IMG/VR virus record: IMGVR_UViG_3300017778_001280
Location: 1 to 45,266 of that record
DNA length: 45,266 nt
Source of the DNA: a virus
Taxonomy: Duplodnaviria > Caudoviricetes
Reading direction: 5' to 3' (one strand)
In this document: one piece after another, positions 1-45,266 of the stretch
Position numbering within the stretch: the stretch's first letter is position 1
Layout of the letters: the number at the start of each line of letters is the position of its first letter
Made by a program: the position numbers and the translations under genes
The notes under the pieces: model-generated
Told to the model about the DNA's origin: nothing
The model's input: the letters and a program-made list of their open reading frames with translations, nothing else
Databases searched by the model: none

Positions 1-57
1 AGGACGTTCAGCCATCAATCTATCTTCAAGTTCACGCGGTTTTCTGTTTTCAGCCAT
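1..57 (-). CDS. 5' fragment of a head-module gene (MAENRKPRELEDRLMAERP...), runs off the window
   Basis: ATG at 57 overlaps the end of the upstream ORF and the frame stays open to the window edge; position after the scaffold-like gene. Confidence 0.6.
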   Translation of the reverse strand, partial: MAENRKPRELEDRLMAERP

Positions 58-991
58 TATTGGCCTCCATTTCGAGTTTCGCCTTGGCATATTGCTCGGG
101 CGTTAAATTTAGTTTTTTGGCCAAGCTCATTTCAGATGGATTCAAACGAACCCTCTTAGGAGCAGTTGACCTTGTAGCCGGTGCTACCACCGAACTTCTG
201 CGAGCAGCTGGGCGCTCATTTTGTTCCGCTTCGTCCTCGAATTTTTCGGGGAACCGCTTGCGAATAGTTGCGTCTATCTTACGATAATACTCTTGTGATG
301 AAACCTGAACACCTTCGCGCTTGAGCTTTTCATGGAGCCCGAGAGCCAAGCTGGTCATCTCTTCATCTTCTCCGAACCACGTATTTTCCTGTTGCCATGC
401 TTGCGCGCTGGGGTCAGGACGGAACTGTGGTGCCGGCTGTGACTCGATTTGTACAGGAGTTTCTTCCTCTTGTAAAGCCGGTGGACGAAAATTCTTTACT
501 TTTTCCGCTTTTAGTGTTGCTTGAGTCAACTTTTCCTGTGCATCCATCACTTTATCAGTGTCGCCAGAGTCGTAGGCTTCACGATAAGCGCGCTTGGCTG
601 CATCCATCTCCATAGCCACAGCCCTTTGAACCGTGGCAAGCACGTTCTTTTCGCTGTTGTTAAGGTTGGATTTAAGACGCTGGTTCTCTTGCATCATCTT
701 CTGAGCAAAGGTAATAGCTTCTTGTTGCTCCCTCAAAGCGTTCTCTTTCTCACGGCGTTCTTCGTGAGCCAGACGCTTCATCTGGATTAGCTTCTTCTTA
801 ACTTTGGTAGAGTAGTCCTCTAGCTCATCGTTATAGAGGTCCTCTTTGACCTTCTCTTCCATCGGAGGCTTGTTGCGGTCCTCCGCAGGCGTGTTGTCTT
901 CTACGTCAACGATGATCTGTTCATCAGTTTGATCGTCTTCTGTGGTGACTTTTACGTCATCTTGCTCATCGGGAAATTTAAATGTTGCCAT
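50..991 (-). CDS. Putative capsid scaffolding protein (acidic, coiled-coil)
   Basis: 313-aa ORF with acidic N-terminus, long coiled coil and C-terminal AKKLNLTPEQYAK helix; lies downstream of portal; AAGGA RBS. Confidence 0.65.
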   Translation of the reverse strand: MATFKFPDEQDDVKVTTEDDQTDEQIIVDVEDNTPAEDRNKPPMEEKVKEDLYNDELEDYSTKVKKKLIQMKRLAHEERREKENALREQQEAITFAQKMMQENQRLKSNLNNSEKNVLATVQRAVAMEMDAAKRAYREAYDSGDTDKVMDAQEKLTQATLKAEKVKNFRPPALQEEETPVQIESQPAPQFRPDPSAQAWQQENTWFGEDEEMTSLALGLHEKLKREGVQVSSQEYYRKIDATIRKRFPEKFEDEAEQNERPAARRSSVVAPATRSTAPKRVRLNPSEMSLAKKLNLTPEQYAKAKLEMEANNG

Positions 992-999
992 GTTGTTCC

Positions 1000-1422
1000 T
1001 TATTTACGGCGAATACCGCGAGGATCATCTACTACGCCCTCAACAGAATCGTCATTGATCACACGGAATTCCTTGCCGTGGATGACCAGTCGCGTTCCTG
1101 AGTTGGGTCTAATCAAGATAAAGTCACCCTTCTTGCAGTACGGGCCTGATGGGAATCGGCTTTCGTCCTTGTAGCAGTCTGGGCCCATGTCTACTACGAA
1201 TAACACAGTAGTCAGGGTTTCCTCAATCATGAGAGTTTCTTCCGCTTTTACGAGTCCGGACTCTCCGTATTCCTTCTCTATCTCTGGGATAGCACAAAGG
1301 ATTCTGTAACCAGATGGGCGGGGAAGTTGTTTAGCTTTCTCCTCTGGCTTTGTGTTCAAGATCTTGGATAAATCCACGGCCTTGGTTATGTCGAGATTTG
1401 AAATCTCACTCGTCATCGTCAT
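1000..1422 (-). CDS. groES: GroES/Cpn10-like co-chaperonin
   Basis: Cpn10 pattern: PSGYRIL...ESGLV...VVDMGPD...KKGDFIL...GTRLVIHGKEFRVINDDSVEGVV. Confidence 0.85.
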   Translation of the reverse strand: MTMTSEISNLDITKAVDLSKILNTKPEEKAKQLPRPSGYRILCAIPEIEKEYGESGLVKAEETLMIEETLTTVLFVVDMGPDCYKDESRFPSGPYCKKGDFILIRPNSGTRLVIHGKEFRVINDDSVEGVVDDPRGIRRK

Positions 1423-1606
1423 CGTGATTGACTCTTTCTTGTAGGTCTATGATGTATAAACGTGCAGTGAGTAGACCTTTAACCTCTCCGCACATCTTCT
1501 TGTACTCCGCAAAGTCTTCAGCCTTGCCATCGGCTATTGACATTTGGAGTTGGGATACTTTGTCATCTATCTTTGAAGCTAGAAGTTTTAAATATTTGTC
1601 GATCAT
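1406..1606 (-). CDS. Small helical head-module protein
   Basis: 66 aa, coupled to the portal stop (ATGA overlap), GAGGAG RBS. Confidence 0.75.
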   Translation of the reverse strand: MIDKYLKLLASKIDDKVSQLQMSIADGKAEDFAEYKKMCGEVKGLLTARLYIIDLQERVNHDDDDE

Positions 1607-4029
1607 TTTTTACTCCTCATGAGTTCAGCCAGCATCTTGTTCTTCTCTGCTTCGGCGTCTTGAGCCAGCTCTTGTTGATCTTTCTGCACCGTAGCTTGGA
1701 TTCGCGCCATATCAATCTCCCTTTGGGTAGCTATACGTTCACGTTCAATCTGTTGCTGTGACTGCTTGAGCTGGGCGTCAGTTGCATCCTTCTGAGCCTT
1801 GCGTTGACCCTCTTGACCCTTAAGCGCCAGCTCCTGCTGTTGCATCTGAATTAAAGGATCTTGCTGCATTGCCGCCGCTTGTGCCTGTTGGGCTTGTGCA
1901 GTATTGGCCTGTAACAACTGAGCGCTTGCCTGTGCGATGAGCTGTGACAGCTGCACTTCCACATCCTCTGGCAATTTCTCCTCTGGACCGGGCAACGGCA
2001 CACCCATTTGCTTCTCTATCAACTGACGATAGTGGAAGCCCAAGTGTTCGGCAATGTGAGCCTGCATAGCGGCCATGATCTGATTGGCCATAGGATTTTG
2101 GCCTATGGTCTTCATGATCAATGGGTCTTGCATGAACGTCTGGTGCGTAGCAATGTGGGCTTGTTGATCTTGATAGATAAACGCCTTCATTGGCTGACCC
2201 TTTAGTGCGGCCATGTTCTCGCTGACTGGGTCTTTTGGTGTCTCATCGTCTGGTAGAGGAACCAGCTTATTGGCGTTCTTAATACCTAAGACATCAAGCA
2301 TCTGTCTATGTAACTGTGGTAAGTCATAGATTGCAGGGGCTTGCTGGGACAGCTGGATCACCGCCTGATACTGAACAATCTTCTGCGCCATCGTGGCTGC
2401 ATTAGGGTCAGACACAGGAATCACATCGACTAAATCATAGTCAGACTGTTTGGCTTTGCGGGATCCTTCTTCTGGCTGGTAAGAGTACTCAGGCGGTGTG
2501 TAGTCGCGAATGATGTCTCTTAACAGAGCCAGCTCTTGCTTAAAGGAATAGTGAATACGCGCCTGAACAGCGGTCATCACTTTAAGTTGACGCTCAAGGA
2601 TAGCCAACGTGGTGCCAACGGGAGAGTTGGCAGACATATCAGCAACTTGGATGTCAGCTGCCGAGGCAAACTTGCGGCCTTCTTCAACAATCTTATCGAG
2701 AAGAGAAGCCAACACTTGTGACGGCTCTTTGTAAGGCAGAGGCATGATGTTCTCTGCAATAGACCCGCTTGGTACGTCCACATCGCGCCACTCAGCTGGG
2801 CCGATTGGAGTGTCATCTCCCTTGACCCGCAAACCACGGGTCTTAAAGCCGCCGGGCAGGTTGGCCAGAGTACCAGCGTCTACTAATTGACGCAGGATTG
2901 ACGTACCAGATTTGGCAAATGCTCCGACTAAGTGAATCAGGCCAAAACAGTAGAAGCCAAAGCCGGGAACGTAGCCATAGTGGACGTAGTGTTGGCGCTT
3001 AGTGTGTAACTTATCGCCTTGCTTCCAGTTTCTGCGGATAGCCAAGCACTTCATGCTTCCGTATTCCACAGTCACAATGTAGGGCAGGGCAATTCCTGTA
3101 GGTTCGCCGTCTTTGTCGGTGTGCTCGTAGCCTTCAAGGTCGAGCTCTACGTTCATCTCGAGGATTTTGTAGCGGTCATCCGACAAAGCGCGGAATCCCA
3201 TCTTCTCGGCAATCTTTTTCTCTACTTCGTCCAGATTGTTGTTGGGTTCGCCCAAGTCAATATCAGCATAGAAGCCTGCGACTTGTAATTTACGCAGCTC
3301 ATTCTCTGTTTTACGCATAACGTGCGTAACACGGGGAGAAGTTTGGATGTCTGACGCACCATAAGGTACTACCAAATCTTCAGCCGGTACAAAAATAGAC
3401 GTCTGGCGGTCAAAGCTGGGATCAAAGTAGACTTTCTTAAAGGCGTTTCCTGAAAGACCTAGACCCCAAACCATTCTTTCGTGCTCTGGGCGGAACTCTG
3501 TCATCACATCTGTCAGTTGATAGTTCATATCATCCTGAACACGAACGGCAGCGTCTTTTTTCTCTTGGGTTTCCTTTCCAATGATCTGGGTTTTAACCGG
3601 ACCAGCAGCGGGGAAGGTACTCATCATGATTTCAGCTTGGAATTTAACCAGCGCTTCGGATAAAAGTGGGTGGTAGACACCGCAAGCACCAATCCAAGGG
3701 TCAGCGCGCTCTTCAATCTTCATCCCTAAGAGCTCTAAACCGTCTACATAGGTCTGCATCCAGTCTTTGCGGGAGTTAACGTCATCGTCATAGTCACCAA
3801 TCAGGTCGGTTACTATCCCTGTGACCACGCCACTGTCCAAATAATCAACTAAGTTAGCGTCAAAATCGTCTTCTTCACTACCATCGATAGTGATTTCCAT
3901 CCCGCCCATACTAATTGTGACCTCTTCAGGGTCAACAATCTCAATTTCTATACCGCCGTCCTCTTCAGTCTCTGGCATTAGGGACTCAATACCATCTGGT
4001 GCAGCGTAAAGTGATTTTTCAATGGACAT
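1603..4029 (-). CDS. Portal protein
   Basis: 808 aa directly downstream of TerL; HPLLSEALVKFQAE, GNAFKKVYFDP, Gln-rich C-terminal barrel typical of P22-like portals. Confidence 0.88.
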   Translation of the reverse strand: MSIEKSLYAAPDGIESLMPETEEDGGIEIEIVDPEEVTISMGGMEITIDGSEEDDFDANLVDYLDSGVVTGIVTDLIGDYDDDVNSRKDWMQTYVDGLELLGMKIEERADPWIGACGVYHPLLSEALVKFQAEIMMSTFPAAGPVKTQIIGKETQEKKDAAVRVQDDMNYQLTDVMTEFRPEHERMVWGLGLSGNAFKKVYFDPSFDRQTSIFVPAEDLVVPYGASDIQTSPRVTHVMRKTENELRKLQVAGFYADIDLGEPNNNLDEVEKKIAEKMGFRALSDDRYKILEMNVELDLEGYEHTDKDGEPTGIALPYIVTVEYGSMKCLAIRRNWKQGDKLHTKRQHYVHYGYVPGFGFYCFGLIHLVGAFAKSGTSILRQLVDAGTLANLPGGFKTRGLRVKGDDTPIGPAEWRDVDVPSGSIAENIMPLPYKEPSQVLASLLDKIVEEGRKFASAADIQVADMSANSPVGTTLAILERQLKVMTAVQARIHYSFKQELALLRDIIRDYTPPEYSYQPEEGSRKAKQSDYDLVDVIPVSDPNAATMAQKIVQYQAVIQLSQQAPAIYDLPQLHRQMLDVLGIKNANKLVPLPDDETPKDPVSENMAALKGQPMKAFIYQDQQAHIATHQTFMQDPLIMKTIGQNPMANQIMAAMQAHIAEHLGFHYRQLIEKQMGVPLPGPEEKLPEDVEVQLSQLIAQASAQLLQANTAQAQQAQAAAMQQDPLIQMQQQELALKGQEGQRKAQKDATDAQLKQSQQQIERERIATQREIDMARIQATVQKDQQELAQDAEAEKNKMLAELMRSKK

Positions 4030-4037
4030 ATTTATCC

Positions 4038-5624
4038 TTAATAGTAAGAAACTTTGCGTCTAAACGAACGGATTTCATCCTCTTCGTCTGTCTGCAAGCG
4101 TATAAACCCGCCTTTTCTGAACCTTATCAGAGCCTGCGTGGCAGAGTCAACTAAGTCATCGTGGTCTGAGTTGGGGAACGCCGCCATCTCTTCCATCAAC
4201 TCGTCAGCCCAGCGCGTAGCTGGTGCCCAAACCTTACCGCTGGCAAATAAATCAGATACAGAATTGATCCTGACCATCTTATCATTACCCCTTGACGGCG
4301 TAAACTCTTGAACAGGTATCCCCATCGCCCTGAGTTCATAGATCAACGGGGCACCCGAAGCTTTTGCCTCAACAATAAAAGCATCTGGTTCCCACTCTTT
4401 GTAGTGATTAAAAGCTTTTTCTTTTAACTCTGGGAACTCCATCCGCCTCTTAAACGCATCTAACAAGATTACATTTGCGTCATTTTGGTTCTCGTTGAGA
4501 TAGAACACACCCCAAGTCGTACACGCCGAATAGTCAGACCGTTCGTTCTTTGTAAACGCCGTATCCCAAGACTGGATCACAAACTCACACTTAGGTGGGT
4601 CTTCGTGTGTCCACTCCTTCCACCACTCCCTCTTAACAATCGCGCCTTGCTCTGACGTAGGACTCTGTTGGTACTGGGCGTTCCACTTAGATGCAGGCAG
4701 TTCAGACTGTAGAGCGTGGAGCTCTTCTAAGCTCCAGAACTCTGGCCATAGGGGATTACCCGAAGGCAGGATCGCAGGGAAGTCAATTACCTCCCAATCA
4801 TCGTTACCGTCTTTGTCTATCGCAGACTGGAGGATCCGGCCAGTTAAGTCCCTCTTAGCCCAGCGCGTCATCACGACAACAATGGCACCACCCGGCTGCA
4901 GTCGTTGGCGGGGACCAGAGGTGTACCACTCGTAAACTTTATCAAAGACTGTGGGATCTCCTGCAGCCAAGGCGGCTTCTTGCTCGGAGTGGGGATCATC
5001 AATGATTAAAAGATCCGCACCTTTACCCGTTACTGTACCGCCCACACCGATAGCAAAGTACTCTCCGTTTTTATTGGTAGACCAGCGTCCAGCGGCTTTA
5101 CTGTCAGACCTCAAATTAACATTGGGGAATATTTTAGAGAACGGCTCACTGGCTACTAAGTTACGAACCTTACGGCCAAAGCCTACCGCCAGCTCTGCTG
5201 TGTTCGAGCACTGGATGATCTTCTTACTAGGATCCCGTCCCAGAAACCAAGCCGGCAGCATATAAGAGGCAAACTCAGACTTTGTATGCCGAGGGGGCAT
5301 ATTGATGATCAGTCTCTTTATCTTCCCAGTCGCGATCTCTTCGAACTTCTTGGCCATGACTTTATGGTGGCGGCCATCAATAAACCCCGGCCACATCGCA
5401 TGGGCAAACTTGTTAAAGTCATCAAAGGCTTCCTCCCTCTCTTGGCTTGCCTCTAGGGCATCAAGGTCATCAAGGTAAGCGGCTTGCTCATTGGAGGGTA
5501 GGGTAAAGAACTTCTTGGCAGCGGCCTCCGCCTCTAACACTGTTATAGACAAAGCGTGAGTGATCCTCCTGACAAACAGGTCGTGCTCCTCTTGCATCTC
5601 CATCTGTTGTTTTTTATTTACCAC
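4038..5624 (-). CDS. terL: Terminase large subunit
   Basis: Walker A-like NMPPRHTKS, Walker B LLIIDDP, VMTRW coupling motif, nuclease motifs QSWDTA and HDDLVDS; start could be GTG 5624 or ATG 5603. Confidence 0.95.
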   Translation of the reverse strand: MVNKKQQMEMQEEHDLFVRRITHALSITVLEAEAAAKKFFTLPSNEQAAYLDDLDALEASQEREEAFDDFNKFAHAMWPGFIDGRHHKVMAKKFEEIATGKIKRLIINMPPRHTKSEFASYMLPAWFLGRDPSKKIIQCSNTAELAVGFGRKVRNLVASEPFSKIFPNVNLRSDSKAAGRWSTNKNGEYFAIGVGGTVTGKGADLLIIDDPHSEQEAALAAGDPTVFDKVYEWYTSGPRQRLQPGGAIVVVMTRWAKRDLTGRILQSAIDKDGNDDWEVIDFPAILPSGNPLWPEFWSLEELHALQSELPASKWNAQYQQSPTSEQGAIVKREWWKEWTHEDPPKCEFVIQSWDTAFTKNERSDYSACTTWGVFYLNENQNDANVILLDAFKRRMEFPELKEKAFNHYKEWEPDAFIVEAKASGAPLIYELRAMGIPVQEFTPSRGNDKMVRINSVSDLFASGKVWAPATRWADELMEEMAAFPNSDHDDLVDSATQALIRFRKGGFIRLQTDEEDEIRSFRRKVSYY

Positions 5625-5775
5625 AAGGACCCAACGCTGCTAAATACACTTCGTCACTCGGCAATTGCTTCTCAAGAGTCCAGTCGCCAATTCTCTCTAA
5701 CAGCTCCTTGACCTCCTCGGGCTCCAACATCTCGGCAATAACTTCAAACCTGTTTTCGCACACAGTGATTTTCAT
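5614..5775 (-). CDS. Small hypothetical protein, 53 aa (MKITVCENRFEVIAEMLEPEEVKELL...)
   Basis: Translated by hand (below ORF-track cut-off); ATGA overlap with the upstream stop; fills the gap before terL. Confidence 0.65.
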   Translation of the reverse strand: MKITVCENRFEVIAEMLEPEEVKELLERIGDWTLEKQLPSDEVYLAALGPCGK

Positions 5776-6029
5776 GGCAAATTCCTCAAACTAATATACG
5801 AAGGCCTAACACTGCGAGCCGAGTTCTTCGCCCGCTTACAAATCTTCAGGTCGCACAGCTTCTTCACCACACGATGAACATTCCCGCGCCCCTTGTCTCC
5901 AGTATGAAACATGATGTCATCTATAGAAGGACCATAACCAAAGTTCCTCCAATACTCATCTATCACAAGGAACACAGTCCTTTGCTTCTCAGTCATACAC
6001 GCCCCTACACTCTCTTGTAATGTTTTCAT
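5772..6029 (-). CDS. LexA-type winged-helix DNA-binding protein (N-terminal domain only)
   Basis: MTEKQRTVFLVIDEYWRNFGYGPSIDDI...GNVHRVVKKL...ARSVR matches the LexA DNA-binding domain pattern; no peptidase domain. Confidence 0.8.
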   Translation of the reverse strand: MKTLQESVGACMTEKQRTVFLVIDEYWRNFGYGPSIDDIMFHTGDKGRGNVHRVVKKLCDLKICKRAKNSARSVRPSYISLRNLP

Positions 6030-6087
6030 ACTCTAACACTGGTAGAGTACCCCACCCCATTTTTGTATACAAAACACATAGGGGGGG

Positions 6088-6810
6088 TCATTCCTGATCA
6101 AAGTCCAAGACGGCGTCAGGATTTTTTGATACCCCCACCCCCTCGTTTTTATTTGGTGATTGGATGTCAGGAACAGTATGTGGGGTGCATACGGGGGCAT
6201 GCACGGCCTCTAGGGCGGGTACGGGTGCGGTGGGTGCGCGCGCAGGCACATCCGAAACCCCATCACCCCTGATTTCCTCCATCAATGTTAGACCATCGTC
6301 TACTCTAACAGTGTTAGTGTTGAGTCTCTCGAGCAGTCGTGTACGTATGTCTGTGCTCTTACGTATTGTCGTGACCTCTTTACGTTCAAGGAATGCTCCG
6401 ACCTCGAATAGATTACCAATCATCTGCAAAGCTTTCATTCTCTGTGCAGGTGGGAAATCCTCATCGAGTGAGTGCTGGACAAGTTGTTGTACGAGCAGTG
6501 CCTTCAATTGAATAGGGTTTCTGTGTTTCTCTGCCTCTAATGCCAGTTGGTAGGCCTCGACCTCCCTCTGTATTCTCTCGTCCTTCATTAGCTCATACGG
6601 CTTACATGCCAGTGTTCTCTTGGTGGCGTTAGGTTTATATGCCTGTCTGTAAGCCTGTGCCTTTGTCTCCCCTAGTGCAACGGCATGAGCGAATGCCTTC
6701 TGCTTCCCTGTAAGTTTAGGCCTCTTGCCTTGTCCGCTACTCAATAGAGTCTCTACTGGGATCTGATTAAGCCCTTCTTTGATTTGCGCGCGTGTTAGTT
6801 TCTGAACCAT
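6088..6810 (-). CDS. Terminase small subunit-like protein
   Basis: LTGKQKAFAHAVALGETKAQAYRQAY HTH pattern of TerS; upstream of terL; start placed at ATG 6810 because the track start overlaps a promoter -10. Confidence 0.7.
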   Translation of the reverse strand: MVQKLTRAQIKEGLNQIPVETLLSSGQGKRPKLTGKQKAFAHAVALGETKAQAYRQAYKPNATKRTLACKPYELMKDERIQREVEAYQLALEAEKHRNPIQLKALLVQQLVQHSLDEDFPPAQRMKALQMIGNLFEVGAFLERKEVTTIRKSTDIRTRLLERLNTNTVRVDDGLTLMEEIRGDGVSDVPARAPTAPVPALEAVHAPVCTPHTVPDIQSPNKNEGVGVSKNPDAVLDFDQE

Positions 6811-6844
6811 AGTGTTTTCATGGGTATGAAATAAGAATGTCCCG

Positions 6845-6873
6845 AACATACCAGACCAAACTATTTAATGCAA
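6845..6873 (-). promoter_or_regulatory. sigma70-like promoter for the packaging/head operon
   Basis: TTGCAT-N17-TATGTT with TG extension, about 35 nt upstream of ATG 6810. Confidence 0.5.
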
Positions 6874-6931
6874 ACGCCCTGACCTTTTTCGATTGTGTCC
6901 GTCTATATCTATGTAACAACCAAACAATCCT

Positions 6932-7111
6932 ATGAACTACCTCTATTCCGTCCTCGGTGCCTTCCTGTTCTTTACTCTGATCTGCCTACTGGCTGAGTAT
7001 CGCGACCATAAGCAACGCGCCCGAAAACGCGCTGAATACCTCAAGCGTACCTCTGTCCCCTCCCCTCAACGCAAGACAAATTGTGGCCTGATCTATCCGC
7101 CCTTCCGCTGA
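6932..7111 (+). CDS. Small membrane protein, 59 aa (MNYLYSVLGAFLFFTLICLLAEYRDHK...)
   Basis: Hand-translated; N-terminal hydrophobic helix followed by a basic tail; weak RBS. Confidence 0.5.
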   Translation: MNYLYSVLGAFLFFTLICLLAEYRDHKQRARKRAEYLKRTSVPSPQRKTNCGLIYPPFR

Positions 7112-7134
7112 TCTGTCCCCTAAAAATCCTGGTG

Positions 7135-7173
7135 AAGCGCTGCCTGTTTTCAGGTCAAAGCGCTGCTTGTTTT
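7135..7173. repeat. Direct repeat AAGCGCTGC(C/T)TGTTTT x2, 23-bp period
   Basis: Copies at 7135-7150 and 7158-7173, 15/16 identical. Confidence 0.7.
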
Positions 7174-7189
7174 GTCATTACAACACCCC

Positions 7190-7248
7190 AAAAATATTTT
7201 CAAATAAAACATGAAAAGTATTGCAATGGAGTCAACACATGATATAGT
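7190..7248 (+). promoter_or_regulatory. sigma70-like early promoter with AT-rich UP element
   Basis: TTGCAA (7221-7226)-N16-TATAGT (7243-7248), extended TGn -10, A/T tract upstream. Confidence 0.7.
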
Positions 7249-7298
7249 GCAGGCGTTATTCATGTGTTAGTCCCTGTAACCCACTAAGGAGAGTCCCA

Positions 7299-7427
7299 AT
7301 GAAAATTGTCTATAACAAATTGCTAAACGGATGGTACATCGTCCGTGGAGCACATCACACGCCCATCAGTGGCCGATTCGAAACCAAGGCACAAGCCTTG
7401 GCACACCTCAACAAGCGCAACAGTTAA
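7299..7427 (+). CDS. Early small protein, 42 aa (MKIVYNKLLNGWYIVRGAHHTPISGRF...)
   Basis: TAAGGAG RBS; first ORF after the promoter; hand-translated. Confidence 0.75.
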   Translation: MKIVYNKLLNGWYIVRGAHHTPISGRFETKAQALAHLNKRNS

Positions 7428-7435
7428 GGATCATC

Positions 7436-7663
7436 ATGTCTAAACTAATCCTCAAGAAAAACGGCTACGAGATTTGGGCAAAGTTTGACGAGTCTGCACA
7501 AGTTTATGAACTGTTCTTTGAACAAGAGTGCGAGTCCTACACTGGATGGGCAGTTGACTCCCTCGCGGACGCTGAGTCGGCCTCGCGCTACATCCTCGAA
7601 GAACAAATGGCTGAACAAGCTGATTGGGATCAACGCAGACAAAACCTGCTTGACGATGCCTGA
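7436..7663 (+). CDS. Early acidic hypothetical protein (MSKLILKKNGYEIWAKFDE...)
   Basis: TAAGGA RBS before ATG 7436; 3' part of track ORF 7331..7663. Confidence 0.75.
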   Translation: MSKLILKKNGYEIWAKFDESAQVYELFFEQECESYTGWAVDSLADAESASRYILEEQMAEQADWDQRRQNLLDDA

Positions 7664-7704
7664 GTAATGCTTGAAGCCTCGCGAGTCGGGGCTTTGAGGA
7701 TTAC
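7664..7704 (+). other. Intergenic RNA hairpin rich in G-U pairs, no U-tract (possible processing site)
   Basis: GTAAT-G-CTTGAAGCCTCG-cgagt-CGGGGCTTTGAG-G-ATTAC. Confidence 0.55.
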
Positions 7705-7725
7705 CCACCAACCCAAAGGAGAACT

Positions 7726-7905
7726 ATGCAAATCACGATTGAACTCAAATGGCAATACGGCAATTGTGCCTTCTATCCCCTGTGCGAAACCAGTAAAAGA
7801 TTCGCGCAAATTGCAGGCACAAAGACCCTGACCCAAGACGCCCTCCGCATCATCAAGTCAATGGGCTACACGATTAACCAAACCACTAAGGAGATTGCAC
7901 TATGA
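7726..7905 (+). CDS. Early small protein, 59 aa (MQITIELKWQYGNCAFYPLCETSKRFAQIAGTKTLT...)
   Basis: AAAGGAGA RBS; stop overlaps the next ATG; hand-translated. Confidence 0.8.
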   Translation: MQITIELKWQYGNCAFYPLCETSKRFAQIAGTKTLTQDALRIIKSMGYTINQTTKEIAL

Positions 7906-8051
7906 AGTACTACCGACACATATCCACCATGCGCGAAGAATTCTTGGCACAACGCAGGCGTGACCGCATACAAGCAGGCTATGACTTTGTTGTCATTGTG
8001 CTTGTCCCTGTCATGATCTTTTTAATCACTGTGTTCCTGTTTGCACTATGA
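7902..8051 (+). CDS. Small protein with C-terminal transmembrane helix, 49 aa
   Basis: TAAGGAG RBS, ATGA overlaps at both ends; FVVIVLVPVMIFLITVFLFAL. Confidence 0.75.
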   Translation: MKYYRHISTMREEFLAQRRRDRIQAGYDFVVIVLVPVMIFLITVFLFAL

Positions 8052-8254
8052 CTGAGTCCCAACTCATCACCCTCGGGTACAGATACGAACGAGCAAATGG
8101 TGCTAGGGCGCAAGCCCTGCGCCAGTGTTTTAACACCGCGCTGAAACAGACCGAAACACCAAGCGAACGCGAGCTCTACATCTACTCATTCAACCAAGGC
8201 CGACACGAAGCTCGCATGCAAGTTGGACGCCAAGAAATAAGGGGATACAAATGA
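8048..8254 (+). CDS. Early hypothetical protein
   Basis: 68 aa, ATGA-coupled on both sides. Confidence 0.7.
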   Translation: MTESQLITLGYRYERANGARAQALRQCFNTALKQTETPSERELYIYSFNQGRHEARMQVGRQEIRGYK

Positions 8255-8520
8255 AAACCGAAATCATCTCTTACACCCTCGGCACTCAGTTTGCCACTTA
8301 TGTTGCCAATGGCGACTTTGACCACCTCACTGATAAAGAGAAAAGGCAGTTTGATGACCTCGAACAATTCTCGCGCCTCGATGCACCCAACGGCTACTAC
8401 TTTGCTCATTGGGGTATCGACATTGACAACCGCGATGAATTCGCACGATGTGAAGCCACTGGCCTGATGGGTGACTGTTGCCAGTTTGATGCAGTCTATT
8501 TTGAGCAGGCGACCGCATGA
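8251..8520 (+). CDS. Early acidic hypothetical protein
   Basis: 89 aa, coupled, AAGGGG RBS. Confidence 0.75.
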   Translation: MKTEIISYTLGTQFATYVANGDFDHLTDKEKRQFDDLEQFSRLDAPNGYYFAHWGIDIDNRDEFARCEATGLMGDCCQFDAVYFEQATA

Positions 8521-8723
8521 ACCACGCGCAGATTAAAGAATGCGCGAAGGAGCTTGGCTATGACTTTGATGACGAGTCTTGCCAGCTCCTTTTAGCCGAA
8601 AGCCCTATCGGTGAGACAGTCTGGCATGGAGTGACCGACTATCTCAACGCTTACGAATCCTGCAAGGATTTTGATCAACCCAAGTACAGAAGAACCCGCA
8701 ACAAATGGAGCAAAGCAAAATGA
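8517..8723 (+). CDS. Early hypothetical protein
   Basis: 68 aa, ATGA-coupled. Confidence 0.7.
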   Translation: MNHAQIKECAKELGYDFDDESCQLLLAESPIGETVWHGVTDYLNAYESCKDFDQPKYRRTRNKWSKAK

Positions 8724-8944
8724 CCACCAAACAAGAAATCACATCCTTTAAATTGTCCGTAACATGGAGCGATGGCAAGATCGAAGGCTTGGCAAGCCAT
8801 CTGCCTGAATACTTGTATGACGAGTTGCAGGCTTACTTTCGGGAGTTGGAAGACCTGCGAGAAGAGCACGACAACGACCTGCGTGATGAAGAGTATTCAT
8901 TTGGTGAAGATGAATCAAAAGCAGTCACAGGAGACAAGCCATGA
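8720..8944 (+). CDS. Early acidic protein, paralogous to the N-terminus of 10036..10476
   Basis: ATGA overlap at 8720, GGAG RBS. Confidence 0.75.
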   Translation: MTTKQEITSFKLSVTWSDGKIEGLASHLPEYLYDELQAYFRELEDLREEHDNDLRDEEYSFGEDESKAVTGDKP

Positions 8945-9120
8945 GCGACCAGACCACGCGCGAACAGATCGTCTATCTCAGGACGGCCTTAAAAAACCTT
9001 GCCGAATCTGCTGACCGTTACATCGAAGACGGATCATGGATTGAGCATTTATCACTGGACATTGAATTTGCAAAAGGCGTTCTCAAAGCCACCAAACCAA
9101 AGAAGGAAACCACACAATGA
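8941..9120 (+). CDS. Early small protein, 59 aa (MSDQTTREQIVYLRTALKNLAESADRY...)
   Basis: AGGAG RBS, ATGA overlaps at both ends; hand-translated. Confidence 0.75.
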   Translation: MSDQTTREQIVYLRTALKNLAESADRYIEDGSWIEHLSLDIEFAKGVLKATKPKKETTQ

Positions 9121-9332
9121 AAACCTCAGAACATTTTGCCCTTGACGAGTGGCTGACTGACTATCCCGACAACCTCACCTATGACGAAATCATCGCTATT
9201 TTGAATAACCCCGAGAACACTTGGTGCGCTGACGACATCACTGTTTGGGAAGTGGTTGAGGATTGCACTTGCGACCAAGTGGCGGGATTTATTGAAAGCA
9301 CAAAGGAACATTTTGAAAGGGTTACAGAATGA
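9117..9332 (+). CDS. Early acidic hypothetical protein
   Basis: 71 aa, AAGGA RBS, coupled. Confidence 0.75.
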   Translation: MKTSEHFALDEWLTDYPDNLTYDEIIAILNNPENTWCADDITVWEVVEDCTCDQVAGFIESTKEHFERVTE

Positions 9333-9781
9333 ACTACATCATTCGCATGCGCGATGACTTGGCAGAACAAGGCCTGTCTGTTCCTGCTTCGCGGACATTC
9401 GAAAGCTACGACACCATGATCGATGTGACATACATCACGGCAGAGGAGCTGGCGGGCGCGACACAAGGCGATGACCCTGCCGAGCCCGATGACCACGCAT
9501 TTTGGTACATCAAGCTGAAGGACGGAAGGTCTTTTTATTTCCTGAGTGTTGACCTCGACTTTGATGACGCAGACGCACCACCACCGCCAAACAAAGAGTA
9601 TGTCGTTTACTGGAAGCGCGAAGTTATTTACAAAACGACAGTTGTTGCATATGACCCAGATGACGCAGTAGACCGCGTTTGCAATGGATTCTCTACCAAC
9701 TCAAGCTACGAAGAAGACATTGACGACTATGGCGATATGTTTTTTATCTCAACCGATTTAATCGAAAAGGAAACCAAATGA
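9329..9781 (+). CDS. Early acidic two-domain protein with polyproline linker
   Basis: 150 aa; APPPP linker; C-terminal beta-beta-alpha module ending VVAYDPDDAVDRV. Confidence 0.75.
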   Translation: MNYIIRMRDDLAEQGLSVPASRTFESYDTMIDVTYITAEELAGATQGDDPAEPDDHAFWYIKLKDGRSFYFLSVDLDFDDADAPPPPNKEYVVYWKREVIYKTTVVAYDPDDAVDRVCNGFSTNSSYEEDIDDYGDMFFISTDLIEKETK

Positions 9782-10026
9782 AAGTATCAGAACTAATTGC
9801 AGAACTACAGTGCTTTGACGAGGACGCTGAAGTACACATGGCCTATGGAGCAGGAGACTACTGGAAGTCAACGCTCGCGCCAAAGGTCAGGACAGTGTTC
9901 AACGGCACAGTCCAGTATGCGACCTACCACCAATCCGACAAGCTTGTTGATTCAGACGACATAGAAGAATCGGAAGATGGCGAAGAAGAAGAATTCCCTG
10001 TACGTAAAGTTGTAATCATTGAATAA
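9778..10026 (+). CDS. Early acidic hypothetical protein (MKVSELIAELQCFDEDAEV...)
   Basis: 82 aa, AAGGA RBS; N-terminus pattern common in phage small proteins. Confidence 0.8.
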   Translation: MKVSELIAELQCFDEDAEVHMAYGAGDYWKSTLAPKVRTVFNGTVQYATYHQSDKLVDSDDIEESEDGEEEEFPVRKVVIIE

Positions 10027-10035
10027 GGAGCAATC

Positions 10036-10476
10036 ATGAACCGCGAACCACATAGCAAATACGAACACGGCATCAAAAAGTTTGAAGTCCGCATCTACTG
10101 GGATGACCAGACCGAAGTACTTAGCAAGACTTTGCCCGATTCAATCCTGAGAGAACTCGAGCAGTATGTTATTGACCTCGAAGACCTCCGCGCACAAGAC
10201 CCCGACAATTATTTTGGGGAGGCAGCCGAATACGCACAACTGCAAATGTTGGCAGACGATCTTATTGCCAAATACAAGCATGAGATCGTAAAAGATCGTG
10301 ATTGGTGGCATGGCACGGACGAGTACTCATTCAATATCCACTCGATGGAAGATGATAATGAGAATTGCGATTGGTACAACGTCAACGTGTACAAAGTTGA
10401 CCCAGTTACAGGCATGGACAACTACGAATGGATGATTGATTTACCCCGCGTTTTTATCAAAGGAGAGCAAGCATGA
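10036..10476 (+). CDS. Early acidic two-domain protein
   Basis: 146 aa, TAAGGAG RBS. Confidence 0.8.
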   Translation: MNREPHSKYEHGIKKFEVRIYWDDQTEVLSKTLPDSILRELEQYVIDLEDLRAQDPDNYFGEAAEYAQLQMLADDLIAKYKHEIVKDRDWWHGTDEYSFNIHSMEDDNENCDWYNVNVYKVDPVTGMDNYEWMIDLPRVFIKGEQA

Positions 10477-10664
10477 AGCATTTAATTGGCCTCTCATGGC
10501 CTTCAATCTATATCGTGACCAATCACAACGGCACAGAACTAGGCACATTCGACACACTCGAAGAAGCCAACGCTGAAGCCAAGCTTTACAAACAACAAAC
10601 AGGAAACCCTGCTTTTGTTGATGAAGACCTCAAACCACCAAGCTTTCAGGAGATCACAAAATGA
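10473..10664 (+). CDS. Early hypothetical protein (LGTFDTLEEA motif)
   Basis: 63 aa, AAGGAG RBS, coupled. Confidence 0.75.
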   Translation: MKHLIGLSWPSIYIVTNHNGTELGTFDTLEEANAEAKLYKQQTGNPAFVDEDLKPPSFQEITK

Positions 10665-10861
10665 CTGCAATGACTAAAACACAGATGGTGAACGCCTGTG
10701 CTGACTACGAAACGGATTGGTTCTTTAACCAGACGCTTGACGAACAGAAGACAGTGTACCGACACCTTCAACTGCATGGGTTTGAAGGGTTCAAGAATGT
10801 ACCTGACGACAACTTGTTTGAATCATGCGTTCACAACGGCACATTTTTAATGGAGGAATGA
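10661..10861 (+). CDS. Early hypothetical protein
   Basis: 66 aa, AGGAG RBS. Confidence 0.75.
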   Translation: MTAMTKTQMVNACADYETDWFFNQTLDEQKTVYRHLQLHGFEGFKNVPDDNLFESCVHNGTFLMEE

Positions 10862-10862
10862 A

Positions 10863-11237
10863 ATGAAATACACAGTAACCGCATCATACATAACTAACTG
10901 CGTTGCAGAAGTTACCGCCAATAACCCTGATGAAGCTTATCAAATCGCCAAGGACATGGACGGAGGCGAATTCAGCCAGACCAAACAAGACGATTGGAAA
11001 ATCCAAGACGTTAAATTGTCTGATTCCAACTTTACAGATGAACAACTCGCATTCATGGAAGCATACCAACGCAGTGTTGCAGACGCACCACGCGATGTTG
11101 TTAAACAATATATGTTATTTGAGGAAGATGACAAATTTTATAAAGAGTGGGGAAGCGAATACTACACGGGACTTGCTGACGCCCGAGGCGTATGGGAATT
11201 TGCCAAGAAATTTTACACAAAGGAGAAATCAGAATGA
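10863..11237 (+). CDS. Early two-domain protein
   Basis: 124 aa, GGAGG RBS; N-terminal module ending VTANNPDEAYQIA. Confidence 0.78.
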   Translation: MKYTVTASYITNCVAEVTANNPDEAYQIAKDMDGGEFSQTKQDDWKIQDVKLSDSNFTDEQLAFMEAYQRSVADAPRDVVKQYMLFEEDDKFYKEWGSEYYTGLADARGVWEFAKKFYTKEKSE

Positions 11238-11404
11238 ACTGCCAACACACACGCGAAGATTCTTGGTGGGAACACGATGGACAGGGCATTCCACTTGCCC
11301 GAGTCTGCTACAAATGCGTTGAATACGTATTGTCTAAGTATGACCCAAAGGTACTAGGCCACTACACCCAAGCTGATATTGATGAACCCATTAACGAGGA
11401 ATGA
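11234..11404 (+). CDS. Small Cys/His-containing protein (CQH...VCYKC), possible Zn binder
   Basis: AAGGAG RBS, ATGA overlap; 3' part of track ORF 11192..11404. Confidence 0.75.
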   Translation: MNCQHTREDSWWEHDGQGIPLARVCYKCVEYVLSKYDPKVLGHYTQADIDEPINEE

Positions 11405-11405
11405 A

Positions 11406-11621
11406 ATGATTGTTTTAGATAACCCAACCCAGATCGAAGTTGCACGGATGTTAACTCTACGCAAAGGCCTACAACTCGAGATCAAGGGAATGCGACATTC
11501 GGGACGCAGTTGCTACCAAATTATCAAAAGAGACTTCGGCCTGACAGGTACACGCGCCAGAGTCCTCGAGCAATTTGAACAACTGATCCCAAATTTCGCT
11601 GAAATAACCAGACGCGACTAA
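11406..11621 (+). CDS. Last early-cluster protein (MIVLDNPTQIEVARMLTLRKGLQLEIKGM...)
   Basis: GAGGA RBS; converges on the primase-like gene. Confidence 0.75.
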   Translation: MIVLDNPTQIEVARMLTLRKGLQLEIKGMRHSGRSCYQIIKRDFGLTGTRARVLEQFEQLIPNFAEITRRD

Positions 11622-12403
11622 ATGAACCCACGCAGGGATTCGGCAACCTTCACAGTGCCGAGTCTCTGCTCACTGTCGTTGAAGTCCTCGTTAGCCTCCC
11701 CTACCCAGTAGCGTGAGGCTATTTTTTTGGCAGTAGCCACGCCCATAGCATCGTTGTCGGCAATCACCAGTGGGTCACGCACAGTCTTTGCAATCTCAAG
11801 CATATTCCCCGCAGAAAAGCATACATGGATTGTGTACCTCTCCCTGAGATGCTTCATCGCTCTGCGAACCGACATCCCAGTTGCAAACCCCTCACACAAG
11901 ATATTGCGACCTTTTGCGTCAATGACGAGGCTCGCGCCCTTCGTTACTTGGCCTGACAGGAAGCGTTTTGTGCCGTCTTCTTGGATGATTTGGCAACCCA
12001 CAAGATGATCCCCGACTCGCATTGGTAAGATCAGGAGGCCATTCCACACCAATCCCTTGTCTACGAACCCCTTGCGAATCAAGTAGGGATGTTGCTCTTT
12101 AACACTGTTATTGAGGATGAACGTAGCTTTGCCAGCCGCTTTTTTCTGGCGTAACTCGCGCTCTTTCTCAGCAGCCAACCTCTTTGCTTGGGCATTTGGG
12201 TCTGGGATGAACGGCTCTTCTGACTTGTAGCGTATATGCCTATCATGAACCGCAAAGTTAATGATTGCACCTTCACGACCATCAAAGATATACGCGCCGT
12301 TCTGCTTTCGGGGATGGTCTTCTGTGCCAACTCTGACCCACCTGTCCAAGACTAATTCCTTGATCAGGAGGCCATGATCTCTTGCAAACTCTTCGAACCT
12401 CAT
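11618..12403 (-). CDS. Toprim-domain primase-like protein (TraC/P4-alpha-like primase region)
   Basis: HPYLIRKG, LILPM, ILCEGFATG, VIADND, DFND motifs. Confidence 0.85.
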   Translation of the reverse strand: MRFEEFARDHGLLIKELVLDRWVRVGTEDHPRKQNGAYIFDGREGAIINFAVHDRHIRYKSEEPFIPDPNAQAKRLAAEKERELRQKKAAGKATFILNNSVKEQHPYLIRKGFVDKGLVWNGLLILPMRVGDHLVGCQIIQEDGTKRFLSGQVTKGASLVIDAKGRNILCEGFATGMSVRRAMKHLRERYTIHVCFSAGNMLEIAKTVRDPLVIADNDAMGVATAKKIASRYWVGEANEDFNDSEQRLGTVKVAESLRGFI

Positions 12404-13872
12404 TTGTTAGCCCTTGATTTAGCCCACGCGATGTTTTTGGATTGTATCCAGCCACTGGTTTTAATCGTTGTCGGCTCTGGGTTTGTGTGTAGACCTCGGG
12501 GGAAAGCACCATACTTCTCTTTGTATTTGTGTGCAGCCCAACCCTCTTTGTATCCACGCAGGCGGGCAAAATAGATCAACTCAGAATAGAACTTCTGATT
12601 CTCTTTTAGAACCTCCCGCTTGGTTGTCTCTAATTCTGTCAACTCGCCCGGCACGTTTACGATCTGTTTGACTGGCTTTTCATACCCACACTCACCGCAC
12701 TCACGATCAGCCCAGATCCACAAACTGCCACAAGCAGGACACTTGGACTCCTTCTTCTCTACCTCATCAGGCTCTTTCTTCGCAGTTTCGGTGCCGTTGT
12801 GTAACTCCGTTACGCCCTCCTCGAACAAAGTGTCCCACTCCTTGCGGAATCTCAGGTAATTACCTGAATGGTCAAGCCAAAGGCCATATTCTTTGCCATC
12901 GTAAGGACGCATGATCCGCCCCATCTGTTGAACATGACTGCTAAACGACTTGGAAAACGGTCTTGCACTCACTCCAATCATCACATCAGGGACGTCAAAA
13001 CCTCTGGTCAGTATGTCTGTGGCCACCAGACCATTGATTAACGTATCTGGACGCGAGAAAGCCTCGATTGTTTGAGCTTTGAACTCGTCATCTTCCAAAT
13101 AACTGATAGAAACAAAGTTATAGCCTGCCTCGTTGAACTGCCTAACCAAGTCCCTGCCGTGCTCTACGCCCGAGCAGAACACGACTGTCTTCCTCGGCTT
13201 ACCAAACACCTGCATGGTCTTGGTGATCCACTCTTGGACAATGTCGCCAGTGATCTGCATACCGCGCTTGGTAGTCTCATCTTGCGACCACTCACCAGCC
13301 ACCTTCTTCGCGCCACTCATGTCGATCTCTTTGGCGATATAGATCTTCAAAGGCGTCAGCCACTTGTTCTCAATCAACTCACCAGTAGGTTTAGCCCCGA
13401 CCACGTTGGTATAGGTATCCCCCAGTCCATTGGTAAAAGGTGTGGCGGTCAGGCCAATCACCTTCATGTCTGGTCTGTCTTTGATGAACTGGATAATTTG
13501 CCTGCGTTGCACATGGCACTCGTCAATGATCAGCATAGAGACTTCGGGAAAGTTATCCCGACTCTCCAAGGTCTGTGCGCTGCAGACCTGAATCTTTTCA
13601 TAAGGCCGATAACGCCAATGGTCAGCCTGCATAACTCCATGGTTAATACCGTAATTGCCAAGGCGCGTACTGGTCTGGTTAACCAACACGATCCTGTCTA
13701 ACACCATGGCAACATTCTTAAGTTGCTTGGCCTCCTCAAGCATGACGGCCATTGCAACCTCCGTCTTACCGAACCCCGTAGGGGCGTAGAGTAGCTGGCT
13801 TCTGTGGCCATCTTTAAACCCTTGGGCAAGCTTCTCCACGACTTCCGCTTGATGCGGTCTTAATTTGAGCAT
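12400..13872 (-). CDS. Superfamily II DNA helicase (RadD/ResIII-like) with C-terminal Zn ribbon
   Basis: LRPHQ, APTGFGKT, IIDECH, GLTATP, GFDVPD, QQMGRIMR, CPACG...CGECG. Confidence 0.92.
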   Translation of the reverse strand: MLKLRPHQAEVVEKLAQGFKDGHRSQLLYAPTGFGKTEVAMAVMLEEAKQLKNVAMVLDRIVLVNQTSTRLGNYGINHGVMQADHWRYRPYEKIQVCSAQTLESRDNFPEVSMLIIDECHVQRRQIIQFIKDRPDMKVIGLTATPFTNGLGDTYTNVVGAKPTGELIENKWLTPLKIYIAKEIDMSGAKKVAGEWSQDETTKRGMQITGDIVQEWITKTMQVFGKPRKTVVFCSGVEHGRDLVRQFNEAGYNFVSISYLEDDEFKAQTIEAFSRPDTLINGLVATDILTRGFDVPDVMIGVSARPFSKSFSSHVQQMGRIMRPYDGKEYGLWLDHSGNYLRFRKEWDTLFEEGVTELHNGTETAKKEPDEVEKKESKCPACGSLWIWADRECGECGYEKPVKQIVNVPGELTELETTKREVLKENQKFYSELIYFARLRGYKEGWAAHKYKEKYGAFPRGLHTNPEPTTIKTSGWIQSKNIAWAKSRANK

Positions 13873-13907
13873 GTGATTCTCCTGCTGGGATACGCCCAGC
13901 TTCGGGT

Positions 13908-14732
13908 TTATTTGGTTTTCTCTGCCTTTTCAGCGCGCTTCTTCCAGTAGGCCATCTGCTTTATCATCTCAGCATTCTTGCTCTGGAACTCATTGCGTGA
14001 CTGGGTCATTGTCCTAAGTTGGAGCTCAAGATCTTTGACCTCTGCGCGAAGTGTCTCGATGGTTTCCTCGATCTCTTTCTTCGCTGTTTGTGATACAGGC
14101 AACGACTTAATCGCTAACTGGTCTTTGAGCTTTGCGTTCTCTTCAGCAATGATGGTGTGCTCTTTGGCCATCTCTTGCATCTTGTCAGCCTCTGTGTACT
14201 CAGGAGCAGCAGGCCAGAATGGCACTTCTTTTTTCTTTGTACCAATCTTGGTAACGTCTACCTTCTGGCCTTTCTTGTTAACTCGAACCGCCTTCTCAAG
14301 ACCCAGCGCCTTTCGCACACGGCCAACTGTCATTGCAGACGTATCGCAATACACCGCAATCTCAGCGTCAGACTTCTCGCCCAACTCCCAATCCTCAAGC
14401 GCCATGCGAACACTGTAGCGAGTCTCTTCGGGTGTGCGTTGCTTACCATGCTTACTGTTTGCAGGAAGACACGCAATGAAAGCTTCGCGCTTTGTGCCTG
14501 TTTTGACGATGGCTTCAATGTCTTTGTAGCCTGCGCGTTTGTGTGCGTGATAGCGGTGAAAGCCATCACTAGGCCAGTAAAACTTGCCGTCAAACCACAA
14601 ATCAATCGGGGTGAAAACCTTGCCGTCAAGCAGTTTTTCTGTGTAGCTTTGGACCAATTGTTCATCGATCTCTTGGCGAGGTTGTGTATTGCCATCGAGG
14701 CGGATCTTTTCTAGCTTAATTCTTTCAGTCAT
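13908..14732 (-). CDS. ParB-like protein: ParB/Srx N-domain, HTH, C-terminal coiled coil
   Basis: QPRQEID, DGFHRYHA, N-x-x-HG, SDAEIAVYCDTSAMTVGRVRK; start ATG 14732 (ATGA overlap, AAAGGT RBS). Confidence 0.8.
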   Translation of the reverse strand: MTERIKLEKIRLDGNTQPRQEIDEQLVQSYTEKLLDGKVFTPIDLWFDGKFYWPSDGFHRYHAHKRAGYKDIEAIVKTGTKREAFIACLPANSKHGKQRTPEETRYSVRMALEDWELGEKSDAEIAVYCDTSAMTVGRVRKALGLEKAVRVNKKGQKVDVTKIGTKKKEVPFWPAAPEYTEADKMQEMAKEHTIIAEENAKLKDQLAIKSLPVSQTAKKEIEETIETLRAEVKDLELQLRTMTQSRNEFQSKNAEMIKQMAYWKKRAEKAEKTK

Positions 14733-14917
14733 TGTTTTACCTTTGTTGATCTTCTTGATGCACGACCTGCCCAGCAGGAGGCGCAGTGCCATTTGGCGTG
14801 GTTAAGTTGGATGCCACCCTCTGGTGGTTTCATTTCATTGCAGTTATTGCACTCCTTATGTTGATGTACCGGCTGCTTACTTCCGATTGATAGCTGTTGT
14901 TTTGCGAACCCATTCAC
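14729..14917 (-). CDS. Small Zn-ribbon protein (CNNC...WHCASC)
   Basis: 62 aa, two CxxC, AGGAGG RBS. Confidence 0.75.
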   Translation of the reverse strand: MNGFAKQQLSIGSKQPVHQHKECNNCNEMKPPEGGIQLNHAKWHCASCWAGRASRRSTKVKQ

Positions 14918-15099
14918 CTCATACCTCCTTCACTAAATCCCTTTAACTCTGGAAATGCCGCATCTACAATCTCGCGGATTCTTTTATTTATCTTTGACGC
15001 CATCTCAGCTTTGATTCTGAATGGTGTGACGTACCAGTGGTATTGATTGTTATGCGCCAGCTTGGCCAGCACACGCTTGCGGTTAGTCCTCATTTTCAA
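14914..15099 (-). CDS. Small basic hypothetical protein
   Basis: 61 aa, overlaps both neighbours, AAGGAG RBS. Confidence 0.6.
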   Translation of the reverse strand: MKMRTNRKRVLAKLAHNNQYHWYVTPFRIKAEMASKINKRIREIVDAAFPELKGFSEGGMR

Positions 15100-15373
15100 A
15101 GTTCTTCTCCTTTAGTTTGGCCTCAACCTCTTCAACAATTGCTATTGGATTTTTTAACTTAGTGCAATGCTTAAATTCTTCGTCAGTTAGACCTTCCCAC
15201 TCGCGGTCATTGAGCTGCTCCACCATGTCACACAGGCCGGCAAAGCAGGTAGGACAGAAGGCCACTGGCAGAATGCCAAGGTATCCCTGCACTCCGCCTT
15301 CGTCATCTGTGAAGTCACACTGGCAGACATTGCACACATGGTCAGTCCCAACGTGGTCAAAGCCTTCGATCAT
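15083..15373 (-). CDS. Zn-finger protein with C-terminal WxGLT...KLKEKN module
   Basis: CNVC...CPTC; REWEGLTDEE...VEAKLKEKN. Confidence 0.75.
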   Translation of the reverse strand: MIEGFDHVGTDHVCNVCQCDFTDDEGGVQGYLGILPVAFCPTCFAGLCDMVEQLNDREWEGLTDEEFKHCTKLKNPIAIVEEVEAKLKEKNFENED

Positions 15374-15606
15374 GTGTTCTTCTCCTTAAGCTTGGCTTCA
15401 ATGGCTCGGTAAAAACTACCCCAACCATCCATCGACTCAATCCATTGCCTCCACAATTGATGTTGCTCCTCATCCGTCAGACCTACCCACTCATGCTTGT
15501 AGTACATCGGTGTCCAAGCAGGCTCTTTCTCAGCGTAAGCTTTGTCTGTTGTGCATTGGTCTGGCTTGCCGTCTGGGTAGTGCCATGCTACTGGTTCGTT
15601 AGCCAT
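15370..15606 (-). CDS. Hypothetical protein with EPVAW and WVGLTDEE...IEAKLKEKN module
   Basis: 78 aa, AAGGAG RBS. Confidence 0.75.
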   Translation of the reverse strand: MANEPVAWHYPDGKPDQCTTDKAYAEKEPAWTPMYYKHEWVGLTDEEQHQLWRQWIESMDGWGSFYRAIEAKLKEKNT

Positions 15607-15796
15607 AATTTTTCTCCTTTAGCTTGGTTTCAATAGCTTTGGCATACACTTTGAATGTCGGAGGCATCTCATATTGGCTCATTAACAAATTGACCGCAGT
15701 GGCAACATCAACGGCCTTCAAACATTCCAGCATCTCACTTTCTGTCAGACCCTTCCAAGGGCGCACGTATTCTTGGATGTCATCGTCATCAGTCAT
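15599..15796 (-). CDS. Hypothetical protein with WKGLTESE...IETKLKEKN module
   Basis: Start at ATG 15796 (ATGA overlap, GGAGG RBS). Confidence 0.75.
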   Translation of the reverse strand: MTDDDDIQEYVRPWKGLTESEMLECLKAVDVATAVNLLMSQYEMPPTFKVYAKAIETKLKEKNYG

Positions 15797-16020
15797 GCCT
15801 CCCTCGCTTCCATCATGGCGTCTGCAATCCTGTAGCAACGTTTTGCCTCGCTCTTCAATTGCAACTCATTGAGCTCCACTTCGGCGTAGAAATACCATTC
15901 CATTGTTTGCATGACTTGAGCAGCAAAGTAATCTCTGAGCTCCATACCGCCTTCACCGCCTATGGCAGTGACTCTGGCTTCATCACTAACACTGATAGAG
16001 TGGGTGGGAAATGCTTTCAT
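15793..16020 (-). CDS. Conserved phage protein (AFP...GMELRDYFAA...YRIADAMMEAR type)
   Basis: Widespread phage motif GMxLRDYFA; start ATG 16020. Confidence 0.8.
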   Translation of the reverse strand: MKAFPTHSISVSDEARVTAIGGEGGMELRDYFAAQVMQTMEWYFYAEVELNELQLKSEAKRCYRIADAMMEAREA

Positions 16021-16184
16021 GATTTGCTCCAAAATAAAATGATTCCGGCTACGATCACAATGAAGAAGATCGCATACGTTGGCCAGACTGGCTCTTTACC
16101 ATACGGCCCACTGATGGGCTCACTCTCGCAGTTAAACGCTTCGTGCATAGTGCGTGGGAAGCGCTTTGTTGTATCATTTTCCAT
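16017..16184 (-). CDS. Small membrane protein (TTKRFPRTMHEAF + C-terminal TM helix)
   Basis: CAGGAGG RBS before ATG 16184. Confidence 0.75.
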   Translation of the reverse strand: MENDTTKRFPRTMHEAFNCESEPISGPYGKEPVWPTYAIFFIVIVAGIILFWSKS

Positions 16185-16202
16185 ATTACCTCCTGTATTA
16201 AG

Positions 16203-16232
16203 AATATAACTCATGAATTGCTCATGTGTCAA
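16203..16232 (-). promoter_or_regulatory. sigma70-like promoter for the replication operon
   Basis: TTGACA-N18-TATATT; spacer contains CATGAG twice. Confidence 0.7.
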
Positions 16233-16244
16233 CTGTTATGTTAC

Positions 16245-16565
16245 AAACGAAAAGCCCTCTTACCCGTTGACCCTCCCTCCCCCCAGACAGGCGGACAGAA
16301 GGACCAACGACTCATTATCAAGGAGCTTTGCCCAGTTGTTAAGTGAGCTACCGGCCAGCCAAGCCGCCCTCCCCTGAGATCCCGATAAGGTCAGTTTGCA
16401 CCATCCTTAACGATCAAATCCCAGCGTACTAGGGTATGTGTCTTTCGACTTCCTTGTTTATTCCGTTCGATTGCTCTACTTGGAGGTGCGGGTCACACCG
16501 AGGTTCTGTGTTTCTTGAGTTCAGCCCATACAGGCCATTAGCTAACGCGCTCTGACGGCTGCGTA
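16245..16565 (-). ncRNA. Putative structured non-coding RNA of about 300 nt (unassigned)
   Basis: No credible ORF; GAAA, GCAA and UACG tetraloop hairpins and a G-U-rich terminal helix, all favouring the minus strand. Confidence 0.45.
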
Positions 16566-16570
16566 GGAGG

Positions 16571-16654
16571 TGAGACTGAGACTGCTCACATGTAGCAGTG
16601 TTTTCAAAACATTTACCGTCCAGTGGCGCTAACCCACTGACAGTCTCAGTCTCA
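16571..16654 (-). ncRNA. Structured RNA motif, copy A
   Basis: Perfect 14-bp closing inverted repeat TGAGACTGAGACTG; inner hairpin CAGUGG-GUUAGCG-CCACUG; AAACACUGCUACAUGUG. Confidence 0.55.
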
Positions 16655-16780
16655 AAAACAAAAAGGCCGCTTACAACTGCGTCCGGTCGGAGCTTTGCCT
16701 AATATCTCTCGCCACGAAAGCATTAGGTAAAGCGGAACGCATGTGTAAACGGCCTCAAAGTCATTGCCTCCGACAGCAAC
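16654..16780 (-). ncRNA. Leader RNA/attenuator-like element with loop-bulge complementarity and U-tract
   Basis: 5' hairpin loop GUCGGAG complementary to CUCCGAC bulge in a long stem that ends UUUUUGUUUUU. Confidence 0.55.
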
Positions 16781-16786
16781 AACCCG

Positions 16787-16816
16787 TTTATATCAGATTA
16801 TTTCAACTGATGTCAA
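16787..16816 (-). promoter_or_regulatory. sigma70-like promoter reading into the RNA cassette
   Basis: TTGACA-N18-TATAAA with TGn extension, ending about 7 nt before the 16780 hairpin. Confidence 0.6.
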
Positions 16817-16832
16817 CAAGTTTCAAAATAAA

Positions 16833-16913
16833 GTTGGTGGGCACATAAAGCAGTGTTTGTGTAAAAACCAAACCAAGAAAACCACAAGCGGCGCTAACCC
16901 GCTTGCCACCAAC
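16833..16913 (-). ncRNA. Structured RNA motif, copy B
   Basis: GUUGGUGG/CCACCAAC closing stem; CAAGCGG-GUUAGCG-CCGCUUG; AAACACUGCUUUAUGUG. Confidence 0.55.
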
Positions 16914-16998
16914 ACGACTGAGGACTGAAGCCAGCGGCATCTGGAGATTGCATAGGCTGAAACTCTGCAACCTTTATTCGACAATCCTCATGCGTGTT
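16911..16998 (-). ncRNA. Putative three-way-junction RNA
   Basis: AACACG-CA-UGAGGAUUG / CAGUCCUCA-GU-CGUGUU closing stem with two inner hairpins. Confidence 0.45.
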
Positions 16999-17020
16999 AG
17001 CTCTACCACTGTTAGAGATG

Positions 17021-17050
17021 AAAAAACTCCCGAGTGATTAGCCCGGGAGT
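17021..17050 (-). terminator. Rho-independent terminator
   Basis: ACUCCCGGG-CUAAUCA-CUCGGGAGU followed by a U-run. Confidence 0.8.
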
Positions 17051-17090
17051 AAAGGACAACCCAACAAAGGAGAGTGGCAAATGCTTGCCG
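17021..17090 (-). ncRNA. Putative sRNA of about 70 nt with anti-Shine-Dalgarno segment
   Basis: Upstream TTGCAC-N16-TAGAAT (17124-17097), 5' hairpin GGCAAGCAUUUGCC, CUCUCCUUUG, terminator. Confidence 0.45.
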
Positions 17091-17104
17091 GAATTTATTC
17101 TACA

Positions 17105-17566
17105 TCAATCTCCGTAAAGTGCAATGAACGCCGCATCTGCATACGCTTGACCCACGCCTTTTTTATCTAGCTCACGCCAGTAAGGCCACATCTGTATGGC
17201 CAACGTCCTTGATGCGTCTTTGTCTTTACCCACTAACCCCGCGCGCTTCTTCCATGATTGGGGCGTAACCATCACTACAGAAATCTCAAACGCACCCAGT
17301 ACACCTTGGATCACACCAGCAGAATGGCCAAACGAGAACATCGAGGCCACGCCTTGGCCGGGCATACTACCCACCAGCTCGACATACGCCCTGATGTCAT
17401 CATCACCATACATGCGCGCTTTAATAATTCTTGCAAGCGCTGCCGCATTAACTCTGTTAGACGCGCCAATCTTCATTGTCGGCATCTTGTGCCACTCGAC
17501 AGGAGACTCATCACGCGCAAAAACTATGGCGCCAGATAGTCCCGGGTCTATTCCAATTTTGAGCAT
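17105..17566 (-). CDS. RuvC-like Holliday junction resolvase
   Basis: IGIDPGLSGA, YVELV, SMFSFG, VTPQSWKK, YADAAFIA. Confidence 0.88.
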   Translation of the reverse strand: MLKIGIDPGLSGAIVFARDESPVEWHKMPTMKIGASNRVNAAALARIIKARMYGDDDIRAYVELVGSMPGQGVASMFSFGHSAGVIQGVLGAFEISVVMVTPQSWKKRAGLVGKDKDASRTLAIQMWPYWRELDKKGVGQAYADAAFIALYGD

Positions 17567-17589
17567 ACGAACTTTCTTTAAAATAAATC

Positions 17590-17619
17590 TTGCAAGACAT
17601 GAAATACTATGGGTATAAT
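17590..17619 (+). promoter_or_regulatory. sigma70-like promoter for the recombination operon
   Basis: TTGCAA-N18-TATAAT, preceded by an A-tract. Confidence 0.7.
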
Positions 17620-17646
17620 GTGTTGCCGATTATACAGGAGCAAATT

Positions 17647-18525
17647 GTGATCATCACAAACAAATACAACTTACCACAGACCTTCGTGAACATCATGAAG
17701 CGCCCTACCTACTCAAAGGGTAAGGCAAACATCTCTGCCACAGAGCTGATTAACTCACCACGCATCGTACAGTTACGCAAACTGCATGAGGACAAAATCG
17801 AGACAGACGTTACCGAAATGGTCTGGTCTATCTTTGGTACAGCCATCCACGGCGTACTCGAGCATGGGAAAGACGAGAACCACCTGATCGAAGAACGCCT
17901 CCACGCAAAGATTGATGGATGGTCTATCTCTGGTGCGATTGACCTGCAGATCATCAACGCAGACGGCACAGTCACAATCAACGACTACAAAACCACAGGC
18001 GCTTGGTCTGTTATGAATGAAAAGGTTGACTGGGAGTACCAGCTTAACATCTACGCATGGTTGGTTGAGTACGTCAAGAAGGTTGAGGTTTCTAAGCTTG
18101 AGATCGTAGCCATCATTCGCGATTGGTCACGCAGAGATGCAGCCCTCAAGCCCGGCTACCCAGAAGCCCCCATCAAAGTGATCTCAGTGCCGTTATGGTC
18201 AATGGAACGGCGCGAAGCCTTCATTCTGGGAAAGATTAAAGAACACTCCAACGCATTGTTTGACTTGGAGACAGGAGATGAACTGCCATTTTGTACGCCC
18301 GACCAGATGTGGGAGAAGCCTACAACATACGCAGTGAAAAAGATTGGTAATGTCAAAGCACGTAATGTTTGCAATACCGATGAGGAAGCTCAAGCCAAGG
18401 TGGCTGAGTATGGGAAAGAGTACGAGATAGAGGTTCGTCAGGGTGAAAGGACGCGATGCGCGAACTTCTGCTCTGTCAGTGGCTTCTGTAACCAGTACAA
18501 AGACTATTTATCAACAAAGGAGTAA
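17647..18525 (+). CDS. PD-(D/E)XK exonuclease, Cas4-like with C-terminal Cys cluster
   Basis: GTAIH, SGAIDL, NDYKT, QLNIY, C...RCANFCSVSGFC; start GTG 17647 after CAGGAG. Confidence 0.85.
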   Translation: MIITNKYNLPQTFVNIMKRPTYSKGKANISATELINSPRIVQLRKLHEDKIETDVTEMVWSIFGTAIHGVLEHGKDENHLIEERLHAKIDGWSISGAIDLQIINADGTVTINDYKTTGAWSVMNEKVDWEYQLNIYAWLVEYVKKVEVSKLEIVAIIRDWSRRDAALKPGYPEAPIKVISVPLWSMERREAFILGKIKEHSNALFDLETGDELPFCTPDQMWEKPTTYAVKKIGNVKARNVCNTDEEAQAKVAEYGKEYEIEVRQGERTRCANFCSVSGFCNQYKDYLSTKE

Positions 18526-18528
18526 GTC

Positions 18529-18816
18529 ATGTTTATATCAACCGAAGAAAAATTGAAGATTGCCAGCGAACTAAGCCTCGCTACAAGCCAAATCACAGCA
18601 CTGATCACTGTTGTTGCAACGCTAGAGAAAAAGGTTGCACAGCTTGAAGCTTTGCGAGTCAAGGTTAAGAAGACCAAGAAGGTTTTGACGCCCGAGCAGA
18701 AAACCAGACAGCGCGAGTACCAGAGAATGTACAAAGCGCGCAAGAAGGAAGAAGAGAAAGCTTGGGCATTGGCGCAACAATTAGCAATAGAAGGAACACC
18801 TAATGTCAGTGCATAA
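18529..18816 (+). CDS. Basic coiled-coil hypothetical protein
   Basis: 95 aa, AAGGAG RBS. Confidence 0.7.
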   Translation: MFISTEEKLKIASELSLATSQITALITVVATLEKKVAQLEALRVKVKKTKKVLTPEQKTRQREYQRMYKARKKEEEKAWALAQQLAIEGTPNVSA

Positions 18817-19522
18817 GAAACTCATGGCCGCCCGAGTCATGCTTCAGTCTGTAGAGATGAAGAAGTCAGGCAAGAATGCCTACCAAGGTTATTCTTACTT
18901 TGAGTTGGGGGACTTCATCCCCCACATTCAGACCATCTTTCATGAGGTTGGTTTGTGTGGGGTAGTCTCCTTTAACACTGAGTATGCCCAGCTCTGCATC
19001 ACCGATGTAGATGACGGCACAGTCATTGTGATCAGTAGCCCAATGGCCGAGGCATCTCTTAAAGGTGCCCAGCCTATCCAGCTCATGGGTAGCATACAGA
19101 CTTATCAACGCCGTTACCTCTGGATGGCAGCCATGGAGCTCACGGAGCATGATTCCATTGATTCTGCACCACCCGTAGAGGCCGTTAAGGAAGCGCCAAA
19201 GCCCACGCCGAAGCCAAGCCCTGTCCCAGAGCTGAAAGCGCCTACAAAGCCCGTTAAAGGCAAAGTAGACCCCATTCCACCACAGTATGTTGAGACAAAG
19301 CCTGAGTGGACCATGATCATTGATGCGCCCGATGATGAGGCATGGGTTGACATGATGGTTGAAGTGAACAATCTAAAGATCAGCATGGCCACCGATGCCG
19401 ATCAGCTTAAACAGATGTTCCAAGTGAACAAGCCTTTGTACGACAAGCTCAAAGCCTTGAACCCATCTGTCTATGCTGACGTCATTGACAACTTTACAAA
19501 AGCAAAACGATCATTTTTTTAA
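18803..19522 (+). CDS. erf: ERF-family single-strand annealing protein
   Basis: KSGKNAYQGYSYFELGDF, QLMGSIQTYQRRYLW motif; next to an exonuclease. Confidence 0.85.
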   Translation: MSVHKKLMAARVMLQSVEMKKSGKNAYQGYSYFELGDFIPHIQTIFHEVGLCGVVSFNTEYAQLCITDVDDGTVIVISSPMAEASLKGAQPIQLMGSIQTYQRRYLWMAAMELTEHDSIDSAPPVEAVKEAPKPTPKPSPVPELKAPTKPVKGKVDPIPPQYVETKPEWTMIIDAPDDEAWVDMMVEVNNLKISMATDADQLKQMFQVNKPLYDKLKALNPSVYADVIDNFTKAKRSFF

Positions 19523-19528
19523 GGAGTA

Positions 19529-19792
19529 ATGATGGACTATCCAAATCGCGGTACTTTGTGGAGCAACAAGTACAAAAAGAAAGACATGCAGCCGGACATG
19601 GTTGGTGACATCAAGATTGAGTTGGCCTTGATGAAGGAGCTCATGGCCAGTGCAGAGTCAGATCACGTTGTGATCAAGCTTGACGCATGGCTTTCCAAGG
19701 ACAAAGACGGCAATCGTAAGGTTGGCTTGAAGGTTAACACTTACAAGAAGCCAGAAGAGTCTGCACCCGGAAAGGATCCATGGGATGACTAA
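19529..19792 (+). CDS. Small putative ssDNA-binding protein
   Basis: NRGTLWSN...PDMVGDI...LDAW pattern with acidic-aromatic tail DPWDD; follows ERF. Confidence 0.6.
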   Translation: MMDYPNRGTLWSNKYKKKDMQPDMVGDIKIELALMKELMASAESDHVVIKLDAWLSKDKDGNRKVGLKVNTYKKPEESAPGKDPWDD

Positions 19793-19994
19793 GCCTAAAA
19801 CAATTAAGCAGTGGGAGAAAGTCTGCAATGTTCTTGATGATGCCTTGCAGGCGTCAATTAAAGACGAAGCCAAGCTTGAGGCAAAGATTGACAATCTTGA
19901 AGAACAGATCGGCAAGCTTGAAGAACAGTTGACCATGTCTGTTGGCGTGATCAAGTACTTGGAGTTAAAAATTGGCCGATCCAATTCAATTTGA
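19785..19994 (+). CDS. Coiled-coil hypothetical protein
   Basis: 69 aa, heptad pattern. Confidence 0.7.
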   Translation: MTKPKTIKQWEKVCNVLDDALQASIKDEAKLEAKIDNLEEQIGKLEEQLTMSVGVIKYLELKIGRSNSI

Positions 19995-20394
19995 AGCAAT
20001 CAAGACAGGCCTAAAGCAATCCAAGGACGGCTACATGCTGTCTTTGGCTGTTCACCCTGACGAACTTCACAACGACCTTATGCGCGACTTTGTAGGCTCG
20101 CGCTACGTTGTTGTCATGGTGCGTCTGGGTGATGACGAACAACCGATGAACCGAGAGAACGAATTCCCGGGCGATCATGCGGTGAAGCTGGCCGGCATTA
20201 TGTGCCGTGACCCAGAGTTTTGGGAGTGGCTGCACCAGAAAGAGTGGCTAATGGAAAAGAATGAGAAGGCTTGTGCCCAGTGGATTTCATCCTACTTGGA
20301 CATAGAGTCTCGCAAAGAGCTTAAGACCAACGAAGAAGCCCGCCATTTATTCAATCAATTGCGAACCAGCTTCGAAGCTTGGAGGAAAGCATGA
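19972..20394 (+). CDS. Conserved phage hypothetical protein (AGIMCRDPEFWEWL...IESRKEL)
   Basis: 140 aa, TTG start with GGAG RBS. Confidence 0.75.
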   Translation: MADPIQFEAIKTGLKQSKDGYMLSLAVHPDELHNDLMRDFVGSRYVVVMVRLGDDEQPMNRENEFPGDHAVKLAGIMCRDPEFWEWLHQKEWLMEKNEKACAQWISSYLDIESRKELKTNEEARHLFNQLRTSFEAWRKA

Positions 20395-20663
20395 AGAAAC
20401 TAATCCCTTACAGCGTCTACTTACCAGTGGAGTATCACGACAAGATCAAAGAGCTTGCCAAACAACGTAAAGCATCTAGCATGGTGCGGGACGCCATTTG
20501 CATGATCGTTGATGGTGACGATACCTTCAAGTCTGGGTATAACAAGGCGCTCAAAGACTGTATCAAAGAGATAGATGCCTGCAAAGAGATCGAGCACATT
20601 GCCGTTCGCGGTAAGTACTTGGCCGATGTGTTGGCTGATCAAATCAAAGAACTGGAGATGTGA
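20391..20663 (+). CDS. Ribbon-helix-helix-like DNA-binding protein
   Basis: YSVYLPVEYHDKIKELAKQRKASSMVRDAI; GGAGG RBS. Confidence 0.65.
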   Translation: MKKLIPYSVYLPVEYHDKIKELAKQRKASSMVRDAICMIVDGDDTFKSGYNKALKDCIKEIDACKEIEHIAVRGKYLADVLADQIKELEM

Positions 20664-20893
20664 TGGACACTAACGATGACGAAATCAAATACACCAGCAA
20701 GTTGGCCGATGACATCCTTGCTGTTGTTATGAACGCTGAAAACGTTCCGCCAGAAGCCGCTATCTCAGCTTTATCCCATGTGGCAAGCTTGATCGCCCTT
20801 GAACTAAAGATGCCAGAGCAAGTGTTTGCATACTGCATGACGCATTCTTTTCGCGCCGTCTTAGAAGCGGAACAAGATAAAGAGGTTCACTGA
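20660..20893 (+). CDS. Hypothetical protein
   Basis: 77 aa, coupled. Confidence 0.7.
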   Translation: MMDTNDDEIKYTSKLADDILAVVMNAENVPPEAAISALSHVASLIALELKMPEQVFAYCMTHSFRAVLEAEQDKEVH

Positions 20894-21102
20894 TGGAGCA
20901 TGACACCAATCTGCGTGATCTGGCGTCTATGTTTGCTTTGGCTGGGCTCATCCTCCGTAACAGGGAGGGTGAGAACCTAGCCGAAGCAGCTCATGACATA
21001 GCCGATCAATGGATGAAAGCGCGCGATAAAGAACCCGAAGAAGGACTGGCTGCAATCAAAAAGGAAAAGCGCAATGTCAGAAAACATGAGGATATACGGT
21101 AA
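20893..21102 (+). CDS. Hypothetical protein (LRDLASMFA...IADQWMKAR), distantly similar to 15793..16020
   Basis: 69 aa, GAGG RBS. Confidence 0.7.
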   Translation: MEHDTNLRDLASMFALAGLILRNREGENLAEAAHDIADQWMKARDKEPEEGLAAIKKEKRNVRKHEDIR

Positions 21103-21277
21103 GCGATACTGCGCTACGTGTGAGCACCTTAAATCATTAGACAACGGCAAAGTTGTAGACCGCAACAGTAATCGCTGGGTCTGCTTTGATTGCAAACCAG
21201 AGAAGAAAAATGTATCGCAACGAAAAAATGCTAAAAGCCGCGAGGCTCCTACCGTGCCAACACTGCGGAGTGAGTGA
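21074..21277 (+). CDS. Small Zn-ribbon protein (CATC...WVCFDC)
   Basis: Two CxxC, AAGGA RBS; overlaps the next gene. Confidence 0.6.
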   Translation: MSENMRIYGKRYCATCEHLKSLDNGKVVDRNSNRWVCFDCKPEKKNVSQRKNAKSREAPTVPTLRSE

Positions 21278-21497
21278 TGGAACAGTGGTAGCTGCCCACA
21301 GTAATCAACTGCGGGACGGCAAAGGCCGTGGGCTCAAAGCTCACGACTACCGTATAGCGTCATTATGTTTTAGGTGCCACAGCGACTTAGACCAAGGCTC
21401 TAAGATGGATAAAGCCCAGAGGATTGAGATGTGGGAGGAAGCACATCGCAAAACTCTGGGTTTATTCTTTGAGCAAGGGATTATTGGACCTTACTAA
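21210..21497 (+). CDS. DUF968/DUF1364-like Zn-binding HNH-type nuclease
   Basis: LPCQHCG...VAAHSN...GKGRGLKAHD...LCFRCHSDLD. Confidence 0.8.
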   Translation: MYRNEKMLKAARLLPCQHCGVSDGTVVAAHSNQLRDGKGRGLKAHDYRIASLCFRCHSDLDQGSKMDKAQRIEMWEEAHRKTLGLFFEQGIIGPY

Positions 21498-24400
21498 CTT
21501 GTTTGTTAAACGCATCCATCTTCTCTTTGATGGCTTCATCTTTGCGTTTAATCTGGGCCTCGGGGGCATCGCGCTCCTTCAAGGCCTTTTTCTCTTTCTT
21601 GAGGCGAGCAATCTCATTCTCAACGTAGTTAGCGCGCCGCCACAGTCTGGCTTCAGGTGACTCTTTGTAGTAAGCCTCTACGCCCTTACCCTTCATGTCT
21701 TTAATGATCCGTTCGTGGTTGGACATTACCTTGATGTTCTCGTAGAACACGCCTGCGATAGCTGCCGGCGTTTTGATGTCGCCATAGAGCTTGCCTGCTA
21801 CTGGTATTTGGTAAGTCTCTACCTTTTCACCAGTGAATTGACTCTTAACGAACTCGCCTGTCTGAATGACAAGCTTACCCACACCACCAGCATACTGGCC
21901 AGCCACATAACTGATCTGATCTGCCGTAGGACTAACCAAACCTATGCCCTTGTCGCCACCACCAGTGATGAAGTTCAGCGCGTAAGCCAAGCCTTGGGAC
22001 ACAAAGTTTGCAGTCTCACGGCTACGCTCATATCCGGGCGAAGGAGCAAGAGCTTTGTCTTCTCTTGAGATAGGACGTCCGAAGGCATCCCTGTTCTCAG
22101 CAATCGCAACGAATGGGTCAACAATGGTTGGTGCCAGTGTCTGAGCAAACGTGCTAGTTCCCAGCGGGTTAACAGAACCAAGTATTGCATTAAAGATGTT
22201 TGTGATGGTTGTCTGAAGGTCGCGTCTACCATTCATTGCGCCAGCTTGAACCATCATGTACTCGGCGATCAGTCTACCAACGTTAGGGAAGACGTTAAAT
22301 CCAAGCGGCATTGGGATGGTCAAGTACTTACCATCGCCTACTGGGATGATCAAGTTCTTGGACTTCACCCACTCAGGAGGCTCATCTGCACCGAGGCCAG
22401 CCATCGCCAAAATAGCGGTCTGCATGACGCCAAGGAACATACCGCCGGCAATGATCTTCTTACCGAGGGAGCTTAACTTGATCTTGCCAGTCTTGTCCTT
22501 TGTGAACAGTGTTTCAACCAAACGCTTTGTACCTTGAATAGCGGCGTTAAAGAACGCATACAAGGCGGCAATCGTCTGAGTGCTTGCACCCTTACGGTTA
22601 AAGTTAACAGTGATGTTCTTAGCTAAACTTGCTGCCTGATCCTCAGACATCTCTTTGTCCAACGCAGCTTTGAACGAAGCCAAACGGACAGCATTCTCTA
22701 GTGCATCGTTATAGTCAGACAGCCAATCAAAGACAGCATAGGCGGCTTGTTTAACGTTGCTACGGCTCAGACGTCCCAGCTCACGGGCAACAATCGTATC
22801 TTTACCCTGACCACGGCTAAACTGCTCGCGGAATCCAGTCTGGCCACCAGCTTTTTGGAACCTCTCAAACAGATCCATCCACTTCTGCATCTCTGGATTT
22901 GTGGCTGGCTTACCGCGCAGGACGCGATAGATAGCTCTAACAGCAGTCATAGAGTCAGCAATGACCTGACCCTTTTTATCTGCAAGAGGCGTACTAGAAA
23001 GGTTGATGGCCGCACCCTGTAAGTCGCGTGTAAAGTTCCACGCACCAAACACAGGGTTGTACTGGGTATTCACAGCCGCCATAAAGCGGGTGATCTCAGC
23101 AACGCTACCAAGTACTTCGTCTAGGTCATTGATGCCAATGTTCTTTAAGGTTTCCACCATGCGCTTGGCGCTTGGGTTGCCCGGGTTAAAGAACACATAG
23201 CGGTCTTCACCATTAATACGCAACGCCAATACGTTAGGCGAGTTACGCATGTTTGGATTGATTTCGTACTTGACAAGCCCAGTCTTCTTATCAATCGCAC
23301 CGGTCTTTGGCTCTTGGAAGATGTTGTTTGCGTCATTGGGGTTCATTCCCAAGGCAACAATCTCATCAATCAACTTGGCCTTGTTCTTAATGGCGTCAGG
23401 GTTGATTGGCTTCCAGAAGTTTGGATTAGGATTCTGAATGGCCAGTGCATACAGCGCCCGTCCAACGCGCACCTTTTCTGCACGGACGATGGCACGTTCG
23501 CGCGCAAGTGCCAAGCTTCCGATGATGTCGCTGACACTCTTGAGCGAACCTACTGCGGCTTTAGTAAATGAACCCTTTACAGCAAAGCCTTGACCCATGC
23601 CACTGCTTGCATTGATAAAATCAAGCTCGTCAGGCTCACGGTTTAAAGGCACATAGAACGGAAGGCTCTCGCGCCAAGTATCAATCGTGCTTTGCTTTTC
23701 CAAGCCGGAGGACACTAACAGCTCTTGAGTGCCAGTAACGATCTCATCAATCTTCTTAGCAAGCTGTTCGTAACTCTTCTTCAGCTCTGGAGTTTTGTCC
23801 AAAGCATCCATGTAGGCATCTACTTCGTCATCAAACAATCCAGAACCTGCAGGATTGGTTGGGTCACGTTTAAGAATAAATGCGTTACGGGCTTTTGCAT
23901 GTCTAGCGTGAAGGTACTTGTTGAACTCCTCAAGCGTTACCCCGCGCTTATCCATGTCCTGAAGCAAAGGACGCAAGTCATTCTTCAGAAAGTCTGTAGT
24001 CTGCTTGGCCGTTCTGCCATGGAATAACTCTTCTTTCAGGTAGGGATTCCAATTATCCTCAATACGGCCAGACTCATTATTGATGGCTTCAATCACACGT
24101 TTGGTGTCGATGTGCTTATCAATGAACTTGTAAACAAGTGTGTCTGTTAACTTTAGATCGTCAGCAGCTTCCCACGTAGACAATGCACCGGGCCCACCTT
24201 TGAAGTTTCTGGAGTACAAAGCTTCGCTTGTGGCGTCTGCCATCTCACCAGAGAACGTTTCAGCATTTTGGAGTAACGCCAAGATGTCGTTGTCAGAGAA
24301 CTGCAGAGTAAATCCAGAGCTTCTTAACCAACCGCGCACGGCTTTGATGACGCGCTGGATGATGCTGTTTTGCATTCCGCGCTCTGCCATCATGGCCACG

Positions 24401-27400
24401 ATTTCTTTAGCACGGCGCTCGGGTGATAGACCGGGTTGTGTGCGGTCTACTTGTGCGGCAATCCCTTGAACAACCTTAGAGGTTTTCTCCAGCTCCTGAA
24501 CATTCTGGACCATGACCTTCATCAAGTCTTTGCCAAGCATGCCTTCTAATGCAGCGTGACCAATGGCCTCATGCGCCAGCACTTCTTGAACACGCTGGGC
24601 GTTTGGCAGGTTATCAGCCACCAAGTAAACAGTGTTACCAGAGAACCAAGCACCTTCCACATCAGCGGGAGCAGCTGCATCAGGCAAGTTGTCAGCAGAC
24701 TGAACCACTTTAACATTGATACCCTTGATTGCTTTGATCTGAGCTTCTACATCCTCAACGCTCTGACCGCCCTCGGGTATAGCGCGAGAGAACATGCCTT
24801 TCTTAGACTCAGAGTCATCAAACTCAACCTTCATTACCTCACGGGCAAGTTGACCAGCGTCAGCTTCCACTGTGGCAGGGTAATGCTTGTGCAAGTTTTT
24901 AATTAGGGCAATGAGGTTTACTGGGTCTGCAATAACATCCCGTGGGGACATCTCATAAGGGCCACCCTTTTTCTTGGCCAATGAAACGCCTTTGATAGAC
25001 GTTACAAACTTCTTAGGCGCATCACCAGAGATAGACAACCTAAAGCCGGTTGGCCTGTAGCTGTCTAGCGTCAATGTCCAAATGTTATTGGCACCACGAA
25101 CAACTTTGGTTGTGTAAGAGTTCTTTGAGTTTTCTGCATACGGCACAAAGCTTGGCAAGTTTGGCAGCAGGTACTGTCCCAAACTATCTGCTATGTCTTT
25201 GTAATCTTCCATCTGAGTGGAGTCATACTTTTTCCGTAGAATTTCATTCCAAGCAGCTAACGTATATTGCACTGCAGCATTAGCGTTACGCATACGCACA
25301 GGCTGATCACTGATGGCAACAGGCTGGTACTTCACAGGCATGATCACGCCAGAGACTTCCTCTGTTTGATTCTGCAAGGTGAACTTAGCGATCTCGCCAC
25401 CATCTTTGTCAAACAACTGAGCTGCTCTCAGGATATTGCCAAGTGCAATGTAACGAGTAGTGCGACCACCCGTCACTGACTTCAGAGCAAAAAATTCGTC
25501 CAGCGGAGGTCTACGCATTGGCTGGCTTCGTTCAATGCTTGGTCCCTCAAGGGCAGCCAGCGTAGGAGCAACGCGCCCCTCTGGGATATTGCGCTTAAGG
25601 ATGATCTGAAAGTTGGATGGCGAGTATGGGTTGCCAGTTTTTGACTTACCAATCCTTGACTTGTCTACCTTAACGCCGATCACAACAGCAGCTGCTGGCA
25701 CGTTGTTAATCATGAATGAATCAAAGCCAGTACCGATGGCAAACTGATTCCTCAAGGCGCTTAAAGTCTTTTCTCTGCGCTCACCAAGAGTAGCAAACTG
25801 TACGTCCAGAGCCTCTTTTTGCTTCGTTAACTCTGCAATATCTTTTTCAGTAGCTCCGGGTGCGGCAATGGCGGCACTCAAAGCTTGCTGTTTTAAAATG
25901 ATTTGGTTACGCACTTCAACAAAAACTGTGTTGAGATCGGTATCAATCTCTTCTACAACTTGTTGGGCAGTGCGACCATTCAAGGCTTGGGCAATATCAT
26001 CTTCAATGTTTTTCTGGGTTGGGATTGAGCCAATCACATCCACGTTGAACTGAGCCATCACCACATCAGACAAGAACGGATTGGTGCTATCTAAGCCTTC
26101 CTCGATCAGGTTCTCTTTGATCATTTCAGCGTTAAGCGGCAGAACACGGCGCTCAAGGGCGTTTGTTCCTGTCGCATTACGCAGCTCAATCTCGGCCAAG
26201 TAACTAGCTTCGATAGAGTCAAAGAACTCCTGTTGGTCTGAGGAGGACAGAAGGCCAGCTGTACCAGAGGCTTTGTGTGCCAAGTCAGAGCCAGCGGCTT
26301 CTGCGGGATCTGCAAATGACTGCTGGGCTAAGAATGCACGGATGTCAGCATGTTCGTTCAGGTACTCGGCAGTAGCAACGTCACCATACCTATTGATAAA
26401 GTCAACGCCGTTCACCTTGGTACTGCTAGAGCCACCCGATGTATTGGACTTCAAGCTTGACAACTTCTTACGAAGCATGGCCAAGATACGGCGCTCGGCT
26501 GGAATGCCGGTAGCCAACATGGTGAATGAAGGCCATTCAACCTGACCAGTGCGGTGGATACGACCCAGCAACTGGATGAATACGCTGATGTCTCCATGAG
26601 GCTGGAGCACCACCATGTGGCGTGGGCGCTGATCAAACGCTTCTGTAGATGCGTGTAACGAGATACCAGTTGCACCAGCTGAGTTAATGATCAATACATC
26701 AATCGGTCCGTTCTCTGACTCTTCACCGTTCTGGAATGAAGAGATCATCTCGGTGCGCTCTGGATTGCTCAGAGCCATGTACTTGGGCTTATCGCCACTG
26801 TAATCTACCGCTGTGTTACGGCCAGTAATCTCTTTGACCACCAGACGTCTGGCTTTAACTCCGGGCGGTGGTGCGTCACCAACGTTAGTCTTGCCGTCAG
26901 CTGTCCACACGTACTTGCCTTCAAGCTGTGTACGCATGTAGTCAATAGGAGCCACAGGCAAATCAGACTGGAAGTCTTTGACCATGTCTGCCAGATTGTC
27001 GTAGCCTGCCCTAATTGACGGGGGCATCAAAGAGTATGGGATCTCAACCTTGACGTTGTCTTTTGGATTCCCAGTAGCAGACTTCAGCGTGATCTTTCTA
27101 GTCGAATCAATCGCTCGCTGAAGCAAAGTCTGCCAACCAAAGTTAGGGATCTCATCGCCTATCTTAATGCCGTTCTTTGCAACAAAGTCATCTAGCGCAC
27201 TACCATTGGTATTCTGCAGACCAACAACAACCTTCTCGCCGTTGTTCATCTTGTCGATCACCATGTCTACGGCAGTCTGAGTCTTAGCAGACAGCAGTAG
27301 CGTACCAATGTAGTTGTGGACCACAGAGGTGAATGGATTACCTTTGGCTTCAGCAAAGGCAGTCGGGCCTTCTTTGCCCAGCATGGAGCCGGGTGGGCCA

Positions 27401-30400
27401 AGCGTGTTAATGATCAAAGCTTGATTAGAAGGATCCTTTGACCACTCTTTAAGTGCACGGTCAGCGTTAACTAACGCTCTAAGAATGGTTGTAACTTTGT
27501 CAACTTCACGGATGTCGCGTGGTGCGTTTGCATCGTCTGTAACAAAGTCCATCTTGACGCCTTCATACGATCTCTCGCGGCGTAACATGGAGCCAGACTC
27601 TACCAACATCTCAGAGGAAACCTGTTGCAGGACGTCAGTCTTAACGCCTTTACCAAACAAGTTGGTCAACTCTTCAGGCGTATTGGCCGCATACCGCAAG
27701 TTGGTATGGATGTACAGAGGCATGTTGTCTGGGCGTTTTGCAAACGTGGCAGACAAATAAACTGCTGGTGGTGGCACCCAATCTTCTGGAGTCTCAACGT
27801 CTTTGCCAAGCAAATCTATGCCCGTCAGCAATGACATAAAGAATGCGTTCTGACCCCTAGAGTCTGAATCAGAAGGGATACCAGCTGCGTTATGGGCTTC
27901 GTCCATAATCAAAACAGCTTTGCCTTGGGCGACCAAAGATGCAATAGCGTCTTGACGTTGAGGTGAGCCAGCACCACCGTTCAGTTGAGAGTAGGCTGTG
28001 AACAAAACGTCCATGCCTTTTGGCAATTCACCGTTCTTTTTGATGTAAGCCATCAAATCAGGACCGGCCTTACCTTTGTTCTCGAACACAGTCTTAATCT
28101 TGCCACCACCCATATTGCGCTGAATGATGGCATTGTTATTGGTCATGCCAATCTTGAACTCTTCGTGTCCAATGTTAATCAAATCTTCGTACATAGATGT
28201 GTACATTGAATCGTTAACAGTTACAAAGATTGGGATCTTCCCGTTCTTCTTAGCCCAGACAATCATGGCAGCAGCTGCACGGCCTTTACCTACGCCAGTG
28301 TCATCACCAATGATGAAGCCTTTACCAAGCTTGTTAGCCTGAATAGCCAGAGCCAAGCCATCAATCTGATAGCCCGCCAATCCCTTGGCCATCTTCTCTA
28401 CCGATGGGTAGCCCAGCTCACTAGCAACAAACTCATCAATGTTGCCAACTTGTGCTTCTAGGTTCTCAAGTGCAGAGTAAGCATGCTGAGACTGCGCGCG
28501 TGGTAAGTAAATGCCATCGCTGGCAAAGCGTGACTTACCAAGGTAGACAACCCGTGACTCTGTATCAATAGGTTCAGACTGAACAGGGGTTTGGTTCTTG
28601 GGGCGTTTTTGTACAACAGTGCGTAGGCTTCCAATAAATGTTTGGATGTGGGCTACGATTGCTTTTCCTAGCTGGGGAACCAACACATTAACAATGTGTT
28701 TAACTCGCGCACTAAAATCACTTATTGTTTCTCCAGCTAAGTTCCATACCTTTTGAATGATTGGCTGTACGTTAGCGTACTCTTGATCACCCTTGCGTGA
28801 GTATTGACCACTGTTAGGGTCATCACTGGTGTTCTTTGTATCTTGGGCAATACGTCCCAATGCTTCACCAACTTGCTTATCCAAACGCTCTGGACTGTTT
28901 TCTGGTGTAGTTTCTTTGGTTACTTGTGGCGCTTTGCCAGTTAAAGCAATTCTTAATTCTTCAACCAAAGCTTGCATCTCTGGAGAAACGTCAACAGCCG
29001 CCGCTTTGGGTTCGCGTTTAGCGCCCGGCTCTTTAGCTTCTCTTGGTTTTCTAGCCCCGCCAGTTGGCTTTTCTCGCTTACCTTTTGTTTCTTTCTCTTC
29101 TAAAGACTCATTGATGTCTTTAAATAATGCTTCTAGGTCTAGGTCAGAAAGTCCTCCCAGTTCATCTCCTGATCCTCCGCCGCCATCTTGGCCTCCTTGG
29201 GTTCCGCCGGCTTCGACACCGCTGGGTCCCCCTCGTTTACCTTTTCCGCTATCCGGCTGCTGTTCAGCAGTACCAGCTCCACCAGCTGTTCCTCGTCCTC
29301 CGCCAGCGGTAGTTCCAGTGCCCCGTCCTGTTTTAGGTAGTTGTTCGCCGACTCCACCGCCCTCTGTAGTCCCCACTCCTGCGCCAGTGCCTCCATCTTC
29401 CACCGCACCGCTTGTTGGTACTCCTCCGGCTGGTTGATTGGCACCGCCAGTAGCTGGCTGTTTCTTTCCGGTACCCACCACGACTTGTTCGCTACGATCA
29501 CTGGTTTGAACATATCTGCTCCAAAGTTCATCAAATGTAGTTATCCGATCAACGGTTGAGTCAATTGGATAAACGTTGTCCGTTTGGTTTCTGCCGGCAA
29601 TAACTAAGACGCGCAACGGCCAATTCGCGCCTTGTTTACGATACAAGCCACCAGCAATTTCATAGTGATCCGCTACGTTATAGTTCCCATATAACCAGTT
29701 CAAGAACACCCGATCTGTGGATGTAATTGTTCCGGGCTTGGGGTGAGCTCCAAGGATCAAGACAGCACGGCCATTGTTAGCCATGGCGCGCAAAGACTTG
29801 GCAGCAATCGCTTGATCAAGCGTACCAATCTTATAGTTCTGACCATTCCAAGACGGGACGTTATCAGGCGTAGACAAAGCTCCAAACGGAGGATTTGCCA
29901 AGACAACATCAACCTCTTGATCTCTTAGGTCTTTTAATTTCTCAAACACATCACCATCAATCACGTTACCGATTTGCATTAGACGCATGTTCTCGGCACG
30001 GTGTGGGTCTAACTCTATTGTTGTGACGTTCTGTGGGTTAGCCGCCACCACCAACATGCCGTTACCACCTGTTGGGTCTAACACTGTTGTAGTGGACTTA
30101 ACACGCGCCAGCATACCTGCTAAGAAAGCAATAGGGAGTGGCGTAGAGTAGGCGTTGTTACTCTTGCTCAGTACAGACTGAACGTCTAATGTAGGTTGGT
30201 TCTGATACAGGTTAACGATGTATTCGTAGATGGCCTTTGTATCTGAGCCCTGCGCTCGCATGTCAGTAATGACTTGGCTAATGTAACGTGTAGCTGCCGC
30301 CTCAAAGTCTTCCTGAGTCTGCTTAAGCTTGACGCGATCACCTTCAAAGTCAGCAATCTTGTATCTTTCAATCTCACGTTGGTCTTTAGCTGGGTTAAAA

Positions 30401-33400
30401 CCAAGCAACTCTGGATTTTGTAAGTAGGCCTTAATACCATACTCAGCCAGCTCACGGTTGTTCTTTGGCCACCAGCCCTGACGCATGTGATAGAACATGG
30501 ACTCAGCCATTGAGCCGTTCTTAATCTCAGGCCACTTAAACAGACCCATCTCTTCCATAATAACGTCAATGCGCTTGGCCATGTCAATGATGTGCTGGTT
30601 GACCTTGCTCATCTGCATGTCAGTTGGCGTCAAGACTCGCTCTTGGCCATCACGCGCTGCTTTAGTACGTTTGGCTTCGTCTTCAGTTTTAAACCAAACC
30701 AAACCACCAGAAGTACCTGAATCCAAGTTATATTGGTCTAGGACTGCATAACCCAGATCTTCAATTTCAACAATCTTGGTGTCCATCTTGTAGGTCTTGA
30801 CTTCCAGAGTCTCTGGGTCAATCTGGGTGAGCATCTGCTTATAGACTTCATTGAGCTTTGGACGCTCTTTACCTAGTGGGTAAATGGTGCCGCCATAACC
30901 ATTCTTTTTGGTAATGTATCCATCAGCAACGGTAGGGCCAACAAGGTATGGGCTGCCACCTTTAGATGCGTCAAACAGCATAGCCTCAAACGCGCGAGAC
31001 AACAGCTCTACGTCTGTGCCCCAGTAGCGAGGCTCTCTGCCTTCGTCTTGGTCTAATTGCTGTGCGTCTTTAAAGTATTGCGTTGTTTTGTCTGAATCTC
31101 TGATAACAGGGGCTGTACCCCAGTAGCCTTGATTTGAGATGGCCGCAAAGAATGCTTTCTTGGGAGGGAGATTACGGTTGTCTGTGCTACCAGCTGTATC
31201 ACGTAACACACCCTTTAGGTAGTTCTCTACTGTCTCAATCTCAATCTGCTTTTTAAGACGCGAGACTGTGCCCGACATTAATAACTTGCCGTTTGGCGTC
31301 TGCTGAAGGTTCCAATCCAAGCCGTGCTGCCACTCATGTCCAAGTGATCCATCACCTTTGGTTTTGGTCAGGTTGATTTCATTAAGCTTGGGGAAGTAAT
31401 GAGCTGCAGTTTTGCCGCCACGACCTTGCGCTCCGATGGCCATCTTGAGCTTCTCGCCCAAGCCCAACATCTTTGGATTGATACCAGAGACATCCGCCAA
31501 GTCATACATGGTGTCATAGATGGCGTTAAGGTGAGCAGCTCGCTCAGTCTGGTTAACCCAGTTACCAAAGTCAATACCACCCGGGAAGAAACCAAACGTA
31601 GTTACAAAATCGTTTGTATCAACATCACGACCCTGTCGGTGATCACGCATACCACGGCGAACAATGTTGCCAAGCTCTGGTGGTACTTCGGTTTCTTTCT
31701 TAACGATACGATTAGTTTGATCGGTTGAATCTTGATTAGCCGCAAACAAGCCATCCATCTTGTTAAATAGATTAACTAAAGCATTTGCTGATAACTTATT
31801 GCGTAGATTTAATCCATCTTCGGTGTACTTTGCAGATGAACCACTTGCTTCCGCATCTTTGATGTACTTTTCTCTTAGTGCCTTATCTAATTCACCAACA
31901 CGGGCGTGTGAGTCAAAGACCGCCTGCAAGCCTTGAAGTGCATCAACATAACTCTGCAAGAGCTTTTGTATTTCCTCTTGCTTACCCTCTTCCAGAGCCA
32001 GTTTAATGGCTTGACGGCTACCAGTCCTGTCCGATACACGGACTATTCTGTTTTCTTTTATAGCCTTTAGCAGGTAATCAGACGCCGGCATGACGAAGCT
32101 TACGATGCCCTCTTTGTACATCATTGCACCAAACGAATTGTCTTTGTTTGAGTCAATGTCAAGTAGCGTGTCCTTGGCAACAGCTGCCAACATCTTAGAG
32201 ATCTGACTGTCTGTAGCGTCTTTAGGAGCTGGAGGTGCTGTAACTTTACCCTTGCGGTTCTTTACAAACTCAGCACCACCACCTTGAATACTTATTTTCT
32301 CCGGCTTGTATAACGCTGATATAGTGACGCGCTCTGGTCCTGTGTAGGATGGATCATCCGTAGCAGAAGGGATAGAACGATCAGTAATGCGGAAACCAAA
32401 CTTAGTTAATGCCTCTTCAATCTTAGAAACATTTGGCAAGTCCACAGGAATACGCAACAGACCTTCTGCAGGGAAGATGATTGGGAAAAGGTCTTCTGCT
32501 ACAGCGTTGCCGTACAGCAAAGTTGAAACCTGATCAGCATTACCCTCTTCCATAGCAACCTTCATAGGCTGCTTGTTAAATTCCTCGAGCTTTTTCTTTT
32601 GCTCGTCAGCGGCTTTCTTTTCTTCTTCAGCTTTAGCTTTTTCTTCAGCAGCTTTAATCTTCTCTTCTTCAGTAAGCTTTACCTTGGGTGGCTTGGGCTC
32701 TTTAGCACCACCAGTAGGAGCAGCCTCACCAGCAGGCTCAGATGGGCCTCCAGCGGGCGCAGATGGACCGCCTGTAGGTTTGGGTTCACCTTCAGCAGGT
32801 TTCTCTTCTGCAGGCTTTACTAACTCTTCTGTAGGTGTCTCTTCCGCAGGCTTTTCTTCAGCGGGTTTTTCTTCCGCTGGCGCTTCCTCGGCTGGCTGTT
32901 CAACAACATCAGCGGGCTTTTCCTCTGGTGGCTTCTCTTCGACTGGTGCCTCTGGAGTCTTCTCTACAGTTCTACCCTTGGTGATCCTGTCAATCGTATT
33001 GCGAATGTTCTCAACGGCCTTTGCGTCACCATTGGCTGCAGGAGATAAACCTTCGTTAGGGTTTATACCTAGCGCCTGTGCAGTGGGCAGTTGACCCATT
33101 TGAGAACGAATGTCTCCAATGGTAGTGTTTAGCTCATCCGCAGCTGCCTTGAGTTCGGGCGAGTTGTAAAAGTTGTTGATGTCTTCTTCACTACCCTTGT
33201 TAAACCAACCGTCTGGACCGTTACCAAAGTATGGGTACCACTGGCCTGTAGGCACATTCTTTTTACCGCCACTACCAGTGCTGATATAGAACGGAACCTT
33301 GACGCCATTAACCTCTTTAACTACAGCAACACGCCTGTTAGTAACAAACGGTTCTGTAACACTACCAGTGGTAGAGGTGGCTGGCGCTTCTGGAGCTGCC

Positions 33401-35166
33401 GGCGCTTCCGTTGGCGCAAGATTACTGCGTAATGCTTTTAGCGTTCCAATAGGATCAGTTCTTAACCCTTCATTGATCTGCATTATCTGTGCGGTGCCAA
33501 GCCTTTTGCCAATCTCAGATTGAGCAAAACGCTCCGGAGTCATTCTTCCTTTATTGGCGCTATCTTCTAAAGCCTCCAATTCAAAGTCAGCATCTTCCAA
33601 AGATAGTGGTTCAAAGCCTTCGTAAGCTGGGCTTTGCAACAACGTGTATTTAAATCCTGTTGGTACAGTAAACTCTGGCGTAGTAACTACAGCTTCTGGC
33701 GTTGTTACCGGAGCCTGTGGCTTAGTCACTGTAGGTGCAGATGGACCACCAGTAGGCGCTACTTGCTCACCAGTCTCTACGGGTTTACCCTCAAGCTCAC
33801 CCATCATCTGGCCTGTGTCTTGGCTCTCATCCAATACTTGCTGGATTAATTCAGTGCTTGGTGGTTGTTCAGTAACTACTGGTTCTGCGACTGCAGTTGG
33901 CGGTGTAACTTGCACACCATCAATGTCTACACTGCCGTCTTGTCTAGTAACTTTTGTAACAGGCTTTCCATCAACATCAACTGTCATAGTGCCGACAACT
34001 GGGCTAGTGGACGGAGGAGTTGTGGGTGCTGGCGCCATACCAGCGGGAGCTCCTTCATCTGGGGGAACTCCAAGTATTTGTTTGTTTTCTGCAAGCAAGC
34101 TCTCAAGGCCGCTTGGTGCTTGTCCAGTCTTACGAAGGCTACCAAAGCCTCCACCGACTGCACCCATACCAAAGCCAGCCAACATGCCCATGGCGGATGC
34201 TTCAGCAACGCCGTCCATGAGTGGCCTGTCCATGGCGTAGTTCATCCACATCTGCTCTTGCGCTGACTGTGGCAACTCCTCAAACACACCCTCAGAGATG
34301 CCAGAGCCCGTAGCTTTCAGAGCAAAGTCTCTTACTGATTTGCCAACGCCCTGCTTGGCTTGTCCGGCAGCTTGACTTGCACCACCAGCCAACAATGTAT
34401 CAATGTCATCAAGGCCAAGCTTGTTAGCCAACTTACCGCCAGCCGCACCAAATGCAGCTGTACCAACGCCAGAACCAACGGCAGATATAACCTGCTTACC
34501 AGACAACAACTTGTCTTTGGATTCCTGACGCATTTGCTCTGCAGCCGCGCCAGCACCAATCAAGCCTTCGCCTGCGGCACCAGCGGCTACAGCGCCAATT
34601 TTAGGAGCTACCTGCAATAAGCCTCGAGCAATACCAGCACCGCCAAGCATTTGTGGTATTGACTCACCAGCTGTCGTAAAGATAGTGCTGGGGTTTTGAA
34701 GAGCTGCTTTAGCTGTGGGTAAGAAACCTTGGGCTTCTCTAACCTTGCGATTAGCCGCTTGTTGAGCCTCAGACAAATATGTGTCGAGAATCTCTCTGGC
34801 TTCCTTGGGTTTAAAGCCAGCCTGCTCAAGAAGCTTACCGGCATAACCCATCGTGGGTAGATCAAGCAAACCAACAGCTGCTTCGGGTAAGCCAATAGCG
34901 CCCTTTAACAATGTGATGCCAACGTCCTTGGCTGTACCGCCTACTGTTCTTTCATATCCCTGTGCTTCTCTAGCCGCAACTTGAGCGCGGTACTCGTCCG
35001 CAGTCATTGTGTTTGGTGCGCGTGGAGCAATAGACTCAAGGCCGGCAGGGGCTGGGGCTGGAGCCGTCTGCGCTGAAAATTTACCGTATCGAGCAAGCAA
35101 CTCAGCTTGCGTGATTCCCTCTGGAACACCAGTAATCGTGGTGCCATCTGGCATCAAGACGTCCAT
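21481..35166 (-). CDS. Giant polyvalent virion protein (DarB/DdrB-like): LPD1-type zincin, N6-adenine methyltransferase, Strawberry-notch SF2 helicase, second zincin, LPD38-like C-terminus
   Basis: HEWQH (31324-31338), VLDPTGGNG and NPPFG (29881-29895), GDDTGVGKG (28282-28308), DEAH (27892-27903), QLLGRIHRTGQ, HEAIGH (24556-24573), NFNRKG (22589-22606); last gene of the ejection-protein cluster. Confidence 0.85.
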   Translation of the reverse strand: MDVLMPDGTTITGVPEGITQAELLARYGKFSAQTAPAPAPAGLESIAPRAPNTMTADEYRAQVAAREAQGYERTVGGTAKDVGITLLKGAIGLPEAAVGLLDLPTMGYAGKLLEQAGFKPKEAREILDTYLSEAQQAANRKVREAQGFLPTAKAALQNPSTIFTTAGESIPQMLGGAGIARGLLQVAPKIGAVAAGAAGEGLIGAGAAAEQMRQESKDKLLSGKQVISAVGSGVGTAAFGAAGGKLANKLGLDDIDTLLAGGASQAAGQAKQGVGKSVRDFALKATGSGISEGVFEELPQSAQEQMWMNYAMDRPLMDGVAEASAMGMLAGFGMGAVGGGFGSLRKTGQAPSGLESLLAENKQILGVPPDEGAPAGMAPAPTTPPSTSPVVGTMTVDVDGKPVTKVTRQDGSVDIDGVQVTPPTAVAEPVVTEQPPSTELIQQVLDESQDTGQMMGELEGKPVETGEQVAPTGGPSAPTVTKPQAPVTTPEAVVTTPEFTVPTGFKYTLLQSPAYEGFEPLSLEDADFELEALEDSANKGRMTPERFAQSEIGKRLGTAQIMQINEGLRTDPIGTLKALRSNLAPTEAPAAPEAPATSTTGSVTEPFVTNRRVAVVKEVNGVKVPFYISTGSGGKKNVPTGQWYPYFGNGPDGWFNKGSEEDINNFYNSPELKAAADELNTTIGDIRSQMGQLPTAQALGINPNEGLSPAANGDAKAVENIRNTIDRITKGRTVEKTPEAPVEEKPPEEKPADVVEQPAEEAPAEEKPAEEKPAEETPTEELVKPAEEKPAEGEPKPTGGPSAPAGGPSEPAGEAAPTGGAKEPKPPKVKLTEEEKIKAAEEKAKAEEEKKAADEQKKKLEEFNKQPMKVAMEEGNADQVSTLLYGNAVAEDLFPIIFPAEGLLRIPVDLPNVSKIEEALTKFGFRITDRSIPSATDDPSYTGPERVTISALYKPEKISIQGGGAEFVKNRKGKVTAPPAPKDATDSQISKMLAAVAKDTLLDIDSNKDNSFGAMMYKEGIVSFVMPASDYLLKAIKENRIVRVSDRTGSRQAIKLALEEGKQEEIQKLLQSYVDALQGLQAVFDSHARVGELDKALREKYIKDAEASGSSAKYTEDGLNLRNKLSANALVNLFNKMDGLFAANQDSTDQTNRIVKKETEVPPELGNIVRRGMRDHRQGRDVDTNDFVTTFGFFPGGIDFGNWVNQTERAAHLNAIYDTMYDLADVSGINPKMLGLGEKLKMAIGAQGRGGKTAAHYFPKLNEINLTKTKGDGSLGHEWQHGLDWNLQQTPNGKLLMSGTVSRLKKQIEIETVENYLKGVLRDTAGSTDNRNLPPKKAFFAAISNQGYWGTAPVIRDSDKTTQYFKDAQQLDQDEGREPRYWGTDVELLSRAFEAMLFDASKGGSPYLVGPTVADGYITKKNGYGGTIYPLGKERPKLNEVYKQMLTQIDPETLEVKTYKMDTKIVEIEDLGYAVLDQYNLDSGTSGGLVWFKTEDEAKRTKAARDGQERVLTPTDMQMSKVNQHIIDMAKRIDVIMEEMGLFKWPEIKNGSMAESMFYHMRQGWWPKNNRELAEYGIKAYLQNPELLGFNPAKDQREIERYKIADFEGDRVKLKQTQEDFEAAATRYISQVITDMRAQGSDTKAIYEYIVNLYQNQPTLDVQSVLSKSNNAYSTPLPIAFLAGMLARVKSTTTVLDPTGGNGMLVVAANPQNVTTIELDPHRAENMRLMQIGNVIDGDVFEKLKDLRDQEVDVVLANPPFGALSTPDNVPSWNGQNYKIGTLDQAIAAKSLRAMANNGRAVLILGAHPKPGTITSTDRVFLNWLYGNYNVADHYEIAGGLYRKQGANWPLRVLVIAGRNQTDNVYPIDSTVDRITTFDELWSRYVQTSDRSEQVVVGTGKKQPATGGANQPAGGVPTSGAVEDGGTGAGVGTTEGGGVGEQLPKTGRGTGTTAGGGRGTAGGAGTAEQQPDSGKGKRGGPSGVEAGGTQGGQDGGGGSGDELGGLSDLDLEALFKDINESLEEKETKGKREKPTGGARKPREAKEPGAKREPKAAAVDVSPEMQALVEELRIALTGKAPQVTKETTPENSPERLDKQVGEALGRIAQDTKNTSDDPNSGQYSRKGDQEYANVQPIIQKVWNLAGETISDFSARVKHIVNVLVPQLGKAIVAHIQTFIGSLRTVVQKRPKNQTPVQSEPIDTESRVVYLGKSRFASDGIYLPRAQSQHAYSALENLEAQVGNIDEFVASELGYPSVEKMAKGLAGYQIDGLALAIQANKLGKGFIIGDDTGVGKGRAAAAMIVWAKKNGKIPIFVTVNDSMYTSMYEDLINIGHEEFKIGMTNNNAIIQRNMGGGKIKTVFENKGKAGPDLMAYIKKNGELPKGMDVLFTAYSQLNGGAGSPQRQDAIASLVAQGKAVLIMDEAHNAAGIPSDSDSRGQNAFFMSLLTGIDLLGKDVETPEDWVPPPAVYLSATFAKRPDNMPLYIHTNLRYAANTPEELTNLFGKGVKTDVLQQVSSEMLVESGSMLRRERSYEGVKMDFVTDDANAPRDIREVDKVTTILRALVNADRALKEWSKDPSNQALIINTLGPPGSMLGKEGPTAFAEAKGNPFTSVVHNYIGTLLLSAKTQTAVDMVIDKMNNGEKVVVGLQNTNGSALDDFVAKNGIKIGDEIPNFGWQTLLQRAIDSTRKITLKSATGNPKDNVKVEIPYSLMPPSIRAGYDNLADMVKDFQSDLPVAPIDYMRTQLEGKYVWTADGKTNVGDAPPPGVKARRLVVKEITGRNTAVDYSGDKPKYMALSNPERTEMISSFQNGEESENGPIDVLIINSAGATGISLHASTEAFDQRPRHMVVLQPHGDISVFIQLLGRIHRTGQVEWPSFTMLATGIPAERRILAMLRKKLSSLKSNTSGGSSSTKVNGVDFINRYGDVATAEYLNEHADIRAFLAQQSFADPAEAAGSDLAHKASGTAGLLSSSDQQEFFDSIEASYLAEIELRNATGTNALERRVLPLNAEMIKENLIEEGLDSTNPFLSDVVMAQFNVDVIGSIPTQKNIEDDIAQALNGRTAQQVVEEIDTDLNTVFVEVRNQIILKQQALSAAIAAPGATEKDIAELTKQKEALDVQFATLGERREKTLSALRNQFAIGTGFDSFMINNVPAAAVVIGVKVDKSRIGKSKTGNPYSPSNFQIILKRNIPEGRVAPTLAALEGPSIERSQPMRRPPLDEFFALKSVTGGRTTRYIALGNILRAAQLFDKDGGEIAKFTLQNQTEEVSGVIMPVKYQPVAISDQPVRMRNANAAVQYTLAAWNEILRKKYDSTQMEDYKDIADSLGQYLLPNLPSFVPYAENSKNSYTTKVVRGANNIWTLTLDSYRPTGFRLSISGDAPKKFVTSIKGVSLAKKKGGPYEMSPRDVIADPVNLIALIKNLHKHYPATVEADAGQLAREVMKVEFDDSESKKGMFSRAIPEGGQSVEDVEAQIKAIKGINVKVVQSADNLPDAAAPADVEGAWFSGNTVYLVADNLPNAQRVQEVLAHEAIGHAALEGMLGKDLMKVMVQNVQELEKTSKVVQGIAAQVDRTQPGLSPERRAKEIVAMMAERGMQNSIIQRVIKAVRGWLRSSGFTLQFSDNDILALLQNAETFSGEMADATSEALYSRNFKGGPGALSTWEAADDLKLTDTLVYKFIDKHIDTKRVIEAINNESGRIEDNWNPYLKEELFHGRTAKQTTDFLKNDLRPLLQDMDKRGVTLEEFNKYLHARHAKARNAFILKRDPTNPAGSGLFDDEVDAYMDALDKTPELKKSYEQLAKKIDEIVTGTQELLVSSGLEKQSTIDTWRESLPFYVPLNREPDELDFINASSGMGQGFAVKGSFTKAAVGSLKSVSDIIGSLALARERAIVRAEKVRVGRALYALAIQNPNPNFWKPINPDAIKNKAKLIDEIVALGMNPNDANNIFQEPKTGAIDKKTGLVKYEINPNMRNSPNVLALRINGEDRYVFFNPGNPSAKRMVETLKNIGINDLDEVLGSVAEITRFMAAVNTQYNPVFGAWNFTRDLQGAAINLSSTPLADKKGQVIADSMTAVRAIYRVLRGKPATNPEMQKWMDLFERFQKAGGQTGFREQFSRGQGKDTIVARELGRLSRSNVKQAAYAVFDWLSDYNDALENAVRLASFKAALDKEMSEDQAASLAKNITVNFNRKGASTQTIAALYAFFNAAIQGTKRLVETLFTKDKTGKIKLSSLGKKIIAGGMFLGVMQTAILAMAGLGADEPPEWVKSKNLIIPVGDGKYLTIPMPLGFNVFPNVGRLIAEYMMVQAGAMNGRRDLQTTITNIFNAILGSVNPLGTSTFAQTLAPTIVDPFVAIAENRDAFGRPISREDKALAPSPGYERSRETANFVSQGLAYALNFITGGGDKGIGLVSPTADQISYVAGQYAGGVGKLVIQTGEFVKSQFTGEKVETYQIPVAGKLYGDIKTPAAIAGVFYENIKVMSNHERIIKDMKGKGVEAYYKESPEARLWRRANYVENEIARLKKEKKALKERDAPEAQIKRKDEAIKEKMDAFNKQVSKVQ
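29139..29513 (-). CDS. Candidate nested out-of-frame gene (124 aa) inside the giant gene
   Basis: GGAG-N5-ATG; acidic amphipathic-helical product; extent matches the Gly-rich linker of the host frame. Confidence 0.55.
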   Translation of the reverse strand: MFKPVIVANKSWWVPERNSQLLAVPINQPEEYQQAVRWKMEALAQEWGLQRAVESANNYLKQDGALELPLAEDEEQLVELVLLNSSRIAEKVNEGDPAVSKPAEPKEAKMAAEDQEMNWEDFLT

Positions 35167-35175
35167 ATTTACCCC

Positions 35176-36681
35176 TTATTTTGGCAGCTGGTCGAATGGT
35201 ACAGCAGTTGGCTTCACAGGGCTAGGGGGTGGCTTGGGTCCGTTGAAAAATTTATCCCAGAATCCTTGTGCTTCGGCTGGTTTTTCACCGGCAGCAGGTC
35301 GAGTTACTTGGGGTGGTGGTGCGATTCTGTAATTGCCTTTTGCATCTTTTGGATAGTAAGTTGAGGCAATGTCACGCATAGCGTCAAGAATCTTGTAATA
35401 CTCATCACTACCAACTTCAGTATCCTGCAGTTTCTTAGCCAATGTTTGGTAGGCTTTGTCAGCAGTGACGTTGGATTGGATTTTGCCAAGCAACTTGTCT
35501 TCAGCTGAAGGACGGTTTTCGCGGTCGTACTTAGCACGTTCAGCTGCAATTGCTTGTTGCTGTCTTTGATAATCTTCAACCGCTTTATTGTGACGAGCCT
35601 GTTCATCACGCTGTCTGCGTGTGTCTGCAAGCGAGAGAACGTCTTTAGCACGAAGACCCTTGATCTCTTGGATCTTGCCTTCGCGAGCATTGATTTGATC
35701 TTTAAGCTTGGCGGCCTCATCGAACCGACCTTCAGCAAACGCACGTTGCATCTGCTCTATGTCAGATTGGAGCTTCATTGTCTCAATGGTCTGAGCACGT
35801 TCCATTGCTTGCTGTTTAGCGGCGCGCTCCTCTTGTGCGGCTGTAGCGGCGTTATAGGACTTACCAAAGCCACCAAATGCGGCTCCAATGCCTCCCATGC
35901 CCTTCTGACCACGGGTAGCTTCACCAGCGGAGATTAACGCCTGTGATAAAGCGGCAAGACCTTGCCGGCCTTCACCCTCTTGGAACCTAGAACGTTGAGC
36001 TTGATTCTGTTCTTCAAGCTTTGCAGCCAATGCAGCTAACTTTTCTCCGGGAATCTTGTTAATCAAAGCGCCCATTTCTGGATTGGCTTCAACAAACTTT
36101 TTGCGTTCTTCATCACGGTTAACTGGCATAGGCAGGCCAACCTTACCCGCTAACTGATCTCTCATGATGGCGTTAGCTTCAGACTCTGGAAGCCCAACTA
36201 CATCACCCTCGGCAAACGCCACAATACCACCGGGCGCGTAGTTAAAGATGTCTTTACGAACAGGCAACTCAGCCAGTCCACCAGCGGCCATTCCGGGTGC
36301 GCCTGCTGGGATACCACCGGGTTTAGCCATCTGCTGTGGAGGCATAGGACGCGCCGCTGGTTGTACAGGCATCTTGGGCATCTGAGGAGCCATCTGGGGC
36401 TGTGCGGCAGGCATCGGTGGAGGCATGCCAGCGGGGTTCATTCGCATGTTCATACCCTGACCAATGCCGGGAAGTGCTACTTGTTGGCTTAACTCGCTCT
36501 CAAGTTTTTCTTTAACAGAGGAGTCGGGAGCTTGTGCGGCGCGTTGTTCCATGGCCTTGCGGCGATTCATCTCGCCAAGAGCCATGTACGGAGGAACCTG
36601 TGGGTTCTGCCCATTAGCGTAGGACATGATTGCCTGAGTAGGCAGATCCTTTAAGTGTTCTTGGATTTGAATAAGATTCAT
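35176..36681 (-). CDS. Putative internal virion/DNA ejection protein
   Basis: 501 aa, Ala/Gln/Pro-rich and coiled coil, MAAGG/YAPGG motifs; position before the giant gene. Confidence 0.7.
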   Translation of the reverse strand: MNLIQIQEHLKDLPTQAIMSYANGQNPQVPPYMALGEMNRRKAMEQRAAQAPDSSVKEKLESELSQQVALPGIGQGMNMRMNPAGMPPPMPAAQPQMAPQMPKMPVQPAARPMPPQQMAKPGGIPAGAPGMAAGGLAELPVRKDIFNYAPGGIVAFAEGDVVGLPESEANAIMRDQLAGKVGLPMPVNRDEERKKFVEANPEMGALINKIPGEKLAALAAKLEEQNQAQRSRFQEGEGRQGLAALSQALISAGEATRGQKGMGGIGAAFGGFGKSYNAATAAQEERAAKQQAMERAQTIETMKLQSDIEQMQRAFAEGRFDEAAKLKDQINAREGKIQEIKGLRAKDVLSLADTRRQRDEQARHNKAVEDYQRQQQAIAAERAKYDRENRPSAEDKLLGKIQSNVTADKAYQTLAKKLQDTEVGSDEYYKILDAMRDIASTYYPKDAKGNYRIAPPPQVTRPAAGEKPAEAQGFWDKFFNGPKPPPSPVKPTAVPFDQLPK

Positions 36682-37655
36682 GATTTCTGCCCTAAATCAA
36701 GACCAAGGCTGGTCAATAATTCGCCTACGTTTTTGTATCCTAATGCAGAAGCAGCTGCTGTACCGCCGCCTAATGTAGACAGCAGGGATCCAATACCAGA
36801 CATCTGTCCAGCAGTGTTAGTGACCGAGCCAGTAGGCAGGCCAGAGATCATGTCGCGCTGGAACTGTACTTGTTGGTATGGGAACTGGCGTTGCTTCTCA
36901 AATTCACCTAAGTCAGCCGCAATACCTTCTGAGGTAATGCCGCGCTCTTGTGCTCCGCCTGCAAGCTGTTGACCCAGATTAGCAAGGGTTGCTTGGTTTT
37001 GTATATTACCCAAGTTACCCTGAGTCTGAGCACCCTGCATACCAGCCTGTAGGCCTTGCAGACCAAAACCAGCACCATATTGAGCCTCTTGCATTTTGCG
37101 AGCTTGGTCAGCATTAAACTGTTGTTGCGCGTTGTTAAACGCAGTGTTATAGCCCTGACCTGTGATGTTGGCCAGATTAGTTCCTAGACTGCGCTGAGTC
37201 TCTGCATCTAGGATAGCCTGACGGCCACCACCAAACGCACCAGCCTGCGTCATCTTGCTGGCATTCTGAGCCTGAGTAATCTGTGACTGACGGCGAGCTT
37301 CATCCAACTGAGGATTAAGTGAAGCCTGCAAGTACGGGTTCATGTACTGCTGTGCCTGAGTAGCATCAAACGATTGAGTCGTTGGCGTGTAAGACAGATT
37401 GCCTGCTTTGGTAGCAAGGTTGCCTGCCGTAGTAGCCGCATCACCAATGCTTGATGGAACAGTCAAAGAGCCAAGACCTTGGAACGCCTGAGTTTGAAGA
37501 CCAGACTGGCCGGCAGTCAGCGGCCCTTGGTAGGCCTGATAGGGCGACTGGGACAGCGCTTGAGCCTGACCCAAGTAGTTAGTGATGTACGGCGAAGCCC
37601 AATCGGCTAGGCCTTGGGTGTTTGTCGATCCTGTAGGTAGGGTTTCTCCGGCCAT
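36678..37655 (-). CDS. Putative DNA ejection/transfer protein
   Basis: 325 aa, Gln/Gly/Ala-rich; QYMNPY, AGAFGGGRQA; hydrophobic Gly-rich C-terminus. Confidence 0.75.
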   Translation of the reverse strand: MAGETLPTGSTNTQGLADWASPYITNYLGQAQALSQSPYQAYQGPLTAGQSGLQTQAFQGLGSLTVPSSIGDAATTAGNLATKAGNLSYTPTTQSFDATQAQQYMNPYLQASLNPQLDEARRQSQITQAQNASKMTQAGAFGGGRQAILDAETQRSLGTNLANITGQGYNTAFNNAQQQFNADQARKMQEAQYGAGFGLQGLQAGMQGAQTQGNLGNIQNQATLANLGQQLAGGAQERGITSEGIAADLGEFEKQRQFPYQQVQFQRDMISGLPTGSVTNTAGQMSGIGSLLSTLGGGTAAASALGYKNVGELLTSLGLDLGQKS

Positions 37656-37664
37656 AACAACTCC

Positions 37665-39326
37665 TTAAGCGGGTAAGTATTTTTGCGCTTTGGTATCAGC
37701 AGCAACGTTTTTAGTCTTGCGGCGCGCTTTCTGGACGCGATCCATCATGGCGTATAGTTTCTTAGCGCCTGCTTCTGTAGAGCCGTTGCCTAGTTCAGAC
37801 ACGATTCTTGCCGGTACAACAAACTCACCTGTGGCCAAACGAGCTGGTTGTTTACCACCGATTGTCGCAGGAATTGAGTCAGACACACCATCACCGGGGC
37901 CTTTGAGTAGACGGCCACCATCTGAGTAACCACCTAGATCAGAGATGCCACCACCGCCGTACATCATTCCACCGCCTGCGGCCTTCTGCGTGTAGGTAGT
38001 GGGTGAAAAGTAATTAACGCCACCAGCTCCGGGACGCGCCTGTGAACCAGAGGCTGGGCCGTATGGGAGTTGTGAACGATTGGCCTGTAAAGATGGGATC
38101 GTGCCGCCTGAACCTGTAGATTTACCGCCACCCTTATTCATCATGGCCATCAAAGCCAACAACATCATAAGCATATTGTTGTCTTTTTTATTGGCAGCAG
38201 TTGCTTTAGCGCCTTGGTTTGTTTTGGTGTTGTCAATCGTCTTTGTCTCACGAATGATCTTATCTACACCGTCTTTAGTGGTGGTGATAGTCTTAGTGCC
38301 GTCAATAGTATTGGTAACAACCTTGTATGTGCCATCTTTGTTGTCAATGATGGTGCGACCGGGCGAGACAACAGATTGCTGGCCTGTAATGGTTGGGTTG
38401 TTAATGAAAGACTTTGGATCACCAATAGCGTACTTAGATCCAAGTGGATTGGCCGCACTGCTCTGTGCCAAGAACCCAGTCTCGCTTAAAGTTCCGCCTG
38501 TACCCTTGAATGGCGTCAAGCCTGCTTTATCGTATTGAGAGTCAAGGTACTTCTCAATATCAGGGAATTTGCCGGGGTTGTTCTTAACTAAACTGGTTAA
38601 AGCACTCTCGCTGTATTCAGCTGGGATGTACTTACTTAAACCCTGACCGCCGCCCATATTTTCCAAACTCATGCCACGAGTTGAGTCAGCTGAGAAGCCT
38701 TGGCCGTCTTCTGTCTCAAGGCCAGATCTCAAACCATAGTCTGCTGTTCCGGGTGTGTAACGGGCAATTTCTTCTTTAGTGCCAGAGCCAAGGAGGTCTT
38801 TAAGACTGGTAAATCCCTCGCCTGTAATGCCTGTTGCACCAGTGATTGGATCAACCATGGACAACTGGCCACGACCCGTAGACTTAAGACCAGTGCCGCC
38901 AGTTGTATCTTTTTCAAGATCAGCAAGGCTAATTCTTTTTGAGCCAAGACTACGGCTTAAAGATTCTCCATCCCCTGAATCTGTTAACTTTGATAAATCA
39001 AACGCGCCTTCGCCAGCATCCAGTCCTGTAGTGTCTATACCTAGACTTTCGCCAAAGTCACCTGCAATGTTGCTAAAGTCAATTTCTCTGCCGTCACCAC
39101 CGCCCAGCAAACTAGAGATATCAAAAGCCTCTGGGCCCATGTCTAAACCAGATAAATCAATTCCTTCATCACCACCAAGCAGGCTAGAGATGTCAAAAGC
39201 TTCTGGGCCCATATCAAAGCCACTGAAGTCAACCCCAGATGAGCCACTATCACCTAAGAAACTAGAAATATCAAAGGCACCTTCGCCAGCGTCAAGGCCA
39301 CCAAAGTCAAAGTCAAAATCACCCAT
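37665..39326 (-). CDS. Virion protein with N-terminal acidic Phe/Gly repeats and C-terminal GPGDGVSDSIPA...GEFV domain
   Basis: 553 aa; C-terminal motif typical of phage virion proteins; four LDxGxxAFDISS-like repeats. Confidence 0.72.
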   Translation of the reverse strand: MGDFDFDFGGLDAGEGAFDISSFLGDSGSSGVDFSGFDMGPEAFDISSLLGGDEGIDLSGLDMGPEAFDISSLLGGGDGREIDFSNIAGDFGESLGIDTTGLDAGEGAFDLSKLTDSGDGESLSRSLGSKRISLADLEKDTTGGTGLKSTGRGQLSMVDPITGATGITGEGFTSLKDLLGSGTKEEIARYTPGTADYGLRSGLETEDGQGFSADSTRGMSLENMGGGQGLSKYIPAEYSESALTSLVKNNPGKFPDIEKYLDSQYDKAGLTPFKGTGGTLSETGFLAQSSAANPLGSKYAIGDPKSFINNPTITGQQSVVSPGRTIIDNKDGTYKVVTNTIDGTKTITTTKDGVDKIIRETKTIDNTKTNQGAKATAANKKDNNMLMMLLALMAMMNKGGGKSTGSGGTIPSLQANRSQLPYGPASGSQARPGAGGVNYFSPTTYTQKAAGGGMMYGGGGISDLGGYSDGGRLLKGPGDGVSDSIPATIGGKQPARLATGEFVVPARIVSELGNGSTEAGAKKLYAMMDRVQKARRKTKNVAADTKAQKYLPA

Positions 39327-39329
39327 GGC

Positions 39330-41750
39330 TTACCCCTTTTCTTTAGCGGTGGTCTTAGATGGACTCATCGCATTTTGCATAATCGTATTCATAATTGACT
39401 TCTGTAAGTCTATTGGCTTATCTTGTAATAGGCTTGACAAAAGCTGTCCACTTACCCCTGTAAACATCTTCTGCATTTCAGGCGTCAGTGTATCGGGCAT
39501 AGCACTGTTAATCAAGCTACTTGTGGCCATGTTTGTGCCTGTATTTAACAGTGAAGACAAGCCTGCTTCACCTATATCTTTCTTGTTAATTGCCGCACCT
39601 ATCGTAGATGTAGCAAGGTTTGGAAGCGCTTTGCTAAAGTACTGATCTGCAAAGGCATTGCCAGTATTAATCGTTGGCATATAGTTTTGAGCCAACAAAT
39701 TTGTCCCAGCACCAGCAGCGCCAGTCAAAAATCCCTTGCCAAACTTACCACCACCCATTTCGGCCATAGCCCCGTTTATAATTCCAGAAGTAACAACCTT
39801 TGCTGCAGTTGCGCCTAACGTTGGAGTTAAAGCACTAGCCGCAAGAGAGCCTAGACCGCTTGTAGCAAACATAATTGCTAGTTGACCGACTGGGCCAAGT
39901 GCCGCTACGTCTTGAATCATATTCTTAAGAACACCGGGTGACTCTACCTGTGTTACAGGTGACGCCTTACCGTTAACATCCCACTGGCCTGAAATACCAA
40001 CTCTGTGCTTTGGCCAGACCTTATCTTCATCTCTACCACGGTAGCCGGTTAGAGTGCCGTTTGCATCATATTGAGCGTCAACAGTTACACCGGCTGACGT
40101 TTTAACTGGTTTTGTGTAGCCAACCAACTGTTGCGTCTGGTCTTCTCCGCTGCCAAGGACGTTGTAAACAGGCTCTAAACCTTTGGTGTCTTTTACCTGA
40201 CCCGGCACTGTATAAGTCTGTGTCTGGCCATCACTGTCCGTATAGCTCTTAGTCTCTGGCTTACCAACTTCAAGCTGTTTAGGGACGTCAGCTAAAGTCT
40301 TTTGGTCAAGGCCAATGAACGTCTGGAACATATGGGGCTGGAGCTTGCCGCCAAACTTCTCATCAGCAATACGCTGGGACATCTTGGCCACTTGATCAAT
40401 GGCATCAGCTTGGGCACCGTACTTCTCACGCAAAGATGGGTCTGCATTAACAGCGGCCACGAAGTCTGTGTAACCTTTAGTTTGCTCTTCTGGAGTACCT
40501 GTACCAGAAATAGAGTCACGCAGGCCAAGGATTGGTACGGCTTTTTGTACTTTATCAAGTGCTAGGCCATATAAACCCTTAAGTCTTGGATCTTTATTGG
40601 CGTTATCAACAAATGCTTGAAGATCTTTGGCTGACTTTGTGGGGTCAGATGTAAGGGTCTGGAGATCTGTTCCAAAGTTTTTTACAGGCGCAAGGTAGGC
40701 AGTTACGTCTTTACCAGTAATATTACCGCCCAAAGCTTTGGCAATCTGGTCATCCGTAATGCTGTATTTACTCTGCAATGCCAGAGCGCCCTTTGTTTTA
40801 TCTAAGTCACTGACCGTAGGCGCTGACAGGCCTTTAACAATGCTGGCCAGCCCAGTGTCAAAGGCCGTGAACATCTGATCCACGCCCTTCTTATTTAAGC
40901 CTGAGTACTGAGCAATTTCGTTGGCGTCCAAACCATACTTGTTAGCGGCCTGATTAACCAAAGCCACTTTATCAAAATCAGACTTGGTTTTGTCACCTAA
41001 CGTGTTGGTAATGTAGTCTTTGATGCCAGTACCATAGGTTTTAAGGTATGGGTCTACTACATCTTTACCATAGATAGATGTTAAATCGCCCTGACTAATG
41101 CCCGCTTTTTGGGCGGCTTCCATGACTTTATTAGTCTTCTCCCAAGAAGCAAGCGTTGGATCACCCATTACGCCCGAGATGTAGTCTTTAATTTGAGTTG
41201 TTGTAAATGGTGTGACTGTGCCGTACTTGGTTTCTTCTGGCGCATTTAAAACCGTAGCCACAGGCGGTACTGGTGGGGGCGGTGTAACGGGAGGCAGCGT
41301 TGTGGCTTGTGCTACAGGTGCGGCTGCTCCGGGCAAACCAGCGCCCAATGATGCAATTCCAGTTGGAACAGCAGCGGCAACAGAAGTCCCGTACCCAGTT
41401 GCCGCCGGCGGTGGTGGTGTTTGCATTACAGGAGCCGTAGGTGTCTCTTGTTCGGCTCTACCCATGTATGCGGGCTCATAGTTGGTGTATGAATCTGGCT
41501 GAAACTGTTGCGCGTAATAATCTACAGGTGCTGCTACGGGTGCCGCCACAGGCGCTATGGGCGCTGGTTGACCAAAATCAATACCGGCATTACTAAAGTA
41601 GCTACCAACAGTCCCAGCGTCATATCCGGTAGCGCGCGACAGGTCTGCGGCTGATACGCCGTACTGTTGAGCTGCATCAGCAATGGCCTGTGGATTACCT
41701 ATGTTTGCTGTTACGTATTCTTTTATCTGAGCATCTGTAAATTGTGCCAT
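39330..41750 (-). CDS. Putative internal virion protein with repeated helical modules and Gly/Ala-rich hydrophobic C-terminus
   Basis: Start ATG 41750 (TAATG overlap); about 806 aa. Confidence 0.7.
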   Translation of the reverse strand: MAQFTDAQIKEYVTANIGNPQAIADAAQQYGVSAADLSRATGYDAGTVGSYFSNAGIDFGQPAPIAPVAAPVAAPVDYYAQQFQPDSYTNYEPAYMGRAEQETPTAPVMQTPPPPAATGYGTSVAAAVPTGIASLGAGLPGAAAPVAQATTLPPVTPPPPVPPVATVLNAPEETKYGTVTPFTTTQIKDYISGVMGDPTLASWEKTNKVMEAAQKAGISQGDLTSIYGKDVVDPYLKTYGTGIKDYITNTLGDKTKSDFDKVALVNQAANKYGLDANEIAQYSGLNKKGVDQMFTAFDTGLASIVKGLSAPTVSDLDKTKGALALQSKYSITDDQIAKALGGNITGKDVTAYLAPVKNFGTDLQTLTSDPTKSAKDLQAFVDNANKDPRLKGLYGLALDKVQKAVPILGLRDSISGTGTPEEQTKGYTDFVAAVNADPSLREKYGAQADAIDQVAKMSQRIADEKFGGKLQPHMFQTFIGLDQKTLADVPKQLEVGKPETKSYTDSDGQTQTYTVPGQVKDTKGLEPVYNVLGSGEDQTQQLVGYTKPVKTSAGVTVDAQYDANGTLTGYRGRDEDKVWPKHRVGISGQWDVNGKASPVTQVESPGVLKNMIQDVAALGPVGQLAIMFATSGLGSLAASALTPTLGATAAKVVTSGIINGAMAEMGGGKFGKGFLTGAAGAGTNLLAQNYMPTINTGNAFADQYFSKALPNLATSTIGAAINKKDIGEAGLSSLLNTGTNMATSSLINSAMPDTLTPEMQKMFTGVSGQLLSSLLQDKPIDLQKSIMNTIMQNAMSPSKTTAKEKG

Positions 41751-42091
41751 TATCCGACCTTCCAATTCGTTCCATCAGAATATACAGGCACAGCAATAGC
41801 GCCGCCAGTTACCACGGTTGCCCCAAATGTTGGAGCCAATGCGTCCGTTACAAAAGACCTTGCACCCTTACCTGAAGTAACCGCGCTTGGCAACGTTGCC
41901 ACTGTGTAGTTAGTCAAAGCAGGAATAATAGAATCTGTCTTTAGCTGGTTCAAAATAGCATCAACCCTGTTAAAGTACAGGCGAAGCACGTTGTTTAGCT
42001 GATCGGCGTACTGCCGGTCATACTGGATTGGGGACAGCGGTAGGTTAGGCGAGGCAACCTGATTGATCTCAAACTCAGAAATAACAATCAT
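41750..42091 (-). CDS. Small tail-associated protein
   Basis: 113 aa; LNNVLRLYFNRVD helix, YTVATLPSA, YSDGTNW beta-rich tip. Confidence 0.65.
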   Translation of the reverse strand: MIVISEFEINQVASPNLPLSPIQYDRQYADQLNNVLRLYFNRVDAILNQLKTDSIIPALTNYTVATLPSAVTSGKGARSFVTDALAPTFGATVVTGGAIAVPVYSDGTNWKVG

Positions 42092-44205
42092 GTGTTACCC
42101 CTTCTGCCGTCTTGTTTGATGTCAATACGTGGCGAACCCAACTGCCAAGCACACCCTAGTTGAGTAGATTCCACTTGGATAATCATCTGACGGCCTCGCA
42201 CCCTGACGTACACCTGACCTGTAAACTGCTCAATCACAGAGGTAGACGTGCGGGTTACTGTGGCATTAGAGTTTCCACCTACAGAGATGGGATTGTTGTA
42301 GCCTGAACCAGCGTTCTGCATGGGGATCAACGTCATTGTGACTTGGGGTGAGGCCGCAGTAGAGCCTCGGAATGTAATATCTGGGAGCATCCTCCAGACA
42401 AAACCAAAGTGATCGCCATCGTCAATGTCAAATTCCGCAGAACCAATGATGGCATTGATAGCCACTGGTGTGCCTGTTTGGTTGTCGTCATTACCTTGCT
42501 CATGATCAACAAGGTTATAGGAGTATGTAGCGGCTATTGGGTGGTCACGCAGCCCTGAATCAAGCCACGCTGTACGGCCCAATGTCCCATAAGACCAGAC
42601 GTCTTCTGAGTAGTTATAGATGACATACAGGTCAATTGCCGTGCTGTTCTGTGAGCAATAGAACCACCAGACTTCGTTAAAGCCTTCGTTAGTTCCAGCA
42701 AGCACTTGGGATGCCTGCGCTAAGTTAATGTCTTGGAAGATGTGGCGAAGCAGGTCGCACTTCATGGTCTGTACCCGACCATCATATTTATAAAACTTCT
42801 CCACGCCCATCCAGTAGATTACACCTGATGCAACAACCGCTGCATTAGGGCCGATGATGGAGATGTTGTCACCCAAAAGCTGGCTAGACCAAACTACAGG
42901 CGGCCCTTGATACTGTAAAGAATACAAAGATGAGTCAGTCCAAACCACAATCTCTTGACGGGTCTGTACACAAGTAACAATTTCAGAGCCGTGAGATAGT
43001 CGGATACTGCCTGCTTGATTTGTGGCCGATGGTGTCCAGTTTGTTACTGATTCTTGGTCAGACCAACGAAGCAACATAGGGTCTTGAACCGTACTGCCAT
43101 AGTCGTTACAGCCAAACGCAAACACAAACCGGCTTGTGTCAGCAACAAAAATAGTATTCTGGATAATCGGGCAATCTGAAGCACCACCCAATTGAGTGAT
43201 GTCAATACCCCTAGCAGATATAGTCTGAGTGCCTGACTGCGTTCCGCTGGTGTTAATAGCCGCACCGCCAAAGGTTAAGGATAAGTTGCAAGTTGTGCCT
43301 GTGCTACCTACCACGTAATAGACCACACCCACAGACAGACCAGTTGGCAGAGCACCAGTCGTATTTAAAGAAACAGCCGTTCCATTCCTCAAAGCCACAG
43401 TCAACACACCGGGGGATGCAATAGTCACTGTAAAAGGTAATGATGTAACACCAATTTGAGCAGACCAATAATAGATACCACCGCCTCTTGGAGCATAGAT
43501 CAGGTCTTCGCCAAAGTTATTTTGACTCCACAACTGGATGGCGTTAACAGAATTAGTACCAAATCCCCAAAAGCCTGAACCCCAAGCACCGCCACCCCAG
43601 CCAGTTACAGCAACCGCATAAGCTGGGCCAGTATGAATCTCATAAGCCGCTATGACACCTGCGCCACCACCGGGAGAAGCCGCAATAGCTGTAGCGTTTG
43701 GTGTTACAGATATAACTATGGTATATGTGTTTGCGTCAATAACCGTAACTTGGAAGTTCTGGTTTAGGACGGCTGCGGTGACGTTAGTCCCACCACCGCC
43801 AATAGCTGTAGCCCCACTAAAAGTAACAAAGTCGCCCGTGTAGCATCCATGAGCCGTGTCGGTCACTGTAACAGTGGTAGAGGCGGTCAGTGCAAACGGG
43901 TTGTTATTGATCGTAACTGTAGAACGAATGGGCGTGATGTCGTTGTATGCACCGCCAGACTCAATGTAGAACTTTAAGTTAGTGCCTACACCAATCAAGT
44001 TGAACGATGTTAATGTGACCCAGTTCCATAAAGAACGGCACACACCTTGAAAAACAGACGCAGAAATACGAACCCAGCCACCAATTTTCTCCGGCGTACC
44101 CTGACGAAACCGCATCTTGTCGGATACATACCAGCCATTCTCGGCGGTATAGCGAGTGTTTTCTTTGTTTACACCAGCTTTAAGGGTTAGTTTTTTGAGC
44201 GGCAT
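42088..44205 (-). CDS. Tail tubular/nozzle-like structural protein with inserted beta-sandwich modules
   Basis: 705 aa; beta-propeller-like repeats (LRWSDQE, EVWWFY); position between lysis and ejection genes. Confidence 0.7.
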   Translation of the reverse strand: MPLKKLTLKAGVNKENTRYTAENGWYVSDKMRFRQGTPEKIGGWVRISASVFQGVCRSLWNWVTLTSFNLIGVGTNLKFYIESGGAYNDITPIRSTVTINNNPFALTASTTVTVTDTAHGCYTGDFVTFSGATAIGGGGTNVTAAVLNQNFQVTVIDANTYTIVISVTPNATAIAASPGGGAGVIAAYEIHTGPAYAVAVTGWGGGAWGSGFWGFGTNSVNAIQLWSQNNFGEDLIYAPRGGGIYYWSAQIGVTSLPFTVTIASPGVLTVALRNGTAVSLNTTGALPTGLSVGVVYYVVGSTGTTCNLSLTFGGAAINTSGTQSGTQTISARGIDITQLGGASDCPIIQNTIFVADTSRFVFAFGCNDYGSTVQDPMLLRWSDQESVTNWTPSATNQAGSIRLSHGSEIVTCVQTRQEIVVWTDSSLYSLQYQGPPVVWSSQLLGDNISIIGPNAAVVASGVIYWMGVEKFYKYDGRVQTMKCDLLRHIFQDINLAQASQVLAGTNEGFNEVWWFYCSQNSTAIDLYVIYNYSEDVWSYGTLGRTAWLDSGLRDHPIAATYSYNLVDHEQGNDDNQTGTPVAINAIIGSAEFDIDDGDHFGFVWRMLPDITFRGSTAASPQVTMTLIPMQNAGSGYNNPISVGGNSNATVTRTSTSVIEQFTGQVYVRVRGRQMIIQVESTQLGCAWQLGSPRIDIKQDGRRGNT

Positions 44206-44213
44206 GGCTACCT

Positions 44214-44651
44214 TTATTTACTGGCAACGCCTTTGGTCTTCTCAAAAGAACGCATACCGGCAATGCCCAAGATGCCTGATAATATCACCCATAGCTGGTC
44301 TGCGTCCAGTACTGGCGGAGGATCCATGCCAACCGGAACCCAGCCCATAGCCTGCAAGTACTTCCAGCACCACTGGAACAGTGGATACAGCAGAAACTGA
44401 TACCCCATCGCAGCTACACCGATCCAACCGATGGCAGGCCGCCAGCCACTGACAAACACACTGGATGATGCAGCTTCAATCTTGTTGACCTCAATCTGCG
44501 CTAGGTCTGTGGCTTGGTCAATGCGTTTTTCTTCAAGATCAAGCTTACGCTGCTCAATCTCCATCTCCATCTTTTCTTTGTCAGTGGTGATTAGGTCGCC
44601 CGCAACCTTGCCCACGGCTTCAATAATTGATCCAACGGCAAGCAAGCTCAT
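44214..44651 (-). CDS. Holin (3TM, GTA-holin-like family)
   Basis: FVSGWRPAIGW...ILGIAGMRSFEK motif; next to the endolysin. Confidence 0.85.
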   Translation of the reverse strand: MSLLAVGSIIEAVGKVAGDLITTDKEKMEMEIEQRKLDLEEKRIDQATDLAQIEVNKIEAASSSVFVSGWRPAIGWIGVAAMGYQFLLYPLFQWCWKYLQAMGWVPVGMDPPPVLDADQLWVILSGILGIAGMRSFEKTKGVASK

Positions 44652-45163
44652 TTCAAACCTTTCAGTGTGCGGTTAATCCAGCCCTTGAGGAACTTGACCT
44701 GCACGGGGTTCTTGTTGCAAATCTCAACGTAGCGGGCGATCTTTGCCAAGGCGTAGGATTCTTTGAACCGCTGACCGTCTGTAACTTGGTTAAGTTTCTC
44801 AATAGTCTTAGCACCGATGCCGCCGTCAGGGGTAGCGCCCACAATTAACTGAGCCAGCTTGACAGCCATGCCCATACCTGCGTTTACACCAAAGTTAAAG
44901 ATGGTGTTAGCCACCTCTTGGTTGCTGATCTCGTTACCACGCATCTTGTCCCAGAACTCAGTGCGGTAGAACTCACGCACCATAGGTGTTAAGGAACCAC
45001 CAAATTCTTTCTTATCTACCAGCGCCCAGCCGGGCCACTGCGGGTTCTTGTTCCTAGCAATACCAGCGTAAGTCATACCACCCGTGTCGCCGGGTACTTC
45101 ATGGAGGACGTAGCCGCCCTCGTCTTGCATCATCTGCTCAAAAGCTGGTTCAAACTGCGCCAT
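44648..45163 (-). CDS. Endolysin: glycoside hydrolase family 108 plus peptidoglycan-binding domain
   Basis: EGGY...DTGGMTYAGI, FGVNAG, DGGIGAKT, FLKGWINR. Confidence 0.9.
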   Translation of the reverse strand: MAQFEPAFEQMMQDEGGYVLHEVPGDTGGMTYAGIARNKNPQWPGWALVDKKEFGGSLTPMVREFYRTEFWDKMRGNEISNQEVANTIFNFGVNAGMGMAVKLAQLIVGATPDGGIGAKTIEKLNQVTDGQRFKESYALAKIARYVEICNKNPVQVKFLKGWINRTLKGLK

Positions 45164-45266
45164 TATTTGTCCTTGCAGGGGGGATTGCTTTTAGTGTCTT
45201 CATTTTGCATGAGTTTGATACCAGACAGGAACCCAATCATGCCGCCGATAAGAGTAGAAAAAGCGG
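45163..45266 (-). CDS. 3' fragment of a small membrane protein (...AFSTLIGGMIGFLSGIKL...CKDK)
   Basis: Open frame from the window edge to TAA overlapping the endolysin ATG; hydrophobic helix. Confidence 0.6.
   Translation of the reverse strand, partial: AFSTLIGGMIGFLSGIKLMQNEDTKSNPPCKDK

Follow-up and report, generated by a model that had tools for sequence, protein, structure and literature searches.

A widespread and apparently undescribed family of phage RNAs combining a kissing-loop scaffold with a variable linker

The two copies of a structured RNA motif found in a phage record of 45,266 nt (hereafter the window, the whole stretch analysed; completeness 72% by CheckV) belong to a real and widespread RNA family, which apparently has not been described so far. 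As judged from the comparison of its members, the RNA folds into a three-way junction that is closed by a kiss of four bases between two loops, the linker forming the long junction strand. The window carries genes for a portal, a terminase, GroES, a helicase, a primase, a resolvase, an exonuclease and an Erf-like protein, as well as the gene of a 4,561-aa protein (21481-35166, minus strand) whose only matches are PHROGs of unknown function, and ARAGORN found no tRNA in it. The nearest relatives of its terminase are those of HTVC027P, DSL-LC04, 023Pt_psg01 and HTVC023P, with an identity of 52-57%. Both copies lie in a gene-free minus-strand stretch 3′ of the resolvase gene. The original prediction had placed them at 16571-16654 and 16833-16913, which we confirmed, but the strand is the minus strand. 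The repetition is not due to chance, since the window has exactly two occurrences of the two-part pattern, which recurs in an estimated 200-700 IMG/VR stretches. The elements of the two copies are the following:

16571-16654, minus strand: copy A of the scaffold RNA; 69.3 bits with model R1, whose training alignment includes copy A itself
16654-16641 with 16584-16571, minus strand: closing stem P0 of copy A, 14-bp perfect pairing
16639-16621, minus strand: hairpin P1 of copy A, CAGUGG-GUUAGCG-CCACUG, with the loop GUUAGCG at 16633-16627
16604-16620, minus strand: variable linker of copy A, 17 nt, without an anti-Shine-Dalgarno (anti-SD) word
16600-16598 (CAC) with 16589-16587 (GUG), minus strand: mini-hairpin P2 of copy A, AAACAC-UGCUACAU-GUG, with the loop UGCUACAU
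16833-16913, minus strand: copy B of the scaffold RNA; 64.5 bits with model R1, whose training alignment includes copy B itself
16913-16906 with 16840-16833, minus strand: closing stem P0 of copy B, 8 bp
16905-16885, minus strand: hairpin P1 of copy B, CAAGCGG-GUUAGCG-CCGCUUG, with the loop at 16898-16892
16859-16884, minus strand: variable linker of copy B, 26 nt; related linkers of its family have UUCCU in the same position
16855-16853 with 16844-16842, minus strand: mini-hairpin P2 of copy B, AAACAC-UGCUUUAU-GUG

The closing stems had been described as perfectly paired; that of copy A is perfect over 14 bp, and that of copy B measures 8 bp. The P2 loop has the form UGCUnnAU in both copies. 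When compared with shuffles by energy folding, copy A gave a z of -4.54 and copy B a z of only -1.80. The 3-bp P2 of copy B was not predicted by energy folding and the kiss is beyond the reach of that method; the support for both comes from covariation in relatives.

The first search pattern held the core fixed, and later scans freed positions within it so that core covariation could show. In an alignment of 61 members, 92.6% of the cells were paired against 74.7% after shuffling, none of 500 shuffles being as high, while controls with slid partners gave 28-47%. The closing stem P0 and the first hairpin P1 covary; P0 measures 6-21 bp in all 100 of 100 members and P1 5-9 bp in 95 of them. When the scan left both positions of the middle P2 pair free, all of the 116 distinct cores had a Watson-Crick pair there (A-U in 85, G-C in 15, U-A in 15 and C-G in 1). 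For the kiss, the first base was forced to be other than A and its partner left free, and the A-U pair was found as G-C in all eight variants. The last kiss pair is G-U in the family and G-C in phage vB_Sb_QDWS (QDWS), where four kiss pairs are Watson-Crick; when the U of this wobble position was required to be any other base, the scan gave 0 matches. Variants at the second base of the kiss loop were also sought, and the 11 matches were discarded, none having the stems of the family by eye. The covariation of the stems, of P2 and of the kiss variants backs the proposed pairing of loop AGCG with UGCU and the idea of a constant scaffold that shows a variable segment. The AAA that had been counted in the fixed core does not belong there, the bases before P2 varying widely among relatives. 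Covariation is blind to whether the kiss forms within one molecule or between two. A second pairing may exist between the loop GUU and a purine-purine-C after P2, where two purines are present in 87 of 100 members, although it is not possible in copy B.

Homologs beyond the two copies were found with a covariance model and pattern searches. The strict two-part pattern matched 120 IMG/VR loci (about 200 estimated, 88 distinct cores) and the relaxed one 121 loci, with about 700 stretches estimated. Several proteobacterial genomes also contain the core. Seven GTDB contigs match, some in records titled Variovorax, Achromobacter and Vreelandella, and when 141 Burkholderiales genomes were sampled the covariance model was positive in two, of which one is the Variovorax genome already found. 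Three loci (L201, L202 and L203) share the same phage-like region with identical motif flanks under the titles Aeriscardovia, Vreelandella and Clostridia, so that these host labels are doubtful. Divergent members occur in cultured phages, namely the Burkholderia phages Bcep176 and KL4, the latter with a second, weaker copy, and QDWS; in all three the copies lie on the same strand as the flanking early genes. A gene annotated as a retron-type reverse transcriptase (17353-18384, minus strand) is located about 1.6 kb downstream of the motif copy in QDWS (L509). The phages that host the motif are podovirus-like, lambda-like and temperate, carry it in unrelated genome places and, among relatives, carry it patchily: no match was found in the 50 of 61.5 kb examined of DSL-LC04, the terminase relative. 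Several records have two copies with different linkers. When copy A or its region was compared by blastn with cultured phages and plasmids, no family member was recovered, and the cultured phages were reached by blastn only from a divergent IMG/VR variant.

A match to a known Rfam family would remove the novelty of the motif, and there was none at its position, whether the whole window was searched at the gathering score or the part 16150-17150 at E up to 10; on 20 + 20 relative loci Rfam gave nothing at the motif and only tRNAs and two weak matches elsewhere. The literature search did not turn up a description of the motif, although an unnamed entry in the alignments of PMC10690425 or in the supplement of PMC5737381 is still possible; three of the six supplement files of PMC10690425, a 2023 IMG/VR screen, contain no match.

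Linkers were cut with up to two following adenines and grouped into families by shared 10-mers, one linker per family being used for enrichment. We obtained 177 distinct linkers of 12-44 nt in 81 families. They had been called U-rich, but the bias is only mild overall (U 0.32 and A 0.30 across linkers). An anti-SD 5-mer is present in 24.3 of the 81 families compared with 4.6 ± 2.1 after shuffling (0 of 2000 shuffles), while sense Shine-Dalgarno (SD) 5-mers are not enriched (6.0 against 6.2 of 81 families). The anti-SD words, found in 68 of the 177 linkers, mostly start 0-8 nt after P1. The other 109 linkers have none, those of copies A and B in the window included, but the relatives of copy B do carry one. 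The antisense option of the original prediction draws support from the enrichment at the family level. The gene at 9117, whose ribosome-binding region it found partly complementary to the copy B linker, is not supported as a target. The 3′ part of the copy A linker is combined with five distinct closing stems, and the phages concerned differ in their neighbouring genes; one linker end shared by several closing stems and neighbourhoods fits either a common outside target or an exchange of modules via the constant core. We also considered a Met-Phe-stop minigene for the linkers of the copy A family and rejected it, its ATG being often lost. In the four most divergent members (L501, L507, L508 and L509) the linkers end alike, and the complement of this shared end reads like a start region with Met-Lys-Ala behind it; no matching conserved host gene was found in 401 sampled genomes.

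Seeds from five linker families were searched outside the phages' own genomes, in tests that need long near-perfect matches and a guessed host and that would miss short or two-part seeds. Matches were at about the control level and in unrelated genes in sets of 301, 301, 331 and 401 sampled Burkholderiales genomes, as well as in IMG/VR together with one metagenome scan (3 matches), and those in the motif-bearing genomes G001, G004 and G014 were unrelated and at chance level. A linker at position 1501 of a Variovorax locus (L359, genome G001) can pair over 12 nt, with one G-U, with the ribosome-binding site (RBS) of a 174-aa gene elsewhere in the same genome, a single case that may be due to chance. 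This gene presumably resembles a phage tail tube gene.

Of 42 upstream clusters, 14 have a -10 box at a distance of 3-11 nt from the start of P0, compared with 2.2 for random sites and 5.3 for shuffles (maximum 14 in 500), and some of the members without a -10 box of their own come after another RNA. Genes for tRNA occur within 1.5 kb in seven of 60 loci, in one of them (L007) a few bases after P0. No protein family travels with the motif, the commonest neighbour family being present in 36 of 88 loci, and comparison of the loci points to a stand-alone placement with no co-encoded protein. In all eight RNA runs examined, out of 22 listed, relatives' short contigs (depth 2-11) cover parts of 16250-16780, with DNA carry-over possible; several extend into copy A, and the contigs give neither strand nor ends. 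No contig covers copy B in the same eight runs, which is uninformative on its expression. The part most often under contigs is 16250-16560 (minus strand), a conserved non-coding stretch downstream of copy A that is swapped as a block among relatives.

The two copies are part of a cluster of RNAs, whose other elements are listed here:

16665-16756, minus strand: C4/CI-like structured RNA between the copies, fold z -4.42 and -5.36
16787-16816, minus strand: likely sigma-70 promoter (TTGACA, 18 nt, TG-n-TATAAA), read from the sequence, with similar boxes in relatives
16558-16572, minus strand: tail that follows copy A, CACCUCCUACGCAGC; it is anti-SD-like and can in part pair with the C4-like RNA's leader
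16909-17000, minus strand: further three-way-junction RNA directly upstream of copy B, fold z -4.27
17020-17090, minus strand: candidate anti-SD small RNA with terminator after the resolvase gene, outside the scaffold family

The C4/CI-like RNA gave no match to the Rfam C4 model. The 7-mer CUCCGAC (16692-16686) in its internal loop has its complement, GUCGGAG (16774-16768), in the leader, and the two change together: a complementarity of at least 7 nt is found in 16 of 22 relatives compared with 33 of 462 cross pairs. It is followed by a U-rich tract (16664-16655), and copy A comes next. The promoter at 16787-16816, for which the promoter scan gave a neighbouring alternative at 16826-16797, likely drives the C4-like RNA and, by read-through, copy A. 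Pairing of the 16558-16572 tail with the leader hints at an attenuation switch around copy A. The closing-stem type of the RNA at 16909-17000 encloses the scaffold core itself in other loci (L386, L433, L383, L413 and L479), and this sharing suggests that the RNA modules are exchangeable and occur in arrays. The candidate at 17020-17090 has a weak Rfam likeness to the Betaproteobacteria toxic sRNA (19.1 bits, gathering score 50).

We consider that there is about an even chance that the scaffold is a trans-acting antisense RNA, with the logic of C4 in a different fold and aimed at non-self mRNAs. The RNA would be transcribed and then cut out of longer transcripts, with its ends protected by the long closing stem. 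Clamped by the kiss, the three-way junction would hold the linker out as an unpaired loop, which the near-invariant core would keep exposed and stable. This core may be read by a host factor. The exchangeable loop of 12-44 nt would then pair in trans over the RBS and nearby bases of an mRNA and block the loading of ribosomes, recognition probably relying on short and possibly two-part seeds, as in C4. The targets would be genes of the host or of co-infecting elements and probably not those of the phage itself. Counting against this reading, the searches described here gave no target, 109 of the 177 linkers lack an anti-SD 5-mer, a weak own-locus trend persists, and the core is conserved more strictly than antisense pairing alone requires.

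Alternatively, the RNA could dampen early genes of the phage itself by pairing briefly and imperfectly with many RBSs at once, copy B and the 9117 gene being one case, which seems unlikely to us. The complementarity noted earlier between the copy B linker and 9091-9114 is real as sequence (-27 kcal/mol), and this site, in its own genome, is the best start-region match of copy B among 18 phage records (-27.0 against a mean of -22.9 kcal/mol). Many linkers also resemble generic start regions of this phage group, and there is a weak own-locus trend within 10 kb (mean midrank 0.44, p 0.07-0.08, 70 linkers). However, own-phage start regions were not favoured over 22 guide-genome pairs from the 18 records, the ranks being even (mean 0.51, two at rank 0; the window is 72% complete), and own-phage matches within 10 kb of the motif showed no enrichment. 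The 9117 gene itself did not hold up as a target of copy B: the site shows no covariation and is the coding end of the upstream gene, one relative (L124) has it together with another linker, whose pairing there reaches only -14.9 kcal/mol, and another (L183) keeps it with no copy B in the DNA examined. Copy A has no good own-phage match (best -13.5 kcal/mol), and the same linker is found in phages with different gene neighbourhoods. Two further candidates were dropped, a 13-nt match in L163 that falls inside a coding region and the start region after the exonuclease gene, which by eye does not track the linkers. Very improbable, too, is a role in cis, as a leader or antisense element of the adjacent gene. 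An SD followed by ATG within 30 nt after the closing stem is seen in about a quarter of the upstream clusters, but the start region downstream of a motif pairs worse than others with its linker (mean rank 0.62, 30 cases), downstream genes are unrelated, the window copies have no gene directly downstream, and in only one of 89 cases does the element coincide with the start of an opposite-strand gene that has an SD.

No specific mRNA is needed if the core and a U-rich or 16S-tail-like loop act as a decoy that titrates a host protein such as Hfq, ProQ, S1, a nuclease or a defence sensor, a possibility to which we likewise attach a low probability. It would fit the near-invariant core in very different phages with no co-encoded protein, the linkers that for the most part lack anti-SD words, the negative target searches, and the phage sRNA VpdS, which according to PMC12197685 competes for Hfq. 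It leaves unexplained why there are 81 linker families, why their anti-SD bias is strand-specific and placed at a preferred distance from P1, and why one genome has two different linkers. We disfavour, as improbable, a small ribozyme or self-processing unit, for example a rearranged twister-like fold, that would cut itself or a bound mRNA and free the neighbouring RNAs. The core is compact and pseudoknotted with invariant unpaired bases, and the motif is often found among other small RNAs and in some loci near tRNA genes. But Rfam searches with E up to 10 or 5 gave no match to a ribozyme family, and a published search for rearranged twisters (PMC10085705) reports no good candidates. The base after P2 is not an invariant G (G in 16 of 116 cores, GA in 3 of 116), the adenines before P2 vary, the order of the blocks is unlike that of twister, and the anti-SD bias would be unexplained unless cutting took place in trans. 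The packaging RNA of phi29 forms rings by an intermolecular kiss. A similar ring is hardly probable here, even though a three-way junction with two complementary 4-nt loops would allow it and the covariation fits a kiss of either kind, since the motif occurs patchily and in unrelated places of podovirus-like, lambda-like and temperate phages, with none in the 50 kb of DSL-LC04, and since a ring would give the variable anti-SD loop no role.

The antisense reading has a bolder and more doubtful form, in which the RNA would be a protein-free, programmable guide-RNA scaffold whose swapped loops silence or cut the mRNAs of host defences or rival phages, its core being either catalytic or recognised by a conserved host factor, and which would amount to an RNA-only counter-defence across hundreds of phages. 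Few phage small RNAs are known to act on other genomes, each of them an isolated case. Here a single fold, fixed even to the level of a covarying tertiary kiss, is shared by hundreds of phage records, and its loops fall into at least 81 families. Should the loops be guides, their targets would tell which genes of the host or of rivals it matters most for phages to silence, and a scaffold of 80-100 nt might serve as a compact programmable repressor for Betaproteobacteria. The copies in KL4, Bcep176 and QDWS and on the chromosome of Variovorax sp. W6 make the scaffold directly testable.

Among known RNAs, the purine riboswitch aptamer and the phi29 pRNA also combine a three-way junction with a loop-loop kiss. 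The scaffold differs from the former in having no conserved ligand pocket at the junction, which is its most variable part, and no fixed downstream gene, and from the latter in having no link to packaging genes. We take its P2 strand and P1 loop to resemble P2 and L4 of twister. Like the scaffold, twister is a small pseudoknotted RNA present in phages, and it has a conserved catalytic G and A (PMC5408937); these are not found in the scaffold under a tentative mapping of positions, the block order differs, a second pseudoknot could form in most members but not in copy B, and the Rfam twister models had no match in the window or in the relative loci. The trans-acting anti-SD sRNAs DicF, VpdS and 24B_1 (as presented in PMC12197685) and the Betaproteobacteria toxic sRNA (RF02278) are of a related kind, being small RNA genes with CU-rich seeds, their own promoter or processing from an operon, and possible host targets. 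They are single families, usually ending in a terminator hairpin and U tail, whereas the pseudoknotted scaffold is common to at least 81 linker families and lacks its own terminator.

The closest systems are C4 of phages P1 and P7, listed as RF01695 in PMC2864571, the CI RNA of P4 and the C4-like Group 1 sRNAs of Acinetobacter (PMC5320573; PMC2864571). C4 as described in PMC5320573 places one loop on the RBS and uses a loop of 7-11 bp for specificity. Membership of the scaffold RNA in the C4 family is ruled out by the model, the fold and the own-operon targets. The C4 model RF01695 matched neither the window at the gathering score, nor 16150-17150 at E up to 10, nor any of the 20 + 20 relative loci; C4 has two short loops, a′ and b′, and three stems, in contrast to the three-way junction with kissing hairpins and a single loop of 12-44 nt; and the scaffold lacks flanking a/b targets in its own operon, the tests for targets in its own genome being negative. 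What the two have in common is that they are phage-borne RNAs of about 80-100 nt with a 5′/3′ closing stem, a constant fold and a variable single-stranded segment for specificity, part of it directed at the RBS in C4 and perhaps also here (anti-SD words in 24.3 of 81 families against 4.6, and absent from 109 of 177 linkers), and in the window a C4-like RNA is found directly upstream of copy A.

Follow-up and report, generated by a model that had tools for sequence, protein, structure and literature searches.

The locus raises the question of whether a giant phage enzyme conceals a second gene in the linker between two of its domains and, if so, what the product of that gene does. The window, i.e., the whole stretch of 45,266 nucleotides that was analyzed, can be attributed to a tailed phage because it encodes terminase, portal, ejection-protein, helicase, primase and Erf genes, and its matching runs are freshwater metagenomes. 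Within the structural region, 3′ of the DNA-ejection-protein gene, lies a gene on the minus strand (21481..35166) for a polyvalent protein of 4,561 residues that comprises LPD1, an N6-adenine methyltransferase (MTase), a strawberry-notch-type helicase and LPD38. The MTase domain (29509..30315, minus strand; DPTGGNG and NPPF motifs) is separated from the strawberry-notch-type SF2 helicase core (26347..28551, minus strand; DDTGVGK and DEAH motifs, with AAA_34 at residues 2279-2543 and Helicase_C_4 at residues 2777-2940) by a linker of approximately 320 residues (28552..29514, minus strand). In the +1 frame of this host gene an ORF for 124 amino acids runs from an ATG at 29513 to a TAG at 29139 (29139..29513, minus strand), wholly inside the intact host ORF; it overlaps host residues 1885-2010, its start sits in the last helix of the MTase, and the initial 126 residues of the linker are the glycine-rich reading of the same DNA. 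The +1 frame is closed by an in-frame stop nine codons 5′ of the nested ATG (29541..29543, minus strand), and a Shine-Dalgarno (SD)-like GGAG is found 5 nt 5′ of it (29519..29522, minus strand), such that GGAG-CAGAT-ATG spans 29522-29511. An earlier note on this DNA had described a same-strand, alternative-frame ORF with GGAG-N5-ATG, which is borne out down to the exact protein sequence that it quoted. It had also described the host frame as turning Gly/Thr-rich from this ATG on; the composition is confirmed, with 33% Gly and 11% Thr in the overlap versus 9% and 6% in the whole protein, but the biased stretch begins some 15-20 codons 3′ of the ATG rather than at the ATG. Elsewhere in the window, long ORFs are sparse and the coding strand switches between positions 14800 and 21400, where the plus strand carries the Erf and PD-(D/E)XK genes.

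The methylase-helicase dyad of polyvalent proteins has DarB of phage P1 as its archetype, and a strawberry-notch subtype has been noted (Iyer et al., 2017, PMC5512222). The host protein of the window resembles this dyad in the fusion of an N6-adenine MTase (TP and NPPF motifs) to an SF2 helicase, in LPD1 and LPD38, and in its location in a virion gene region (PMC5512222), here with ejection-protein, portal and terminase genes. Being packaged, injected and protective against restriction is known for P1 DarB only (PMC5512222, PMC12810830), which works together with Ulx and other helpers (PMC12810830, PMC9144972), and the host protein may have a similar anti-restriction role. By contrast to the window, the helper Ulx is encoded in P1 by a separate downstream gene, and darB has no sequence match to the nested profile described below. 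P1 darB (L212) contains four +1-frame ORFs of 76-127 codons, none of which matches this profile.

The length of the nested ORF proves nothing by itself, because a longer +1 shadow ORF is present in the same host gene (30186-30608) and because the nested frame stays open with P = 0.23 when the host codons of this genome are recoded synonymously. In GC-rich relatives this value reaches up to 0.97, as would suit the reading that there is no gene at all and that the open frame is a mere shadow of a Gly-rich host linker. Conservation, however, sets the nested ORF apart from this shadow ORF: 21 of 22 close loci keep the nested frame open, versus 5 of 22 for the shadow ORF. The remaining locus (L019:3001-3240) has a premature stop after 79 codons of the nested frame while the host frame is intact, reflecting either a real loss or an assembly error. 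A protein search returned 88 matches among 96 candidates, mostly full length and with 43-94% identity. Within the 22 close loci, +1-frame stops per 40 codons average 0-0.05 inside the overlap versus 0.2-5.6 outside, and the third-position divergence of the host falls from 0.44-0.48 outside to 0.13 in the overlap. The median dN/dS for the 231 pairs formed from these loci, which are non-independent, is 0.33 for the nested frame, 1.69 for the host frame and 0.98 for the third frame, with 0.08 and 0.06 for the flanking MTase and helicase, respectively. Thus, purifying selection acts on the nested frame, in agreement with what the earlier note had anticipated, and the host reading there is near-unconstrained; a host-frame value greater than 1 is what synonymous change in the nested gene is expected to produce and does not reflect positive selection. 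The same pattern was seen in all 14 further pairs from other clades, including cyanobacterial plasmids, with a pN/pS of 0.12-0.70 for the nested and 0.93-2.29 for the host frame, and the nested protein is conserved better than the host reading at all distances tested. Selection on the host alone would raise the dN/dS of the +1 frame, which is the opposite of what was observed, and a shadow would not be expected to yield a confident predicted fold. A mere shadow is therefore hardly credible, and the nested ORF is almost certainly a real gene.

The signal from which this gene would be translated is built from host codons. In the window, the GGAG is made from the Trp-Ser codons of FDELWSRY, and its pairing energy of -5.6 is stronger than at the other +1-frame ATGs tested at the locus. 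Across 43 nested starts, which were picked by position, the anti-SD pairing 5′ of the start has a median of -5.6, compared with -2.2 at 931 further ATGs of the +1 frame that served as controls (p 5e-17). The usual start derives from the W-x-x-x-Y of the last methylase helix, where TGG gives GG and TAT-G gives ATG. Nested loci encode the Tyr with TAT in 35 of 40 cases, where 14.1 would be expected from the usage of each gene; among the 29 loci that lack the gene, in which the motif is F-x-x-x-Y, 17 have TAT and 16.4 would be expected. Since TAT-G is also present in 12 of these 29 gene-less loci, the SD and ATG, although conserved across the nested loci, are partly a by-product of host residues. 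Close relatives also share an ATG six codons further upstream that would give 130 amino acids; however, a host Asp codon accounts for it and L043 does not have it, so that the form of 124 amino acids is the likelier one. The ORF starts directly where the MTase ends, and its frame stays open for 27-94 codons upstream in several GC-rich loci, as would be expected if a programmed +1 frameshift produced a shorter MTase-plus-domain protein and no separate protein. This is quite improbable given that the frame is closed shortly upstream in the window, that the start regions share no visible slippery sequence, and that SD and ATG are conserved. Indeed, starts that are shifted downstream carry a strong SD (L138, L141, L142, and L145), and in L141 a TAA stop directly abuts the nested ATG, which favors independent initiation over frameshifting.

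Distant loci were fetched via the host methylase and helicase, and not via the nested ORF, to avoid circularity. Two of the retrievals kept the best 80 of 251 and the best 80 of 414 matching stretches, respectively; 21 single-domain loci were left out, and duplicates, 22 close relatives and two near-copies were collapsed. A +1 ORF of 108-167 codons is found at the linker in 43 of 48 non-redundant fused MTase/strawberry-notch-helicase loci with a linker of at least 100 residues, these best-80 sets included; two of the 43 (L011 and L043) were retrieved by nested-protein queries. The long-linker loci without such an ORF are L070, L156, L159, L182, and L199. The nested gene fills the linker, its stop preceding the helicase by 6-15 codons in 36 of the 43 loci. 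A profile built on 41 distant ORFs only places the window ORF at the top of 786 six-frame segments (E 3.4e-4), a profile made from the host frame of the same DNA recovers nothing, and in leave-one-out tests of the nested profile 40 of 41 ORFs beat shuffles. Every nested copy with DNA context sits in the MTase-helicase linker, in phages and plasmids alike; no copy was found outside the linker among 20,096 ORF segments of the fetched loci, which is a weak test since these loci were chosen by the module. Among ten plasmid loci, all six cyanobacterial plasmids examined carry the nested ORF (profile E 6.5e-5 to 0.09), including the unannotated one on pAQ6 of the culturable Picosynechococcus sp. PCC 7002 (NC_010480.1, 100507-101013, minus strand). 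Of the other four, the Cupriavidus and Pseudomonas plasmids are devoid of the nested ORF, that of Persicobacter is annotated as split, and that of Thalassospira (L214, WP_317336981.1) has a methylase-helicase gene of approximately 18.5 kb whose linker holds a +1 ORF, matching by position and unscored by the profile. The ORFs of BS-TP4, Gloeobacter and Thalassospira are matches by position, their sequence similarity not being significant. Taken together, selection, profile and positional conservation strongly support the view that the gene is selected and tied to the methylase-helicase module.

The proposal of the earlier note that the two are inseparably linked is nevertheless too strong, because the module also occurs without the nested gene. 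This is the case in 48 non-redundant fused and 12 split loci, mostly from one large Bacteroidota clade, as well as in two proteobacterial plasmids; Pleionea and elements from Acinetobacter, Cupriavidus and Pseudomonas are among the cases, and the nested gene is thus not essential to the enzyme. In 43 fused loci, mostly from Bacteroidota, the linker has 32-67 residues and leaves no room for a nested gene, and neither a small gene nor a stand-alone nested copy is found between the methylase and helicase genes of the 12 split loci. These adjacent split genes belong to Bacteroidota (L139, L143, L144, L154, L161, and L169, and further L188, L190, L192, L197, L198, and L201), and several of their methylases end in a common K-L-x-A-K-A-I-x-L-K-Q-K-Q tail. 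In a helicase tree built quickly from 111 rows, the root of which is uncertain owing to long branches, presence of the nested gene changes three times, which is compatible with one gain and two losses.

The nested protein was described in the earlier note as an acidic, helical, folded protein, and the predictions agree. From 121 aligned sequences, AlphaFold predicts a short N-terminal β-hairpin followed by six helices (pLDDT 93.8, pTM 0.86), and the net charge is -11 in the window protein, with a median of -10 and a range of -19 to 0 among 66 sequences. Only M1 and P15 are invariant and W13 is nearly so; otherwise mainly hydrophobic residues are conserved, and no catalytic signature is evident in the predicted protein. 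Cys and His make up 0.1% and 0.8% of the family, respectively, and both are absent from the window protein. Family and fold searches with the nested protein gave no assignment.

Several known systems share the layout of this locus. The embedded spanin genes Rz/Rz1 of phage lambda, whose two products form a complex, likewise place a whole gene out of frame within a phage gene (PMC6139136), but the host here is an enzyme of 4,561 residues and constraint is stronger on the nested frame; an Rz1-type o-spanin can be rejected because the window protein has no Cys for a lipobox. The ShiLan-type hidden HNH endonucleases are out-of-frame genes inside phage DNA methylases, in which the host-frame reading is a passive loop, and are patchy, selfish and without an RBS (PMC11855218). 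That the nested gene is such a selfish inserted element is suggested by this shared layout only up to a point, since it has an SD, lies between two domains, shows neither an HNH nor another nuclease motif, and is inherited with the module, its presence following the helicase tree rather than being patchy. With no His in the window protein and no HNH Pfam match in 54 family members, a hidden HNH homing endonuclease is rejected, and selfish elements of this kind are largely refuted and must be regarded as a very remote prospect. Nested products that act with the host-frame product have been reported for slr0489/slr1079/slr1082 of Synechocystis (10.64898/2025.12.20.695498) and for GndA in gnd of E. 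coli (10.64898/2026.10.22.760973). The nested gene would resemble these in its internal out-of-frame reading, but the proteins are unrelated, and translation was proven experimentally there while it is inferred here. Both nested genes and DarB-like proteins are thus already known, and it is the pairing of the two that was not found in the literature searched: no paper on a nested gene in the methylase-helicase linker was retrieved from a coverage largely outside subscription journals, and the main text of PMC5512222 contains none of the words “overlap,” “linker” and “low-complexity.”

Two further readings accept the gene and differ about its function. The product could be an independent effector, such as an anti-restriction or other host-binding protein, that merely shares a transcript with the giant protein. 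A small and acidic protein would suit such a role, as would its retention in L030, where the catalytic motif of the adjacent MTase is altered, and anti-restriction by P1 requires several small proteins besides DarB (PMC12810830). However, no similarity to P1 Ulx is detected (hhalign E 0.48, probability 0.1%), so that the two are unrelated, and copies outside the linker were lacking in the survey described above, weak as that test is. The range of charges also matters for a comparison with DNA mimics of the Ocr/ArdA type: Ocr is a DNA mimic and not neutral, while some members of the nested family are neutral. An independent effector is consequently rather unlikely. The earlier note had also considered a packaging adaptor, and an adaptor for delivery, by which the giant protein would be loaded into capsids or onto a conjugation apparatus, would be in line with the position of the host gene after the DNA-ejection-protein gene, with the packaging of DarB-like proteins in virions (PMC5512222, PMC9144972), and with the more than 1,000 residues that precede the MTase end in most hosts with the nested gene, compared to mostly 300-520 in hosts without. 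The idea is weakened by the cyanobacterial plasmids, which carry the nested gene although their host proteins start at the MTase; a single capsid-specific role therefore cannot cover the family, and delivery as the function is still less likely than an independent effector.

The explanation preferred here is that the nested gene encodes an accessory subunit, independently initiated, that may bind the methylase-helicase as a chaperone or inhibitor, a role for which the chances appear evenly balanced. Ribosomes would initiate internally at the nested RBS and produce a separate small folded protein, which would bind the methylase-helicase module and, up to the delivery of the module to the next cell, hold it folded or inactive within the producing cell. 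The host frame over the nested stretch would act as a near-neutral tether; linkers that lack the nested gene are short. A partner role is suggested by the strict positional tie in phages and plasmids, by the lack of catalytic residues and by the precedents for nested products. The many modules that do without the gene count against it, as do the premature stop of L019 and the wide spread of net charge. More tentatively, and with somewhat less confidence than for the subunit itself, it is conceivable that an ancient class of enzymes for DNA delivery carries the code for a regulatory subunit of its own, with an undescribed fold, inside an interdomain linker, as the on/off switch of strawberry-notch-type DarB-like anti-restriction proteins. 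If so, the linker would exist solely as the read-through of the nested gene, locking enzyme and regulator into one inherited and expressed unit that spans phages, prophages of Proteobacteria, Lentisphaerota and Desulfovibrio, and cyanobacterial plasmids. Long, fully nested and deeply conserved genes are rare in prokaryotes. Here the selection on the hidden frame is clear, and the gene brings an unannotated family, whose predicted fold is confident, to a widespread host class of injected methylase-helicases. The case further shows that a second gene can cast its shadow as a low-complexity linker in a giant phage protein. In L030 and L063, the NPPF of the MTase reads HPPA, suggesting an inactive methylase, while the nested gene is intact, with 72% identity. 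The intact gene of L030 beside such an MTase indicates that the role of its product need not concern methylation.

That standard annotation would miss the gene holds for the long records checked, i.e., BS-TP4, PCC 7002, PCC 7117, Acaryochloris, Leptolyngbya, and Chroococcidiopsis, in all of which it is unannotated, but not for short contigs, on which gene callers report the nested protein as “hypothetical,” nor for Gloeobacter. In the latter the nested protein is annotated (WP_230844304.1), and it is the upstream methylase that is missing from the annotation, with the host frame being continuous. Several database proteins consist of nested sequence fused to host-frame or unrelated sequence (P0063, P0072, P0073, P0075, P0076, P0078, P0065, P0084, and P0086), in a number of cases with the downstream linker in front, and are probably assembly chimeras or frameshifted reads. 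On the Gloeobacter plasmid pGMOR1 (L205:6806-7255), and in no other locus examined for it, the nested stop overlaps a host-frame ATG with a strong SD, which may allow a restart of translation for the helicase.
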